From the IMG/VR virus record IMGVR_UViG_3300029258_005404: DNA of 64,000 nucleotides. One strand, written 5' to 3'. Shown one piece after another: positions 1 to 64,000 of the stretch; the first letter of the stretch is position 1; each line of letters begins with the position of its first letter. This DNA is from a virus. The translations under genes and the position numbers were made by a program. The notes under the pieces were generated by a model. That model saw only the letters and a program-made list of their open reading frames with translations, was not told where the DNA came from and ran no database searches.

Positions 1-1273
1 GAACAGCAACTCCGATACCTGGCCCCTCCGGAGTATGAAGAGGATCAAAGTAACCTGCTTCACTATTGGATATTTGCCTTGTTTCATTGGTAATAGCATT
101 TGATGTTCCTATACCACCTTCACCCATAATGGTATATTTATTACTTTCACCAATAATTGACATAATATTTGTTTGATTTGGAGGGTTTGAGAGCTGACTG
201 TTTGTGAGTACTCCGACAACGAATGGGTCAAATACCTGTGAACTTATTGATTTATTTATGGTATGATTTTTCTTTAGCTTGTGTTTGATATTATTAGTAA
301 TCTTGCCACTATTTTTAACAAGCTTCTCTCTAATATGATCTTCAACATCAAAAAATGATTTAAAAACAAGAGATTCGCGGTCATCACCATCAAGTTTACC
401 TGAGTGGATATCAATTATTTTTTTTGAAGCATCGAGAAGAACGTCTTTATTGACATTTTTATACGCTTTGCCGAGAGTTATCTTTGTTGTTTCGGGGTCA
501 AGTCCAGTTTCAAAAAGTCTGTCATTTATTTCTTTTTTGATAGTTTCTGGTCTCGAGCCTACTGCAGGAGCCCTGCCGAATATTGCCTCATATAATTTAT
601 TCTGATCTCTGGTCTCATGCTTATCATATGCTTTTGCATTGGCTTCATAAACTTGCTCGCCCCATCTTTCAACCAGTTCATTTCTGGTAACACCAACAGC
701 TTTAAGCGCATTAATTAGAGGAACATTCTTGCTACCATACCCCATAGTGAAAGTCTTTTTTTCAGGGGAAAAATTTATTTTGAAATTATTATTAAAACCC
801 CTATCGAAGTCAATTGTTTTATCAACATTGAAAAATGAACTGATTTCTCCATTTGCTTGTTTTTTGGTATATACGCCAGGCTTTAATCTCGACTGTTTAG
901 TAAACTGGTATTCATTACCTTTTATCAAATACGTTCCACGATCAGTTATTTTAGGAATGGTAGTAACTTTAATACTTGGAACATGATCTATTATTTTTCC
1001 GGTTTCTTTATCAATTACAGACAAATCAGCGCGTAAATCGTTAGCCCATATCTTTCCTTTGTTTCTTACTGATTTCTGAGAAGATATGTCTTTATTATTA
1101 TATTTTTCATCAACCCATACCTTATTAACCTGTAATTTAAAATCGTTATCTTCTACGGATTGTAGTATTTTTTTTACTGTATCAGACACGGTCACGTTCA
1201 TGAGCGTGTTGTTTCTCGCATCAGCTTCCATCTCTGATAATTTACGAAGAACGTTCTGTTCTTTTGTCGGCAT
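1..1273 (-). CDS. rpoB: Phage-encoded DNA-directed RNA polymerase beta subunit, N-terminal part (runs off the window edge)
   Basis: Manual translation from ATG at 1273 gives 424 open codons with no stop. Motifs match bacterial RpoB: IPKITDRGTYLIKGNEYQFTKQSRLKPGVY (cf. IPLMTxxGTFIINGxERVIVSQLHRSPGV), DDRESLVFKSF (cf. DDIDHLGNRR), and NQTNIMS...GEGGI...FDPLHTPEGPGIGV (cf. DQTNPLS...GPGGL...CPIETPEGPNIGL). Absent from the ORF track. Confidence 0.9.
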   Translation of the reverse strand, partial: MPTKEQNVLRKLSEMEADARNNTLMNVTVSDTVKKILQSVEDNDFKLQVNKVWVDEKYNNKDISSQKSVRNKGKIWANDLRADLSVIDKETGKIIDHVPSIKVTTIPKITDRGTYLIKGNEYQFTKQSRLKPGVYTKKQANGEISSFFNVDKTIDFDRGFNNNFKINFSPEKKTFTMGYGSKNVPLINALKAVGVTRNELVERWGEQVYEANAKAYDKHETRDQNKLYEAIFGRAPAVGSRPETIKKEINDRLFETGLDPETTKITLGKAYKNVNKDVLLDASKKIIDIHSGKLDGDDRESLVFKSFFDVEDHIREKLVKNSGKITNNIKHKLKKNHTINKSISSQVFDPFVVGVLTNSQLSNPPNQTNIMSIIGESNKYTIMGEGGIGTSNAITNETRQISNSEAGYFDPLHTPEGPGIGVAV

Positions 1274-1318
1274 CGACAGCAACCTTGGTTATAAAAACGA
1301 AAACGAGGTTATATAGAT

Positions 1319-1347
1319 AATATAACATTAATGTATGATTACGGCAA
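1319..1347 (-). promoter_or_regulatory. Sigma70-type promoter upstream of the RNAP beta gene
   Basis: Minus strand reads TTGCCG - 17 nt - TATATT with an extended -10 TG motif, about 45 nt upstream of the ATG at 1273. Confidence 0.55.
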
Positions 1348-1449
1348 ATGCCTATGTGATTATCAAAAAAAATCTGATATAACAATTATAGAAGATATTA
1401 TTTCCCAAAAAGTATCCACTAACCTTTTCGTGTAAGGAGATAAGAGTAT

Positions 1450-2043
1450 ATGAAATGTTTCACCTTCGTCCATGGCGCAATTCATGAGGGTATTCAAATT
1501 AATACCCAAGGCGGCTTGCATGTATTTCTTGGAGAGTTGGGAAGCGGCTCCGGAGATAGATGTAAAGCTTGCAGATTAGAAGTAAGCAAGGACGATCCTC
1601 CCCAAATTGAAGACAATGTCTTATTAAATGCGTTTGCGGGTATTTCACACCGCAGCGAAAGATATGCACTCATGCATACCGATCAACTAAGCAGCTCTGT
1701 TTTGCTAAGGATAAACACGTCCTGCCCCGAACCCGCTAGACACGTTAAAGGTAAGTGGTTTCAGGTATTTGGGAAATTGAATATAGTGGAATTCGGCAAA
1801 GGACCGGCATATATCGATTCAGTAATTGTACTGAAAAGTGGATGCTCAGTCATAATTACTGAAGAAGGTGGGAATAAGTTTCTTGTAACTAATTACAAGG
1901 GTTCGATGGTCTGTTCTGAAGTTAAACAACAAGTGTGGTTTGAAGACAGACGTAAAAAAAAGAGAAAAGTTCAAGACGACCGCACCCCCGAAGCGGTTGG
2001 TAGTGAGAATATAGATGAGGCGGTTTTAGCCGACCAGGAATAG
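1450..2043 (+). CDS. Hypothetical protein
   Basis: 197-aa ORF with AAGGAG SD upstream, followed by a terminator; no recognisable motif. Confidence 0.7.
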   Translation: MKCFTFVHGAIHEGIQINTQGGLHVFLGELGSGSGDRCKACRLEVSKDDPPQIEDNVLLNAFAGISHRSERYALMHTDQLSSSVLLRINTSCPEPARHVKGKWFQVFGKLNIVEFGKGPAYIDSVIVLKSGCSVIITEEGGNKFLVTNYKGSMVCSEVKQQVWFEDRRKKKRKVQDDRTPEAVGSENIDEAVLADQE

Positions 2044-2106
2044 AAAGGGGGAACATATGTTATCACTATACTTTCTTCGTATAAGATGGTAACTTAATAT
2101 TTTTTT

Positions 2107-2135
2107 AGGGGAGGACGATTCCTCCCCTTTTTTTT
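2107..2135 (+). terminator. Rho-independent terminator (possibly bidirectional)
   Basis: AGGGGAGGA-cgat-TCCTCCCCT hairpin flanked by T runs. Confidence 0.8.
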
Positions 2136-2140
2136 ATCTA

Positions 2141-2503
2141 ATGGAGGATATAATGAGTAATGATTTATTAAAATATGCTGAAAAAATGGCAAATCCTGCT
2201 ATTGTCGTTCAATCAGTTTTCAATCTTACTAAAGAAGAGTGGGCCTCTATTTATAAAACAATCGGCATTGTTACAAAAAAAATATCAGAAAAGATAATGC
2301 CTGTAAGCACAACTTTTATCGATTTGCTTGATAATAAAGGAAAGTGTCCTGGAAATTATGGTAAAGAGCATGAATTGGCTCCATCTTCTAAACTTGATAC
2401 AAGTATTAAACCTGAATGCTATATGTGTGTTCATTGTCTTGAAAAATTTAAAATGGCAACCAGTACAGATAAAACATTTTTCCCGGAGGAGAAAAAAAAT
2501 TGA
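2141..2503 (+). CDS. Hypothetical protein with Cys cluster
   Basis: 120 aa, CYMCVHC near the C-terminus; overlaps the start of the next gene. Confidence 0.6.
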   Translation: MEDIMSNDLLKYAEKMANPAIVVQSVFNLTKEEWASIYKTIGIVTKKISEKIMPVSTTFIDLLDNKGKCPGNYGKEHELAPSSKLDTSIKPECYMCVHCLEKFKMATSTDKTFFPEEKKN

Positions 2504-3036
2504 GCTCATACATTATTGATATTGAAGCAGACGGCCCAATACCTGGTGATTATAGTATGATTGAATTAGGGGCTATTAAGCTAACAGAAGAACTTAATGA
2601 GACCTTTTATATTGATATTAAACCTATGTCAGAAAAATTTTCTATTGAACATCTTGATTCTATTGGGCGCACAAGAGATGAGACTTTTAATTTCAATTAT
2701 CAGCCCCACCAAGCTATGTTGATGTTCAGAAAATGGATTGAGGAAACTAATACGAGGAACACCAGGCCAATATTCTTTTCTGATAATAATGGATTCGATT
2801 ACATGTTCGTACACTGGTATTTTATTCATTTCATTGGAGAGGATCCATTTGGTCATAGCTCAAGGAATCTTCAGGATATATTTAAGGGGATGAATTTCGA
2901 TATGAAAAATCGAGGATTTAAAAAAATGAGAGAAACAAAACATACTCACAATCCAGTTGATGATGCTAAAGGAAATGCTGAAGCGTTGCTTAAAATGATA
3001 AAAATATGGAATTTAAAAGGTATAAAAACAATATAA
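2500..3036 (+). CDS. DEDDh 3'-5' exo(ribo)nuclease, Rv2179c/RNase AS-like
   Basis: ExoI IIDIEADGP, ExoII DNNGFD, ExoIII HNPVDDA. Confidence 0.85.
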   Translation: MSSYIIDIEADGPIPGDYSMIELGAIKLTEELNETFYIDIKPMSEKFSIEHLDSIGRTRDETFNFNYQPHQAMLMFRKWIEETNTRNTRPIFFSDNNGFDYMFVHWYFIHFIGEDPFGHSSRNLQDIFKGMNFDMKNRGFKKMRETKHTHNPVDDAKGNAEALLKMIKIWNLKGIKTI

Positions 3037-3242
3037 TACAATATATTGTGCCCCAATATTTTGTATATAACATGCATAATATATACAATTTATAGTAATA
3101 AAAGCGCTTAAATTTATTATAAAATTAAAATTTATATTATCCATTTGTAAATTATGCCACAATATTTATTTGTTGACTTTCATTTACCCACGCTTTAATT
3201 TGTTTAATACATCTAATTCCAATTCTAAAAAAGGGTGGCTTT

Positions 3243-3533
3243 ATGAGTAATTTACCAGGTAATGAAGTCTATTCTCATACAATGTCAAACGGTGTTGTGT
3301 TTGATATTAGAGAGATACCCGGTTTTGGCGATAGAGCAGAAATCGGGTTTTTTATTAAAGATAAGTGTATCGGCACATTTGTGGTCGATAGAAAAAGAAG
3401 TGGCAATATTGATGTTAAGCCAACTATGATGCATCAACAAAAAATTGGTAATAATAATGATAAAGAGGATATCATTGATGGAAGTATTCAAGCTCCAAGC
3501 TTGAGTGACATTGCAGATTCAGAAGATGAATAA
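3243..3533 (+). CDS. Small hypothetical protein with acidic tail
   Basis: 96 aa, preceded by an AT-rich intergenic region and followed by a terminator. Confidence 0.65.
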   Translation: MSNLPGNEVYSHTMSNGVVFDIREIPGFGDRAEIGFFIKDKCIGTFVVDRKRSGNIDVKPTMMHQQKIGNNNDKEDIIDGSIQAPSLSDIADSEDE

Positions 3534-3542
3534 ATAAAAAAA

Positions 3543-3580
3543 AAGAAGCTCTTATCTTATCCGATAAGGGCTTCTTTTTT
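3543..3580 (+). terminator. Rho-independent terminator
   Basis: AAGAAGCTCTTATC / GATAAGGGCTTCTT stem followed by a T tract. Confidence 0.8.
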
Positions 3581-3624
3581 ATTTAGAAACTTTTCCCCCT
3601 GCGCGAAGGAGGTTCCCTTGTATT

Positions 3625-6600
3625 ATGTCTTCTAAATATAAATTAAGCAAAGGACAATTGAAAACTTTATTTGCATCAGCAGACATGCTGATGGAGGGTC
3701 AGTACCGCGAACTCTACAAGCGTCTCGGATGGCGCGAAGGCGGTAACAAAAATTTCCACTGCTGGAATACTTCAGGACACTCAGAAGGTGTCGATTCCCA
3801 CGCCTCCCTGTCAATAAATGAACAAACCGGTCAATGGCACTGTCACACTTGTGATATTAAGGGTAACTTTCAGTCGTACTGGCGTGATTACATTAAAGGT
3901 ACTGCTCCATACGGTGACCACTACCATGATTTCATTATAGACTTCCTCGGCATGACTGAGGGCCAATATACCGTCCCGTTCGCTGAGAGTTTTGATGATC
4001 CTAAGTGCGCTGAATATTATGAAGATTTATTAAAGCTTCATGCTAAGCTCGATGAAATCAGAAAAAAGAAGGGTGAGGGCAATTATGTCCTGAAAGATGA
4101 GTTGGTAGCCCTGGCAAACGAGGAATCATCTCTCCCGATGAAGCTATTGGACGTATGTGTAGAAAGATTACTCAATAACCCGCAGAAAATGAAATACCTA
4201 CTCGAAGAGCGTAAAATTAATGAAGATATGATACGGGCATTACGCCTCGGCCTTGATGATAGAGGAAGAGTAGTTTTTCCACAGATCAACGCCGAGGGTG
4301 AGCTGCTCAACATGAAACTGTATGACCCATGGTGCAGTGATAAGCGCTTTAAATGGCAATACAGCCACAAGGGCCGTGAAACATGTCCGACTCCCATGGT
4401 GAATTTCACCAACAACTCATTGCTCATGATGGCCGGGGAACCTGATATGCTTTGCGCTATCGGTTTTGGTTTTGAGAACGCTGTCACAATGGGTGCAGAA
4501 CGCAATACCGATGTGGTTAAGGTATTTGGCCGGGAAAGGGCGAAGCAGCTGTTCTCCGGGAAGGAAATAACGATCTGCCTGGATGCTGATGATACCGGGA
4601 AAGCGGCTGCTCAGAAACTGGCGCATTCTCTGTATCCGTTTGCGAAGCAGATAAAGATAATCAATCTTGATCAGTCGAATATAAATCCGTTCGGACTCGA
4701 TCCTGATAAAATGATTGAAGTTACCACTAAGAATGGGAAGAAGAAAATGAAGCGGGTTGAAACCGACTTCACTGATTTTATGAAGAAGAATGGGTTCGAA
4801 AACGATGCCAAAGAAAGATTTATTGAATTAATAAAAAATACCGAAGCGTATACAGAAAATATTGACCGTATTGAAAAGAAATTATACAAAGTAACTCTTC
4901 AAGAAAGTCGTATGTCAAAATATTATTCTTCTGATGAATCAAAAGAGCTTGAAGTTATTGCTGCTGTTGGGGAATTTAATGATAGCGCTTATCAGTATTC
5001 TGATCATTTTTGTTTAAGTTGCCCCCAAACAGGAGATCCAAGTAAAAAGCTGTATGCATCATGTAAAAAATGTTCAGTACCATCAATACCTGAATTTCGT
5101 GATAAGGAATATGTTGATTTCTTTTTAATAAGAGGAGAAATACCAAAAGAATATTCAGGATACCCTTCATGTATAAGTGTAAACGCTCACGAAATATTAG
5201 ACCTTATTGAATGTGCAGAAAGTAAAAAAAATAAAAATCTTAAATTGATATGCGGTATAAGCCCAACATGTCAGCAATTTAAAGTAAGACCGGTGACTAC
5301 TAAAAAAATACTCAGAGCAAGGCTCGCTAGAGACGTTTCTGAATATGGCGATAGTAGTGTTGATGGTTCTGCAGAAAGCACTTCAATAGAAATGGATGCA
5401 TATATTCTTGGTGATATGGATATATATCCTAATAAATCATATAAATTTACCGGCGTTCAAACAGTATCGCCTCAAACACAGCATCGAGTATTATACATAC
5501 ATAAAGCTGAGCCAATAACTACATCAATTGATAATTTTGTCATGGATCAAGAAATTCATGATATGCTTAAAATATTTAGACCAAAAGGTGGTGAATCTGT
5601 AGATAGTGCGCTTGACAGACGTTATGAGGTATTTGCTCATGCAGCAGGTGTTACCGGTAGAAGAGAAATGTTTCTTTTAAACGACCTTGCATTCTTTTCA
5701 TCAGCAGAAATAGATAATAAAAGATTATTTCCTAATTTAAAAAGAGGATGGGTTGAAGTCCTCATAGGTGGTGACACCAGATGTTGTAAAACATTGATTA
5801 GTAAATTTCTAATGAATTATTATAAATATGGTGAAATGGTTTCTGGATCAAGTGCAATAACAAGAGCAGGTCTTATGGGAGGGACAATTTACGTTGGTAA
5901 AAATCCTAAAGTATCTTGGGGAAAAATACCAATGAATGATGGTCGCTGTTTAATATTTGATGAACTCAGTATGATTAAACAAGAAATATTGAGTGATTTA
6001 ACCGATTGTAGATCGTCAGGTATTATTGATGTCACGACAATAAGCGGTTCTAAAAAAGCTCCCGCAAGAGTAGCAAAAATAATGTTATCAAATGCGCGAT
6101 CTTGGACTGGCGATAAGGCGCCTTCGTTTGGTAGTGGCATGAGTTTTCTTAAAAATCTCTGTTTTAAAGATGAAATATTATCTCGATTTGATATAGCGTG
6201 GATAGTAAAGGCAGGTGACATTAATTATGAAAAGCTTGATGATAATTATAGGCAGCCAACTACTGAATTTACTTCTTTTCAATGCAGATATTTATTGATG
6301 TGGGGAAAATCAAGAAAACCAGATCAATATATATATGAAGAAGGAATAGAAACATTTATAAATGAAAGTCAGAAAAAATTACTTGCAATGTTTCATACAA
6401 GTACGCAGCTTATAAATCAAGAGATAAGATTAAAAATAGCCCGAATGGCAAAATCAATTGCAGTAATGTGTTATTCAACTGTTAAAAATGATTGGGAAAA
6501 AGTATATGTTAAAAAAGAACATGTCGATTTTATTGTAAGACTGTTAATACGATTATATTGCCATAGAAATATGGGTTTTGATATATACTCACAACAACAA

Positions 6601-7050
6601 AGAAGTCAGGAAAAACTTGGCGATATGCGTTTTATGGAGAATATTATAAAATATATAGAACCAAGCTCTTTACTTCTTGAAGATGAATTTACAGACAAAA
6701 CACTTCAACAAATTTTTTCTGACTACCTTCAGCGCGTATGGGATGGGCAGCTTTCAATGGTAGATGCAAAAAATGATAAAATAAGAACTACCGGTATGAC
6801 TACTTCTCAAGGTCTGCCGAAATTGATTAATACATTAGTCTCGCGTAAATGTTTAATAAGGGTGCGTGGCTCGTACAGAAAAACACCTATATTTAATGAA
6901 TGGTTAAAAGATATGATAAAAAAGGAGAAAAGTGAAGAGTTGTCAAATATACTCGAAAATCCAGGGAATGAATCAAGTGCTGAAGACCTTAAGATCGTCC
7001 AGAACTTTATCAAAAATAGTAAACCAGATCAACAGGAATTACAAGGTTGA
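3625..7050 (+). CDS. Primase-helicase fusion: Zn-binding + TOPRIM (DnaG-type) primase fused to an MCM-like AAA+ helicase
   Basis: N-terminal Zn finger (HCWN...H...WHCHTC); TOPRIM motifs MAGEPD and ICLDADDTG; central Cys cluster (CLSC...CKKC). MCM-type motifs: GGDTRCCKT (Walker A), TRAGLMGG, GKIPMNDGRCLIFDE (Walker B), ARVAKIMLSN, LSRFD (Arg finger). Confidence 0.85.
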   Translation: MSSKYKLSKGQLKTLFASADMLMEGQYRELYKRLGWREGGNKNFHCWNTSGHSEGVDSHASLSINEQTGQWHCHTCDIKGNFQSYWRDYIKGTAPYGDHYHDFIIDFLGMTEGQYTVPFAESFDDPKCAEYYEDLLKLHAKLDEIRKKKGEGNYVLKDELVALANEESSLPMKLLDVCVERLLNNPQKMKYLLEERKINEDMIRALRLGLDDRGRVVFPQINAEGELLNMKLYDPWCSDKRFKWQYSHKGRETCPTPMVNFTNNSLLMMAGEPDMLCAIGFGFENAVTMGAERNTDVVKVFGRERAKQLFSGKEITICLDADDTGKAAAQKLAHSLYPFAKQIKIINLDQSNINPFGLDPDKMIEVTTKNGKKKMKRVETDFTDFMKKNGFENDAKERFIELIKNTEAYTENIDRIEKKLYKVTLQESRMSKYYSSDESKELEVIAAVGEFNDSAYQYSDHFCLSCPQTGDPSKKLYASCKKCSVPSIPEFRDKEYVDFFLIRGEIPKEYSGYPSCISVNAHEILDLIECAESKKNKNLKLICGISPTCQQFKVRPVTTKKILRARLARDVSEYGDSSVDGSAESTSIEMDAYILGDMDIYPNKSYKFTGVQTVSPQTQHRVLYIHKAEPITTSIDNFVMDQEIHDMLKIFRPKGGESVDSALDRRYEVFAHAAGVTGRREMFLLNDLAFFSSAEIDNKRLFPNLKRGWVEVLIGGDTRCCKTLISKFLMNYYKYGEMVSGSSAITRAGLMGGTIYVGKNPKVSWGKIPMNDGRCLIFDELSMIKQEILSDLTDCRSSGIIDVTTISGSKKAPARVAKIMLSNARSWTGDKAPSFGSGMSFLKNLCFKDEILSRFDIAWIVKAGDINYEKLDDNYRQPTTEFTSFQCRYLLMWGKSRKPDQYIYEEGIETFINESQKKLLAMFHTSTQLINQEIRLKIARMAKSIAVMCYSTVKNDWEKVYVKKEHVDFIVRLLIRLYCHRNMGFDIYSQQQRSQEKLGDMRFMENIIKYIEPSSLLLEDEFTDKTLQQIFSDYLQRVWDGQLSMVDAKNDKIRTTGMTTSQGLPKLINTLVSRKCLIRVRGSYRKTPIFNEWLKDMIKKEKSEELSNILENPGNESSAEDLKIVQNFIKNSKPDQQELQG

Positions 7051-7639
7051 TTGGAATTCGTGGGATGTTAAAAATGCAGAAGAAGTTCTTGATTTATTTC
7101 TCCAAAGAAAGCTATGCAAAAAAGTAAATGATAGAAAAGAGCAATATAATTTATTGCTTGTAGCATTTTGTAAAGTCGAAAATAATATAGGTGCTATGTT
7201 AAAATCAAATATAAAAAAAACGCCAGAATTAAAAAAATTTATGGTTACACATTCTATATTTGATGTTAGCACAAAAAAAAGAAGAGATTGGCTTCAGCGT
7301 ATTATGATAAATATTTTAAAACCAACACAAAAAGAATTGTATGAATGGTTTCATCCAAAATCAATTCCTGAAGAATTGCTTTATAAATTTAAAATATTTG
7401 AACCTGAACAAATAATTCTTGAAATTGATCCTATAAAAATTCAATATGGTATGTGGCGAAAAGGTAGTAATGGAAGATTAGTAGATCCAATACATATTAT
7501 ATATGAAGATTTTGAAGGCATAAAGTTTTTAAAACAGGAAGAGGTTGCAAAAGAACTTGCGAAATATCAAGAAATTGAAAGTGACCCTGTTATAATTAAT
7601 CATGATGATTGGTTAATAGAAGATGATTTACCGTTTTAG
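6932..7639 (+). CDS. Hypothetical protein with SSB-like C-terminal DDLPF tail
   Basis: GTG at 6932 with AAGGAG SD; overlaps the 3' end of the primase-helicase; ends IEDDLPF. The true start may be further downstream. Confidence 0.65.
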   Translation: MKSCQIYSKIQGMNQVLKTLRSSRTLSKIVNQINRNYKVDWNSWDVKNAEEVLDLFLQRKLCKKVNDRKEQYNLLLVAFCKVENNIGAMLKSNIKKTPELKKFMVTHSIFDVSTKKRRDWLQRIMINILKPTQKELYEWFHPKSIPEELLYKFKIFEPEQIILEIDPIKIQYGMWRKGSNGRLVDPIHIIYEDFEGIKFLKQEEVAKELAKYQEIESDPVIINHDDWLIEDDLPF

Positions 7640-7705
7640 TGTGATTACCAATGTGTTTTTGTAATAACTATAGTGTAGTGGTTAAATCTATTTCTTTCGG
7701 AGGAA

Positions 7706-8503
7706 TTGATGGAAAACAGCGAAAACAATGTGCTTGATTTTTTTAACAAGCATGGTGCTGAAGGTGCAGAAGCTGTCGAAAAAAGTTTTGATAGCGCTGA
7801 TTCTCAACAGAGAGTAAATTTAAATTATTCAGGCCGATACCGTATGAAAGTTGGAACGTTTGGCTATGTAAAAGACAATGTTTTCAAATCATTCCCAAAT
7901 ATGTACGAGAGTGCTAAGAAAAAAGCTCTTATGCTTACCGTATCATTAAGGGTTATTGATGGAACAGAACTTGTTCCAAAAGGCGCATCTATATTTCATA
8001 ACATTACACTGGCGCCGGCACCCGGGGCAAAACAGGAAACAATTCAGGCTATAGCCAGAATTTCAAAACCGCAACTTGTCGCCCTGTATGGAAAAGACGA
8101 TATAAAAGCCACTCCAAAATGGCTTATTGACAATTGCCTTCCTAAATTTGAACAGGATGGTGATAATTGGAAATTAGTAAAAGACCACAATCTTCAAAGT
8201 GAGGTTATGGTAGAGGTAGTTGATGATTATTATAACAATCAGGAAACTCTTAGAGTTAATTCTATAGTTCCTGCGAGCCCAATCGACAAATCGATTACAA
8301 ATAAACCAAAAGGTATTAAAGACATTGTCTCTTCTGCGCAAGCTGTGTCAGATGGTGAAGTTATTACTGATGACGATGCTGAAAAACTTGCAGAATCAGC
8401 GTTTGGTGATGATACCATTACACCTGATGATATACCTGATATACCTGCTGGAGAAGATGCTGATGAAGGGGTTGCTCCGGAAAGTACTACTGAAGATTTT
8501 TAA
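7706..8503 (+). CDS. Probable phage single-stranded DNA-binding protein (DUF669-like)
   Basis: Beta-rich core with GRYRMKV, long acidic C-terminal tail ending TTEDF, located in the replication operon; GGAGG SD. Confidence 0.55.
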   Translation: MMENSENNVLDFFNKHGAEGAEAVEKSFDSADSQQRVNLNYSGRYRMKVGTFGYVKDNVFKSFPNMYESAKKKALMLTVSLRVIDGTELVPKGASIFHNITLAPAPGAKQETIQAIARISKPQLVALYGKDDIKATPKWLIDNCLPKFEQDGDNWKLVKDHNLQSEVMVEVVDDYYNNQETLRVNSIVPASPIDKSITNKPKGIKDIVSSAQAVSDGEVITDDDAEKLAESAFGDDTITPDDIPDIPAGEDADEGVAPESTTEDF

Positions 8504-8531
8504 TTAACCACCTTTTTTAATTAAGGAGGGA

Positions 8532-9602
8532 ATGTTGATTAAAGGTTTGACCCACGATGATAGTGGGGCGCTCAACATGATTGAAAAATATAGGGGTAAG
8601 ATTTCTACTGGTTATGCTCCTGGAGAGGGTCCTAACAAAAAAAATCACCCTGTTGCTGCAGGTTTCTTTCGAATATTAAAAGAAATCACAGAAACAAAAA
8701 GAGTTGGGAATTCCGATGCTCAAGTTGTAATTAAAAGCTGGAAATTAAATGATTCAATACAGAAAAAGCTTGAAACAACTCTTAAAAGTAAAATGCCACG
8801 AAGAATTGAGCTGGTAAGTTTTTATCAAACAATTGATGAAATGTGGGAAAGCTGTCTTGCAATGTTTTCATCATCTGAAGGTTTAATGTGTAAAAGCCAT
8901 GGAGAAGGAACGAACGCAAGACAATTAACATTCACACCTGATGGTGATCGTGAATGGGTTGATAGAATATTTAATGGAAAAAAGGGATGCCCATACAAAC
9001 AGTGTCCTGATTATATTTCTAAAAAATGCAAACCCCTTGGAATGCTAAAATGTTTTCCAATTATTGATTTGACACCAAATCCATATAGATTCGAAACAAG
9101 ATCGTTGAATACTATAATGGGTATTGAATCATCTCTTACTAAATTATGGAATTTATTGAATGTAGCACATGCTATTAAACAAAAAGAAGCCAATAGCCTA
9201 TTAAAATTTGATGGGTTTTTTGGAGCAAAAATGTATTTAATTCATAAAAAAATAAAGTCTGGCGGTAGGGATGTTTTCATATCCGAATTATTGCCAACAC
9301 AATCTTTTATTGATGAGGTTATGGAGCCAATCAAAAGAGGGTTGGACATGAAATCAAAACAGGCAAAAATTGCAGCATCAAATGAAAGTATGTCATTACT
9401 TGAAATGGCAGAAACAGCATTACTTGAATCTGGAATCAATGATGGTACAGATGAAGAGTCTGTTCCATTAAGCATTGAAGACCAGCAACATATAGCTAAA
9501 GAATTTGGTGCTGATGCAGATATACATGGGCCTCAAGAAGAGGCTTCTCTTGATGATGTTAAGAAGGAAGTTGCTGAAACGCTACTTAATGAAGAGGAAT
9601 AG
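8532..9602 (+). CDS. Recombination directionality factor-like (Gp3-like) protein
   Basis: GKISTG...HPVAAGFFRI, GLMCKSHGEG, CPYKQCP...CKPLGML, YRFETRSLNT pattern typical of the phage Gp3-like family; acidic tail; AAGGAGG SD. Confidence 0.65.
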   Translation: MLIKGLTHDDSGALNMIEKYRGKISTGYAPGEGPNKKNHPVAAGFFRILKEITETKRVGNSDAQVVIKSWKLNDSIQKKLETTLKSKMPRRIELVSFYQTIDEMWESCLAMFSSSEGLMCKSHGEGTNARQLTFTPDGDREWVDRIFNGKKGCPYKQCPDYISKKCKPLGMLKCFPIIDLTPNPYRFETRSLNTIMGIESSLTKLWNLLNVAHAIKQKEANSLLKFDGFFGAKMYLIHKKIKSGGRDVFISELLPTQSFIDEVMEPIKRGLDMKSKQAKIAASNESMSLLEMAETALLESGINDGTDEESVPLSIEDQQHIAKEFGADADIHGPQEEASLDDVKKEVAETLLNEEE

Positions 9603-9612
9603 AAAAAAATTA

Positions 9613-10757
9613 AAGTACAAGAGTGATACTGGTGATTCGCCAGTGCGAAAATATTTATGTGGACGCGATGTTACATAGCGCAGGGACCTGCAGCGGGAGT
9701 CATTAACACTCCCGATTCCAGGTTCGGGCCTGAGTCCTACACCTGGAATCGGGTAGCATAATGACTCCCGCTGCAGGTGGTCGGCGCTAGTAACATCTGC
9801 TAAACCTGAATACACGATTTTAATCGGCTGAAATCCCGGAAAATGCGGTAGCTTTTCCGGGATAGCAGCACGATCTAAAATCGCTCATTAAGGTCTATCT
9901 TAGTTGTACTTCAAAAAGAATATTAAGCATGAGAGCTTTACACCTGATGTTTCGTCAGGGTAGCTTACCGCTAAAGCTGACATCCCTCACGAGTTGGTCG
10001 GAAAATAAATTCCTGTACCAATATCCGTCGGGATGACCGTCAGCTTTCGCTACTTTTCATCCCGACGAATGTTGGACCAGGAATTAATTTTCCTCTTGCC
10101 AACTCGCAGTGATGATCTATATTAGTCATGCTTTTGAGCGGGAAAGGTGATGAGTATCACCTTCCCGCCATTATTGTAAGGGCGAATCTGATGGTTCATC
10201 AGAAATGAAGTTAAATAAGTACACAGTATTGTGTTACCTGGAGGAACACGGGCCCATCCGCCCTGCCTGTTTCAGTCTTCTTACAGAAGACTTACACGGC
10301 GTGCGGTAGGGCCCGCCGTTCCCCAGCAAACCCAATCTGTATCAAAATTATAGTTACAATTTAATAACGCAAGTTGCTCAATCGAGACGTTTCGTCTCGG
10401 CCCGATTTTGGGTGCGCAGGCACCATCTGAAAAATTATTCCAGGTCCGTTCCCGGATACTCGGGTTCGCTGGAATAAGCGATACCCGGGTATCCGTTCAG
10501 GACCGTTTCACAATTTTTCAATAGGTGCTCTGCTTTCTTGACCAGCAAAATATTCTATATAGTTGCGTCAATGGCGTGAAAGGCGCTAATTTTTTTTAAA
10601 TAAGATTTGATATATAAGAATTAAAAAAAAAGGATGGTGTTTCGCCATCATGTTAATTAATTAAGACCTCAAAAATTGATGGTGCAGCTCGGCAACAGTC
10701 CTCAGTTTTAATCCTTGATAAGAATTAAAACTCACGGACTTTTTGCCCGGCTGCTCC
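9613..10757 (+). ncRNA. Large structured non-coding element (putative ~1.1 kb ncRNA or ncRNA cluster)
   Basis: No credible ORF over ~1.2 kb; the paired segments reach about 55% GC. Nested long-range helices (9613-9620/9904-9911; 9925-9932/10126-10133) and rod hairpins at 9667-9797, 9815-9883, 9990-10106, 10138-10168, 10238-10326, 10443-10504 and 10681-10757. Several stem imperfections are G-U wobbles on the + strand. Confidence 0.75.
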
Positions 10758-10826
10758 ACAATTTTTTTCACCTTGTAATATCAATATTAGTTATATATCA
10801 AATTACATTAATATTGGAGGGTTTTA

Positions 10827-11303
10827 TTGGTACTAATTGGAGGAATTATATATACTATAATTTTATTATTATGTATTATGTATTGCATCATACAACATCT
10901 TCAAAATAGAGAAACAAAGAAGCAATACATTCATATAATTAATGAATTAACTGAGTCAAGTGAACAAAAAATAGTTAATATAAACACATTGTATGAAAAG
11001 ATAGAGATGTTGACTGATGAAAAACTCTATTATAAAGATAGAGTTGATGATTTGGAAAAAGCTATAGAAACTGGATTTGGAATATCAGTACGAAAAAATG
11101 TTACAATTGTCAATACAGATTTACTTAAGTTTGACTATGTTATAATGCTTGCTGGTATTAATAAACTTATAAAAGACAATCCAGAAAAAATTGATGATAT
11201 AAAATATTATATTGAATTAATGGAAAAAATACAGGCAATTCTTGATAAAATGCCAGAAATACAAGAAGAAAAAGGAGCTAGTGAGATAATAAATGCAATA
11301 TGA
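10827..11303 (+). CDS. Hypothetical membrane-anchored coiled-coil protein
   Basis: N-terminal hydrophobic helix (VLIGGIIYTIILLLCIMYCII) followed by a helical region; GGAGG SD. Confidence 0.65.
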   Translation: MVLIGGIIYTIILLLCIMYCIIQHLQNRETKKQYIHIINELTESSEQKIVNINTLYEKIEMLTDEKLYYKDRVDDLEKAIETGFGISVRKNVTIVNTDLLKFDYVIMLAGINKLIKDNPEKIDDIKYYIELMEKIQAILDKMPEIQEEKGASEIINAI

Positions 11304-13368
11304 TTATGTTGGTGTAGATACAGAGACTACCGGCCTCAACCATCAGAATGATGAAATTGTTGAAGTTACAGCAATAGAGTTTAATCTATCTGGACAAATT
11401 GGTAAAAAATTATCGTATTTATGCAAACCAATGGCAGAATTTATACCAGTGGAAGCATCTAAAGTAAATGGTATTACTTACGAAATGGTAAAAGATAAAA
11501 GAACATATCTTAAAGATGGTGTGAGAGAAGAAATTGCTAAATTTATTGGTTCAAGAACTGCTGTCGGTCACAATATTGAAAGATTCGATCTTAAATTTCT
11601 TAAAATAAGACCGAAACGATATGAGGATACACTTCTCATGTGCAGAAGTAGGTTCTCAGGAGGCAATAAATTAAAAACAGCATGCATGAGACTTGGTATA
11701 AAATGGGATGACAAAGAGGCCCATAGGTCTGAATACGATACACTGCAATGTATTAAACTGTTTATTAAATTGAAAAATATTGAGGAACAGGAGAATACTA
11801 AAAAGCAAGAAATGCCATTATTTACTGTCGATACCGGTGATAAAAAAATACAAGAAGCAATGGTATCACTTGGTGTCACTCCAACACCTTCAGATAAAGA
11901 ATTAATGGCCACTCAAACATATTCATTTTCAAGAATAAATCTTTTTCATCAGTGTCCTTTTAAATGGTATATGCAGTACATAAAAAAGATAAAACAACCG
12001 GATGTAGATTATCTTGTTGCTGGTAAAATATGCCACAAAGCCGCTGAATGGTGCGGAGAGTGGGTCTATCGTGAGACATTTGCAATTAAACTTGCTGAGT
12101 ATGCAAGAGTAGAATCTCTTCCATTATCAGATAGAGCAAAAGGTGTTCTGGAAAAAGAATTTGATATAAAAACAGAAAATGCTACTTTTTATGATTTAGG
12201 ATATTATCTGTATAAACATCAAAATGAAATATCAGAGTACTTTCCTGATATGAAAGGTCTTGCGAGTCTGATATATAAAATTGATAATACCATTGATAGT
12301 AGCAATTACGAAAAACCTTCAATGCCAGATAGAGAGTCGTATGATAAAATAGTAAATCGCGCTGTGGCTTTTTATAAATGTACAAGTCCTGAAATAATAA
12401 TAGATGTTGGATTTATAATGGCAAGGTTTTACGAAAAACAAGATTTTTCATTATTACCTGGTGATATAATGCTGACAGAAAAAAGGCTTGCATTTGATCG
12501 TGATTGGAAATTATTGAAAGACTTTTATTCAAATAAAGCATTTATGCGCGGCATTATCGATGTACTGTCATATTTAGAAAATATTGTAGTAATAACAGAT
12601 TACAAAAGTTCAAGAAAAATGATGACAGTAGATCAATTAAAAGAAGATATGCAAATGAAAATATATATTCTTCTTGTATATCATCTTTTACCACCTGAAA
12701 GTTATAATAAATTCATTATCCGTATTGAATATATCAGATTTGGAGTTAGTGTTGAATATGAAATAACTGATGTAAAATCGGTTGCCGAATCTGCGCAGCA
12801 ATGGATAGATGATTCAATTCAAATGATAGAGGCTGAAATGTTAAAAACAGATAATGCATTTGAGCCTAAAAGAAATGAATATTGCCATACATGCTTTATT
12901 GCTGAAGATGGAAAATGTCCATTATTTAGTAAAAAATTTATAAATAATATTGACAATGTAGATCAATTTCTGATAAAAGATATTGAAGATTGTCAAATAG
13001 CATGGAAAAGGGTTGAAGCAAATAAAGCTGAAAATATACATTTAACAAAATTATGTAAAGCATTCGCTAATGGGTGCACAAATGAAATTAAGATTGATGA
13101 ACATGCATCTCTCGATTATTATGTAAAAGAAAACAGAGATTTTTTCTCACTTGCAACAATGAAACTTCTATTAGAAAAAGGTATTAAAATAGAGGATATT
13201 ATCAAAAAGTTCAGTATTACTGAATCCAAATTTAATGAGCTTATTGAAACAAAAAATATTGAACTTACTAATGATGAGCTCGAATCCATTTCTAAAGTAA
13301 AAAGAAAATCAACTTTTGAAGCTTGCACAAGAAAAGAAGCAAAATCAAAAGGATATATTAACGCATGA
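11293..13368 (+). CDS. DnaQ-like DEDDh exonuclease fused to a Cas4/AddB-like PD-(D/E)XK nuclease with Fe-S cysteines
   Basis: VGVDTETTGL / GHNIERFD / HRSEYD (DEDDh), then YSFSRINLFHQCPFKW, RGIIDVL...ITDYKSS...QMKIY and CHTC-x7-C. Confidence 0.85.
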   Translation: MQYDYVGVDTETTGLNHQNDEIVEVTAIEFNLSGQIGKKLSYLCKPMAEFIPVEASKVNGITYEMVKDKRTYLKDGVREEIAKFIGSRTAVGHNIERFDLKFLKIRPKRYEDTLLMCRSRFSGGNKLKTACMRLGIKWDDKEAHRSEYDTLQCIKLFIKLKNIEEQENTKKQEMPLFTVDTGDKKIQEAMVSLGVTPTPSDKELMATQTYSFSRINLFHQCPFKWYMQYIKKIKQPDVDYLVAGKICHKAAEWCGEWVYRETFAIKLAEYARVESLPLSDRAKGVLEKEFDIKTENATFYDLGYYLYKHQNEISEYFPDMKGLASLIYKIDNTIDSSNYEKPSMPDRESYDKIVNRAVAFYKCTSPEIIIDVGFIMARFYEKQDFSLLPGDIMLTEKRLAFDRDWKLLKDFYSNKAFMRGIIDVLSYLENIVVITDYKSSRKMMTVDQLKEDMQMKIYILLVYHLLPPESYNKFIIRIEYIRFGVSVEYEITDVKSVAESAQQWIDDSIQMIEAEMLKTDNAFEPKRNEYCHTCFIAEDGKCPLFSKKFINNIDNVDQFLIKDIEDCQIAWKRVEANKAENIHLTKLCKAFANGCTNEIKIDEHASLDYYVKENRDFFSLATMKLLLEKGIKIEDIIKKFSITESKFNELIETKNIELTNDELESISKVKRKSTFEACTRKEAKSKGYINA

Positions 13369-13530
13369 CCCGTTGAAACTACTGCTCTCCCCCGAGACAG
13401 TATGTTTCAAAGGAGGGTCTATGCGTTTTATCTTTCTCGCAATGTTAGTCAGATTTATTAGTATACAGATTGAAATATTACTATGGAATCTGTTTTTCAA
13501 ATTTTTACGCAAACTTTTTAATCGTATTGG

Positions 13531-13564
13531 CTGGGGCGTATAATAACGCCCCGGTATCTTTTTC
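13531..13564 (+). terminator. Probable terminator
   Basis: GGGGCGT-ataata-ACGCCCC hairpin followed by tatcttttt. Confidence 0.55.
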
Positions 13565-13575
13565 AAAGGTGGTAT

Positions 13576-14301
13576 ATGGAAAAAGTGGTAATTAAAGCAA
13601 AAAATATTACCATAAGGGATGAAGAAATACTTAACAGATTAAAAAAATTAAAAATAGAATTTATTCATCTCGTAGCCCATAAAGAGGAAAATGGTTCCGT
13701 TTGTATAATTGCAAAACAACCAGAAAACGATGAATTAACTATACCGACATGGTATTATAAAATATCAATTAGTAATAATTCAGCTTCAATAAGAACTCCA
13801 AATTTCTTAAAAAAATATTTGAGAAAAACTGTATATTGTTATATAGAAAGACTATTTAAAGAAAAAAACGAATTATTCAGGATGCAAGCTGTAAATTTTA
13901 TGCTTGATATTAATAGTAAAAAAGATAGAAGAACTGCAATTGATAAATTTCCTTATTTTACAAAAAATGGCGAATTTGTAATTCCTCAATATTATTTAAA
14001 TAAAAATCTTAAGCATCAATTTTGTAAAATGAAGGTATCTATGAGTAGAACAAACAAAAATATATTAAATCAAAATTTTATATTTGTATTTTTAATAAAA
14101 TTAAAAGATTCGCATTTAATCAAAGACAATAATCTTTTTGGTTTTAGAAAATTTTCTAATGGGATAAGAACTAAAAAACTTACTTTTTTTATTGAATATC
14201 TAAAAAAGAATAATAAGACTTTGAACAATTATCGATATATAACAACTGTTCCTTATAATAATTATCCATACGGGTTAATAGTTTTCGAGGAGAAAAGATG
14301 A
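13576..14301 (+). CDS. Basic hypothetical protein
   Basis: 241-aa Lys-rich ORF coupled to the next gene; no confident family. Confidence 0.6.
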   Translation: MEKVVIKAKNITIRDEEILNRLKKLKIEFIHLVAHKEENGSVCIIAKQPENDELTIPTWYYKISISNNSASIRTPNFLKKYLRKTVYCYIERLFKEKNELFRMQAVNFMLDINSKKDRRTAIDKFPYFTKNGEFVIPQYYLNKNLKHQFCKMKVSMSRTNKNILNQNFIFVFLIKLKDSHLIKDNNLFGFRKFSNGIRTKKLTFFIEYLKKNNKTLNNYRYITTVPYNNYPYGLIVFEEKR

Positions 14302-14765
14302 ATGAAGAAAAATACCTTGATTACGCAAAAGCCCTTGATGCATTAAATTCTGCAGAAAGAGAATTATGTAATAGAAAAAGAGCCTTACAAATAATAAAGG
14401 ATGAATTAACATCAGAAGGCAACGACGGAAGTTGTGGTGTAGATATATCAGATCATGCTTTTAAACAAGTGTCTGAAAGGCTTGAGGACTTGGTAATGGA
14501 ATACCCTTTTATTTATAGGGATGTAATAAAAGCTGAAGAGCCAAATGAATCATTACTTCTTGCATCAAATATGAAATCATTTATAATAACAATGCTTGCA
14601 AATGCAAAATTAAAAGGAAAAGAAATTGAGAATGATTCAAAAAGTGGCGGAAAAGAATACAGATTTATTATTGATATAGGAAAATGGAGTAGAGATAAAA
14701 CTCTTCAATTTGTTGCTATTGTAGAAAATAATAATATAAAAACTGCTTTCTTTAATTGGGTGTAA
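14298..14765 (+). CDS. Hypothetical protein (coiled coil + possible DUF4258/RelE-like fold)
   Basis: ISDHAFKQVSERL resembles the HAxxRxxER motif; C-terminal VAIVENNNIKTAFF resembles the last strands of BECR-fold proteins. Confidence 0.5.
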   Translation: MNEEKYLDYAKALDALNSAERELCNRKRALQIIKDELTSEGNDGSCGVDISDHAFKQVSERLEDLVMEYPFIYRDVIKAEEPNESLLLASNMKSFIITMLANAKLKGKEIENDSKSGGKEYRFIIDIGKWSRDKTLQFVAIVENNNIKTAFFNWV

Positions 14766-16549
14766 TTATGAAAATAAGCATTCTCAATAAGTATCAGTTT
14801 CTTATAGGGTGTAATGATAAGCTCCTTCTTGGAAAAATGAAGGAAATGATGAATGGTAAAAAAGTAAGAGGGTATAATAGAATAATTATACCTTTAAAAT
14901 CTGGGCCAAAAATATATCGGTTCAAAAAATATGGAATAGAATGGGGAGACGGAGCGCAGAGGCTTATTAATAATATTTTAGCAAATACAAAGAAGCGTAC
15001 TCAGGTTATTGCTAAAATAAAAAATCAGTATGGCAGTAATATTAAATTCGATTATGATTATCAGGGTTCATATGAACCTATGGAGCATCAAAAAATATTA
15101 TTTAACATGATGGTATATCCTGAAGTGTCATGTATCATAGCAGATACTGGTACATGTAAAACTGGTCCATATTTATGGGCAATTGACAAAAGAATACAAA
15201 GAGGACAAGTTAGAAAAGCGCTTGTTATCACAATGACGGATTTGAAAAAAAATGTTCTGGAAGAAATGAAGGTTCAGGTTCCTCATTTAAGAGGTGTAAT
15301 ATTAAAAAATAAAACTCAATCTAACAATGTAATTAATAAAACTTATAAAATTAAAAAAAAGAATATGGACTACGATATTTATATAGGAAATTACGAATCC
15401 ATGTTCTCAGTGTTAAGTATAACACCAGATGATTATTTTGATATGGTTATTCTTGATGAGGCCCATAGAATTGGCAGCCCACATTCGAGACAAACTAAAA
15501 AAATAGTTAAAAAATTTGAAAACTGTAAATTTAAATATATAGTTACAGCCACATTGATATCAAACAATCTTATGTCATTTTTTATGCCTTTTAGATTTCT
15601 TGGTACAGACACAATACCTTATGCAAAACATGACGAATTCAGAGGGCAATTTATGCATCCTGTTGATCAGGATAGGCATGTGTGGATTCCTAATGATGGC
15701 TCAGAAGAAAAGGTTTCTGTAATAATAGGAAAAATATCAGCATCATTTAAAAAAGAAGATTGTCTTAATCTTCCGCCATTAATACGGGAAAAAGTAACAT
15801 GTGACATGGGATCAGAGCAATTAAGATTATATAATTCAATGAAAAAAGATTGTATAGCAATTATTGAAGATATGTGCAAACTGTGTAGCAGTAAAGGAAA
15901 ATGTGACATGTCTTGTGAGCAAACACTTATTGCCCAAAATGCGTTGACACTTACAACAAAACTTCAACAAATAGCATCTGGATTTTATATTAATTCAAGA
16001 ACAAAAATATCACCAGATGGAAAAGAAATCAAAGAAAAAAGTATTATCACTCTTGAAGAAAATCCGAAATTAAGATTACTTATTCAAGTTTTAAATAATA
16101 TTCCTTCAAATAAAAAAGTAATTATATGGGCGCATTATGTTCCAGCAATAGAACTTATCAAGAAGGCTATTGGTAATGCTTTTGGTGAAAATAGATATCT
16201 TACCTGTTATTTAAAACAGGATGCTTTTGAACAAGTACAGAAATTTAGAGACCCACAATATCGATTTTTAATTGGAAATCAAAAAAAAATGGGTCACGGG
16301 CATAATATACAATTTTCTAATTATCAGGTATTTTTTTGTAATCCATATTCATATATTCAGCGCGACCAGGCGGAAGGGAGGCAATACAGAAAAGGTCAAG
16401 AGCTATCAGTGACAGTTATAGATTTAGTAACAAAGCTTACTATTGACGAGGTAGTATTAAAGGCTTTGGGTGCCAAAGTTGATTTATCCATGAGTCTCGA
16501 ACAATGGGCAAGAGTCCTAAAAAAAGGACCTGATGCATTAGAGCTATAA
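14756..16549 (+). CDS. SNF2-family (SF2) helicase/ATPase
   Basis: EHQK (Q motif), ADTGTCKT (Walker A), ILDEAH, TATLISN, GHGHNIQ, QAEGRQYRKGQ. Confidence 0.9.
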   Translation: MGVIMKISILNKYQFLIGCNDKLLLGKMKEMMNGKKVRGYNRIIIPLKSGPKIYRFKKYGIEWGDGAQRLINNILANTKKRTQVIAKIKNQYGSNIKFDYDYQGSYEPMEHQKILFNMMVYPEVSCIIADTGTCKTGPYLWAIDKRIQRGQVRKALVITMTDLKKNVLEEMKVQVPHLRGVILKNKTQSNNVINKTYKIKKKNMDYDIYIGNYESMFSVLSITPDDYFDMVILDEAHRIGSPHSRQTKKIVKKFENCKFKYIVTATLISNNLMSFFMPFRFLGTDTIPYAKHDEFRGQFMHPVDQDRHVWIPNDGSEEKVSVIIGKISASFKKEDCLNLPPLIREKVTCDMGSEQLRLYNSMKKDCIAIIEDMCKLCSSKGKCDMSCEQTLIAQNALTLTTKLQQIASGFYINSRTKISPDGKEIKEKSIITLEENPKLRLLIQVLNNIPSNKKVIIWAHYVPAIELIKKAIGNAFGENRYLTCYLKQDAFEQVQKFRDPQYRFLIGNQKKMGHGHNIQFSNYQVFFCNPYSYIQRDQAEGRQYRKGQELSVTVIDLVTKLTIDEVVLKALGAKVDLSMSLEQWARVLKKGPDALEL

Positions 16550-16572
16550 TTGTTAAAAATAAAATAAATTGT

Positions 16573-16605
16573 AAAGGGGCTGCTATTTCTTTTAGCGGCC
16601 CTTTT
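16573..16605 (+). terminator. Rho-independent terminator
   Basis: AAAGGGGCTGCTA / TAGCGGCCCTTTT stem. Confidence 0.75.
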
Positions 16606-16625
16606 CATTTAACAAAGGAGCCCTT

Positions 16626-17186
16626 ATGGGATTTAAAAAAATGACAGCTGCGACATTGCTAAAGCGGCTAAAAAAAATAAAAACCTGCATTGATAAAGGC
16701 GGGAAGACTTCGCTTAACGAAGTATGTAATGAGTTTTTGAAGACTTCTGTTTATTCAAGAGCTTTTATGAAACACAATCCTGTTCATAGATTAAAAAATG
16801 GGACTCTTCGGTGGAATGGATTGGCAGTTAATTTAAAATTAGCTGAGACAATCTTAAAAGAGGGAAGGGAAACAGCTAGGCTAATGGCTAAAGCAAAAAG
16901 AAAAATTGAAACGGCAGGTAGCATACAGCCTCGTTCTGTTGATATCAACGAAATGCTTGATAAAACAACTCTCAATAAAATTGCCAAATCACTTGGTGTG
17001 TCAGATAATGTTGATACATCAAAAACGCTTGAAGCTATACTCAATTCCATTAAAGAAATAAAAGGTAACATTGCCGAACTTCGTTATGATATTGATAGGA
17101 TAAAGTCTGGCATGTGGGATTTACACGCCGACCATAAAGAACGATTGGCTGAAACTATAACCCAACAGATTGGAGCACAAATTTAA
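16626..17186 (+). CDS. Hypothetical protein
   Basis: 186 aa, AAGGAG SD, C-terminal coiled coil. Confidence 0.65.
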   Translation: MGFKKMTAATLLKRLKKIKTCIDKGGKTSLNEVCNEFLKTSVYSRAFMKHNPVHRLKNGTLRWNGLAVNLKLAETILKEGRETARLMAKAKRKIETAGSIQPRSVDINEMLDKTTLNKIAKSLGVSDNVDTSKTLEAILNSIKEIKGNIAELRYDIDRIKSGMWDLHADHKERLAETITQQIGAQI

Positions 17187-17189
17187 TAT

Positions 17190-17798
17190 ATGACAAACAC
17201 TCCTATAATAAGACCTAAAATAACAAAGGAGTTGCGGCTAAGAATTTATAAAGAAATAATAGATTTTCCTGAAATCGGTGGAACTGAAATAATGGATAAT
17301 TTAATTCAGGAAGATCCAAGAAATGCAGCATTTTTTTTCAGCAGTAGAGTTGATAAAACTTTCACTTTAGAAGAGCTGATGATGATATATCGATGCAAAA
17401 CTATTGCTGAAGCAAAAAAAATGTATCGAAAACTTGGCCGCAATAGATCAGACGAATTCTCTATGAATAATGCTGTTATCACTCGGGCAAAAACCTGGCT
17501 CAATAAAAATCATGCCCCAAAAACACCAAACGGCGCTGTGTATGGTGCATCAGGCCTTGGTTATGTTACTGAAAACGCACTTAATATGAATAGAGCCGCA
17601 CGATGGATGTATCCACGTTTAAGGCAAATGCAACATGAATGCATGGCCTGGAACAAAACAGCTGAAAGACTTGATAGATCCGACTCCCCCGAGCGGAAAA
17701 AGGTTTCTGAAGCTGTTCGTAGATGGGTGTCAAAGGCTATGGTTTATAGAGAGATTAAAGATAATACTGATGGAATTCGTGATCAATTTTTACATTAA
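17190..17798 (+). CDS. Hypothetical protein
   Basis: 202-aa basic ORF followed by a terminator. Confidence 0.65.
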   Translation: MTNTPIIRPKITKELRLRIYKEIIDFPEIGGTEIMDNLIQEDPRNAAFFFSSRVDKTFTLEELMMIYRCKTIAEAKKMYRKLGRNRSDEFSMNNAVITRAKTWLNKNHAPKTPNGAVYGASGLGYVTENALNMNRAARWMYPRLRQMQHECMAWNKTAERLDRSDSPERKKVSEAVRRWVSKAMVYREIKDNTDGIRDQFLH

Positions 17799-17828
17799 AA
17801 GGCGGGGCTTCTTAGCCCCTCCTTTATT
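17798..17828 (+). terminator. Rho-independent terminator
   Basis: AAAGGCGGGGCT-tctt-AGCCCCTCCTTT stem. Confidence 0.7.
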
Positions 17829-17848
17829 AATTTGTTATAGGAGGGTAC

Positions 17849-18136
17849 GTGAGTAGTAAAAGGTTTAGCAAAGAACAAATGCAATTAATGGTTAATAGGC
17901 ATGGATCTGATCAAAAAATAGCTGATGCATTAGGGACAACTCGCCAGAATATACAACAGCAAAGAAATAACCTTGATATCGATCCATATAAAAAAACAGT
18001 ATTAAGAAAAAGAAATGCAGATATATTAAGAATGAGAAATAATGGATGGATTATTAGTGATATAGCTCATAAATTTAAATTATCAGAACGACAGATAATT
18101 AGAATAATAAAAAGGGGAAATAATGAAAATAATTAA
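17849..18136 (+). CDS. Double helix-turn-helix DNA-binding protein
   Basis: Two HTH-like segments, DQKIADALGTTRQNI and ISDIAHKFKLSERQIIRII; AGGAGG SD before GTG. Confidence 0.75.
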   Translation: MSSKRFSKEQMQLMVNRHGSDQKIADALGTTRQNIQQQRNNLDIDPYKKTVLRKRNADILRMRNNGWIISDIAHKFKLSERQIIRIIKRGNNENN

Positions 18137-18539
18137 TTCCGCTATATTAGAACTTGCTCTTGAATTCGCAGCAGGTGAAGCATATCAATGTGAAGTAATT
18201 GATACAGAAATGGAAGATTCATTAATAGGCTGCAATGCAGAATATGAATCAGCTGAAGAATGGATCAGAAACAAAGTTAAATGGTGGATTGATTCAGTCT
18301 CGGAAAAATTTAAAACATTTCACCAATCAAAGACAATCGAATATAATGAGTATACCGTTAAAGCTGCTCATATTTTTTATAAACTAAAGCTTGGTGAAAC
18401 TATTAATATAAATGACCAAACAATGATAACAAGAGTCCCTGGTGGATGGATGTGGGTTTCAGTATCACATCCAAGAAATGGGACATTTATTCCATATAAT
18501 AATGAATTTATATCAATTATTGAAGGAGAAAGTGATTAA
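18123..18539 (+). CDS. Hypothetical protein
   Basis: 138 aa, coupled to both neighbours (TAATG junction at 18539). Confidence 0.6.
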   Translation: MKIINSAILELALEFAAGEAYQCEVIDTEMEDSLIGCNAEYESAEEWIRNKVKWWIDSVSEKFKTFHQSKTIEYNEYTVKAAHIFYKLKLGETININDQTMITRVPGGWMWVSVSHPRNGTFIPYNNEFISIIEGESD

Positions 18540-19123
18540 TGAATTACTTTATCGATACAGAATTTATTGAAGATGGTATTATCCTTGATCTTCTCAGTAT
18601 TGGTATTATTTCAGAAGATGGAAAGGAAATGTATCTTCTTAACTCTGGTGCACGCATCATGAGAGCAGATAGTTGGGTAAAAAATAATGTATTAAAATAC
18701 CTTCCAGGTATTACTATAACTGACAAAGGTGATATCCAATGTGATGAAAAATATCCAAACCCAATGTTCGGATGGGTTTCTATACATGGTATAATGCTCC
18801 AAATAATTGAATTAGTCAATGGTGATAATAAACCGGTATTCTGGGCTGATTATGGAGCGTATGATTGGGTTGCTTTTGCAAGGTGTTTTGGTAGACTAAT
18901 AGATCTTCCTAAAGAATTTCCAATGTACGTAAAGGATTTTCAGATGCTTCTTGATATATGTGGAAATCCAAATTTACCACAATTGCGAAATAAAAATAAT
19001 ATAGAGCATAAAGCTATTGATGACGCGCGCCATCTTAAAATGCAATTTGAATATATTAATAAACGATTTGAAATAACTGTTGATGATCATGAAAACAAAT
19101 CGGTATTTACAGCAGAATTATGA
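18539..19123 (+). CDS. DEDDh 3'-5' exoribonuclease, Rv2179c-like (second paralog)
   Basis: YFIDTEFIED, FWADYGAYDWV, HKAIDDARH. Confidence 0.85.
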   Translation: MNYFIDTEFIEDGIILDLLSIGIISEDGKEMYLLNSGARIMRADSWVKNNVLKYLPGITITDKGDIQCDEKYPNPMFGWVSIHGIMLQIIELVNGDNKPVFWADYGAYDWVAFARCFGRLIDLPKEFPMYVKDFQMLLDICGNPNLPQLRNKNNIEHKAIDDARHLKMQFEYINKRFEITVDDHENKSVFTAEL

Positions 19124-19205
19124 AAATAAAACAGCCTCGTGATAAGATCGGTCGGTATCGAACTTATTATCTGGCCGCAAAAGTTCTCAAATTTGGAATA
19201 TCAAT

Positions 19206-19532
19206 ATGGCACGGAATGAGAAAAAAATTCAAACGAAAATCTTAAAAGACCTAGAGTCTTTTGGAAAGTATTGCGAATGCTTTAAAATAGAAAAGGCAAA
19301 TAAGAATGGTGAGCCTGATATATTCTTTACCACATTACTTACTGGCGCTGTTTTTATTGAATGTAAGCGCCTTACCGGATATGCTAAAAGATTACAGCTA
19401 TTTAAAATAGAAAAATTGAAAAATTGTGGATGTAAAGCATTTGTATGCCACTCATGGGAAGAGTGGTGCGAAATAAAAAATGAACTTGGTTTAACAAAAA
19501 TAGCTGTTATCCGCTTATACAATATGGAATAA
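19206..19532 (+). CDS. VRR-NUC domain nuclease
   Basis: EKKIQTKI...NGEPDIF...FIECKR...LQLFKIEKLKNCG, a PD-(D/E)XK VRR-NUC pattern. Confidence 0.85.
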   Translation: MARNEKKIQTKILKDLESFGKYCECFKIEKANKNGEPDIFFTTLLTGAVFIECKRLTGYAKRLQLFKIEKLKNCGCKAFVCHSWEEWCEIKNELGLTKIAVIRLYNME

Positions 19533-19576
19533 CTATAATGTAAAGAATAATATTCATATTAAGGAGGATATATATA

Positions 19577-21508
19577 ATGGACCAAACATTTGGTTTTATA
19601 GAAGTATGGCTCGCTGATATTTTACATATTGAATATCTTGAGTATGCGCTTGAAAATGGTTCAATTGCTGCTGCTGTCGGGCAAGATGGTTTTAATGAAT
19701 CATTTACTGCTATATCATATTTATGGGAAAAATTTGACCAAGATGATGCATTTAGACCAAGAGTGGTTGATTCAATAATTTCTGGTATGAAAATTGCAAT
19801 CCATAAATATTGGGCTAATGATGACTTGTTAAATGATTTAACAGGTGAGCGTGCAAAATTATCAGAAGTTTATCTTAACGTTATCGGAATTGGTCCTGGT
19901 AGATTTTCGCTTGATGCAATTAAGGATGAAATAAATAATAGAAATATAAATATACATCAGGATAATAATGCTGATATAAACAACAATGAGGCCATTCCTG
20001 AAGAACAAAATGTTGATATTAAACAGAATAAGGAATTGCAGTTTGATACTATTCCAATATGGAAAACGCGAATTGAAGAAATTGTTCATATTATAAAATC
20101 GATTACATACCTTGATCCAACTCGTGATGAAATATTTGGTGAAGATAAAGTGAGAGTTGTGTCATTTAAGGGTGAAGAAGTTAGTGATGATCAATTTGAT
20201 AGAATTATTAAAACAGCAAAAGGAATTAAAAAAAGTGTCATATGCATTTATAGCGCATCTGATGCAAATTTGATAATCGATGCGTTAAAACGTAATTATA
20301 ATATGGATGATATATCAAAATATGTATTATTTTTTATTCATTCATTACCAACAAGTAAATTTACATTAACTGAAAATGCAAAATCTCTTTGTTTTGGATA
20401 TGAAATAGATGAGATATATAAAATACCAGGCACATCAAATGAAAATGACGAGATAAATAAAATAAGAAACGACAATTCGTTAAATGATGCTGAAAAGCAA
20501 GATTCTATCAATTTAATTCTTGCAGAAAGAAAAAATTCTCCTATATATAAATTCGATGGAATATACAAAGATACTGTTACTAATGTAATATGGGCTGTTA
20601 AAGACAGATGTATTATATACTTTTTGATTCCATATTCTACTGGAAAAAATACGGCAGTATATAAATGTATATATAACGAATTAATAAGAAGGTATTTAAA
20701 ATCTTTACCATATAGAGAACTTGTCAAAATAGATCTTGAATATATGGAAAAGATGCATAGCAATAATAAAGAAGATTATATTAACTTTGCTGTAGAAAGT
20801 TCAAAAGTTATTACTGAGCAAATTAAAAAAAAAATGGAACAGCATCGCAGCCAATATAAAGAACATCTTGATCAAGCTATGGAGCATGCAAAACTATTTC
20901 AAAAATATTTTGATCAGATTTCATATTTCGATGAAAAAAAATTTATAAAAGATCAACGTAATAAAGCAAATGAAAATTATGAACAAACTATGGCAATTGA
21001 TAAAATAAGTGCTATTACGGTAAAAGATAATACTGTACATGTGTATACACATAATTTATATGCGCAGGATGAAAGGACTAAACGTTGGCATGACATAGGA
21101 ACTTTTCATATTGCAATAGGGATGCATAGTAATGCATATGATGCAAATAGAACAGTAATAATTAAAAATACTAAACATATGATACAAGTTGGAGCTTCAA
21201 AAATGAATGCCCCGCATGTGTGGGAAAATGGAACCTTTTGTCATGGAAATCTTGCTTCAGGAATGATTGATGCATATAAAAGGAAAAATTTATTTGAATT
21301 AGTTTACCAATTAATATTATTTCTTGAATCAGCGAATACATCGGATTCTGCTGGTGAAAAGGTAAATAGATGGCCAGAAGTTTCAGAAGAAGTTGCATTG
21401 AATACAGATTATAATCAAAACTCTGTTTATGAAATAATGGAACAAATGGCACAAGCTGAAAAGAAATTTGATGATGCATTAGCAGATGCAATACCTATTC
21501 ATATTTAA
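19577..21508 (+). CDS. Large protein with coiled coil and C-terminal prokaryotic E2 (UBC-like) domain
   Basis: C-terminal APHVWENGTFCHGN (cf. E2 HPNxxxxGxIC), candidate catalytic Cys555; homologous to the C-terminus of the next ORF; first gene of the E2-E2-JAB-E1-Ubl operon. Confidence 0.7.
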   Translation: MDQTFGFIEVWLADILHIEYLEYALENGSIAAAVGQDGFNESFTAISYLWEKFDQDDAFRPRVVDSIISGMKIAIHKYWANDDLLNDLTGERAKLSEVYLNVIGIGPGRFSLDAIKDEINNRNINIHQDNNADINNNEAIPEEQNVDIKQNKELQFDTIPIWKTRIEEIVHIIKSITYLDPTRDEIFGEDKVRVVSFKGEEVSDDQFDRIIKTAKGIKKSVICIYSASDANLIIDALKRNYNMDDISKYVLFFIHSLPTSKFTLTENAKSLCFGYEIDEIYKIPGTSNENDEINKIRNDNSLNDAEKQDSINLILAERKNSPIYKFDGIYKDTVTNVIWAVKDRCIIYFLIPYSTGKNTAVYKCIYNELIRRYLKSLPYRELVKIDLEYMEKMHSNNKEDYINFAVESSKVITEQIKKKMEQHRSQYKEHLDQAMEHAKLFQKYFDQISYFDEKKFIKDQRNKANENYEQTMAIDKISAITVKDNTVHVYTHNLYAQDERTKRWHDIGTFHIAIGMHSNAYDANRTVIIKNTKHMIQVGASKMNAPHVWENGTFCHGNLASGMIDAYKRKNLFELVYQLILFLESANTSDSAGEKVNRWPEVSEEVALNTDYNQNSVYEIMEQMAQAEKKFDDALADAIPIHI

Positions 21509-21524
21509 TTAAGAGGAGGACTTA

Positions 21525-22607
21525 TTGTTAACGTTGTTTATTAATCCGAATCTAGGCTTTACTATGAACACGCTTCCAGAAGGCATGTTCAATATTATGC
21601 AAAGTATAGATGTAGGTTCAGACAACACAATACAAGTCGTTATCGAAGATAATAGACTTGAAGAAGCTCGTGAAATACTGTCCGATGCTTATACTGGTTT
21701 TGTTAATTTCAACCAAACTGGAAGTATTGTTAAAGTTGATATTGGTGCAGAACCGGCAGAGCCTGAAGATCATGGTATTGAAATCGAAGAAGAGGGTAAT
21801 GAAGAAGAGGAATTGGACGAAAGAGACGATGCTCCTGAAATTGAAATTCCACCTGCTGGACAGGCAGTACCACGAGAAAATGAACCTGGCCAAGACGCGC
21901 CGATTCAACGTAATACAATGATCGAACCTTCTGTGGTACGAGAAAATATCATAGAAGATAACAATCAGCCATATACTGTACAGGTATATGCTTTAATTGC
22001 ACAAGCAGTTGGCGGTGAGAGTGTAAATCTTGCCAAACAACTTGATGAAGCAATACGTCAATTTAATATTCATTTCAATAAAGCACTTGCTTTAAAGCGT
22101 CAAGTTGACTCTGCAACTCAAAGATTTACAGAATCAAGCCCTGAAATAATTAACCTTGTTGAACAGGCAAACACTCTTGCCGAGCAGTATGAGCTTGTTG
22201 AAAGGGTGTATTTTACAAATGAAGAGCTTGTATTTATTACAATACCACTCATCACTGATGACAGGTGGGATGGTCACAGGCGACTTATCGGGTCTATGAG
22301 AATAGGAATAGCACTTGAGGCTTTATTCTCACCAAATCCAACAAGTGATAATAATGCGATATCAATCAAAAACCTTACTCACAGATATGTAAGCGGTTCA
22401 GGTCGCATATGGGAGTGTGGTCATTTTGATTCTCAAGGGCGTTCTTGTTTTGGAACTGCTTTTAATGCAATATTTGATGCTATTGTATCAAGAGATTTAA
22501 CTTATATTATTGAATCTTTGATTCGATTTATTAAATCTCCTAATCCGAATGATTCATGGGGTAGTCATATGAAATATTGGCCAATAGCACCAATAGAAGA
22601 GGAATAG
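21525..22607 (+). CDS. Second E2 (UBC-like) domain protein with acidic N-terminus and coiled coil
   Basis: CGHFDSQGRSCFGT, candidate Cys308; shares IGxxxIxI, IKNxxH and NxxDSxG-x5-WP with the upstream paralog; TTG start with AGGAGG SD. Confidence 0.7.
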   Translation: MLTLFINPNLGFTMNTLPEGMFNIMQSIDVGSDNTIQVVIEDNRLEEAREILSDAYTGFVNFNQTGSIVKVDIGAEPAEPEDHGIEIEEEGNEEEELDERDDAPEIEIPPAGQAVPRENEPGQDAPIQRNTMIEPSVVRENIIEDNNQPYTVQVYALIAQAVGGESVNLAKQLDEAIRQFNIHFNKALALKRQVDSATQRFTESSPEIINLVEQANTLAEQYELVERVYFTNEELVFITIPLITDDRWDGHRRLIGSMRIGIALEALFSPNPTSDNNAISIKNLTHRYVSGSGRIWECGHFDSQGRSCFGTAFNAIFDAIVSRDLTYIIESLIRFIKSPNPNDSWGSHMKYWPIAPIEEE

Positions 22608-22617
22608 CAACAATAAT

Positions 22618-23538
22618 ATGGATTATTTCAAACCTGATAATCGTAAAACAACGTATAGAATCCTAGCAGATGATAAAAAAAAAGCGCCGCGTATAATATT
22701 TAGTATCACGGCGCTTAAATGGATTAAGGTTCTTATGGATGAACATGACACTGAAATTGGATTTTATGCGATTGTGGATGAAAGAGAAGCTGGTGAATAC
22801 TATGTTCATAATGTATTCTACCCGAAACATGAACTTGTTACAGGAGGAACGTGTGAAATATCCCCGGAGGGTGAGACTGAGATCATGCAATACCTTATTG
22901 ATAAAGGCAGAGAAGATGATATTGCCAAAATAAGGTTCTGGGGACATAAACATCCTGGGCATTGTGCAACAGGCCCATCAGGGCAAGATGAAAAACAGGC
23001 TATAGATAGAATGAATTCTACTGGAGCCTATTTAGTAAGAGCCATATGTAGTGGCACTGAAATAAGTGTATCATTCTTCGATTATGATAATAAAATAAGG
23101 TTCGATAATATCAAATGGGAAGTTGAAGAAGATAATAGAACCGCTATTATGATTGACAGATTGAACAAGCTTCAAGGTGTGTTTGATGGTGAAACCACCG
23201 AAGAAAATGTAGATGCTCGCTATACTGAAATAGCAAAAATATTTTCAGTAGATAGTGAGATAGAGGCTATAAAGGCCAAAGTAAAAGAATTGAAAAAAGT
23301 CAATATTCCAAATGAAAATGAATCAAAATATTATGGAAATAGACGAAATTATTCAATTAAAGATATTAGGAGTCAGCCGTGGAAAAATGGTGATAATGTT
23401 CAACAAACAACATTATTACCAAACAGACCAACGTCTCAAAGTAATATTGGTCTCGATGAAAATGAAACTGTTTTATTGCTTGATGAAATCGATCAGGAAA
23501 TCGATGATTTCTATGGGGCGTATAGAGGGGGCTACTAA
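22618..23538 (+). CDS. JAB/MPN metallopeptidase (deubiquitinase-like)
   Basis: N-terminal TEIG Glu and GHKHPGHCATGPSGQD (HxH...SxxD JAMM motif). Confidence 0.85.
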   Translation: MDYFKPDNRKTTYRILADDKKKAPRIIFSITALKWIKVLMDEHDTEIGFYAIVDEREAGEYYVHNVFYPKHELVTGGTCEISPEGETEIMQYLIDKGREDDIAKIRFWGHKHPGHCATGPSGQDEKQAIDRMNSTGAYLVRAICSGTEISVSFFDYDNKIRFDNIKWEVEEDNRTAIMIDRLNKLQGVFDGETTEENVDARYTEIAKIFSVDSEIEAIKAKVKELKKVNIPNENESKYYGNRRNYSIKDIRSQPWKNGDNVQQTTLLPNRPTSQSNIGLDENETVLLLDEIDQEIDDFYGAYRGGY

Positions 23539-24308
23539 TGGATTATATACGGCAATTAGGGTTACTTGACCCAAAAGATATAAAGAAAAAAAGTGTTTCG
23601 ATAATTGGGGTCGGAGCTACTGGAAGTCATGTCGCACTGTACCTCGCCCAACTTGGGTGGGGAAATTTAGCGCATGAACAGGGAATAATAAGAGTTTTTG
23701 ATGACGATATTATTGAAGAGCACAATATTTGTAATCAAATTTATGAACCATCCCAGGTTGGTAAATCAAAAGTAGAAGCTCTTAATGAAATTATAAAACG
23801 TAAATGTAATTTTGAGATTGAAACACATAAAGAGATGGTAACAAATCAAAAAAGTGTTCAATCTACTTATGTTTTTATTCTCACAGATACAATGGCATCA
23901 AGAAAAGAAATATTCGAAAATTGTTTAAGATTTAGTTTCAATACAGACTTGGTAATCGAAACACGGATGGGTTTGCGTGAAGGTCGGGTTTATGCATTCA
24001 ATCCACACGATGGAGATCAAGTTTTGGCATGGAAAGATACGCTGTATAGCGATGAAGAGGCAAACGTATCTGCATGCGGAGCAAGCGCATCAATAATTAC
24101 AACCACTACATTTCTTGCGAGCCTCGCATGTGGAAGGGTCGTGCAGCATTTCAATGGAAAGTATGGGACTGATGATAAAATATCAAAACCAGATCGGTCT
24201 CAGAAATTATGGAATGAGGTTCACTTTTCCCTTTACCCTGAATCATTTTATTATAGAATGTTCAATGGAGGGGAGCCTCAGTTCATTCAGCAGAACTTAA
24301 ATCAATAA
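23538..24308 (+). CDS. ThiF/E1-like ubiquitin-activating enzyme
   Basis: IIGVGATGS (GxGxxG), DDDIIEEHNICNQ, GKSKVEA, TDTMASR, candidate catalytic Cys in SACG; lacks the MoeB/ThiF CxxC zinc pairs. Confidence 0.9.
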   Translation: MDYIRQLGLLDPKDIKKKSVSIIGVGATGSHVALYLAQLGWGNLAHEQGIIRVFDDDIIEEHNICNQIYEPSQVGKSKVEALNEIIKRKCNFEIETHKEMVTNQKSVQSTYVFILTDTMASRKEIFENCLRFSFNTDLVIETRMGLREGRVYAFNPHDGDQVLAWKDTLYSDEEANVSACGASASIITTTTFLASLACGRVVQHFNGKYGTDDKISKPDRSQKLWNEVHFSLYPESFYYRMFNGGEPQFIQQNLNQ

Positions 24309-24341
24309 CTATTTTCCAACGAAAGGGTTTTTGCTAATATA

Positions 24342-24821
24342 ATGATTTGTGCAAAACTCATCCAGATGGGTAAACCAATTCAGGATGCTGAAATTTCTGG
24401 TAACCCAACTGTGCAGGGACTGTTAAACGCTCTTAGCGTTACGGTTCCGGCAAATAGCACCATTACTCGAAATGGTGTAGAGGTAAATTTATACACCCAA
24501 CTGTACAACGGAGACAAAGTCTTCATCGGAACAAAAACAAAAGGAAATGTTGATGAACCATTCGAAGTTCAGTTAATTCGTATGGGGGCTGGCGGCGGAA
24601 TTGAAAAACTTCCCGCCACGGACGGGATGACTATTCAGGAAGTTATCGATCAGCTCAGTGAAGAAAAGAAAGCATCTTTTAAACACGCTGATGGTAGCCC
24701 TGCTTACGAATACCGTATCGGCACACGGAAGGTTGAGTTAACTGAAAAACTTTATAGCCCAACCGGAAGTGATATATTAAGAATTATATTATCTCAAAAG
24801 GTAAAAGGCAATAAGTCTTAA
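24342..24821 (+). CDS. Ubiquitin-like protein with two tandem beta-grasp units
   Basis: Two related units beginning xLIxMG, each ending in KGN (aa 67-69 and 155-157); follows E1 and JAB genes. Confidence 0.75.
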   Translation: MICAKLIQMGKPIQDAEISGNPTVQGLLNALSVTVPANSTITRNGVEVNLYTQLYNGDKVFIGTKTKGNVDEPFEVQLIRMGAGGGIEKLPATDGMTIQEVIDQLSEEKKASFKHADGSPAYEYRIGTRKVELTEKLYSPTGSDILRIILSQKVKGNKS

Positions 24822-24853
24822 AGCCGCGTATTAACCTCTTAATAACGACAATT

Positions 24854-24885
24854 ACGGGGAATAATTTAATTCCCCGTTTTTGTTT
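24854..24885 (+). terminator. Terminator closing the ubiquitin-like operon
   Basis: ACGGGGAAT / ATTCCCCGT stem followed by TTTTGTTT. Confidence 0.8.
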
Positions 24886-24905
24886 AGAAAGGAACTCGTG
24901 ACTTA

Positions 24906-25304
24906 ATGGGAGCAATGTTAAAAATAGTAGCATTGATTAATGGTAAGACAAGCGAATGCAGTGTTGAATTAGATTGTGTTGACATTGTTCAGTGTAATTA
25001 TCACAAAGATTCAGATGATATTATTGAAGTCGGCCGAAGAGGTAAATTAATTATCGATACCACTTCATCAAATAGGATATCGATTGACACAGGAGTTCAG
25101 GGAAAAATTCTGTGTATACTGGCTGATACAAAACTCGAGGCACCAATATATTATAAAGGTATTGATGGTGTTCTCAAAATGTATACTGGCTGGAAGCTAT
25201 ATTCCAGAAGCAAAGAAAATTTCCTGCAGTATATACTTGGAAAAGGGGGATTTGTGCCATCAAAACAAAATGATGACACTGATAATAAATCGGAAAAATC
25301 ATAA
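24906..25304 (+). CDS. Hypothetical protein
   Basis: 132 aa with AAGGA SD; last + strand gene before the convergence point. Confidence 0.6.
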   Translation: MGAMLKIVALINGKTSECSVELDCVDIVQCNYHKDSDDIIEVGRRGKLIIDTTSSNRISIDTGVQGKILCILADTKLEAPIYYKGIDGVLKMYTGWKLYSRSKENFLQYILGKGGFVPSKQNDDTDNKSEKS

Positions 25305-25329
25305 TGGGGCCGATTGGCCCCATTGTTTT
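25303..25329 (+). terminator. Terminator at the convergent junction
   Basis: AATGGGGCC-gatt-GGCCCCATT followed by GTTTT. Confidence 0.65.
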
Positions 25330-25429
25330 AGCTATGAGCAATTTTTTTAGCTATAACGCACATGCCCGATCAAGAGACCGGACAAGGCGGGTCTCCGAGC
25401 GAGGGTTAGGGTGGCTCTTACCCGGCGAC

Positions 25430-27529
25430 CTAAACTGGAGAATTTGGAGAAACTGGCGGTCTTGATTCCGGCAATTGTTTGTTATACTGTTTTTTATTAA
25501 ATGATTGATTTGCAGTAACCGGATCTGCCCCCATTTCTGTAGGGGTCGGTGGTGTTTCTGCACCAATATCACCTTGGCTATATACTGGAAATTCACCAGG
25601 GGTCATTTTTTGAGCAAGTTGTTTATCTGGATTAATATCAGCTTCAATAATATTTAATTCTTTAAGATTATTATATACCTCTTGATAAAGAGATGGCGTT
25701 GAATTTTTCATTATAAGCATGCGCATTTTAAATTCATCAGGATTTGTTTTTGCTGCAATTGCAAACCTCTGAGTAAGCATAAGGATAAGGTTTGGCACAG
25801 GTATAGTTAACGGATCGAGGCCACTTCTTGCTGCTGCAATTGCAACCTCTTCAGCAATTGTATCTGCATTTTCCTCATGCATTTGAGTATCAAGCTCTTC
25901 TTTTTTACCCTGAGATTCTCTATCATGAACCTCAAGGCGATCAGCATTTGCAGCTTGCGCGTCAGCTTGATACATTGCATTAACAACAGATGCAGAACCT
26001 TGAGCAGTTGCTTCGCCCTCCATCTCTTCTATCATCAATTCAATATTTTTCTTCAATTCTTTCAATTTAAGTTCGTATTCTTGTTCAGGATCAAAACCAA
26101 GCTCTTTTGTAACTGTTGTTTTTGACATAAGAGTTTTTGATGCCGACCCGAGGGCTGCATTAACAATAAGTTGTTTTTTCTGCATATCATCAGCCATTTT
26201 GAAATCAGCCATTCTAATATCTATTTCAGGCATATCAAGGTATCTGGAAACATTTTCAACTACAAATTCGAGATATTCATGCATATCATTGCGATGATTA
26301 ATAAATGTATTTTCAACAACTCGGAGAGAAACATTGCTACCTGACCACGACGCTCCACCACGAATAATTTCAGGAATAATACCTATCCCTGTTATTATTG
26401 TATCCTCTGTCGCTTTTAATTCTGGAGTAATAGAAAGAACTTTTGCGTCACCACTAAAATTAATTTGCCCTATTGGTAAAGGAACAACAGAAATATAATT
26501 AGGGTCAGCTTTCCATTTTCTTATCTCATCTTCAATTTTTGTTCTCCATCCTGAAAGATTAACTGTGGCATGTGGACTGATATCACCTGTCCCTTGTGGA
26601 AAAAGAAGTCTTAAAGGAACAATATGATCAAAGGCAATCATTTCATTTCCTTTTTTCAAAATCTTCGTATGAAAGATATCTTTCATAACAGGCATAATTG
26701 CAGGAATTCCCCATCCACGTTCTGACGATATAACATATTGTGGGCCAGATCTTTTTAAATGGAATACGTTATCAGCCATTAATTTTAATGGCTTTTTTTT
26801 CTTAACGGCCTCTATAACTTCAAGCCTGGTAGTACTGATAATATCAATATCGCCACGTTTAATTGCGACTTCCATCTGCGGAGGGATTTTATAAAAATAA
26901 AAATGATCACCACTAATAGTATTGTATTTAATATCAATGTATATCAAATCCCAATGGATAAGATTGAATTTATCTATTTCTTTTGTATTTCTATCACGAG
27001 CTTCGAGTCGTCCATCAGATTTACATTTGGGGCATTTTCCATAAAATTTATAATCTTTGAATTTATATTTTATTGAATCAGCTGCAAATCTATGATTACA
27101 TTGTTTACAAGTAAAAAATCTTTTAAATGGGTAATTTATGGATATAATTGCATTTCCGTAAGCATAATAATCCATTCCGGCTTGTTTCATAGATCTAATA
27201 ATTTTGAGCTTTTTTTCAAGTATTTTTTTCCATTTTTCAATAGTTTTATCATCCTTTATTTCAGAGTCTTTGTCTTCATTATAGATTAAATCTGTAATAG
27301 GATATTCTGATAATTTAGTTATACATTGTGAAACAAACCCATCACTGAGAACACATGCTGCTATATATCGAATAAGGGATTTAATACTTTTTGGTATAAA
27401 AGTGCTTGTCATGTCCATAAATGGACTATCATATTTTAACGAGCCCCTGGTAAATGCTATTTTAAGATTACTTCCACTATCAGCTCCGCCACCAGAAATA
27501 CCAGGACCAACTAATCCCTCATTTGCCAT
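25430..27529 (-). CDS. Probable portal protein with a zinc-ribbon insertion
   Basis: 699 aa at the edge of the structural block; YYAYGNAIISI and FHLKR...RGWGIPAIMPV resemble portal segments; CKQC...CPKC insert; helical, acidic C-terminus. Confidence 0.5.
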   Translation of the reverse strand: MANEGLVGPGISGGGADSGSNLKIAFTRGSLKYDSPFMDMTSTFIPKSIKSLIRYIAACVLSDGFVSQCITKLSEYPITDLIYNEDKDSEIKDDKTIEKWKKILEKKLKIIRSMKQAGMDYYAYGNAIISINYPFKRFFTCKQCNHRFAADSIKYKFKDYKFYGKCPKCKSDGRLEARDRNTKEIDKFNLIHWDLIYIDIKYNTISGDHFYFYKIPPQMEVAIKRGDIDIISTTRLEVIEAVKKKKPLKLMADNVFHLKRSGPQYVISSERGWGIPAIMPVMKDIFHTKILKKGNEMIAFDHIVPLRLLFPQGTGDISPHATVNLSGWRTKIEDEIRKWKADPNYISVVPLPIGQINFSGDAKVLSITPELKATEDTIITGIGIIPEIIRGGASWSGSNVSLRVVENTFINHRNDMHEYLEFVVENVSRYLDMPEIDIRMADFKMADDMQKKQLIVNAALGSASKTLMSKTTVTKELGFDPEQEYELKLKELKKNIELMIEEMEGEATAQGSASVVNAMYQADAQAANADRLEVHDRESQGKKEELDTQMHEENADTIAEEVAIAAARSGLDPLTIPVPNLILMLTQRFAIAAKTNPDEFKMRMLIMKNSTPSLYQEVYNNLKELNIIEADINPDKQLAQKMTPGEFPVYSQGDIGAETPPTPTEMGADPVTANQSFNKKQYNKQLPESRPPVSPNSPV

Positions 27530-27637
27530 TTATAATTTTCCTTTAATATTGATTTATATTAGAAAGTGCGGCAGCTTTCTCTACCACTTTTAAACAAAAC
27601 TTATTAATAATATAGCACTCCATCATATAATTACAAT

Positions 27638-28303
27638 CTATCTTCTAAGAGCTCTCCATCCAGATCTTCTTTCGTCACCTATTTTTTTACCCTGCAAATA
27701 TTGTAAAATAGATGATCCTGCACCAAGCCCTGCAGAAGCACCTATTGCAGCTCCAGTATTTATTGTCTGTTTTTTTACCAGATCACGAAGTTCTGATATA
27801 CCTGCATTACCCTTGAGTCTTGGCAGCATGTTAAAAAAAGCCTTATTTTTAATTACTTGCCCGCCCCTTTTTAATCCAATAGCCTTATGTATATGCGTTG
27901 CTCCTTGTTGTGTTATTTTACCTGTTTTAAGCGATTTTGTAAGAGCTTGCGTCCCTTTTGCACCATGATAAAGTTGTTTGTAAGGAGAAATTGCCCCTGC
28001 GCCAAAACCTCTTATAGCACCAACAACTTTTCTTCTAAAACCGCCTGGTGTTTGTGCAAATCTTCGTATTCCGCCGACCGTCCCACTTACAGCTGATGGA
28101 ATTATTGTAGCACCACCTATAATGCCACCAACACTCCCTGATATTAAATGAGTTTTATGACGTTTAGCCCTTTGTGATAGGCCAAATGTGCTTGTGCCAG
28201 TTGGGTCAAAACCAGCTAAAAAAGATTTTGATATGGAAACAGGATCTTTAGCTATTTTTTGAAGTTCGTCTACAAAAGCTGCTTTATAAATATCGTTATT
28301 CAT
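27638..28303 (-). CDS. Gly-rich basic putative virion (head-internal) protein
   Basis: N-terminal YKAAFVDELQKIA motif, GxxGG-rich hydrophobic segments. Confidence 0.55.
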   Translation of the reverse strand: MNNDIYKAAFVDELQKIAKDPVSISKSFLAGFDPTGTSTFGLSQRAKRHKTHLISGSVGGIIGGATIIPSAVSGTVGGIRRFAQTPGGFRRKVVGAIRGFGAGAISPYKQLYHGAKGTQALTKSLKTGKITQQGATHIHKAIGLKRGGQVIKNKAFFNMLPRLKGNAGISELRDLVKKQTINTGAAIGASAGLGAGSSILQYLQGKKIGDERRSGWRALRR

Positions 28304-28312
28304 ATTTATACC

Positions 28313-29044
28313 TTATTGGCTATAAACGAGTGCCGCTTTTTCAGTTTTAAGAATACGTTTTGTCTGAATATCAACAAAGCTTTCTGTTACAGACTGGTAT
28401 TTGCCATTATTAAATTTATTGTATCTTCTATAAATTTCAATCCAGTTTTCTGAATTAGATACCATCTCTTTCATTTTATCTTTTATAATTTTAATTAAAG
28501 AAGGTGGAGGTGTATAAATGCCTTCGTTAATTAAAATAATACATATATATTTAATTACATCATTACTAAAAAACGATTCCCTATCTGGTCTAATATAATT
28601 AAGCGCCTTTACAGCATTAATTATCATTCCCGGCGACGGGCTTCTTAAATATTCAAAATCGGCGATACTTCCTGAAAACGATAAAGCAATTTGATTAAAT
28701 TCATACCAGTCAGAAAAGGCTCCATCGCTTCGGCAAACATGCCTTATAGCCAGGATCTTATCACGATTGATATCTTCTAACGCTGTACCATATTTAATCC
28801 ACAGAAGCCTCTCAATGGTCTCTATTTCATATTCCCACCAATCTTGACCAAAAGCCCTATTTAGAAAATCATATATTTTAATAACAGATGATTTTTCATC
28901 ATTAAGTAATGTATTTATCTTTGTCGGTGTAACAGGCTCATTACGAGCAATTTTAGTTTGCTCGATTTCATTTTTAATACGCTCTACCTCATTTGGTTTA
29001 TTAAATAGGTAGGCTTCATAGAGCTGTTGTGATAACTTTTCCAC
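28313..29044 (-). CDS. Hypothetical protein
   Basis: 243-aa ORF in the structural block. Confidence 0.65.
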   Translation of the reverse strand: MEKLSQQLYEAYLFNKPNEVERIKNEIEQTKIARNEPVTPTKINTLLNDEKSSVIKIYDFLNRAFGQDWWEYEIETIERLLWIKYGTALEDINRDKILAIRHVCRSDGAFSDWYEFNQIALSFSGSIADFEYLRSPSPGMIINAVKALNYIRPDRESFFSNDVIKYICIILINEGIYTPPPSLIKIIKDKMKEMVSNSENWIEIYRRYNKFNNGKYQSVTESFVDIQTKRILKTEKAALVYSQ

Positions 29045-29174
29045 TATTTGATTTTCTCTGTTTCATTTTTTTATCTATAAAACTTTTTAAACAAAATAAA
29101 TTACAATTTGGCAATTTTTCTTTTTTAAATAATGCTTTAATAGATTTAATAATCCACGAAAAAGTCATTTTTTT

Positions 29175-29801
29175 TTATTCATCTTTTATTATAGTATTAT
29201 ATGATTTATTTATTATTTCTGGTAGAGATTCCCACCAATTATTCCATTTTTTATTACCTTTCCATATTTTACCAGCAACACATATACGAGGCCTCCCATT
29301 AAATCCAATATCTGATTTTGCATATATATTAGGTTCTTTTTGAAGTTCATTTACTATTTTTTTATGCAATTTATCATATTGTGGTGGCATTCTAAAAACA
29401 ATAGCCGCTGGTCTTTCGGGCCCCTTACCCTCTTCAGAAGATCTTATTTCTACTGGGAGTTTATTTAACCTGTCTAACCATTTATTTTTTAAACCTTTAT
29501 CGACAAAAATTCCTTTCCATTTTTTCTTAGGCTCATTTGTTCTACCCATTAAAAATTTATCAGGATTTTTTCCATAAACAGTTTGATAAGCAAGGGTTGG
29601 AGAATTAACTTTTCCAGTAACACCAGCCACAATCATTTGATCACTTCTGCTTAAAGGGGCATTATTTTTGATTTTATTAAAATTTCTTAAATGACTTGCT
29701 CCCATTAATCCGGATCCAAGCAAAAAACTCGAAAGAACAGAAGTTAATGGCTTTTTTGAAACTGTCTCCCGAAAACTTTGTAATATTTTTCTATTTAGCA
29801 T
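29175..29801 (-). CDS. Hypothetical basic protein
   Basis: 208-aa ORF, co-oriented with its neighbours. Confidence 0.6.
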   Translation of the reverse strand: MLNRKILQSFRETVSKKPLTSVLSSFLLGSGLMGASHLRNFNKIKNNAPLSRSDQMIVAGVTGKVNSPTLAYQTVYGKNPDKFLMGRTNEPKKKWKGIFVDKGLKNKWLDRLNKLPVEIRSSEEGKGPERPAAIVFRMPPQYDKLHKKIVNELQKEPNIYAKSDIGFNGRPRICVAGKIWKGNKKWNNWWESLPEIINKSYNTIIKDE

Positions 29802-29812
29802 TTTTTTTTATT

Positions 29813-30193
29813 TTATACCAATTGCTTTTTAATTTCATTATTAAATGCATTTTGGTAAATTTGCCTTAAATATTCAGATTTTTTTATCAATTCCGATTTT
29901 AAGGCTAATCCAGCACCTGTACGCTTGCCTCCACCAGGGCCAAGGCCAATTCCGTGCGGGCCAGTTCCATCCATTCTTCGTCCGATACCAGCGCCTAAAC
30001 CAATTCCACGACCAAGACCAATTCCTAATCCTCTTACAGGTCCAAATCCAAATTGGCTATGCTTTTTCATACTTTTACCTGTTTGGTAAACCTGCTTTGT
30101 TGAATCCTGGCAAATAGCAATTGCGCTGCCTTTTTCTTTACCTTGATCCATAACATGCTCAACGCATCGAGCTACACGAGTTCCTTTTGGCAT
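29813..30193 (-). CDS. Small Gly-rich protein with DUF5320-like DGTGPxG motif
   Basis: GLGIGLGRGIGLGAGIG repeats, MDGTGPHG, C-terminal YQNAFNNEIKK. Confidence 0.55.
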   Translation of the reverse strand: MPKGTRVARCVEHVMDQGKEKGSAIAICQDSTKQVYQTGKSMKKHSQFGFGPVRGLGIGLGRGIGLGAGIGRRMDGTGPHGIGLGPGGGKRTGAGLALKSELIKKSEYLRQIYQNAFNNEIKKQLV

Positions 30194-30219
30194 ATTTAAA
30201 ACCTTTCGGAAAAAAAAGA

Positions 30220-31050
30220 TTATTTTTTACCTTGCATCTTAGTACCACACTTGGGGCAATCTTTTTCGGCGCATGGGGTTCCACGATTATGTTCTTCCTC
30301 GTGCCCGCATGATGGACATACACATTTTCCGGCCCCTCCAACCATTTGCCTCGGACCGCCAACACCCTTTCCTTCACCAAGTTTTGCAATTTTTTCAATA
30401 AAAAGGCGTTTTTCTGGGGCTGACATATTCTTCACCGTATCAACAGGATGTCTTTTAAAATTATCAGAAACATCCTGAGTGAATGTTGCAGCGATTTTTT
30501 CAAGCACATCTTTCTTTCTCGACATTTTAATCAAGTCATAATTCGTCTTATCACCTGCAACTTTTTCGGCATCGTATTCCGGGCGTATTAAACTCCCAAA
30601 TACAGTTAAAACCGGGTCAACAATATCATTATCGTATCGATATTCAAAATTAGCCAACTTGTCAAAAGCCTCGAGGGCTTTAACAATTGCTATACCTGGC
30701 GTTTCTTCCGAAAGATTAGCCACCTTCTCAAGTAATGGTAGTGCGTCCATTTCTTGACCACCAATGGTAACTTTGATATTTTCTTTTAAACAGGCATCTT
30801 TTCTCAGCTGCATATTACGAACAAAATCTGGCGAAATTGCAGCATCCTTTTTAAGCATGCGCGCATAGTTCGTAATCCAATTACGATCTACATCTACACC
30901 AAGAGCATCAGCTCGTTTTTCTATATTGGTCGCTATTGCCGCTCGGTCCATTGGATTAAACCGAGTGAGATATTTATCAAAATAGGCAACAGCTGTCTTT
31001 ATATGCTCTTCAGTTTCAATTGGATATTTACCCTTTAATGCGAAATGCAT
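30220..31050 (-). CDS. Hypothetical protein with C-terminal CxC-CxxC zinc-ribbon domain
   Basis: C-terminal GGAGKCVCPSCGHEEEHNRGTPCAEKDCPKCGTKM; GGAG SD. Confidence 0.7.
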   Translation of the reverse strand: MHFALKGKYPIETEEHIKTAVAYFDKYLTRFNPMDRAAIATNIEKRADALGVDVDRNWITNYARMLKKDAAISPDFVRNMQLRKDACLKENIKVTIGGQEMDALPLLEKVANLSEETPGIAIVKALEAFDKLANFEYRYDNDIVDPVLTVFGSLIRPEYDAEKVAGDKTNYDLIKMSRKKDVLEKIAATFTQDVSDNFKRHPVDTVKNMSAPEKRLFIEKIAKLGEGKGVGGPRQMVGGAGKCVCPSCGHEEEHNRGTPCAEKDCPKCGTKMQGKK

Positions 31051-31069
31051 AATACACTCCTATTTTAAA

Positions 31070-31936
31070 TTATGCGGTACCAATAAAAATACCGTTTTTA
31101 AATTTCAAATCTATTGTCCCAGTCCCGGCGGCGTCACGCACTGTAAGAGCCAAATTTGTAGCTCCTTCACCCTCGGTCGTAAATATTTTTCCACCAGATT
31201 CAATTTTTAAATCACCATAGACTTTATAATCATATCCTGTGCTAAAATTTATATCTCCACCAGAAAAATCTACAGTTCCAAAAAATGTAGAGTTGCCATT
31301 TACATCTAAACCAGAAACTCTATATTTTCCATTTGGAGTATTTGGACCAAGTCCTCGTGATGTAGAGTTATTTACAGCTACTATATCAGCCCCCAGAACA
31401 TCAACACTTCCTATATATATAAGATCAGAATTTCCTGAAATTATAGTTGGACTTATTGTTAAAATATCTCCAACAAAACTTTGAACAGAATCTTTTTTTG
31501 AAGCGGCAAAATCATCATATACTATATCTTGCGTACCGGCCTTTCCAATAAATCCTGTTTTTTTTCCGTCTTCGTAAACATCTCCATCAATTGCAGCCAT
31601 TTTATGACGAATATATACATATTTTGTGCCATCAGCACTATCTACATTTGAAGTAATATTTGTTGATATAAGAACTATATCACCATTTGGAGTAAATCCA
31701 TGGCCGGCAGATATGGAAATGGATAAAGATGCAGTCTTTGATATCCACATTCCTCTCATTGGCCGGCCCGGTTCGTTACCAACAATAGCTGCCGCTATAC
31801 GTCTCAAATTATCAAGCATTGCGGCTTGAACAGACCATGGAGTAAGCCCAGGAACACCATCCTCTGTACCAGAATCACTCCCAATAATTTCATTCATCCT
31901 CTGTTTAAGTCCGAACCGTATATTTACTCTTTTCAT
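31070..31936 (-). CDS. Putative tail/fibre structural protein
   Basis: ISAGHGFTPNGDIVLI N-terminal module, beta-repeat middle, and a KFKNGIFIG C-terminus typical of fibre/spike tips. Confidence 0.5.
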   Translation of the reverse strand: MKRVNIRFGLKQRMNEIIGSDSGTEDGVPGLTPWSVQAAMLDNLRRIAAAIVGNEPGRPMRGMWISKTASLSISISAGHGFTPNGDIVLISTNITSNVDSADGTKYVYIRHKMAAIDGDVYEDGKKTGFIGKAGTQDIVYDDFAASKKDSVQSFVGDILTISPTIISGNSDLIYIGSVDVLGADIVAVNNSTSRGLGPNTPNGKYRVSGLDVNGNSTFFGTVDFSGGDINFSTGYDYKVYGDLKIESGGKIFTTEGEGATNLALTVRDAAGTGTIDLKFKNGIFIGTA

Positions 31937-31948
31937 ATTATACTCCGG

Positions 31949-32374
31949 CTAATCTTTATTAGCGGTTGATCCTGCAATATCTACATTAGCAGGTACATTT
32001 GAATGGCCAGAAACATCAATTCCTGATTGAGGTTCTCCCGGTTGTATATTGGGCATATTTTTTGGTGGTTGGTATTTCTCACACCATTCATTAATTTTAT
32101 CTTCAGATTCTTTTTTTAACTCTTCTGTTATAACATCGGACATAGTATCAATAGAACCAAGAAGATGATAAAATTTTGTTTCAAGTTGAGATAAAGCCTC
32201 TCTACCTTGTGCTATTGCAAAATTTGTTGATGCTGCTGATTTTTCATAACCTTCAAGCTTATCAAAAAACTTTGTAAGCTCTTCAGGCTGCTCATTCTTA
32301 TTACGCATAAGATAAGCAACTGCCATTTTGCACCGCTGCTCAGGCGGTAACGAATTAACATAAACTTTGTCCAT
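31949..32374 (-). CDS. Hypothetical coiled-coil protein
   Basis: 141 aa, AAGGAGG SD. Confidence 0.65.
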   Translation of the reverse strand: MDKVYVNSLPPEQRCKMAVAYLMRNKNEQPEELTKFFDKLEGYEKSAASTNFAIAQGREALSQLETKFYHLLGSIDTMSDVITEELKKESEDKINEWCEKYQPPKNMPNIQPGEPQSGIDVSGHSNVPANVDIAGSTANKD

Positions 32375-32398
32375 TAACCCTCCTTAAATAGCCACCCA

Positions 32399-33541
32399 TT
32401 AAGATGGAAGAGGAGGAGCTGGCTCCTCTTCAATAAATACATGATTATTATAATTGTAAAGCTCAGGAACATTGTCCTGTGAATTTACATTTTCAACTAA
32501 AGTAAACCTTTCGTTTGCTTCATCATTTATATCAGTAATACCCTGAAACATACCATCGAATGATTCAATTTTTTCAATATATGGACTAAATACTGTATCG
32601 AGATCAAGGTCAGATGTAAAACGTGATGATAGCCATTTTTCAGTAGTAACAACATATGGGCTGCTTCTATCCACATTAGTAACAATACCATAATGAATAA
32701 ATGGGCCAATAGGAGATCCCCCGCCATCTACACCGCGTATTGTTAATTTAAGAATATCTCCTATGATCATATCATCAACATGAGATATAAATGCAGGATC
32801 TGTTCCGGAAATAGTAACAATTTTTTCGGCGGCACCCTCGGCCGGAATTATAATATCTGCAGCGTAATCAGATGTTATTTTTGGCAAACTTGCTACAATC
32901 GAAAAATAATCAAGTGGAATAACCAATTTTGAATCTTTGCCAAATCTTATCGCAGGAACACCTGCCCATCTTATCCTTTTATAGAAGTTTGATAGTGCAG
33001 TAAGTGGGGCAAAATATTCAATATCAAATCTTGTTGTTGTTATTCTTGAATCTACACTGAGATTAAAAAATAATGCCATATTATAATATTCATTATTCAC
33101 GTCTGTAAGCAAAGATAAATTGGTATCATAAATAGGAAAGGAGCTTCCATAAACTGATATATCAAGCTCTTCTGGCTCTATTTGTAAAAACCATTTAAAA
33201 GCATTTAATGTAGGATTAGTTAAACTATCAGCAAGAGTCGCAAAGTTTCTTATCAATGATATATCATAATTGTCAGTAATTGGTTTGAAACACTGAATGG
33301 CATTTCTATCGGCAGTATGAACGATTCTTGCTATACTAATCCCTGATTCATAGATATCATACAATCCATTCGGTAATGGCTTTGATTGAAAATACCCATC
33401 ATCATCAGATTGAACTGAGCCCATTGTAATACTTCCTGACGGTGCCGCCTGTTTAATAATTATCTGAGAATTCCTCAGAACATTTCCGGCACTATCAGTT
33501 ACATGCCCTTCAATCGGTTTTGAGCGTAAGTTAGAAGACAT
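32399..33541 (-). CDS. Putative virion protein with N-terminal prealbumin-like (carboxypeptidase-regulatory-like) domain
   Basis: IEGHVTDSAGNVLRNSQIII...SDDDGYF...LPNGLYDIY. Confidence 0.55.
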   Translation of the reverse strand: MSSNLRSKPIEGHVTDSAGNVLRNSQIIIKQAAPSGSITMGSVQSDDDGYFQSKPLPNGLYDIYESGISIARIVHTADRNAIQCFKPITDNYDISLIRNFATLADSLTNPTLNAFKWFLQIEPEELDISVYGSSFPIYDTNLSLLTDVNNEYYNMALFFNLSVDSRITTTRFDIEYFAPLTALSNFYKRIRWAGVPAIRFGKDSKLVIPLDYFSIVASLPKITSDYAADIIIPAEGAAEKIVTISGTDPAFISHVDDMIIGDILKLTIRGVDGGGSPIGPFIHYGIVTNVDRSSPYVVTTEKWLSSRFTSDLDLDTVFSPYIEKIESFDGMFQGITDINDEANERFTLVENVNSQDNVPELYNYNNHVFIEEEPAPPLPS

Positions 33542-33590
33542 TAATAAACCTCCATATCTTCAATATACAATATTTGTTGCAATCAATCAA

Positions 33591-36500
33591 TTACCGAGAA
33601 GCGCATTTGAAATAAGTAAGACCAAGCTTTCTTAAGCGTTCTGTAATAGTTATCTTTGCCCAGTTAAAAGCGGAATCAAATGTAGTGCCATCTCCCCAAG
33701 GGAAATTAACCCACTCATTGCCGCCATCAATAGCACTTCCAAGGTATTGTATATCACTTGAATCTTCATTTATATAATTTACTGGATAGTCGTTATTTCT
33801 ACGCACTCTTATTCTAAATTTTATTTTATTATTACTATCAATATATCTTTCAAAATCAGAAATATTATTGGTTCCTTCTTGTGATCTTATATCAATATAT
33901 CTTTTTACAGATTTTGTTAAATCTATAGGTGATGGTATATTTGTATTAAATGAAAAATTAGAATTTTTACTTAAATATTTTTCAGGCTTATGTATAGAAA
34001 GATATCCAAAATCTCCAGGTAGATTTGTTACGTCGATTAAAGTTTTATCTTTGACAAATAAATCTCCTAAGACGCCATCATATCTCATAAAAATTTTATA
34101 CGCCTCAATACCGCCAACTGGCGCCCATTGTATATAAATAATATGATAATTTTTTAATATATATGAATCTGACAATACAAAATTTGATTGACCATCAAGA
34201 CTTGGAGAATTTTGCCATTCAGGTGGAAACCATGGAAAAAAATTAGGATCAAAAGTGCTTATATAAAATGACCATATATCAGAGAATTCGTTTGTTATAA
34301 CAGCTCCCGGTGTGCCATCGTCATCAATAGCAAACATATTATCAAGAATAAGTTCACCAGCAATTTTATTAGTATCTGAAGAAATAACTGATAATGGTCT
34401 CCAGTTTCCTGAATTATTATTTCCTATATCGGACTTCATATCCCATATTTCAATAACTAAATTCGATTTTGCATCTTGAGTGGTTAAGAATTCAGATCCT
34501 GGGACAGTTGTTTCTCCTTTCGTTTGTTGTTGAGATTCAATTGCCATCATGTGCGCAAAGCCAGAAAAGTAACCATATAGCCATCTTTTTACATCAGGTA
34601 TTGCACCATTTTTATATTGATATGTCTGAAAATCCTCAAATAAAGTTGATACATCTATTTCGCATAAATATGCCGGATTTTCTCTTCCTATAAACGATGA
34701 ATATTTGTTTTTATCAAACTTCCATTGTCTATTGTCAACAAGTGTAATAAGTTTTAAATCACTTGAAAAATATGGAAGATATAAATCTGGTTCAATCTCT
34801 ACTCTTGGTTGCGTTATATTTATTTCATAAGTTCCATATTTTTTAAATTCATCAATTTGTGATTTTATTAAACTCAATAAATTCCATTCAAGTGGTTGCC
34901 ATACTAAATGGCCCGGATATTGAATTATTTCATTATGATATTGAGGTTTATAAATACCTTCTAAAATAAATGTACGATCATAATAATAATGAACATATCC
35001 ATCACCAATATTATAAATTTCATCTGATGTATATATTTGCTCAAACAACTCATGATGTGAAAAAGAATCATCACCATATGGTGCATATCTTTCATTTGTC
35101 GAGTCATATCTTTCATCTTCACCAACAGATGTTGCTTCCCATGATCCAGCATTGATATAATCAGCTTTATATAATATTTGAGTTGGAAGATATGGATGGT
35201 CTGTATTATAATTCATTACAAAGCGCTCATATACAGAACCTGGACAAAATGGAAATTCAATGTTATAGATAACTTCATACTCCCCATCACGAGAGCGTTT
35301 TACTTTAAAATGTGGATTTCGTTCAAGTATTTTTATATAACCATTAACAGCAGGTAATTTTATCATAGGTCTAAATTTTTCATATTGTTGTATTCTTGTT
35401 ACAATTGATGTGTCTGTAAGAATTTCAATATCTTCATTTGGTATTGCATTTATAGGATCACTATCTCCCGGAGGTGGTGTATTTGTAAATGTATGATTAT
35501 TACAATAAACGTGAAGATATTCATTATGGCTTGATTGAATATTTCCAGCCTGGTTAATTATTGTTCTGCATATAAAACCCATCCCAGAAACTTTCATTTC
35601 ATTATCGCTATACTTTTCAGCTCTCGGACCAAATGAGTTTATGTAAAATTTTCTATGCTTTCCTGTTCCTATTTTTCCACCAACTAAATCATCGAGGCAA
35701 AAGTCCTGACGATGCAATAACGATTCATTATCTTCTCCAAAATTATCATAAAAAACACTTGGGGCAGAATTAAATAAACCATAATTATCACGAGGATTTT
35801 TTATAATAAGAGTGTCAATTATATCAGTATTAACCTCTTCGAGCGCAAGATATCTATCAAGCTCTTTTATTAAAGTAAGAGGCGCTTTAATTTTTAAATA
35901 CATTGCCGGGTCATCAAGAAAATCACTTATACTTGTATGTTGTCTTGGCTCCCCTTTATAATTTACAAAAGATATTTTTGCTACTTGGCCATTTGCAATT
36001 GGTTTTACTGTGAAATACGGCTCTGTCATTACAACAGCAGAATTTCTTCTATTTCTCTCAGTATCTAAATCCAAACCAACAAGAACATCATCCAAATTAG
36101 GATCTTTTTTTAGAAGTATAAACCGCTCAATAGATGCATCCCATTTTGTCATATGTTTACATATATTATAAACAATTCTTGATTGGTCATCAGCTTCACC
36201 AAGATGTACACCAGAATGAAAAGTTGCTGAGCCAAACCTAGTCAATCTCGATCCAGTTGATGATGACGAGCCCCAATTAACTAAAACTTTTGCAGGTTCT
36301 AAAACTCCATTTTGAGTTATCTCTGGATAAAACTGTATATACCCTTTTGCAGGTGGGTGCTGCGGCCCAGTGGCATATTCATAATAAGGTGTTATGTATT
36401 GCCAGTCAGCGGTTTGATTAACAAAACATTGTACAAATCCAATGTATGGATAATATTTATTACTTCCGGATTGAATTTTTCTTTGATGAATGACCCAATT

Positions 36501-37298
36501 ATGAACACTGGTAGGAAAGTGATAAAATTCAGGATTGTCAGCATTGACTTTATAGTCAAACATTCTTATAATGTCATTTTTTCCAGTATAAGGATCAATT
36601 ATTGATGATATGTCACTATCACCATAGTAATCAGTAAATATAGGTAAAAGTGTTATATCAAAATCATCTTCATTCAGATAATATTCTTTATATACACCAT
36701 TGTAGGGAGATATTTTTTTATGATTAACCCATAAATATTGATCATAATACTCATATTCTTCACCTTCTGGGTATTTAGCCATATCAAGTTTGTAACCAAT
36801 AGCATAATAAACTGGAGATCTATATTGGTTGTGACGAATATTAAAATTAACCCTTGTTCTTAAATAGTCAGGATCTTGCTGTGGATTTGTACTATGAATC
36901 AATGGATATAATTCAGAAAAGTTTACATATTCAATAATATCATATTCTGAAAATTTTTGACCAACTTTAAAATACTGACGGGTAGACAATTCAGTATAAT
37001 GTTTTGGAAATGCTGAATAATTATATTCACTAAGAAATGGATATTGCTCATGAAGCCTTTCTATATTTCCATATTCTTGTTGAAATATATTTCTTTCACT
37101 ATAAAATGATATATATCCAATATGTCGGTTAATAGATATATTTTCTGCATGCTTATAAAGAAAATCAGATATCCATGAATACTTATTTATTGAAAAACCT
37201 TTTGCTACGCCGGTTGATATTAAATGATGAATATCAGAGAATTCGCTAATAGCATCATAATGATATGTTGATCTTTTTGCGTTTATAAGCCTTAACAT
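33591..37298 (-). CDS. Large putative virion structural protein
   Basis: 1235 aa, Tyr/Asp/Asn-rich and beta-rich, within the tail gene block. Confidence 0.6.
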   Translation of the reverse strand: MLRLINAKRSTYHYDAISEFSDIHHLISTGVAKGFSINKYSWISDFLYKHAENISINRHIGYISFYSERNIFQQEYGNIERLHEQYPFLSEYNYSAFPKHYTELSTRQYFKVGQKFSEYDIIEYVNFSELYPLIHSTNPQQDPDYLRTRVNFNIRHNQYRSPVYYAIGYKLDMAKYPEGEEYEYYDQYLWVNHKKISPYNGVYKEYYLNEDDFDITLLPIFTDYYGDSDISSIIDPYTGKNDIIRMFDYKVNADNPEFYHFPTSVHNWVIHQRKIQSGSNKYYPYIGFVQCFVNQTADWQYITPYYEYATGPQHPPAKGYIQFYPEITQNGVLEPAKVLVNWGSSSSTGSRLTRFGSATFHSGVHLGEADDQSRIVYNICKHMTKWDASIERFILLKKDPNLDDVLVGLDLDTERNRRNSAVVMTEPYFTVKPIANGQVAKISFVNYKGEPRQHTSISDFLDDPAMYLKIKAPLTLIKELDRYLALEEVNTDIIDTLIIKNPRDNYGLFNSAPSVFYDNFGEDNESLLHRQDFCLDDLVGGKIGTGKHRKFYINSFGPRAEKYSDNEMKVSGMGFICRTIINQAGNIQSSHNEYLHVYCNNHTFTNTPPPGDSDPINAIPNEDIEILTDTSIVTRIQQYEKFRPMIKLPAVNGYIKILERNPHFKVKRSRDGEYEVIYNIEFPFCPGSVYERFVMNYNTDHPYLPTQILYKADYINAGSWEATSVGEDERYDSTNERYAPYGDDSFSHHELFEQIYTSDEIYNIGDGYVHYYYDRTFILEGIYKPQYHNEIIQYPGHLVWQPLEWNLLSLIKSQIDEFKKYGTYEINITQPRVEIEPDLYLPYFSSDLKLITLVDNRQWKFDKNKYSSFIGRENPAYLCEIDVSTLFEDFQTYQYKNGAIPDVKRWLYGYFSGFAHMMAIESQQQTKGETTVPGSEFLTTQDAKSNLVIEIWDMKSDIGNNNSGNWRPLSVISSDTNKIAGELILDNMFAIDDDGTPGAVITNEFSDIWSFYISTFDPNFFPWFPPEWQNSPSLDGQSNFVLSDSYILKNYHIIYIQWAPVGGIEAYKIFMRYDGVLGDLFVKDKTLIDVTNLPGDFGYLSIHKPEKYLSKNSNFSFNTNIPSPIDLTKSVKRYIDIRSQEGTNNISDFERYIDSNNKIKFRIRVRRNNDYPVNYINEDSSDIQYLGSAIDGGNEWVNFPWGDGTTFDSAFNWAKITITERLRKLGLTYFKCASR

Positions 37299-37300
37299 AA

Positions 37301-38203
37301 TTATCCATTCACTACTGATAAGCCACCGGTACGAACCTCATTAACTATATTTGTTTTTCCTGACTTGCCTTTATTATAAGTCGGATTTATATATACAAAA
37401 AGTTTACTATCAATTTCACTAAAGAAGAATATATATCTTCCATCATCGAATATAGTCTTAATCATATTGCCAAAAAAGTCATCAGTTTTAGTTATAACAA
37501 TTGATAATTTTCCTTTGTCATAATACGCTTCATATTCTGCAAGTTGAATATTAAATTTATCTGTAGAAAGTTTCAATTCCTGTTCAATAACTTTCATTTT
37601 AATAATAACTTTTGATTCTCTAACAAATTCTTCTTTGTATTCTGAATTTGTTATAAATTGATACCATAAATCTTCATAGATATCATCTCCAATCATTGGA
37701 GTAAATCTCTTGCCAATATGGTCAATGCGAAGCTTGTCTTGAAATATTGATTTTATTTTGTCAGATGTAAAATGAAGTTGATGCACTTCAAGTTCATATG
37801 GGCCAATATCAACAACTCCAGAAATATAAATACGACGATTTCCAATAATATCAATAGGAATATCTGTAACAAATTGATTATCTCCACTATCGAGAACCGG
37901 AGAAGATTTAAGTGGAATAAAATCATTCTCCATTACTTCGTCAATATCAAATAACTGTTCAGTTAAAGGTGTTTCAATAAATTGCGGATCAATATTTGGT
38001 TGAGAGTTAATAATATTTGCCATTGGGTGTGAAATATCAAGGCTTCCAGCACCGTAATTATATGTCATAAGGTTATAAATCACATCCCCCACTGGAGTAT
38101 CAGTGGTAGAAAAGTCTAAATCACTGTCACTATATGATATAACAATGGAATTTTGTATTTCATTTCCATTATTTCCATTTTTTACTAATTGTAAATTAGA
38201 CAT
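37301..38203 (-). CDS. Putative virion protein beginning with the C-terminal half of a beta-helix/choice-of-anchor-Q-like module
   Basis: NSIV...YNL...NIDPQF...DFIPLKSSPVLDSG...DIIGNRRI...DIGPYE in the N-terminal half. Confidence 0.6.
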   Translation of the reverse strand: MSNLQLVKNGNNGNEIQNSIVISYSDSDLDFSTTDTPVGDVIYNLMTYNYGAGSLDISHPMANIINSQPNIDPQFIETPLTEQLFDIDEVMENDFIPLKSSPVLDSGDNQFVTDIPIDIIGNRRIYISGVVDIGPYELEVHQLHFTSDKIKSIFQDKLRIDHIGKRFTPMIGDDIYEDLWYQFITNSEYKEEFVRESKVIIKMKVIEQELKLSTDKFNIQLAEYEAYYDKGKLSIVITKTDDFFGNMIKTIFDDGRYIFFFSEIDSKLFVYINPTYNKGKSGKTNIVNEVRTGGLSVVNG

Positions 38204-38216
38204 ATATTACTTTCTA

Positions 38217-38738
38217 TTATGCTGGTGTTATTCTTGTTCTTTCTCCGCTGTCTTCATCAACATGAACAACAAATAATGGCGTTACATTGTCTCGTTTATA
38301 GAATGTAATATCACCGGAAGATGGTGTATCTTTCAAGAAGCGCCCATTAGCCATCGCCATTAAAAATTCATTAATAGATTCAACTGTAACACCATCAATA
38401 ATAGTATTTGAATCAACAAACTGATGCATGGCATTTTGGTCCCCATACGTTTCAATAATAATAAAATCGTCGAGCCATACTTTTGGATCTGTTTGATCTA
38501 CAATTGGAATTCTCATACTTTTTCCAGTAAGCTCTGCAGCATCGAGGGTTAATCTATACCCTTGATCTACTAAAATAAATCCATTAATAGTATTTGATTC
38601 TGACCCTCCATCAATTGATATTTTTGTATCACCGGCAACATGAATTGCTGTGGTAATTAAATTGACACCAGTTGGATCAAATAATGAAAAATCAATTACA
38701 GATGCTGTAGCGTATCTTCTTAATAATTTCATTGGCAT
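38217..38738 (-). CDS. Putative virion structural protein
   Basis: 173 aa; AGDTKISIDGG...GYRLTLDAAE pattern seen in phage beta-sandwich structural proteins. Confidence 0.5.
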   Translation of the reverse strand: MPMKLLRRYATASVIDFSLFDPTGVNLITTAIHVAGDTKISIDGGSESNTINGFILVDQGYRLTLDAAELTGKSMRIPIVDQTDPKVWLDDFIIIETYGDQNAMHQFVDSNTIIDGVTVESINEFLMAMANGRFLKDTPSSGDITFYKRDNVTPLFVVHVDEDSGERTRITPA

Positions 38739-38752
38739 AATTTTTCCCCTTT

Positions 38753-40009
38753 TTAAAATCCATCATCAATTGTATCTCTTCTTCTACGAAGGGCCGCAAT
38801 AGTATTTTCAATATCAATATAATCTGTTTTTGTTATTGTCGCAAAATCCTCATTTATAAAAGATTCTGCCGTTTCTGTGCTATTGTTGGCTATGGTAACA
38901 AACTTATCATTTCCATATGCAATACCACGATAGCTCCTGTTATCAAAAGTTCCTATTATCGTTGCTTCTTTCCAATTAATACCATCAGTAGAATACGCTG
39001 TTTTTGTTAAACTTGGGGCTAATGATGGATTGGTCATAAAAAATTTACCATCAGCAAATGTTATATGAGCCCAATTCGATCCAAATCCAACATTATGAAC
39101 AGTCCAGTTTATCAAATCAGTTGATATTAAAACTTGAGAGGGAAGGTATCGGCCTCTTGTTAATACATATATGCCATTACCATAAGCTATACTTGCCGGA
39201 TGAGGAATATTACCATCAATCGTGACTGGTAGTGTTCTAACGGTTACATCCGTTGCGTTTGTCGAAGTAATATATAAATTACCAGCACCACCGCTAAGAT
39301 TCCCTGGCATAAAAAAATATCCATTAACAAATTCAACCCTTCTAAAACTATAACCACCAGGGATTGTTCCATGAACAGTGCATGGATAAAAATTAATTCC
39401 ATTTAATGAATATCTTGGAAGAGTAGAAAAGCCTATTAAATATCTACCATTACCAAATGCAATATCATCCATAAATGGCAATTGAGGTGTAATAGTTCGT
39501 AAACTCCAATTTATCCCATCTGGAGATATTGGAACTTTACTTGTTCCTGTTCCGTATAAATCCATTTGTTGTCCAACTATTATGAAATTACTTCCATCCC
39601 AAGTAATTCCATAAACTAAAGGGGCATTTGGAGGATTGGGTTGTGGATATGTACTTGACACCCAAGTAATCCCATCAGTAGATGATTTTACTGTCATGCC
39701 AGATCCACCATGCTGTGTTGTTATAAACCTTCCATTTGCAAAAATTAATCTATCCCAGGTTCCTGAATAATTATTATGTATCTGAAATGCAAAATATTTG
39801 TTAATAATTTTTAATGTTGGTGAATAAACCGCCCCTGTAAGATATGTGTGTAAAGGGTTTTGTAAATTTGAAACACCGGAATCTCCAAAACTCCATTCCC
39901 AATCTGTAATAACGCTATCACCATCAACAGTTGATTCATCTGTAAATTGAACCGATAATGGCCTTACTCCAGAAAGTGGAAAAGCAGAAAAATCAGCATA
40001 TAAACCCAT
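38753..40009 (-). CDS. PKD-domain protein with inserted beta-propeller-like repeats
   Basis: ADFSAFPLSG...VQFTDES...WEWSFGD...NPLHTY (PKD), six IAYGNG/STDGINW-type repeats, then TKTDYIDI. Confidence 0.8.
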   Translation of the reverse strand: MGLYADFSAFPLSGVRPLSVQFTDESTVDGDSVITDWEWSFGDSGVSNLQNPLHTYLTGAVYSPTLKIINKYFAFQIHNNYSGTWDRLIFANGRFITTQHGGSGMTVKSSTDGITWVSSTYPQPNPPNAPLVYGITWDGSNFIIVGQQMDLYGTGTSKVPISPDGINWSLRTITPQLPFMDDIAFGNGRYLIGFSTLPRYSLNGINFYPCTVHGTIPGGYSFRRVEFVNGYFFMPGNLSGGAGNLYITSTNATDVTVRTLPVTIDGNIPHPASIAYGNGIYVLTRGRYLPSQVLISTDLINWTVHNVGFGSNWAHITFADGKFFMTNPSLAPSLTKTAYSTDGINWKEATIIGTFDNRSYRGIAYGNDKFVTIANNSTETAESFINEDFATITKTDYIDIENTIAALRRRRDTIDDGF

Positions 40010-40011
40010 AA

Positions 40012-43000
40012 TTATCCATTTCTATATATTAGAATAGAATTAATTACACAAATAGTTGCATCTGCAATATTATCAATTATACTATCCTTATTTACTTGAA
40101 CAATAGAATTTATAAATTTAAGTGCTTTCGTGGCGGCAGTATTATTTAAAAGATAGCCTTGAGCAGCAGATGCATCGCTATATACTTTCATACCATCATA
40201 TGTTAACATGGCTTGGTCGCTTATATCATCAGCTATAGGGCCAACATATATATGTGATGCCGGGCCAAGATGAGCTTCAGGTGGATATGTTTTTATAGTA
40301 ACCGTTCTCGGGTTTCTATTTTGAAGTTCAAATGTCCCAGATTTAGTTACACCGCCTTGTACATAAATTATAACATTATCAGTAGTTGGTAGTGAAGCAA
40401 GAAAGGCATTTATATGATAATCAGGATCGACACCTTCAATCCCAGTAAATTGATATAATGGATTAATGTATGGTAAATAATTTGCCTCATCAAGGCGAAG
40501 ATGAATTATTAACAATGGATATTCCATTGATTCAAACCCAACACCATCTATCTCAATAGGTCCAGTAACAAGCTCGCCTGTGCCTATTATATCAACAACT
40601 TCAAAAGCTCCAACATCATAATCTCCTAAATCTCTTAATCTACCACCAATGTCATCGATATAAGAATATAGCCAATCTGTACTCATATCAATAGCACTGT
40701 CTACAGCAAATCCGTCTCTGATTTTATTGAGATTATAATTATCAGGTCTATCAATAAATTTGACATATTGCTCTTTTATATTACCAGTACCAGGAAATAA
40801 CCATGATGAAAAATCACTACTGATACAATTATATAGAGCAAGTCTGCCAAAATAATTTTCAAATGTAGAAACGTAATCACGATATCTTGAATCTTGAGCT
40901 ATATTATTTCTTAACTCAACAGAAAGGCCATCAGAATAATCATCATCAGCTTTTTCTAAATAAAATGCTCTTAAGCAATTTACTACAGTATTATTATTTA
41001 TACGTTGCAACGATGAGAATCCTGGATTGAGATTTGCTTTTACCATAATTCCATTTTTAGAACAATCATAAACAAGATTGTTGAATATAATATCTTCAGG
41101 GTTAATTCCTGTTTCAATTACAATTCCATTTCCTTGACAATCTTTAATTACATTATAACCAATATATGCATCTTTACAGTCAAATAAATTAATACCATCT
41201 TTATTTAACCCATTTGCATTTATGAGCAATCCTTCTATTTCTATATATTGTGCCTGAAAAAAATATATTGAAGAAATGCTTTCATTAAATTCTTCCGGCT
41301 CAAATCTGAATCCTTCATCATATAATCCATCATGCCGTTGTGAATTATTACATTCAGTAATAGTATTATATGGTGTTGTAATTTTTAAGTTATGATGTTT
41401 ATCAAAACTCATTAATGATGAATTAATAGCCTGTTGTACAGATCTCCCGATGCCCTCATTATAACAAGCAAGTATTAAATAAACACCAACATTTGATAAA
41501 GATGTATTATCAAAATATGTGGTACTTATTATTCCAGAATCATCAAGAGCTTCGTATAATGTATTAAAAATACGATTTATACTAAATACAGTACCTGAGC
41601 GGGCTAGTATCATATTACCCTGATAATCAACAACTTCCCATCTTGTTTCATTAATTTTTTCAATGATAATACAACCATTTGAAAAAGGATTTCCGGTATC
41701 TATTATTTGGCTACCTATTCCCATGCTAAGTTTTGTTTGCGGAATATAAAAATCGATATAACTCTTCCCATTCAATTCAATAATATTATATGTAAGCGCT
41801 ACGGATAAAGGCTTTGTTTGGTGATCAATACTTGTGTCACCTATTGCATACACAACCTTTTTTGATTGATATTCGAGAGACCCTCTATCCCATTTTCTAA
41901 GACGTGGAGTGCTTCCACCATCTATATCAAATGGATAATCTGGATTATGAAGAAGGTGTTTTGCCGACCATATTGCTAAATCATCATATAATAAATTGAG
42001 ATGATAATTACGAGATTCTGCAGCACCGGTTTTTTGTATAAAAGTAAGTGTAAGGCTATTTATATTTTTATTTTCATCATTAACAATTAATGAAGTATCG
42101 CTTGCTATACAATATTCAGCTGTTGTACCATCATAATAATCGCCGGCTGTCCCGCGCTGACCAATATTGTTAATCATAATATCAGAAGGTGCATTGTGAT
42201 AGCAATAATTGCCACATTCATCGATTGTATTGTTATAAAGAATATCAGTATTTGAAGTAACAATACCGTCAACTGGCAAAAGGGCGGCAGTATTATTAAT
42301 GTAAATATTATTTGAATTTCTACCTACTATTTTTGTTCCGCCGGGAAGCGGCTCAGACGCTACCCACAAATCTATATAACTAAAACCATGTGACTTAGGA
42401 CCTTCAACCTCTATCCAATGACTGCCAGACCATGATACAACTGTTCCTGGATGCTTACGCCATTTTTTAGAACCAAGACCGTCACCATCATTAAAATCAT
42501 CAAGGTAATAAAGTGAAGTTGTGCTATCTTCACCAGAATCATCAACATATAAACCTTCTGTTGTAATAGTCCCGCCACGCACTAACCGAACTTTATATTC
42601 CCGGTTAAATTTCCAAGGAAAGTTGAGTGATGACCCGCCAAAGTTAAAAGCACCATTTTCCCAGTTGCACTCCGCTTTAATACCACCACTATCCTCAAGA
42701 ATAAAACGTAATTTCTGTCCTATTGAATCATCTGCACCAAGTCTTATACCAAATTCATAATCGAAGTCGCCTGATTTCAATGTTCCTGAATCTGTAAGCT
42801 CATCTTTAACGCCTACTTGCGCCCATTTAGGCACGGCAACATAACCGAGTCCTGATACATTTCTCAGTTCCCAATTATTATAAAAATTTGATACCCATAT
42901 GTCATTTCGTATTGATCCTGTGAAATGGTCTCCTGTAAAATCATCATGCCCCATATCATTAGGAACCACTCCATTATCACCAAGATAAAAATAATTATTT

Positions 43001-46000
43001 ACAAATTTACAGTTATTGGCCCTATAAAGTCTCAATGAATCTTTATTGCCGGTTGTATCTCCCGCAATACTTATACCATCAATAATTGTATTATCAACAT
43101 ATAAACTTATAGCATGCCTTGTTCCAAGCGATCTAATCTGCGCAAGATGGCTTGCTGTGATAAAATTTCCACCATGAGCCTGAGACACATTGCATTCAGT
43201 TCTCATATTACTTGGGGTAAATAATCTTAAATAATTATTCTCATCAGTATCAAAACCCCTTATAATAGTGGCATTTTGATATTGCTCGTGTCTATACATG
43301 GAAATGTTTAATCTGTATCTGGCGGTTCTCAAATAATTAAATGGATTATTGTTATCTCCGATAAATTGCTGAACACTTTCAGAATCAGTATCATCAAATA
43401 AATACCACATTTCTCTTGTAAGCGCTCTTCGAATTGAGTTTAAATCAGTTTCATCACTCGTATTTTCTGGAATGGATCCAAATTTATCACGGACCTCCCA
43501 AGAAGTATCAGATATTTTTTGATACAGATAACAAATTTTATTATCAATATCATAATCAACTTTATCACCTATACCCATTTTATCGTGATTTTGTGGTTGA
43601 GAAAAAGACATTACGCCATCTAATATTTCAAGATATGGACTTGTTCCTTTTCTAAAATTTTCAGTATCATTACGAGCTGCTGAAAAATAGAGATCAATAG
43701 TTTCCATATTAATAAAAGAATCTGCACCAATTGACCATTCGTCGCCACCAAGAAGTTCATTATCGATATCTCTATAAAAAGAATAATATTCGTAATTTCC
43801 TGATTCATATATAAATTGATACAGCTCGCTCAATTTTATTCCACGGTTTATTGCATGCCAATCATTACGATTTAAATGAAAATCCTTTCCAGATTTATCA
43901 ATAAAATTGAGATTAACATTTGACATACATTCATTATCTGTCCCGGCAGTACTGTCACTACTTATACATGCTTTTGGTGTTGCTGAGCCGCTGAAACAAG
44001 TAGTTTGATCCTGACAAATATTGGCTACATTTTCATCAGTTGCATTTGTTACTATAATACCATTGACTGATGCGCCAACAGCAGTATTATTGAATGCACT
44101 TCCACCATTTACTTCTATATTTGTACCGGTTTGATCATAAAGAATATTTCCATAAGCTCTGTTTCCACATCCGGCAGCGCCTTGGAGTTGTATTCCAATT
44201 AAACCAAGTCTTATTACATTATTTTCAACAATAATACCGTCTCTACCAGAATTAGTACCAATTCCAATTCCTGATATGTGTGGGGGCTCTATAGCCAACC
44301 CTCTCACTATGACATGATTAGTACTAATTATATTAATCACAGTTCCAGAAGAGCCATTTGGCTCATCATCTGAAATTATACGATAACCGTCCCAAATACC
44401 AGTATGCATCTGTTGAGACATGCATTGTGTTTTTGTATCCCATGGCGCTTCTATATAAATGCGATAAAAAGCTGACGTGGACCATGTATCAATAACAACA
44501 TCAGCGACATCATCAATATCATCATTATAACACCATACTTTCAAATCAAGGGCATCAGATACAATGTCTTTATCACTTATATCTGAAAATTCGGTAATAA
44601 TATCTGTGATGAAAGCAGATTCTAAACTATTAGAAACACGAGTTATATCAGTAACATTTTTTGTTGTGAGATTATTTATCTGATTTCCACTATCGTCAAC
44701 AACACACCAACGATGCTCAGTCCCCTTCTCAGCAAGATAGCAATAAGCCGGGCCGCCATCATCATACTGGACCTTATCACCAACACCAATCTGACTGCTT
44801 ATATCATTAGCACTAAGCTCGGCTATCCCGTTCTCTATTGTAATAGTGCGGTTTGTTGGGAATTCATCAAGGTTGCCTGATTCAACCCCAACCGAGCAAT
44901 GTATTGTCTTCTTTCTGAATTTCCATGTATTTGCACCAATTGCCCATCGTTGGTATATTGCATATTCAGTGCCGACATTATCATATTCAATCTGAAAATT
45001 TTCATCAGAAGCAAGGTTAATTCCTTCCATCCGCTCAAGGTCATAAAGTGTTATTCTGTAATCTTCTGCTGAAGTATTTATAAATCTTGGAAACAATGTA
45101 TCTATATTATTTGATCCATAGAAGTTTAATATTGAAGTGTCGTCCGACCAATTATTCTCAGCAAGAATTGTTAGTGGGAATACATGTGTGGAATAGTAAT
45201 TTGCAAGTTCACAGTTAGAAATATCATTGTTTCTTATTACAGCAATATTAGTTGCCCAATCCTGCTCAACAAGAGTTTCTATATAAATTCCACGTTGACA
45301 TTCAGTTATTGTATTTTGATACAGATAGTATCTTGCGGCAAGATCAGCCTCACTATATTCGAGAAGTGTAACAGCATCTTCCATTCTTGTTTCGGTAAGA
45401 GCTGCAACAGGATTTGAGCCATCAGCAGTTATTACTCCCCATGGTGTTCCAAACAAGTTTCCGCTCGCTAGGACATCTCCAATACTTGAACCTGAATCTG
45501 CAGTGATAACAACCCTTCCCGGAAACCACTCTATTTTATCCACAGATCCTGAAACTACTGTAACTGTATATTTTTTAAATATATGGGCATGCCCGAACAT
45601 TGATGTGATAACAAAACCATTATCAGCCGGTGTTCCAAACTTAGCTTCAAAATATGTCTCAAATGCTGAGCCGTGCTGAATCTCTATACCATTCCTTCCA
45701 CACCGATAAATAGTGTTCTTTGCAATAAAATTTTCGTTTGATTTTTCTTTTCCAGTTACAGTAATACCATTGTCTTGGCAGTCTTTTATCAGATTGTTTT
45801 CAATAATAGTGTTCTTTGCCCCATCAATCAGAATGCCTTGGATAGAAGAAGATACCTGCACCCCTTTAACAGTACAGAAATCTGCACCGGTCCCAAAAAT
45901 AATTCCGCTACCGCCCCTGTCTCCATATATTGAATGCGGTTCGTTTATTGGAAAATCAGATGTACTTGATAAATAATTGAGATGCCCCCATTTACCATTG

Positions 46001-47805
46001 TGTTTTCTATTCTGATTTGATTCGATATATTCAGAATTTGATAAATCGGGAGCAAACACATCAACATGCCGATGTCTATCACAGTTATATCCATTAAGTT
46101 CAACTGATCTCGATGTTATACCAGCAGCGCAGACAATTTTTACATTAATATCTGCTGTTACTAAATCAATTGTCCCAAGCTGATTTACGAGATATTTACT
46201 ATCTATTGTGTCTGTCAATATCTTATGAATACTGTCTGAATTGTGTTGTATACTGGTAATTGTAACAGGACCTGCTACATCTCCTGGAATTGTTCCATCG
46301 TTCTGAGTAACCTCCCATTCGGTATCCGATATTTTTCTTTTTAAAAGATGTGAGGTTCCGGCATCGTTAACCTGGCACCCCGCGGTTAACAACTCATTGG
46401 TTTGAGCAACACTAAATGTCATAACAGAATCAGTAACTGAATATGTCGGCGATCCTGATTTAATATCACCAGATGGGCCAACACTGTATGCCACTTCAGG
46501 AGTTTTATGAAATGGACCAATACACCAAGAGCTATCTATCTCTTCACAATTAATATCAAAACAAAATGCATATCTGGAATCAGCAGATAAATCAATACCG
46601 GCCCCGCTTGTATAAACATCAGTATCGCTAATATGTGGGCGGAAATCTTTATTAGTTGCATCTTCAAATTTAAGAGTGGCAGTGATACATCCAGATCCAG
46701 TTGCAGATCCATCTTTGGTAATACAATTTTTGACATTTGTATATCCTGCGCTATTATCTTCAATATCGTTACCAGACGTTAACCCACTATCCTGAACAAT
46801 ATTATTATAAATTTGATGACGAGTGTTTCCGCTAAACATAATTCCATTGAATTGAGAATCCTTAACAAGATTATTATAACAAGCCCCACCAATTGTTTGT
46901 GCATCATTCAACATTATTCCGTGGCCACAATTTCTGACTATATTATTTGCGATAACAAATTCATCAGCCTCCGGAGTATCAACCTCAATTCCTTTATTAC
47001 AATTGAATATAACATTATCAAGTATTTGTGTATAATCGTTATCATTATATATCATTATTCCATAACCAGGATTGTATCCATTATCACCAATCACAAGACC
47101 TTCGATAATGTTATGGGTACCAAGCATATCAATAACATATGATGATGATGCTATCCTATATCCACCAAGATCTGATCTTCCATTTTTATGACGCTGCTTT
47201 TTATTACATTCTGTCGATATATTCGTAGGAGTATAGATTTTAACTCGATAAAATTCATTAACACCCCATAGTCCTGAAATAGTAAGGGTATTGGAGCCTA
47301 TATCATCATACATTTCATAGCATGCTATTCGAAGCGTTGCTAACTTTGATACTAAGTCGTGTGTTCCTATAAGGTTATATACACCAGAAGTATCTCCATT
47401 TATTGCAGAGCGGACATCGTTAAATGTTTTATCAATTGAATCAACAGTGAGATTTACTTTGTCAATAGGAATATCACCGGCAGAATCGTGCACCCTCCAT
47501 TGCCTGGTATTGATTTTCTCATTTAGATATACGTAAAAAGGAGAACCATCGTCAAGCTCTACTTTATCACCAACCCCTATATATGGATGTATTTGTGGAA
47601 CTGAAAAAGTAAGAAGTCCATTTTTAATAGTTGCAGTAGGTAATACTCCAGATATAGTCTTAGTGACATATTCGTCTGCAGTTGAGGCAGCAGTGCCTAC
47701 AGAAAAAGTAATTGTAGACTTTTTCGGTCTTATTCCATAAACCGAATATGCAGAGCCTATAAATGGGTTTGCCGGAGAGTTAGCCGGCAAAAATGGATAA
47801 GACAT
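40012..47805 (-). CDS. Giant (2597 aa) multi-module right-handed beta-helix virion protein (fibre/spike/adhesin)
   Basis: Five tandem modules sharing IGVGDKV / W.V.D..G / TECN..QRH.G, followed by N-x-I beta-helix rungs and a D(I)D...W.IG(A) cap. Confidence 0.8.
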   Translation of the reverse strand: MSYPFLPANSPANPFIGSAYSVYGIRPKKSTITFSVGTAASTADEYVTKTISGVLPTATIKNGLLTFSVPQIHPYIGVGDKVELDDGSPFYVYLNEKINTRQWRVHDSAGDIPIDKVNLTVDSIDKTFNDVRSAINGDTSGVYNLIGTHDLVSKLATLRIACYEMYDDIGSNTLTISGLWGVNEFYRVKIYTPTNISTECNKKQRHKNGRSDLGGYRIASSSYVIDMLGTHNIIEGLVIGDNGYNPGYGIMIYNDNDYTQILDNVIFNCNKGIEVDTPEADEFVIANNIVRNCGHGIMLNDAQTIGGACYNNLVKDSQFNGIMFSGNTRHQIYNNIVQDSGLTSGNDIEDNSAGYTNVKNCITKDGSATGSGCITATLKFEDATNKDFRPHISDTDVYTSGAGIDLSADSRYAFCFDINCEEIDSSWCIGPFHKTPEVAYSVGPSGDIKSGSPTYSVTDSVMTFSVAQTNELLTAGCQVNDAGTSHLLKRKISDTEWEVTQNDGTIPGDVAGPVTITSIQHNSDSIHKILTDTIDSKYLVNQLGTIDLVTADINVKIVCAAGITSRSVELNGYNCDRHRHVDVFAPDLSNSEYIESNQNRKHNGKWGHLNYLSSTSDFPINEPHSIYGDRGGSGIIFGTGADFCTVKGVQVSSSIQGILIDGAKNTIIENNLIKDCQDNGITVTGKEKSNENFIAKNTIYRCGRNGIEIQHGSAFETYFEAKFGTPADNGFVITSMFGHAHIFKKYTVTVVSGSVDKIEWFPGRVVITADSGSSIGDVLASGNLFGTPWGVITADGSNPVAALTETRMEDAVTLLEYSEADLAARYYLYQNTITECQRGIYIETLVEQDWATNIAVIRNNDISNCELANYYSTHVFPLTILAENNWSDDTSILNFYGSNNIDTLFPRFINTSAEDYRITLYDLERMEGINLASDENFQIEYDNVGTEYAIYQRWAIGANTWKFRKKTIHCSVGVESGNLDEFPTNRTITIENGIAELSANDISSQIGVGDKVQYDDGGPAYCYLAEKGTEHRWCVVDDSGNQINNLTTKNVTDITRVSNSLESAFITDIITEFSDISDKDIVSDALDLKVWCYNDDIDDVADVVIDTWSTSAFYRIYIEAPWDTKTQCMSQQMHTGIWDGYRIISDDEPNGSSGTVINIISTNHVIVRGLAIEPPHISGIGIGTNSGRDGIIVENNVIRLGLIGIQLQGAAGCGNRAYGNILYDQTGTNIEVNGGSAFNNTAVGASVNGIIVTNATDENVANICQDQTTCFSGSATPKACISSDSTAGTDNECMSNVNLNFIDKSGKDFHLNRNDWHAINRGIKLSELYQFIYESGNYEYYSFYRDIDNELLGGDEWSIGADSFINMETIDLYFSAARNDTENFRKGTSPYLEILDGVMSFSQPQNHDKMGIGDKVDYDIDNKICYLYQKISDTSWEVRDKFGSIPENTSDETDLNSIRRALTREMWYLFDDTDSESVQQFIGDNNNPFNYLRTARYRLNISMYRHEQYQNATIIRGFDTDENNYLRLFTPSNMRTECNVSQAHGGNFITASHLAQIRSLGTRHAISLYVDNTIIDGISIAGDTTGNKDSLRLYRANNCKFVNNYFYLGDNGVVPNDMGHDDFTGDHFTGSIRNDIWVSNFYNNWELRNVSGLGYVAVPKWAQVGVKDELTDSGTLKSGDFDYEFGIRLGADDSIGQKLRFILEDSGGIKAECNWENGAFNFGGSSLNFPWKFNREYKVRLVRGGTITTEGLYVDDSGEDSTTSLYYLDDFNDGDGLGSKKWRKHPGTVVSWSGSHWIEVEGPKSHGFSYIDLWVASEPLPGGTKIVGRNSNNIYINNTAALLPVDGIVTSNTDILYNNTIDECGNYCYHNAPSDIMINNIGQRGTAGDYYDGTTAEYCIASDTSLIVNDENKNINSLTLTFIQKTGAAESRNYHLNLLYDDLAIWSAKHLLHNPDYPFDIDGGSTPRLRKWDRGSLEYQSKKVVYAIGDTSIDHQTKPLSVALTYNIIELNGKSYIDFYIPQTKLSMGIGSQIIDTGNPFSNGCIIIEKINETRWEVVDYQGNMILARSGTVFSINRIFNTLYEALDDSGIISTTYFDNTSLSNVGVYLILACYNEGIGRSVQQAINSSLMSFDKHHNLKITTPYNTITECNNSQRHDGLYDEGFRFEPEEFNESISSIYFFQAQYIEIEGLLINANGLNKDGINLFDCKDAYIGYNVIKDCQGNGIVIETGINPEDIIFNNLVYDCSKNGIMVKANLNPGFSSLQRINNNTVVNCLRAFYLEKADDDYSDGLSVELRNNIAQDSRYRDYVSTFENYFGRLALYNCISSDFSSWLFPGTGNIKEQYVKFIDRPDNYNLNKIRDGFAVDSAIDMSTDWLYSYIDDIGGRLRDLGDYDVGAFEVVDIIGTGELVTGPIEIDGVGFESMEYPLLIIHLRLDEANYLPYINPLYQFTGIEGVDPDYHINAFLASLPTTDNVIIYVQGGVTKSGTFELQNRNPRTVTIKTYPPEAHLGPASHIYVGPIADDISDQAMLTYDGMKVYSDASAAQGYLLNNTAATKALKFINSIVQVNKDSIIDNIADATICVINSILIYRNG

Positions 47806-47821
47806 TCATAACTCCAATTGA

Positions 47822-48379
47822 TTATGGGCCGGCGTAATATGGCTCTATTACACCTCTATGAGTAACTCGACTAGGGTCTGTTGCATAAGTCGTCCCGGTT
47901 CCACCTTCATATGCCGGAGCAGTAAATCTTCTATACGACTCTTCACCATGGTGACCTGGGGTATACCAGAAAAACCATGCCTGACCACCATTGATAACTA
48001 TTTCATAAGACATTCTCATTAATATATCATCAAGAGATTCATTATCAACAGCAAATTCAGTAATTTGAAACGGTTTAAGACTTTCCGGCTCAGATGTATT
48101 AGGGTATATTGTTCCTACATATTTATGCCTGTCTTGAAGAACGCCACTTATGTCAGCAACATCTATTGTCCAGTATTTTGATTGATTTTGATATGACATT
48201 GTGACCCCTTCTATCGATACAGGGGCATTGCTCATAAGATCCCATAATTTTAAATCTACCAATAATGATGATGTTTCCAATTCGTTAATTGGAGTTTGTG
48301 TACCATCTTCAATAACGTCATAATAAATAAAAGCCAAAACGCTATCTTCATTGAGATTTATTACTTGAGCATGTTTCAT
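47822..48379 (-). CDS. Putative virion structural protein
   Basis: 185 aa, AAGGAG SD, within the tail block. Confidence 0.55.
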   Translation of the reverse strand: MKHAQVINLNEDSVLAFIYYDVIEDGTQTPINELETSSLLVDLKLWDLMSNAPVSIEGVTMSYQNQSKYWTIDVADISGVLQDRHKYVGTIYPNTSEPESLKPFQITEFAVDNESLDDILMRMSYEIVINGGQAWFFWYTPGHHGEESYRRFTAPAYEGGTGTTYATDPSRVTHRGVIEPYYAGP

Positions 48380-48388
48380 AAAAACTCC

Positions 48389-50089
48389 TTAAGTATTGCT
48401 GTGCATATATAGAGTAAATGACGCATGTCTATAAATACCTTTTAAACCGCCAACAGAAAACCCACTCGATGTTAATCCGGACGCAGTTGGTATACTGCAA
48501 ATAAACGATCCTGGTTCAGCTGTTGAAAGTTCAATTTCACCAACAAGTCTTTTTACGGCAGGTGACCCACCATCATTAAAAGGACATACTGCTGATGAAG
48601 GACCTGTGATATTGGATAATGATGCCGGGCGCCCATTTGAATAAAATGCATAAGATAAATTATTATTGTTAGATATTCCGTTACCAGCTTGTATCCAAAC
48701 ATCAACATGGCTACCAAGCCTTTGTGCCCCGGCATATACATCAAACGGTGTACCAACATCAGATACAGTTAATAAAAATCCGGAAACAACAGGCCGCTTT
48801 TCATACTGATAAAACGCGATATCCTGAAACATTACTATATCAACATCAGGTGGTGTTCCGGGCCCAGTTCTAACACTTCCAAGCCTTTGCCATTTGGTAA
48901 AACCACCTGCTACCACATTAGTAGATGCCATTAAATTTACTGCTGTTAATGATGTGTCAAACCCTACATCGGCGGCACCAGTTCCAGGGTTTGAAATAAC
49001 GAAAACCCAATATGTTGTATTTGCAGTAAGTGACACACCATCGGCCCTTCCGCCATTATCATCCCCTACAGTAAATCCCTGATCAAGATTTTTTGTTATA
49101 CTAGCATCAAGAGTTATTCTTTCTTCTTTTGTAGAATCTAAACACGTACCCTCTTTAACATGAAGCTTTTTAGACCCTCCAGACTCTAATGGAAATCTCC
49201 AGCTTAAATGTAAACCTTCAATAGGTGTATGCATTGTGCTTACAAATATTCTTCCACCGGTTGTTTCTTTATATTTACCTGACTCCATTGTTGCACCTGA
49301 AACTTCACCAGATGCTTCTATATCAGCACCATCGATATTACCAAACACAACACTTGAGCCTATTGATACAAGTTGGTCAAGTTCAGATACTGCATACCAT
49401 TTTGAAGTAGAAATAGCATCTTGAATATTAGCAATTTGAGACATCTGCCAACCAGAAATATTATCAGCAGCCTCCTGAAGCGAATCAACCAAAAGAGGCC
49501 CCACTCCTCCGTCAAGAGCATTTATCGCAAGATAGTCAACCAATTGTGTATAATTTTTTATAGAAGCCCAAACTGAAGTGTGGTCCTCTATCCATAAATC
49601 ATTAATAAACGCCGTATTATATCCTGCATATGATCCATATATATACCCCAACCATGAAGCATTTCCAACTTCAAACTTATAACCACTACTAATCTCCACA
49701 GTAGTACCTATAACAAGCTTGGGAAGGTGGTAGCTATAAGAAGATGTATTCGCGGTTAAATTTACCATTGGTCCGCCGGCGCTATTTAAATATAAAGAGC
49801 CATATTGCGTCGCAACTGATTGAAGAATTGCTGCATATCCACTGAAATCACTCGCCCATACATGAAGAGATCCGGCACCAATCACTGAAGATTCTACTAA
49901 TGCTATTCTATCAGTAATTCCAATAGTAAATGCAGAGCCATCAATAGATCCGGTCCCTCCAGTACCAGCATCATGAGGAACTGCAAAATGATCTGTATAC
50001 AATCCGTCTATCCAGTTTATTTCTCCACCAAATATTTTATTACCTGATATCGAATTGTCCAGTATTTCTCTTTGTACGAACGTATTCAT
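48389..50089 (-). CDS. Tail fibre-like protein
   Basis: Contains the common phage tail module EGTCLDS...TKNLD...GGRADG...NTTYWVFVI...D.GF...WQRLGSVRT. Confidence 0.6.
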   Translation of the reverse strand: MNTFVQREILDNSISGNKIFGGEINWIDGLYTDHFAVPHDAGTGGTGSIDGSAFTIGITDRIALVESSVIGAGSLHVWASDFSGYAAILQSVATQYGSLYLNSAGGPMVNLTANTSSYSYHLPKLVIGTTVEISSGYKFEVGNASWLGYIYGSYAGYNTAFINDLWIEDHTSVWASIKNYTQLVDYLAINALDGGVGPLLVDSLQEAADNISGWQMSQIANIQDAISTSKWYAVSELDQLVSIGSSVVFGNIDGADIEASGEVSGATMESGKYKETTGGRIFVSTMHTPIEGLHLSWRFPLESGGSKKLHVKEGTCLDSTKEERITLDASITKNLDQGFTVGDDNGGRADGVSLTANTTYWVFVISNPGTGAADVGFDTSLTAVNLMASTNVVAGGFTKWQRLGSVRTGPGTPPDVDIVMFQDIAFYQYEKRPVVSGFLLTVSDVGTPFDVYAGAQRLGSHVDVWIQAGNGISNNNNLSYAFYSNGRPASLSNITGPSSAVCPFNDGGSPAVKRLVGEIELSTAEPGSFICSIPTASGLTSSGFSVGGLKGIYRHASFTLYMHSNT

Positions 50090-50097
50090 AACTACTC

Positions 50098-50505
50098 CTA
50101 ATTTTGACCTTGCCGCAATATAAGAGTCAAATTATTGAGTGTGATAACTCCAGACTCAGACCAGTCTCTTCTATTAAATCTTATATCTGAATTAGAACCA
50201 TACCCTCCAACCGTTCCAGAAAGTGCAGTTACTTGTCCTGGAATTGCAGGGTTTTCTCCATCAATAGAAAATTCAGCAACTCTTCCACTCGTAATAACAG
50301 ATGCTTTTAATGAATAACTGCCATCTAAAGCTTTGAATCTATATTGGGCATCAGAGCCAATAGATTCAAGTTCGTCAAATGGCATTTCTGCCAATGTGAT
50401 ACCAGAATCATCTTTGAAAACAATTAATTTAGGTGAAGATCCATGCTCCAAAGATATTTTTATTATCTCAAGCATCTCCGTTCTTATATCGATATAAACT
50501 TGCAT
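50098..50505 (-). CDS. Putative virion structural protein
   Basis: 135 aa beta-rich, AAGGA SD. Confidence 0.55.
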   Translation of the reverse strand: MQVYIDIRTEMLEIIKISLEHGSSPKLIVFKDDSGITLAEMPFDELESIGSDAQYRFKALDGSYSLKASVITSGRVAEFSIDGENPAIPGQVTALSGTVGGYGSNSDIRFNRRDWSESGVITLNNLTLILRQGQN

Positions 50506-50536
50506 ATTAAAAGTCCTTTATTATAACTTTAATATA

Positions 50537-53182
50537 CTATACGAGTTTCATAGAAGCACTTGGAAAATATTTACCAAATGTAGCACCAGGGACAATATAG
50601 GTAATCTCCAAAATATCAGATTCAAGATTGATTCCATTGAATCTCCTGAAATGATCAAAATCTACCCATCCCGGGAAAATCGCCTTATCAACAACAGAAA
50701 CGTTCCTTGCTATTATATCATATTGATTAAGTACATCGCCAACATCATAAACAGTATCTATCGGTGAATCAAGATATGCTTTGTAATATTTCTGAGTGCT
50801 AAGATATAAATGAATGAATTTATGTGTCGGCCACGAAAAGTGTGCAAATCCTGCACGTACGTTTTCAGTTGTAATACCAATATAATCATTATATACAGTG
50901 CCATCTACGTCAGAGCGCGCATACACAGTCAGTCTGACCACACCACCTGCCTCATCAGCATTTGTAACACGATATACACCATTGTAATTGTTTTCAAGAT
51001 TCTCAGTTCCGTATATTAATATTTCAGGATATTGCTCTCCGTCTGAGTTTGTCTGGAGGACATCAATGACGTGCTGAATAGCACCAGCCCCTTCAGGTAT
51101 ATATACATCAATATACCCAGGAGTAGATGTTGATAGATTTTCAGCATAAAAGTTTTTTATATAGAATCTATTATTTAATTTTACATAAAAAATGTCATTT
51201 ATGTCAATAGAGGATGCACTTTCAAGCTCTATTATTCCATTAGACCTATCGATAATATTTTTTATTTTTACCTCAGTTTTTCCTTCAACAAAAAATCTTC
51301 CGCCAGGCTGAATAAAATTATGCAATTCTTCATTATCAGGAATTTCTAAAGTAACATCATTTGTATCAATATTTATTACTTTGTACCCATAAGACTCATA
51401 CAAACCAAGAACATCTGATCGTTCCGGCGCAACTGGTAATCCATAATAAACATTCAATGCTCTTTCATAATCCTGTCTATTACTGGAATTTTGTAATGAT
51501 AATAATAGAGAGTTTATTCCGGCTTTTCCGGATATATTCGTGTAATTATAATCCTGCCATCTTGGCACGTTAACTACTGTACCATACATTTCAAAAAGCA
51601 TATGTTCAATTGCAGATGCTTTTGGGCAATATAAATAGGTATCAGGGGTAGCCTGCCCATTAGTAAATATATCATTGAAAAATTCTACAGTATTATTATA
51701 GAATCGATAATCTTGTCCATCAAAAAAAGGCACACCTAACTTTTGATCAAGAAAATTTTGAAGAGAAGGTAATGCATCAATATGTGAAAGAATATCATAT
51801 GTTCTTCCAGTTGTAAAATATATTGTAAATGACTCATTTCCTATATAAGATAAATCACCTTGAACTTCAATCATATAATTAAACAACGATAACGAATCAA
51901 CCCACTCCCCATATGTTAAATCGCCAACATCCCCATCAAATTCCGAATATCCTTCAAACCATTTCCACCTTTTACCATCAGGAGGATAATATCTTCCTTC
52001 ATTTTCTTCACGGTAGATATAATTAGGAAGATTTTTAAATTCAACAGCATCATCGAGCATCGTGCCCGATTCTATCATCATTGGAAATGTATCTTTGTTT
52101 TTAGGAGACCTATTTGTCACTACTGCCCATGCAGTAGGTGTTGCATTAACTATTGCCAATATGTCATCAATAGATTCAGCAGCAATCCTGTCAACTTCTA
52201 TAAGAAGACTGTTTGCTGCCCATGTTGCACTCGTGCCGCCACCATCATTATCAGTAACCAGAATTTCATATTCAGACACATCCTCAGTATAATCTTTTGC
52301 AGTAATTCCAATACGACCAACTGTGTCATCAAATTCAAAATGAACAGTTTCATTTATTTCTGCAAATGATGGTCTATCATATTTTTCTTCTGATGATAAA
52401 AGGTTATTAACCTTAAAATAACGATCTGCAATATCTTCTCTTTTAACTTGTACAATGACATAAGTATTAATAGCTATATTTCGCAATCTGTAATAATCAA
52501 CTGCAGAAATTTTAAATATATCACGATAAATAGGTTTTGTTTCAGAATCATATTCAGGTTCAATAAGTTTTACTTCAATTGGTCGCACTGTATAGTTCGG
52601 TGGTTTAATTGTAGGATCTAAATCAATTGGTTTTGAATGAAGCGGGCCAATAAGAATATCATAAAAATCTTCAAGCACACATGTCCATGCGTTTTCTGGA
52701 GCAGTTGTGCCAAGAAATCTTCTTGCTCTTTTTATTAAATCTGCGCCAGCCTGTGTTAATCCATTCCAAAAAGCCTCAAAAGATTCTCTATCAGAAGTTG
52801 AAAGGTAATTCCAGAATGTAGATAAATATTCCCAGAATGTTCTACCAGTTGTTTCTTCTTCTGCACATATAATATGAGTTCTTCTCGGTTCTATATCAGG
52901 ATTTGGAACAGGTACAAAAAAATAAAATGCACCAATACCATACCTTTCTTCGCCACCTATCCCTGTTGGGTATCCATTTGCTGATTGAAATGAATCTCCA
53001 CGCCCGGGATTTATAAAACCAAAATCTTCATATACAAAATTAAATTTATTGTATTCACTAGCATAAAATGGTCCAGGCACATTATTAGGAGCATCGGATT
53101 CAAATGAACAATTAACAAGTACTGAATTTGATAAATCAGAAGCAGGCCTATTTGTTTCAAGATTATTTATTGTAATGGTCAT
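50537..53182 (-). CDS. Baseplate wedge-like protein; first ~90 aa resemble a beta-helix C-terminal cap
   Basis: YLSTFWN...FEAFW and MYG...ALNVYYGLPVA segments typical of large-phage baseplate proteins; near the baseplate J gene. Confidence 0.55.
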   Translation of the reverse strand: MTITINNLETNRPASDLSNSVLVNCSFESDAPNNVPGPFYASEYNKFNFVYEDFGFINPGRGDSFQSANGYPTGIGGEERYGIGAFYFFVPVPNPDIEPRRTHIICAEEETTGRTFWEYLSTFWNYLSTSDRESFEAFWNGLTQAGADLIKRARRFLGTTAPENAWTCVLEDFYDILIGPLHSKPIDLDPTIKPPNYTVRPIEVKLIEPEYDSETKPIYRDIFKISAVDYYRLRNIAINTYVIVQVKREDIADRYFKVNNLLSSEEKYDRPSFAEINETVHFEFDDTVGRIGITAKDYTEDVSEYEILVTDNDGGGTSATWAANSLLIEVDRIAAESIDDILAIVNATPTAWAVVTNRSPKNKDTFPMMIESGTMLDDAVEFKNLPNYIYREENEGRYYPPDGKRWKWFEGYSEFDGDVGDLTYGEWVDSLSLFNYMIEVQGDLSYIGNESFTIYFTTGRTYDILSHIDALPSLQNFLDQKLGVPFFDGQDYRFYNNTVEFFNDIFTNGQATPDTYLYCPKASAIEHMLFEMYGTVVNVPRWQDYNYTNISGKAGINSLLLSLQNSSNRQDYERALNVYYGLPVAPERSDVLGLYESYGYKVINIDTNDVTLEIPDNEELHNFIQPGGRFFVEGKTEVKIKNIIDRSNGIIELESASSIDINDIFYVKLNNRFYIKNFYAENLSTSTPGYIDVYIPEGAGAIQHVIDVLQTNSDGEQYPEILIYGTENLENNYNGVYRVTNADEAGGVVRLTVYARSDVDGTVYNDYIGITTENVRAGFAHFSWPTHKFIHLYLSTQKYYKAYLDSPIDTVYDVGDVLNQYDIIARNVSVVDKAIFPGWVDFDHFRRFNGINLESDILEITYIVPGATFGKYFPSASMKLV

Positions 53183-53880
53183 TATGACGGACTCACATCT
53201 TTTAAAAGATTTGCCTTAATTGAACCATCATTAAGTGATAAAGGGTTATTAGAACTAGAACCGAAATCAACTTCATTTGCCCACACTGAATATCCATAAT
53301 ATTTACTGATACAATTTTGGTGTGTGGAAAAATTTACATTTCCATTACGACAATAAATCATACAATTCTTCATTGCTATTGCCGGCCCAGAACTACTTAA
53401 TATTACGTCTGTCATTTTTACGGCAACAGGGCCTGGATTGTTTTGCAACAACCCAAAGCCCTCCACCGATAAATTATTTATATAATTATCAGATTCATTC
53501 TTTATGAATGTGAAAGAGGCCGAATCAATATCCCGGGTCTCTATTAACCAGATACCATGTTGAGTAAAGCTCCACGGCCTGACAGTAACTATACCTGGTA
53601 CGGTATTTTTTATATTAATCAAATATGCTCTTGTGACAAGATTGGCCACACCTTTTGTATTTATTATATCTCCGAATGTCGGTGAAATATTACATGGATC
53701 CCCATCAGTGGGATCAAAATAATTAACAAATTGCTCATAGTTAAATGGATCGCCCTCCGATCCATCTCCCAATCCTACACGACTTAAATCGCAATAGTAA
53801 TTGCCCGGTACAAACGGGTCCCCCTCATCCTTATAATAAGGAGATTGTCCATAATCATAGTTATTGCCGTATTGGGCCAT
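53182..53880 (-). CDS. N-terminal half of a beta-helix module
   Basis: YYCDLSRVGLGDGSEGDPF start motif of pectate-lyase-like folds; homologous to the last partial module of the 2597-aa protein; no C-terminal cap. Confidence 0.6.
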   Translation of the reverse strand: MAQYGNNYDYGQSPYYKDEGDPFVPGNYYCDLSRVGLGDGSEGDPFNYEQFVNYFDPTDGDPCNISPTFGDIINTKGVANLVTRAYLINIKNTVPGIVTVRPWSFTQHGIWLIETRDIDSASFTFIKNESDNYINNLSVEGFGLLQNNPGPVAVKMTDVILSSSGPAIAMKNCMIYCRNGNVNFSTHQNCISKYYGYSVWANEVDFGSSSNNPLSLNDGSIKANLLKDVSPS

Positions 53881-54383
53881 TATTCCTCTGATTCTATTTT
53901 TTCTGTTTTATTTTCTTCAATAAAATCCCAGAATATTTCTTCTCGATTTCCATCCCATTGATCTTTGGGGAGGTGTTTTCTTTTAACAGGTATAACTGCA
54001 CTGAAATCAGGTTCAACTTCCTTATCACCAATATTTTTCATTTCTTCATTAAGTTGCTTGAAGCGTTTATCAAATTCTGGATTTTCGCCACGCACGAGAC
54101 CTATATATTGCTCTTCAGTAAGAATTAATCTGCCATTGTCATCACGGTTATATTTTCGTGCAATAACCGCTTTTCCATTTTCGTCCTTTTGACAATGTTC
54201 AACCTTAAGAGCAACAATTTCTTCATTCAAAGCTGTTTGCTCTTCACTGTAGCCTTCTACAATGGATTTAATTGCTTTTTTAACCGCAATACACATACGA
54301 TTAAATTCCCAGACTGTTTTTTTTATACCTTGTAATGAAACAATTTCATTAAACAGCCTAATAACCTCATTGGTTCTCAACAA
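53880..54383 (-). CDS. Probable tail-fibre assembly/chaperone-like helical protein
   Basis: 167 aa, charged coiled-coil, directly downstream of the tail fibre gene; TTG start (possibly the second TTG at 54380) with GGAGG SD. Confidence 0.45.
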   Translation of the reverse strand: MLRTNEVIRLFNEIVSLQGIKKTVWEFNRMCIAVKKAIKSIVEGYSEEQTALNEEIVALKVEHCQKDENGKAVIARKYNRDDNGRLILTEEQYIGLVRGENPEFDKRFKQLNEEMKNIGDKEVEPDFSAVIPVKRKHLPKDQWDGNREEIFWDFIEENKTEKIESEE

Positions 54384-54590
54384 AACCTCCTTTATTTTAT
54401 TGGTTAAACAATTTATTTGTTATGTATTTTATATAATTCTTGAGGCGTCATATCAATATACTTATCATATGAATCTTTATGTTTATTTTTCATTTTTAAC
54501 AAATCGATTGCTTTTAATTTATGGGCCTTTGATACATTTGGATTTTTTAATATTTTAATTAATTTTTCCTCTGTATATGTTTTATCCACA

Positions 54591-56609
54591 TTATACTCCT
54601 ATTTTTATGGTATTATCAGTTGTATCATGCCAGAGCTCATCAGTTGCCGCTCCAGCTCCGCCTTGTGTTGTTCCTGATTTCAAATAATAGGCAAATAAAC
54701 CACCATCATTTGCAATTCTTATTCTTTCTGCTGAACCGCCTACACCACTTTTATGCGTCCAAAAACCAATTCTTCCAGGAACATCATCGCTTCCCGAGGT
54801 ACCATCAACCTGTCCAATAATATTAGCAGCATCATTATTAAAATCACTACCATCATTTCCAATAAATCTGATATTTCCTAAAAATTCGTTATCGGCAACA
54901 ATTGAATTACTATGTATTATTGCTGTGGCGCTTTTTCTAAAATCAAGCATTGGACAATGATTATTGGATTCACTAAAACAAGATAATGCCAACCCACCAT
55001 GCCCTGATGCTTTTGTTATTTCCATCATATGTGAATATCCAAGTGGATCTGGGGTTGGTGTTCCAACCCCTATTCTACCAGTATCCATATCCATGGTTAA
55101 AATATATGGAATATTATAAGATAAATAGCTTGACTGATCATCATTTAAAGAATGAAAGGCAATGACGCCACCACCATTTCCAAGCATTGCAATTTTATTA
55201 TCAGATCCGGCAGTTCGATCGCACATGACTAAACCGTTTGCTGGTATAGTCCCACCATCAAGCGCTCTCTCACCTTCAAGAACTAAAAATGCCATTTCTG
55301 CTTCATCATCACTTACTATGTGTAATCCATGTCCATATGCTGCTAAATCACCATTAGCACTCCCAATATTATTAAGTGGATTTGCTGTCATAACTCCGAT
55401 ATAGCCACTTTGTTTAATATAAAGTGGATTATTATCATTTGGATAAAAAGCGGTAGCAACAGATTCAACCGTTTCATATAATGTAGTTCCAATTTCATGA
55501 GTAATTATTGGACTTGATGCAGGCGCATCCTTATAAACAGTTTTTCCAAAAGTATCCCAAGATGCTCCATTATAACCTTCAACAATAATTTGACCAATAA
55601 AATCACCACTGGAATAAGCTCCACCACCTCTTGATTTACGAATTCTTAAAGATGAACATGAATTATCAGAGGTATTATTTAACATATCAAAAATAGAATT
55701 TGTATCATCCCATGCTAATTTTGTTGAATCGGTAACCGCAGAACCAGATTCGAATAAAACTCTTCCAGTATTATAACTTCCTGGGGTATCAGATAATGCA
55801 AGAAATGTTGTGGCGCCGGCGTTATCATCAACATATCCTTGAGTTACAAATTTATCATTGTCAGCAGAACCAGTTGTTACTGAAATGATTCCATCAAGTA
55901 GCCCAAGCTCGCTTGTTGTAATAGCAGAGCTCTCAATTATTGCTCCGCCAGAACTAATCATTACCCTATCATTATTTAATGCAGTACTGCTGTTTGTCCC
56001 TCCTTGGGCAACTGGAACAACCGATATAAAATTAATACCATCAGGAACGCCATTAACAGCCAAAATTTTATTTGCACTTCCAGTATAATTAATCGGAGTA
56101 TCAGATAGTTCTATAAATTCATCCAATCCAGATGCGACATCGTCAACATACCCTTGTGTTACCAATTTATCATTATTTGATATTCCGGTTGAAACAGAGA
56201 CCATATTATCAAGCAACGCTAATTCAGATGTTGTAATTACACTTTCAACAATAGAGCCGCCATTACTAATCATAACCCTTCCATTATTTAAAGCAACATC
56301 ACTATTTGTTCCTCCAAGATTAATAGGAAGTTTTGCAACTGTTTGAAGTGAACCTGTCGCTAGATTGGTAACAACACCTTCCGTGGTAAGACTCAATATT
56401 TGAGCATCTCCAGCGGCACCAATCTCTATACCAGCAACACCAATCGGGCTGTATATTTTATTATGCTGATGCCCTGATACTTCTTTTCCAACGGTGATTG
56501 CGTCACCAACAACTGTATCAATAAGGTCTTCCCACGCGCTTGATTCACGCGGGGCCCATGGTTTTGGCGTATCTAAATAATTAAGGTCGAAACCTTTATA
56601 GTCTGCCAT
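54591..56609 (-). CDS. Tail fibre protein
   Basis: Gly/Thr/Ser-rich; GxVGIGT-type repeats (GYIGVMT, GRIGVGT), ERIRI motif, internal 104-aa duplication. Confidence 0.75.
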   Translation of the reverse strand: MADYKGFDLNYLDTPKPWAPRESSAWEDLIDTVVGDAITVGKEVSGHQHNKIYSPIGVAGIEIGAAGDAQILSLTTEGVVTNLATGSLQTVAKLPINLGGTNSDVALNNGRVMISNGGSIVESVITTSELALLDNMVSVSTGISNNDKLVTQGYVDDVASGLDEFIELSDTPINYTGSANKILAVNGVPDGINFISVVPVAQGGTNSSTALNNDRVMISSGGAIIESSAITTSELGLLDGIISVTTGSADNDKFVTQGYVDDNAGATTFLALSDTPGSYNTGRVLFESGSAVTDSTKLAWDDTNSIFDMLNNTSDNSCSSLRIRKSRGGGAYSSGDFIGQIIVEGYNGASWDTFGKTVYKDAPASSPIITHEIGTTLYETVESVATAFYPNDNNPLYIKQSGYIGVMTANPLNNIGSANGDLAAYGHGLHIVSDDEAEMAFLVLEGERALDGGTIPANGLVMCDRTAGSDNKIAMLGNGGGVIAFHSLNDDQSSYLSYNIPYILTMDMDTGRIGVGTPTPDPLGYSHMMEITKASGHGGLALSCFSESNNHCPMLDFRKSATAIIHSNSIVADNEFLGNIRFIGNDGSDFNNDAANIIGQVDGTSGSDDVPGRIGFWTHKSGVGGSAERIRIANDGGLFAYYLKSGTTQGGAGAATDELWHDTTDNTIKIGV

Positions 56610-56627
56610 ACAAAGCTCCTTGTTGGC

Positions 56628-59600
56628 TTATAACTTTTGCACGTTTAGGTTTACAATCCTAAAGAAATCGATTGTCCTTATTGCAAGCTCATCGGTAAAT
56701 GTACCCATTTCTTGATCCCATTCATTATTCCATTTGGTATATGAAATTTCGATAGGCTCCTGAACATTATTAACCAACTCTTCATTATAGAGATAACTAA
56801 TAAAATTACGTATCGAAAATACACCATCAATATTATCATCAACATACTTTCTTATCTCAGTTATCAACTGGTCATCATTAATATCACCAGTATAGAAAAT
56901 AGTAAAACTTAAATCACATGGAATTTTATGTTTAACAAGAACGTCTCCATATATCTTTTGATAAATAGAACCTTCAAAGAAATCTTGAATACGCTCAATT
57001 TCAGGGTATGTTCTATATTCAACGGTGATTACGTCTGCATCTGATTCATTAAGAACAATGTGCTTTTTTTCTTTTGAAGAGTTAATCATAATAGGGTCAG
57101 GATTTATTATTGTATACTCTGTTTCAGCAAGAGCTTCTGTATCACTGACAGTTGTTCCAATTGTTATTGATACTATCTCTACTACAGGCATTTTACAATC
57201 ATTTTCAAGACTCATCTCAAAATAAGTATCAATAGGTTGCTTAACAATAGTTGTAGTAACAATTTCATATTCTTCCGAATTGTTTAAGGTTGCCAAATGA
57301 ATATCAGCTTTATTATTTGCATGATATGATGCAATATTAGCACTTTCAACTTTTATATAATCAATACGAAGCAATGAGTGAATATCATCTCTAACATCCC
57401 CATTGTAACGTATCGAACCTTTAGATTTTCCAGTAGTAATAATCATGATAAAAATATTTTTACCGTATTTGCTATCAACGAGATATCTATCGAGATTAGC
57501 AATATTGTGACGCAAAAGGCCATTTGCAATACTTTTTGAACTATCAGGATTTGATATCCCATTGGCTTCAGACCAACCGCCCCTCGTTAATTCAGATGAC
57601 CCGGACGCCGCTGTTTGGACCTCTTTGTCCCATATAAAAGCCTGGTATCCATCAGCGCTTGAGCCGCTTATAGCGCTTCTACCATACGCTCTTAGGAAAA
57701 TAAAAGCCGGACTTTCAATACCATCCATATTAATTGCATAAAGAGCCATACCGGCAGATGGATTCATATCAAATGCTTTGAGATTATTGACACGCCATAC
57801 ATATTCAGGAACAAGTGTTTCAGTATCAAGGGTCACTTTCATTGTTGTCCCATATCTATTATTATATGGAGAAAGTAATCCGTTTCTATCCGGATCAGAA
57901 AATATCCCAAGAACCTTACGTGGAAGTTCAAAATGCAGCTCGTTTTCCTTTTCATCCGGATCTGATGGCTGTTGTTCACTTGTTTTATAAAGATAAAGTG
58001 ATACACGAAGATCATCGTATATAATAAATTCAAATTCGTATTCGATACCTGGCTGGATTCTAAATTCTTTCTCAGCAAGTGCTCCTATATCTGAAACAGA
58101 AATATGATCACTTATATCGAAGTCTGTTGCATATACTTGTGCTGTACCATATTTCTCATTATGGGCAAAATAAATAACAGCATTAGGGGTATCAATATCA
58201 CCATCATCGTAAATATCGACCATTCTAACACCAAACCCGACACCGGTATATCCATCAACCAGATTGGCATCATTTATACCACCAACCATAATCTGTAAAT
58301 TGCTGTTTAATATATCAGATTCAGGATCGTCTCCAGGATCAGGATAAATAAATGAACCAGTAAGTTTAACCCCCGTTCTCTTAAGGATATCTCTTCCTAA
58401 TGATATAGATTCATACGCGCCCCCGGCGAGACGTATTTCATTACTGTACATATTGATTACATTGATATTTTGCGCATCATCTGAAAGACGCCCAAAGTTA
58501 CCAGGCTTCATTCCATGAGCACCAAACCTCCATTCATCTGAATTTGGAAGTACAGATTCAAACCCTATATTTTCATCATCAATGTTATATAAATCGTTTG
58601 TAGATACTTCCATAAGTCGTTTATAATCATTAAAAAATAGACCTTTATACATATCATCAGTGCATTCCTGGTCTAAAGGAAATCCGAGGAATGCCGGATC
58701 GCTCAATCTTGGATCTGTTTGGTCTGGATTAAAAGCTGATGATGATTGCTCAATTGTGAGTGGGTATCTATAATCTGATACCGCTGAATGTGGGCCCCAA
58801 TACCTATCAGATTGAAGGCTTCCAACATTAGGTGGAAATATTCCATACCATCCAATGTGTTTAACTATATTCTCACCATTCAGCTTCCCAAGATAATCAG
58901 CTTTTTTAAAAGGGATTGATAGATCCACACCGGTAATAAGATCGCGCTGCATATACCGGTCGCCTGAACCTGCAATATACATTGCATTAATAACCGGAAA
59001 GAATTCTGGAAGAAGCACAATCATACTTTTCTTATTCATCATACTGCGATCGTTTATAGCATATACTAAACGATTAAAATATTCTTCATTAGTTTCATAC
59101 TTTGAGCCACGAATTATATTTTCTGGATTAGTTACAGAATGGTAAGTGAATTCTATATTAATAAGCTGTGTTATTTCATTGGCGTCAGTATTGTATTCGT
59201 CACCTTTTGAAACGGCAATAATTGGTATATTGATATAATACAATGCTATCCTGTTTGTTGAATTTAAAAAAGAACTTCCTGATATTTTTCCTGGCTGTGT
59301 TGGCCTGTATTGTAAACCGGAATTCGATACAAAACGTGCTATTGTTGATATTTCTATATTCTTTTTTTCATTGAAATAAATTCTTGCCAACCCTGTTGAA
59401 AAGTCTCCTTCTATTCTACCAAGAAAAAATTTATTACCAAAGATGTTTAATTCCGCATCAGTCATTGTTTCCCATAAAGAGATGTTATTAATCCTTCTTT
59501 GTTCGGAAAGAGCATTATAAAAATCAGATAAAACCAGCCCTGCAGGCTTGACTGCAAGGTCATCAATAACAGTCCCTCTCTGGCCTCTTGAATTTGAATA

Positions 59601-59642
59601 CTCAGACCATTTTTTTCTCAAAAAAGCCCAAAAATCAAACAT
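56628..59642 (-). CDS. Baseplate J-like (gp6-like) protein with large insertion
   Basis: N-terminal IDDLAVKP...FFLGRIEGDFSTGLARIYF...GLQY and VTNPENIIRGSKYETNEEYFNRL match the baseplate J pattern. Confidence 0.75.
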   Translation of the reverse strand: MFDFWAFLRKKWSEYSNSRGQRGTVIDDLAVKPAGLVLSDFYNALSEQRRINNISLWETMTDAELNIFGNKFFLGRIEGDFSTGLARIYFNEKKNIEISTIARFVSNSGLQYRPTQPGKISGSSFLNSTNRIALYYINIPIIAVSKGDEYNTDANEITQLINIEFTYHSVTNPENIIRGSKYETNEEYFNRLVYAINDRSMMNKKSMIVLLPEFFPVINAMYIAGSGDRYMQRDLITGVDLSIPFKKADYLGKLNGENIVKHIGWYGIFPPNVGSLQSDRYWGPHSAVSDYRYPLTIEQSSSAFNPDQTDPRLSDPAFLGFPLDQECTDDMYKGLFFNDYKRLMEVSTNDLYNIDDENIGFESVLPNSDEWRFGAHGMKPGNFGRLSDDAQNINVINMYSNEIRLAGGAYESISLGRDILKRTGVKLTGSFIYPDPGDDPESDILNSNLQIMVGGINDANLVDGYTGVGFGVRMVDIYDDGDIDTPNAVIYFAHNEKYGTAQVYATDFDISDHISVSDIGALAEKEFRIQPGIEYEFEFIIYDDLRVSLYLYKTSEQQPSDPDEKENELHFELPRKVLGIFSDPDRNGLLSPYNNRYGTTMKVTLDTETLVPEYVWRVNNLKAFDMNPSAGMALYAINMDGIESPAFIFLRAYGRSAISGSSADGYQAFIWDKEVQTAASGSSELTRGGWSEANGISNPDSSKSIANGLLRHNIANLDRYLVDSKYGKNIFIMIITTGKSKGSIRYNGDVRDDIHSLLRIDYIKVESANIASYHANNKADIHLATLNNSEEYEIVTTTIVKQPIDTYFEMSLENDCKMPVVEIVSITIGTTVSDTEALAETEYTIINPDPIMINSSKEKKHIVLNESDADVITVEYRTYPEIERIQDFFEGSIYQKIYGDVLVKHKIPCDLSFTIFYTGDINDDQLITEIRKYVDDNIDGVFSIRNFISYLYNEELVNNVQEPIEISYTKWNNEWDQEMGTFTDELAIRTIDFFRIVNLNVQKL

Positions 59643-59645
59643 ACT

Positions 59646-60089
59646 TTAAGTCCTTTTGATAATAGGTAAGTTGAACACTAAATTTTGATAAAGTTCAACT
59701 TCTACAGGATGCACTTGTATCTGCGCAAATACAACGTCATTAATTATTTCCAGATTTATAAGTTCAGCGCTATCAATTTTTTCGGTATCAGGAATACCTT
59801 CAGGCTCATCATTTTTCATTGATTCAATGGTCTTATCGATTGAAACAGATATTCCTCCTGCTATACTTTGTGGATCATTTAATACCTGTGGCCTATTGAT
59901 ATATTTTTCCGCATCCCCAGCATATTCATCTATAACAAGTCTTTCACCAAATAAATATCTTTTTGTTTTGGTTAGAAATGTTATCTCAAAACGATTAAGT
60001 AATGCACGATTTCCATCAATCCCTTGAGGATTGTCACCTATGGCAATTTCAAATTGCTCTCTTAAATCTGTAATGAAATCAATGTCCAT
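59646..60089 (-). CDS. Baseplate wedge gp25/GPW-like protein
   Basis: 147 aa immediately upstream of baseplate J; LLNRFEITFLT...EKIDSAELINL...VFAQIQV. Confidence 0.65.
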   Translation of the reverse strand: MDIDFITDLREQFEIAIGDNPQGIDGNRALLNRFEITFLTKTKRYLFGERLVIDEYAGDAEKYINRPQVLNDPQSIAGGISVSIDKTIESMKNDEPEGIPDTEKIDSAELINLEIINDVVFAQIQVHPVEVELYQNLVFNLPIIKRT

Positions 60090-60128
60090 AATATTAAAAT
60101 AGTAATAAAACCCTTATAACGCTATTGA

Positions 60129-62207
60129 TTAATCTATGCTTCCAAAAGTATCCGGAGGTAATTCATTAAAATCTTTTTGCGTAAATTCAGCATTCATATC
60201 CCAATTATCTATATATGATCGCGCACCAATTAACCTTCCTTCATTTTCCTCTATAGTTGCTATGAAATTTAAATCTATTTCCGATGGAGGAATACAGGCA
60301 TTTGCAAGAGCCGCAGCTTCTGCAGCTTCAGCATTATTATAAAGATCAGGGTAGGCCGCACGACAATTTGCGTATGTTGGCATAGTATCATCAAGGCCAC
60401 CCTTTATTATAGATGTTACAATATCTGCAGTCACTGCTGCAATACTCATTCCAGTTGCGAAATTTTCAAGTAATCCTGCATTTGCAAGAATTCGTGAAAG
60501 GTTTCCAGCTTCCGATGACATATATGGAGTATATGAATTTAAAGTATTTAATACTACTGAATTGTGATTAAGTAAAACTTTAAATGTATTATTTAAACTT
60601 TTAAGTATATTTGCTATTTCTCTTCTGTCATCTTCATCATTAGAAATAGCTAATGGTGGAACTTTTGCAAGAACTGTTATTGCATCTGCTATCATTTGTA
60701 TATATGGGCTTATTTTACTATCTGTTGGCGATACCGCCCACACACCAACCTCTCCATCCCAATCAGGAATTTGTTCGAGAGCTTTATAAAATTTTTCAAA
60801 ATCGTCATTAGCAAATTGTAAAACATCATCAGAATTAATCAAATCAGCCAAACTTTGAGTTATTGTTCCATCAAGTAACGCATCTGCTGATGATAATAAT
60901 CCATATCCTGTCGATACTGTTGTTGCTAATTCTGTTGAACTTATTTTTGCAGACGGGGTTTCATATCTAGCCACATTCTCAGAAAAATCTTCTTCTGCAA
61001 CTTCCATTAGTGATTGTGCCGTCTCAATTGATTTAATTGCTGCAGACGCCGAGGCATTTGATGTCTTTCTTAACATATCAATAATTTCATTGATAAGATT
61101 TGTAATCAAATTTCTTATATCGTAGATTGCATTACAAAGAGCCTGGCTCCTAATATAAGCAGAATATGCATCTTTTAAATTTTCAACAAATGCTGCAAGA
61201 TTATTTCCTAAATTATTTATATCATTTGAAAATTCAGCAGCAATTCCGCCAATTGCGTTAAAATATGTGCTTTTATCTATCGCAGCTTGTGCTGTTGCTT
61301 CTAATTCTGCAGCGTGTAATTTTTCTTTATACTCTGTATCAAGAACATTTCTTTTTATCGCATATTCATGTCGCAATTTTTCTTCTTCAAGAGCATTTTT
61401 TAGACTTTCACTATTTTTACTTATTAATGCAGATTGATTACTATACCATAAAGAAAGTTCTTTTCTACTTTTTTTATAATTACTATCTATTTTTTCTTTT
61501 AATTCTTTGTACCGTTTGTCGCGATTTTGTTCAACTTTTTTTGTTATTTGAAATTTTGTATCAACAATAGAATCCGGCTTTGTGATACTTATTGCCTGTT
61601 CAAGATTAAATTGCATCTGACGATATTTTGTTTCATTAAAAACAGCATTTCTTGCTCCACTTTCTTCTGATGGATCGCCCTCAAGCTCGGTTATAATATC
61701 AATAGAAAGAAATATTGCTTCCTGAATATATGGAAGTGCCGTTTTTAATTGTTCATAATACCGTGAACCTCCAATACCTTGCGTCCATTTAAGTATGATA
61801 TATAATATTGTACGCATGTTACGTCTTGCCTCTCGTAGCAACTTCCTTTCTTCATTAGCCGCCTTAACCGCTTCTTTATGAGGAATTGCCACGAGAGAAA
61901 ATATTGCTGTAGGATTTGCTAAAAGGATTTTCAATATCGATGAAAGAATAGATTCAAGTAATGTACTTGCCATTCCTGAAACAGAACCAAGCATTGATTT
62001 GGCAATAGATCCAGCTGCTGATGATATTGCTGAAATTGTTTCTGCCGACATTACATCAAGTAAATTAACAATTCCATATTTCAACTTGGCTTTATTTTCT
62101 AATAACGATTTAAGTTTCTGCGAAATTTCTCTCACACGCTTAATAATCTTGACAATAGAAATTTGCGTTTTGAGTATTGTTTCGCATGCTTGTTTTTGAG
62201 GGGGCAT
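60129..62207 (-). CDS. Alpha-helical coiled-coil structural protein (tail/baseplate-associated)
   Basis: 692 aa, Ala/Leu/Ser-rich helical composition. Confidence 0.55.
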   Translation of the reverse strand: MPPQKQACETILKTQISIVKIIKRVREISQKLKSLLENKAKLKYGIVNLLDVMSAETISAISSAAGSIAKSMLGSVSGMASTLLESILSSILKILLANPTAIFSLVAIPHKEAVKAANEERKLLREARRNMRTILYIILKWTQGIGGSRYYEQLKTALPYIQEAIFLSIDIITELEGDPSEESGARNAVFNETKYRQMQFNLEQAISITKPDSIVDTKFQITKKVEQNRDKRYKELKEKIDSNYKKSRKELSLWYSNQSALISKNSESLKNALEEEKLRHEYAIKRNVLDTEYKEKLHAAELEATAQAAIDKSTYFNAIGGIAAEFSNDINNLGNNLAAFVENLKDAYSAYIRSQALCNAIYDIRNLITNLINEIIDMLRKTSNASASAAIKSIETAQSLMEVAEEDFSENVARYETPSAKISSTELATTVSTGYGLLSSADALLDGTITQSLADLINSDDVLQFANDDFEKFYKALEQIPDWDGEVGVWAVSPTDSKISPYIQMIADAITVLAKVPPLAISNDEDDRREIANILKSLNNTFKVLLNHNSVVLNTLNSYTPYMSSEAGNLSRILANAGLLENFATGMSIAAVTADIVTSIIKGGLDDTMPTYANCRAAYPDLYNNAEAAEAAALANACIPPSEIDLNFIATIEENEGRLIGARSYIDNWDMNAEFTQKDFNELPPDTFGSID

Positions 62208-62262
62208 TATTTTTTTTCCTTATCATTCTTTTTATACGTTGCCGCGATAGTATTAATCCTCA

Positions 62263-63999
62263 TTATGACAGTCTGGGGCCGAAAAGCGCACCACCAATAC
62301 CACCTACAATACCACCTGATATTATCCGCCTCGGAAGGTATTCCCAGTATCTCGCTCTTGCTTTTTCCTTTTCCGTCTCGACACGATTCTTGTAATCTTC
62401 AACACTCTCCAGACTTCTTCTTCTACTCACCTTGTGCTTATAAGGAAAGGCAGAGCCAACCGCACCAATAACACCACCCACTGCAGCTCTGGTTAAAACA
62501 GGATGCTCTATTGCTGCATGGGTCATCATGGCAACGCCGTCACCTATCATCTTTGAAAGTTTGGCAGCAATTGCCGATTTTGATGACAATTTAATTATCT
62601 CACTATAAAAAGAACTATTATAGGATGATTCCTTTTGCATTCCCTCTTCCTTAAAAATATCAAGGAATTTATCAAGAAGTTCCTGTTTATTTTTACTTAG
62701 ATTTTCTAAGTATTGATCGGCAGATGTGTCAGACTTTTTCCTGAAAACTTTTTGTATAATATTTTTGGGAATTGTCGTTTGGTATTTTATTACATCAACT
62801 TTCCTTTCATCGCTTGGGAGGTTTTCATGAGATTTGTATCTAATTCCCCTACCGATAACCTGCTCGATCCTTGATTGGTTCCAGTGCGGCTCAACTATCT
62901 GAATAGAACGGGTCTCTTTTAGGTCAAGACCCTCTGAGCCTGCTCCGCTTACCAGAATTGCCTTTACCTCACCTTTATTGTATTTATCAACAGATTCCTT
63001 TTTCTTCTTGTCATTTAACTGGCCGGTAAAACGGGCGTATGGTATACCACGCCTCTCCATCTCCTCTGCAATAATATCAACACCAGCGCCAATATAATTT
63101 GAGTACACAATACCTTTATGCTTCTTATTCTTTTTTACCTTTTCTTCAAAATCATCAACAACAGCTTTAAGTTTTGGTGAAATCATTTCTTTACCACCAT
63201 ACGGCCTCGTAGTATTGGATACCTGCCTTGCCGCAGTCATAAATGCATTTAATTCTTTCAGCTCTTTCTTTGATAAAGGCATGTTCATACGAATTTTTAA
63301 CGCAACGACAGGATTGGCCCTTTTGGTAATATATTGATAATATTTAACTTGCTCTGGTGATGCCTCAACTCCCTTCACCTCATCGATACGATCTGGATAG
63401 TTTTCTTCACCGGGCTTATAATAATGAACCTTTCCCTTAATAGCTCCTTTAATCTCATCAACGTGCCTGGGGTAAAATTCGACACCCGGCTTCATACCCA
63501 TCAAATACTTTAATGGTGATAAGCCAATCACCTTCTCTCCAACAAATTTTGTATTAAACATATATGGGTCAAGAGGTATATTCCTCGCTTCTGGAGTCAA
63601 CGTTCTTATAATTGGCGCAAGCTCATACGGATGGTTCGTCGCAGGGGTTCCGGTTAAAAGTATCCTTTTCGGGTATGATAGTGCAGACCCAACAACTGCC
63701 TGCGAAGTCATTGTATCATGCCTACCAATGCGCTGAGGCTCATCGAATACAACAGCTTTTGCTCCTGGAGTTGGGCCCTCTTTTATGAACTTATTATAAG
63801 AAACAACATTCCTCTTCGCACCCCCAGGTGTAGTAAATTTATCAAGCTCCTTTTTATAATTCTCTCTGAGAGATGCAGGCACAACAACATCAACAGAGCC
63901 ACCATCTTCAGTTCCGGCAATTGATGTTATTGTCTTTCCTGAACCCAAATGGTGGAGTAGAAGAAGAGCATTTTCTTTATCAAGCTTTTTTAAAGCTTC
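62263..63999 (-). CDS. SF2 helicase resembling NCLDV D6/D11 (VETF/NPH-I) helicases, with a basic Gly-rich C-terminal extension (5' end outside the window)
   Basis: Frame is open to the window edge (EALKKLDKENALLLLHHLGSGKT); FDEPQ, LLTGTP, EGLDLK, HWNQSRIEQVIGRGIRYKSHENLP. Confidence 0.85.
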   Translation of the reverse strand, partial: EALKKLDKENALLLLHHLGSGKTITSIAGTEDGGSVDVVVPASLRENYKKELDKFTTPGGAKRNVVSYNKFIKEGPTPGAKAVVFDEPQRIGRHDTMTSQAVVGSALSYPKRILLTGTPATNHPYELAPIIRTLTPEARNIPLDPYMFNTKFVGEKVIGLSPLKYLMGMKPGVEFYPRHVDEIKGAIKGKVHYYKPGEENYPDRIDEVKGVEASPEQVKYYQYITKRANPVVALKIRMNMPLSKKELKELNAFMTAARQVSNTTRPYGGKEMISPKLKAVVDDFEEKVKKNKKHKGIVYSNYIGAGVDIIAEEMERRGIPYARFTGQLNDKKKKESVDKYNKGEVKAILVSGAGSEGLDLKETRSIQIVEPHWNQSRIEQVIGRGIRYKSHENLPSDERKVDVIKYQTTIPKNIIQKVFRKKSDTSADQYLENLSKNKQELLDKFLDIFKEEGMQKESSYNSSFYSEIIKLSSKSAIAAKLSKMIGDGVAMMTHAAIEHPVLTRAAVGGVIGAVGSAFPYKHKVSRRRSLESVEDYKNRVETEKEKARARYWEYLPRRIISGGIVGGIGGALFGPRLS

Positions 64000-64000
64000 A

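Follow-up and report, generated by a model that had tools for sequence, protein, structure and literature searches.

A set of five genes at 19577-24821 of the window (the whole 64,000-nucleotide stretch analyzed, from the IMG/VR virus record IMGVR_UViG_3300029258_005404) most probably encodes a self-contained, phage-owned cascade for protein conjugation of a ubiquitin-like modifier (Ubl), for which we infer every chemical step. The gene set, the predicted folds and invariant residues of its products, the strict co-occurrence of the genes in relatives, and the ownership of the cassette by the phage are direct observations. All five genes are tightly packed on the + strand, with intergenic gaps of 16, 10, -1 (a TAATG overlap), and 33 nt, and are followed by a terminator-like hairpin:

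19577..21508, + strand: gene 1 (p1), long E2-like protein, 643 aa
21525..22607, + strand: gene 2 (p2), short E2-like protein, 360 aa; start codon TTG with an AGGAGG site upstream
22618..23538, + strand: gene 3 (p3), JAB/JAMM metallopeptidase, 306 aa
23538..24308, + strand: gene 4 (p4), minimal ThiF-type E1, 256 aa
24342..24821, + strand: gene 5 (p5), tandem beta-grasp Ubl precursor, 159 aa
24854..24877, + strand: intrinsic-terminator-like hairpin of 9 bp, then a T-run, TTTTGTTT

The sequence-only reading had described five tightly coupled genes closed by a terminator at 24854 and encoding, in order, E2, E2, JAB, E1, and Ubl; the layout and the hairpin with its T-run are both present, and all five assignments survive testing, that of E2 by way of predicted folds and invariant His and Cys residues. 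A sigma-70 promoter scan gave matches no better than in shuffles, and scanning the window with Rfam and for tRNAs returned nothing.

The cassette belongs to a complete phage genome of 186 kb (direct terminal repeats, CheckV 100%), in which it sits within the replication-gene array, with a replication module upstream; no integrase or resolvase was found in this complete genome, and the phage is large and probably virulent. The cassette is conserved among a broad set of uncultured phages of 60-210 kb, on dozens of viral contigs. Viral and metagenome contigs supplied 40 related loci (L002-L042), and 39 of these carry genes for the E2-like protein, JAB, E1, and Ubl together, in varying order; the lone exception (L005) is a 3.8-kb fragment. 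This co-occurrence argues for a single functional module. The p1 gene is kept in all five-gene loci. The E2-like domain family comprises about 4,800 sequence clusters. A search of 400 other sampled genomes from the phylum of the one cassette-bearing MAG (metagenome-assembled genome) yielded a single degraded cellular copy. Two E2-like domains are fused in a single chain in 12 of the 149 top representatives; bearing on the idea that each E2-like protein may pair with one Ubl domain, such a tandem E2 accompanies a Ubl of two units, though identical ones, in L059 and a single Ubl in L061. Neither blastn with the operon nor tblastn with the JAB protein matched any of 50,697 GenBank phage records, and we found no paper in the literature on such a phage cassette. 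Cultured phages, for example Flavobacterium phage FpV4 and Xanthomonas phage PhiXhv-15, encode E1s of the p4 family next to which lie JAMM, Ubl-like, or E2-like genes, and offer a laboratory entry point.

In its AlphaFold2 model (pLDDT 86.6), p1 begins with alpha/beta domains at residues 1-129 and 161-375, from which a long helix (379-450) leads to a UBC-like domain at the C-terminus, and p2 (pLDDT 76.3) is predicted to contain a small alpha/beta N-terminal domain (1-75), an acidic disordered linker (78-150), a coiled coil, and likewise a C-terminal UBC-like domain. The positions that would matter for an E2 function are as follows:

20942..21382, + strand: predicted UBC/RWD-like E2 domain of p1, aa 456-602 (AlphaFold2 model and fold search)
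21215-21217, + strand: invariant H547 of p1
21239-21241, + strand: invariant C555 of p1
22125..22595, + strand: predicted UBC/RWD-like E2 domain of p2, aa 201-357 (predicted model and fold search)
22422-22424, + strand: invariant H300 of p2
22446-22448, + strand: invariant C308 of p2

Residues 456-602 of p1 superimpose on UbcH10, UBE2S, Ubc13, and UbcH5 with Z 7.0-7.6 and rmsd 3.5-4.0 over 118-124 aligned residues, while the p2 model gave UBE2S (Z 7.0, 130 aligned) and the Knl1 RWD domain (Z 7.1) in the VIA-wide fold search, all Z values for p1 and p2 staying below 8, a range that, according to the tool's own warning, can reflect a common arrangement. The leading Foldseek rows for p2 are nearly all E2s (Ubc13 with prob 0.99 and E 0.011), and the best matches of both independent models are E2 and RWD domains, with or without Foldseek pre-ranking. 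For p1 the fold matches concern the C-terminal domain, residues 1-375 with the N-terminal domains having been scarcely covered by the whole-model searches; an ESM Atlas look-up with the p1 N-terminus gave no usable match, and the model in the Atlas itself is poor. With Z scores that are middling, the C-terminal domains of p1 and p2 are thus predicted to adopt a UBC/RWD-like E2 fold. These two domains are paralogous (BLASTP 1e-10), C555 aligning with C308, and share the segment PHV-x3-G-x2-C ... FLxSxNxxDxxG. The canonical E2 pattern is HPN-x4-G-x-I-C ... LLxxPNxxDP, which the PHV...C segment resembles at the sequence level, with PHV in place of HPN. Residues H547, C555, G557, and G593 of p1 are invariant in 26 sequences, and C555 immediately precedes a helix (557-568) in the p1 model. 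The earlier proposal of two E2-fold proteins with candidate catalytic cysteines accords with the invariance of C555 and C308 and with the UBC/RWD-like appearance of both predicted models.

The E2-like domains form a sequence family without a curated Pfam or PADLOC model. Searches of p1 and p2 against Pfam and PADLOC gave no match (for PADLOC, no model matched p1, p2, p3, or p5 at E ≤ 0.1), nor did PHROG match p1; UQ_con and Prok-E2_A to E matched neither p1 and p2 (E ≤ 0.1) nor 26 family members (E ≤ 1), and among the sequence models searched, none for E2, Bil, or Bub matched either protein. An hhalign comparison of the E2-like profile with five Cap2 E2 regions was non-significant (prob 1-7%), and PDB sequence searches with p5 and with the p2 and p3 (JAB) profiles gave coiled-coil or chance matches only. 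The failure of every E2 sequence family to match p1 or p2 would suit a scheme independent of E2, which we consider improbable, wherein the E1 would activate the Ubl and transfer it unaided in the style of archaeal SAMP/UbaA and the C-termini of p1 and p2 act as non-catalytic scaffolds, adaptors, or substrates. RWD domains are non-catalytic, and those of Knl1 match the p1 and p2 models as well as true E2s do (Z 7.0-7.3); moreover, no E2-docking (UFD-like) domain is recognisable in the minimal E1. Against this scheme, the Cys is invariant and the His is conserved in at least 90% of 41 E2-like domains, a set that extends to distant forms with a single E2 and to each half of the fused tandems, whereas non-catalytic UEV/RWD domains typically lack the Cys, and an E2-like gene stands alongside those for E1, JAB, and Ubl in every sufficiently long locus.

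The Ubl precursor p5 is a tandem ThiS-like protein in which both halves terminate in K-G-N, instead of G-G:

24540-24548, + strand: end of p5 domain 1, K67-G68-N69
24804-24818, + strand: end of p5 domain 2, K155-G156-N-K-S

K67 and G68 are invariant in 25 p5 homologues, the majority of which stop directly after KGN, and in every tandem Ubl form the second domain also closes with KGN. Within the family, several members have Ala or Gly in place of Asn and others carry 1-24 extra residues after it, the K/R-G being constant. The beta-grasp assignment made at the outset is in keeping with this conserved K-G and with the matches to beta-grasp models: ThiS falls below threshold in p5 itself (21 bits, cut-off 22.5), and among the 25 relatives, ThiS matches 10 (best 3.4e-6) and SAMP2 matches 2 (2.5e-9). 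Since the C-terminal Gly of p5 is capped, processing is required. The Ubl of L033 consists of three head-to-tail units, each with an IKGN end, and that of L059 of two identical units with LRGN ends and a one-residue cap (Cys); identical repeats of this kind argue strongly for proteolytic release. A candidate for this task is p3, which carries the JAMM motif E46 ... H110-x-H112 ... S121-x-x-D124 (22945-22989 for the H110-D124 part), followed by a variable C-terminal tail. Pfam has no match to p3 itself, and Prok-JAB (PF14464) matches 19 of its 41 homologues weakly (best 2e-4); W108, H110, H112, Q123, and D124 are invariant in the family, and E46 and S121 are conserved in at least 90%, so that the JAMM peptidase call stands on H110/H112 and the full motif in 41 homologues.

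The E1 is recognised by Pfam ThiF (PF00899; 6.6e-21, 75 bits, cut-off 28.1) and contains the nucleotide loop G24xGAxGS30, the predicted Mg-binding Asp D117, which falls on the TD motif in E. coli ThiF, and a Cys within SACG:

24075-24077, + strand: p4 C180, in the SACG crossover loop

In 27 family sequences, G24, G26, D117, and C180 are invariant, and A27, G29, and S30 are conserved in at least 90%. In the phmmer alignment, C180 lies three residues off the Cys position of the ThiF segment NCRTAG, and the PADLOC E1-E2 models match p4 over the adenylation domain only (2.6e-14). With no CxxC zinc pairs in p4, its initial description as a ThiF-type E1 with an SACG Cys and without such pairs is confirmed. 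The nearest solved sequences are ThiF, PaaA, MccB, UBA5, and MoeB, a list that bears on two other chemistries. In the first, which is very improbable, p4 would thiocarboxylate p5 in a ThiS/MoaD/TtuB-like manner, supplying sulfur for a cofactor or for tRNA/DNA thiolation during infection. ThiF and MoeB are among the nearest solved relatives, the Ubl matches ThiS, homologous phage E1s bear the label 'thiamine biosynthesis protein' in GenBank, and host enzymes could still provide the sulfur. However, the zinc-binding CxxC pairs of ThiF and MoeB are missing from p4, and the absence of sulfur-transfer partners, noted earlier, holds genome-wide: ThiG, MoaE, rhodanese, PP-loop ATPase (thiolase), and cysteine desulfurase were not found across the whole 186-kb genome in a search that did obtain matches in control genomes. 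An obligatory JAB, E2-like partners with an invariant Cys, and poly-Ubl precursors play no part in sulfur transfer, and with JAMM, Ubl-like, or E2-like genes as neighbours of these phage E1s, their present annotation is misleading. In the second, which we find hardly credible, p4 would act like MccB or PaaA (sequence matches at 7e-5 to 1.5e-4), adenylating the terminal Asn of KGN to produce a succinimide or peptidyl-nucleotide end and no protein conjugate. A C-terminal Asn is the site at which MccB acts, and Asn is the exact C-terminus in most p5 family members; yet it is the K/R-G that stays constant while Asn is swapped or extended, the substrate is a folded beta-grasp protein, and the E2-like and JAB partners would be left unexplained.

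Returning to protein conjugation as the preferred reading, the first step of the predicted cascade would be cleavage of p5 by p3 at a putative site after the invariant Lys-Gly, removing the Asn or a longer cap; p3 probably also splits the two beta-grasp domains, giving exposed C-terminal glycines. The exposed Gly would then be adenylated by p4, probably with formation of a thioester on the invariant Cys180, and the Ubl handed to the Cys of a UBC-like domain, C555 of p1 and/or C308 of p2. Target choice may fall to the N-terminal regions of p1 and p2, which are large and specific to the family, making these proteins E2/E3 hybrids, and the Ubl would finally be attached to a host or phage protein at one of its lysines, from which the p3 JAB could also remove it. 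The five-gene form, with its pair of E2-like proteins and its two distinct Ubl domains, may provide two tagging channels that run in parallel. A predicted complex of two E1 chains, Ubl 70-156, and p1 453-612 scored 0.03, which gives no verdict either way. The broader proposition is one to which we give even chances: that large phages run a catalytically active Ubl cascade with a JAB-trimmed polyubiquitin-like precursor, a minimal E1, and an uncatalogued, mostly viral E2 family whose N-terminal domains choose host, rival-phage, or own virion proteins.

Prokaryotic operons combining E1, E2, JAB, and Ubl are viewed as serving bacterial immunity (Bil, type II CBASS) or have no assigned function (Bub), and to our knowledge, Ubl tagging machinery of this kind has been studied to date in bacteria solely as anti-phage defence. 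Here the full set belongs to a virus. Should the cassette be active, phages would be marking proteins with a ubiquitin-like modifier of their own, raising the questions of which proteins are tagged, whether the host Ubl defences are countered or mimicked, and how E2 specificity is achieved without an E3. Conjectural roles, proposed from the sequence at the outset, would be the modification of host or virion proteins, the shielding of virion lysines, and an attack on rival phages. Such a cascade, if true, would be the first complete Ubl system to belong to a virus of prokaryotes and a mirror image of the Bil defence.

The cassette is worth comparing with the known systems, first with types I and II of Bil (BilABCD), ISG15-like ubiquitination operons that defend bacteria against phages (10.1101/2023.09.04.556158; 10.1101/2023.09.26.559546; PMC11601603). 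Both encode Ubl, E2, JAB/JAMM, and E1 as separate genes of one operon without an E3, p5 has two fused beta-grasp domains like type I BilA, and a conserved Gly is the presumed conjugation site in each. In contrast to Bil, which resides in bacterial defence islands, the present cassette is phage-borne in a replication-gene array; its E2-like proteins number two, of 643 and 360 aa, each with a large N-terminal region and with an E2-like domain belonging to the family without Pfam or PADLOC model; its Gly nearly always bears a cap (KGN), a Gly end being usual in BilA; KGN is found on both Ubl domains, with true poly-Ubl repeats in relatives; and its E1 is a minimal adenylation domain of 256 aa. 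As for type II CBASS Cap2/Cap3, p4 matches E1-E2 models, a JAB partner is present, and PHV...C lines up with the PHV...IC of Cap2 in a profile alignment that is non-significant; however, the operon contains no CD-NTase/nucleotidyltransferase and no Cap2-type E2-E1 fusion, and the substrate is a dedicated beta-grasp Ubl instead of a cyclase C-terminus. Bub (6E/DUF6527) operons share E1, E2, a Ubl with 1-3 beta-grasp domains, and, in type I, JAB (PMC11601603, PMC11601596), but the DUF6527 serine protease and the Ubl-E2, E2-E1, or JAB-E1 fusions are absent from p1-p5 and the flanking ORFs. The tail-assembly proteins TAPI (Ubl) and TAPK (JAB plus NlpC/P60) of phages lambda/T1 are likewise a phage-encoded Ubl with a conserved Gly and a JAB predicted to release it (PMC1779556); these lie among tail genes without E1 or E2, whereas the full set here lies with replication genes. 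Finally, eukaryotic polyubiquitin precursors are similarly built of head-to-tail, Gly-ended units with a short cap (Cys in L059, Asn in L033), but the phage units are ThiS-like, end in (K/R)-G instead of G-G, and have Asn between them, and the two units of p5 have diverged into distinct domains.

The five co-directional, tightly coupled genes that the sequence-only reading had taken for a complete ubiquitin-like (Ubl) conjugation operon are confirmed as a cassette, with ORFs spanning 19577–24821, spacers of 16, 10, −1 and 33 nt, a p3/p4 overlap in TAATG and, as had been proposed, a terminator-like hairpin at 24854; every residue named in that reading also lies where it had been placed.

19577–21508, + strand: p1, long E2-like protein, 643 aa
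21525–22607, + strand: p2, short E2-like protein, 360 aa, TTG start behind an AGGAGG site
22618–23538, + strand: p3, predicted JAB/JAMM peptidase, 306 aa
23538–24308, + strand: p4, minimal ThiF-type E1, 256 aa
24342–24821, + strand: p5, predicted tandem beta-grasp Ubl precursor, 159 aa
24854–24877, 3′ of p5: 9-bp hairpin with T-run

We consider it quite likely, on the evidence described below, that this cassette is a Ubl conjugation operon. The 186,450-bp record that carries it, of which the window covers bases 104298–168297, has direct terminal repeats and a completeness of 100% (CheckV), and a + strand array of primase, polymerase-exonuclease, SNF2-type helicase, RNase H and VRR-NUC nuclease genes lies upstream of the cassette; the very large opposite-strand genes downstream have no PHROG match. 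Integrase/resolvase models, which match 12–14 control genomes, find nothing in the whole phage genome; this is compatible with a virulent phage, fitting that lifestyle without proving it. After the terminator-like hairpin stands a 132-aa ORF (24906–25304) with no family match, shared by none but the nearest relatives (4 distinct loci), and a second hairpin (25303–25324) closes the convergent junction with a minus-strand 699-aa gene. A stretch of ~1.2 kb (9603–10826), between a 356-aa gene (8532–9602) and a gene starting at 10827, contains no ORF of at least 70 aa.

The assignment of p4 as an E1 with an SACG cysteine and no zinc pairs holds: p4 matches Pfam ThiF (75 bits, E = 6.6e-21), its adenylation half is also covered by PADLOC 'E1-E2' (Cap2) models, and among proteins of solved structure those closest to it in sequence are E. 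coli ThiF, PaaA, MccB, UBA5 and MoeB. Invariant in the family (n = 27) are R5, G24, G26, D55, D57, H62, N63, N66, Q67, K78, D117, R122, R143, D172 and C180, the last of which (in S-A-C-G) is placed in the crossover-loop segment, adjoining the position of the ThiF cysteine; the five cysteines of p4 form no CxxC. The alternative that the cassette is a sulfur-carrier system becomes less probable with the finding, in agreement with the sequence-only reading, that models for rhodanese, ThiG, MoaE, PP-loop ATP_bind_3 and class-V aminotransferase, which matched 11–14 control genomes, have no match across the whole phage genome. Since host enzymes could still supply the sulfur route, the missing partners lower, rather than eliminate, the probability of a sulfur carrier.

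For p5, the ThiS (Pfam) score is slightly under the cut-off, but among 25 relatives ThiS is matched by 10 (best 3.4e-6) and SAMP2 by two (2.5e-9), in support of the predicted beta-grasp Ubl. The protein consists of two halves of beta-grasp size, ending in K67-G68-N69 and K155-G156-N-K-S, respectively, and K-G never varies among the 25 family sequences aligned; most homologues terminate directly after KGN, others with KGA or KGG or with 1–24 extra residues. Single-domain homologues (67–83 aa) align with domain 1 of p5, the Ubl gene of another viral locus (L033) encodes three units, each with IKGN at its end, and that of L059 encodes a 149-aa poly-Ubl in which the same unit, with LRGN at its end, occurs twice, the last copy carrying a Cys cap. 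Identical head-to-tail units one residue apart would be hard to explain unless they are cleaved from one another; the obligatory JAB peptidase would be the obvious enzyme for separating them, and the invariant Gly the obvious new C-terminus at the putative cut site. The predicted JAMM peptidase itself, p3, has no match in Pfam, and none of its 98 homologues obtained by word-index search, many on 50–200-kb contigs, has a Pfam domain. In an alignment of 41 sequences, W108, H110, H112, Q123 and D124 are invariant and E46 and S121 at least 90% conserved, together making up the JAMM signature E...HxH...SxxD, and 19 of the 41 weakly match Prok-JAB.

The two proteins proposed to have an E2 fold with candidate cysteines are without match in Pfam, PHROGs and PADLOC, and E2 models gave 0 matches to 26 family members even at E ≤ 1. 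The two proteins are paralogues at the C-terminus, where they share 29% identity across 112 residues (E = 1e-10) and C555 of p1 aligns with C308 of p2. In AlphaFold2 models built from family alignments (pLDDT 86.6 for p1 and 76.3 for p2), residues 456–602 of p1 align with many UBC E2s, among them UbcH10, UBE2S, Ubc13, UbcH5 and UbcH7 (Z 7.0–7.6, rmsd 3.5–4.0, 118–124 aligned) and residues 201–357 of p2 with UBE2S (Z 7.0, 130 aligned), Z < 8 being middling by the tool's own warning. For p1 the outcome was the same whether the Foldseek list was re-examined or the model was aligned exhaustively with 48,161 representative chains, and the top Foldseek rows for p2 are nearly all E2s (prob up to 0.99). 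Because Knl1 RWD domains, which share the superfold, score on a par with E2s against both models, and because of the middling Z, the predicted fold is termed UBC/RWD-like. The putative catalytic assignment rests on conservation: in 41 E2-like domains neither the Cys nor the Gly after it ever varies, and conservation is at least 90% for the His upstream of the Cys as well as for an Asp, a Gly and a Pro. E2 enzymes carry the pattern HPN...C...LLxxPNxxDP, of which the local pattern PHV-x3-G-x2-C-x-G ... F-L-x-S-x-N-x-x-D-x-x-G-...-W-P appears reminiscent. Profile–profile comparison with five Cap2 E2 regions was not significant, though PHV..C was aligned with Cap2 PHV..IC; structural neighbours in BFVD and the ESM Atlas are uncharacterised, mostly viral proteins. 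Within the first 150 residues of p2 (21525–21974), residues 1–75 form a small, confidently modelled alpha/beta domain with weak Nmd3-type/ferredoxin-like matches (Z about 7), followed by a 70-residue acidic segment modelled as disordered.

Scanning IMG/VR with the JAB profile yielded 35 loci, and jackhmmer on the ORFs of 40 loci, including the six loci L002–L007, found the E2-like, JAB, E1 and Ubl genes together in 39, the sole locus without the full set (L005) being a 3.8-kb contig that ends right after the JAB gene. The module occurs in a five-gene form (long E2-like, short E2-like, JAB, E1 and tandem Ubl) and in a four-gene form with a single E2-like protein (340–570 aa), a single Ubl and a gene order that varies. 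When the E2-like domain was used as the profile in an exhaustive search, 4,827 clusters formed at 50% identity matched at E ≤ 1e-3, 2,310 of them at E ≤ 1e-10. Among the best 149 matches, 12 have two such domains per chain, both with His and Cys. Two loci show such a fusion:

L059, 5001–9795: 645-aa fused two-domain E2-like protein; partner Ubl of two identical units
L061, 5001–8565: 578-aa fused two-domain E2-like protein; partner Ubl single, 73 aa, ending in IRGA

These tandem domains in single chains suggest that p1 and p2 function together, and their coiled coils point to a possible heterodimer. In L007 (10789–14429), an IS605-family OrfB/TnpB (Cas12f-like) gene lies directly downstream of the cassette, followed by NUDIX and NAMPT/NAPRTase genes that may represent an NAD salvage set.

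Among cellular genomes, a JAB pattern scan of 185,579 species genomes gave one locus, a full five-gene cassette on a 30-kb Chitinophagales MAG contig, which is either a hint at the host phylum or an artefact of binning. The p2 profile, run on a sample of 400 further genomes from the phylum of this MAG, gave one weak chromosomal match only. That match lies on a bacterial chromosome and is a degraded copy:

L048, G074:C3:1096000-1115999, about 13600–16620, minus strand: degraded four-gene cassette, chromosomal

It comprises a Ubl ending in EGGNN, a JAMM gene and two broken genes, one E2-like (265 + 97 aa) and one for the E1 (109 + 105 aa), neighboured by genes for RadC, an ATP-dependent DNA ligase, a Mu Gam-like protein, an AAA ATPase and a dynamin-like GTPase, and looks like the remnant of a mobile element. 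Neither the operon nor the JAB gene has a match in GenBank phage records; the p4 E1 matches 80 of these annotated 'thiamine biosynthesis protein', including two from cultured phages:

L050, Flavobacterium phage FpV4, NC_041872.1 58989–69513: E1 of the p4 family (hmmsearch 5e-37)
L051, Xanthomonas phage PhiXhv-15, PV764602.1 80000–90572: E1 of the p4 family (hmmsearch 4e-42)

In FpV4, the E1 (gp50) adjoins a JAMM protein (gp51), gp52 is a possible E2-like protein by a motif seen by eye, with no profile match, and gp53 has an N-terminal Ubl-like region ending in KSGG; in PhiXhv-15, an 892-aa neighbour of the E1 carries an HPHM...C-L-G E2-like motif. The thiamine label on both E1s is probably wrong.

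In the literature searched, no account of an E1-E2-JAB-Ubl cassette carried by a phage was found: the only phage example described by Iyer et al. 2006 is the lambda/T1 TAPI-TAPK Ubl-JAB pair (PMC1779556), the operons treated in the Bil, Bub and Ubl-diversity papers are bacterial, and jumbo-phage overviews are silent on systems of this kind. The phage cassette would work in the manner of Bil, and its sequences do not demonstrate membership of Bil, Bub or CBASS. New relative to the known systems are the E2-like family, the pairing of E2-like proteins and the phage ownership, together with the combination of capped KGN ends and poly-Ubl precursors.
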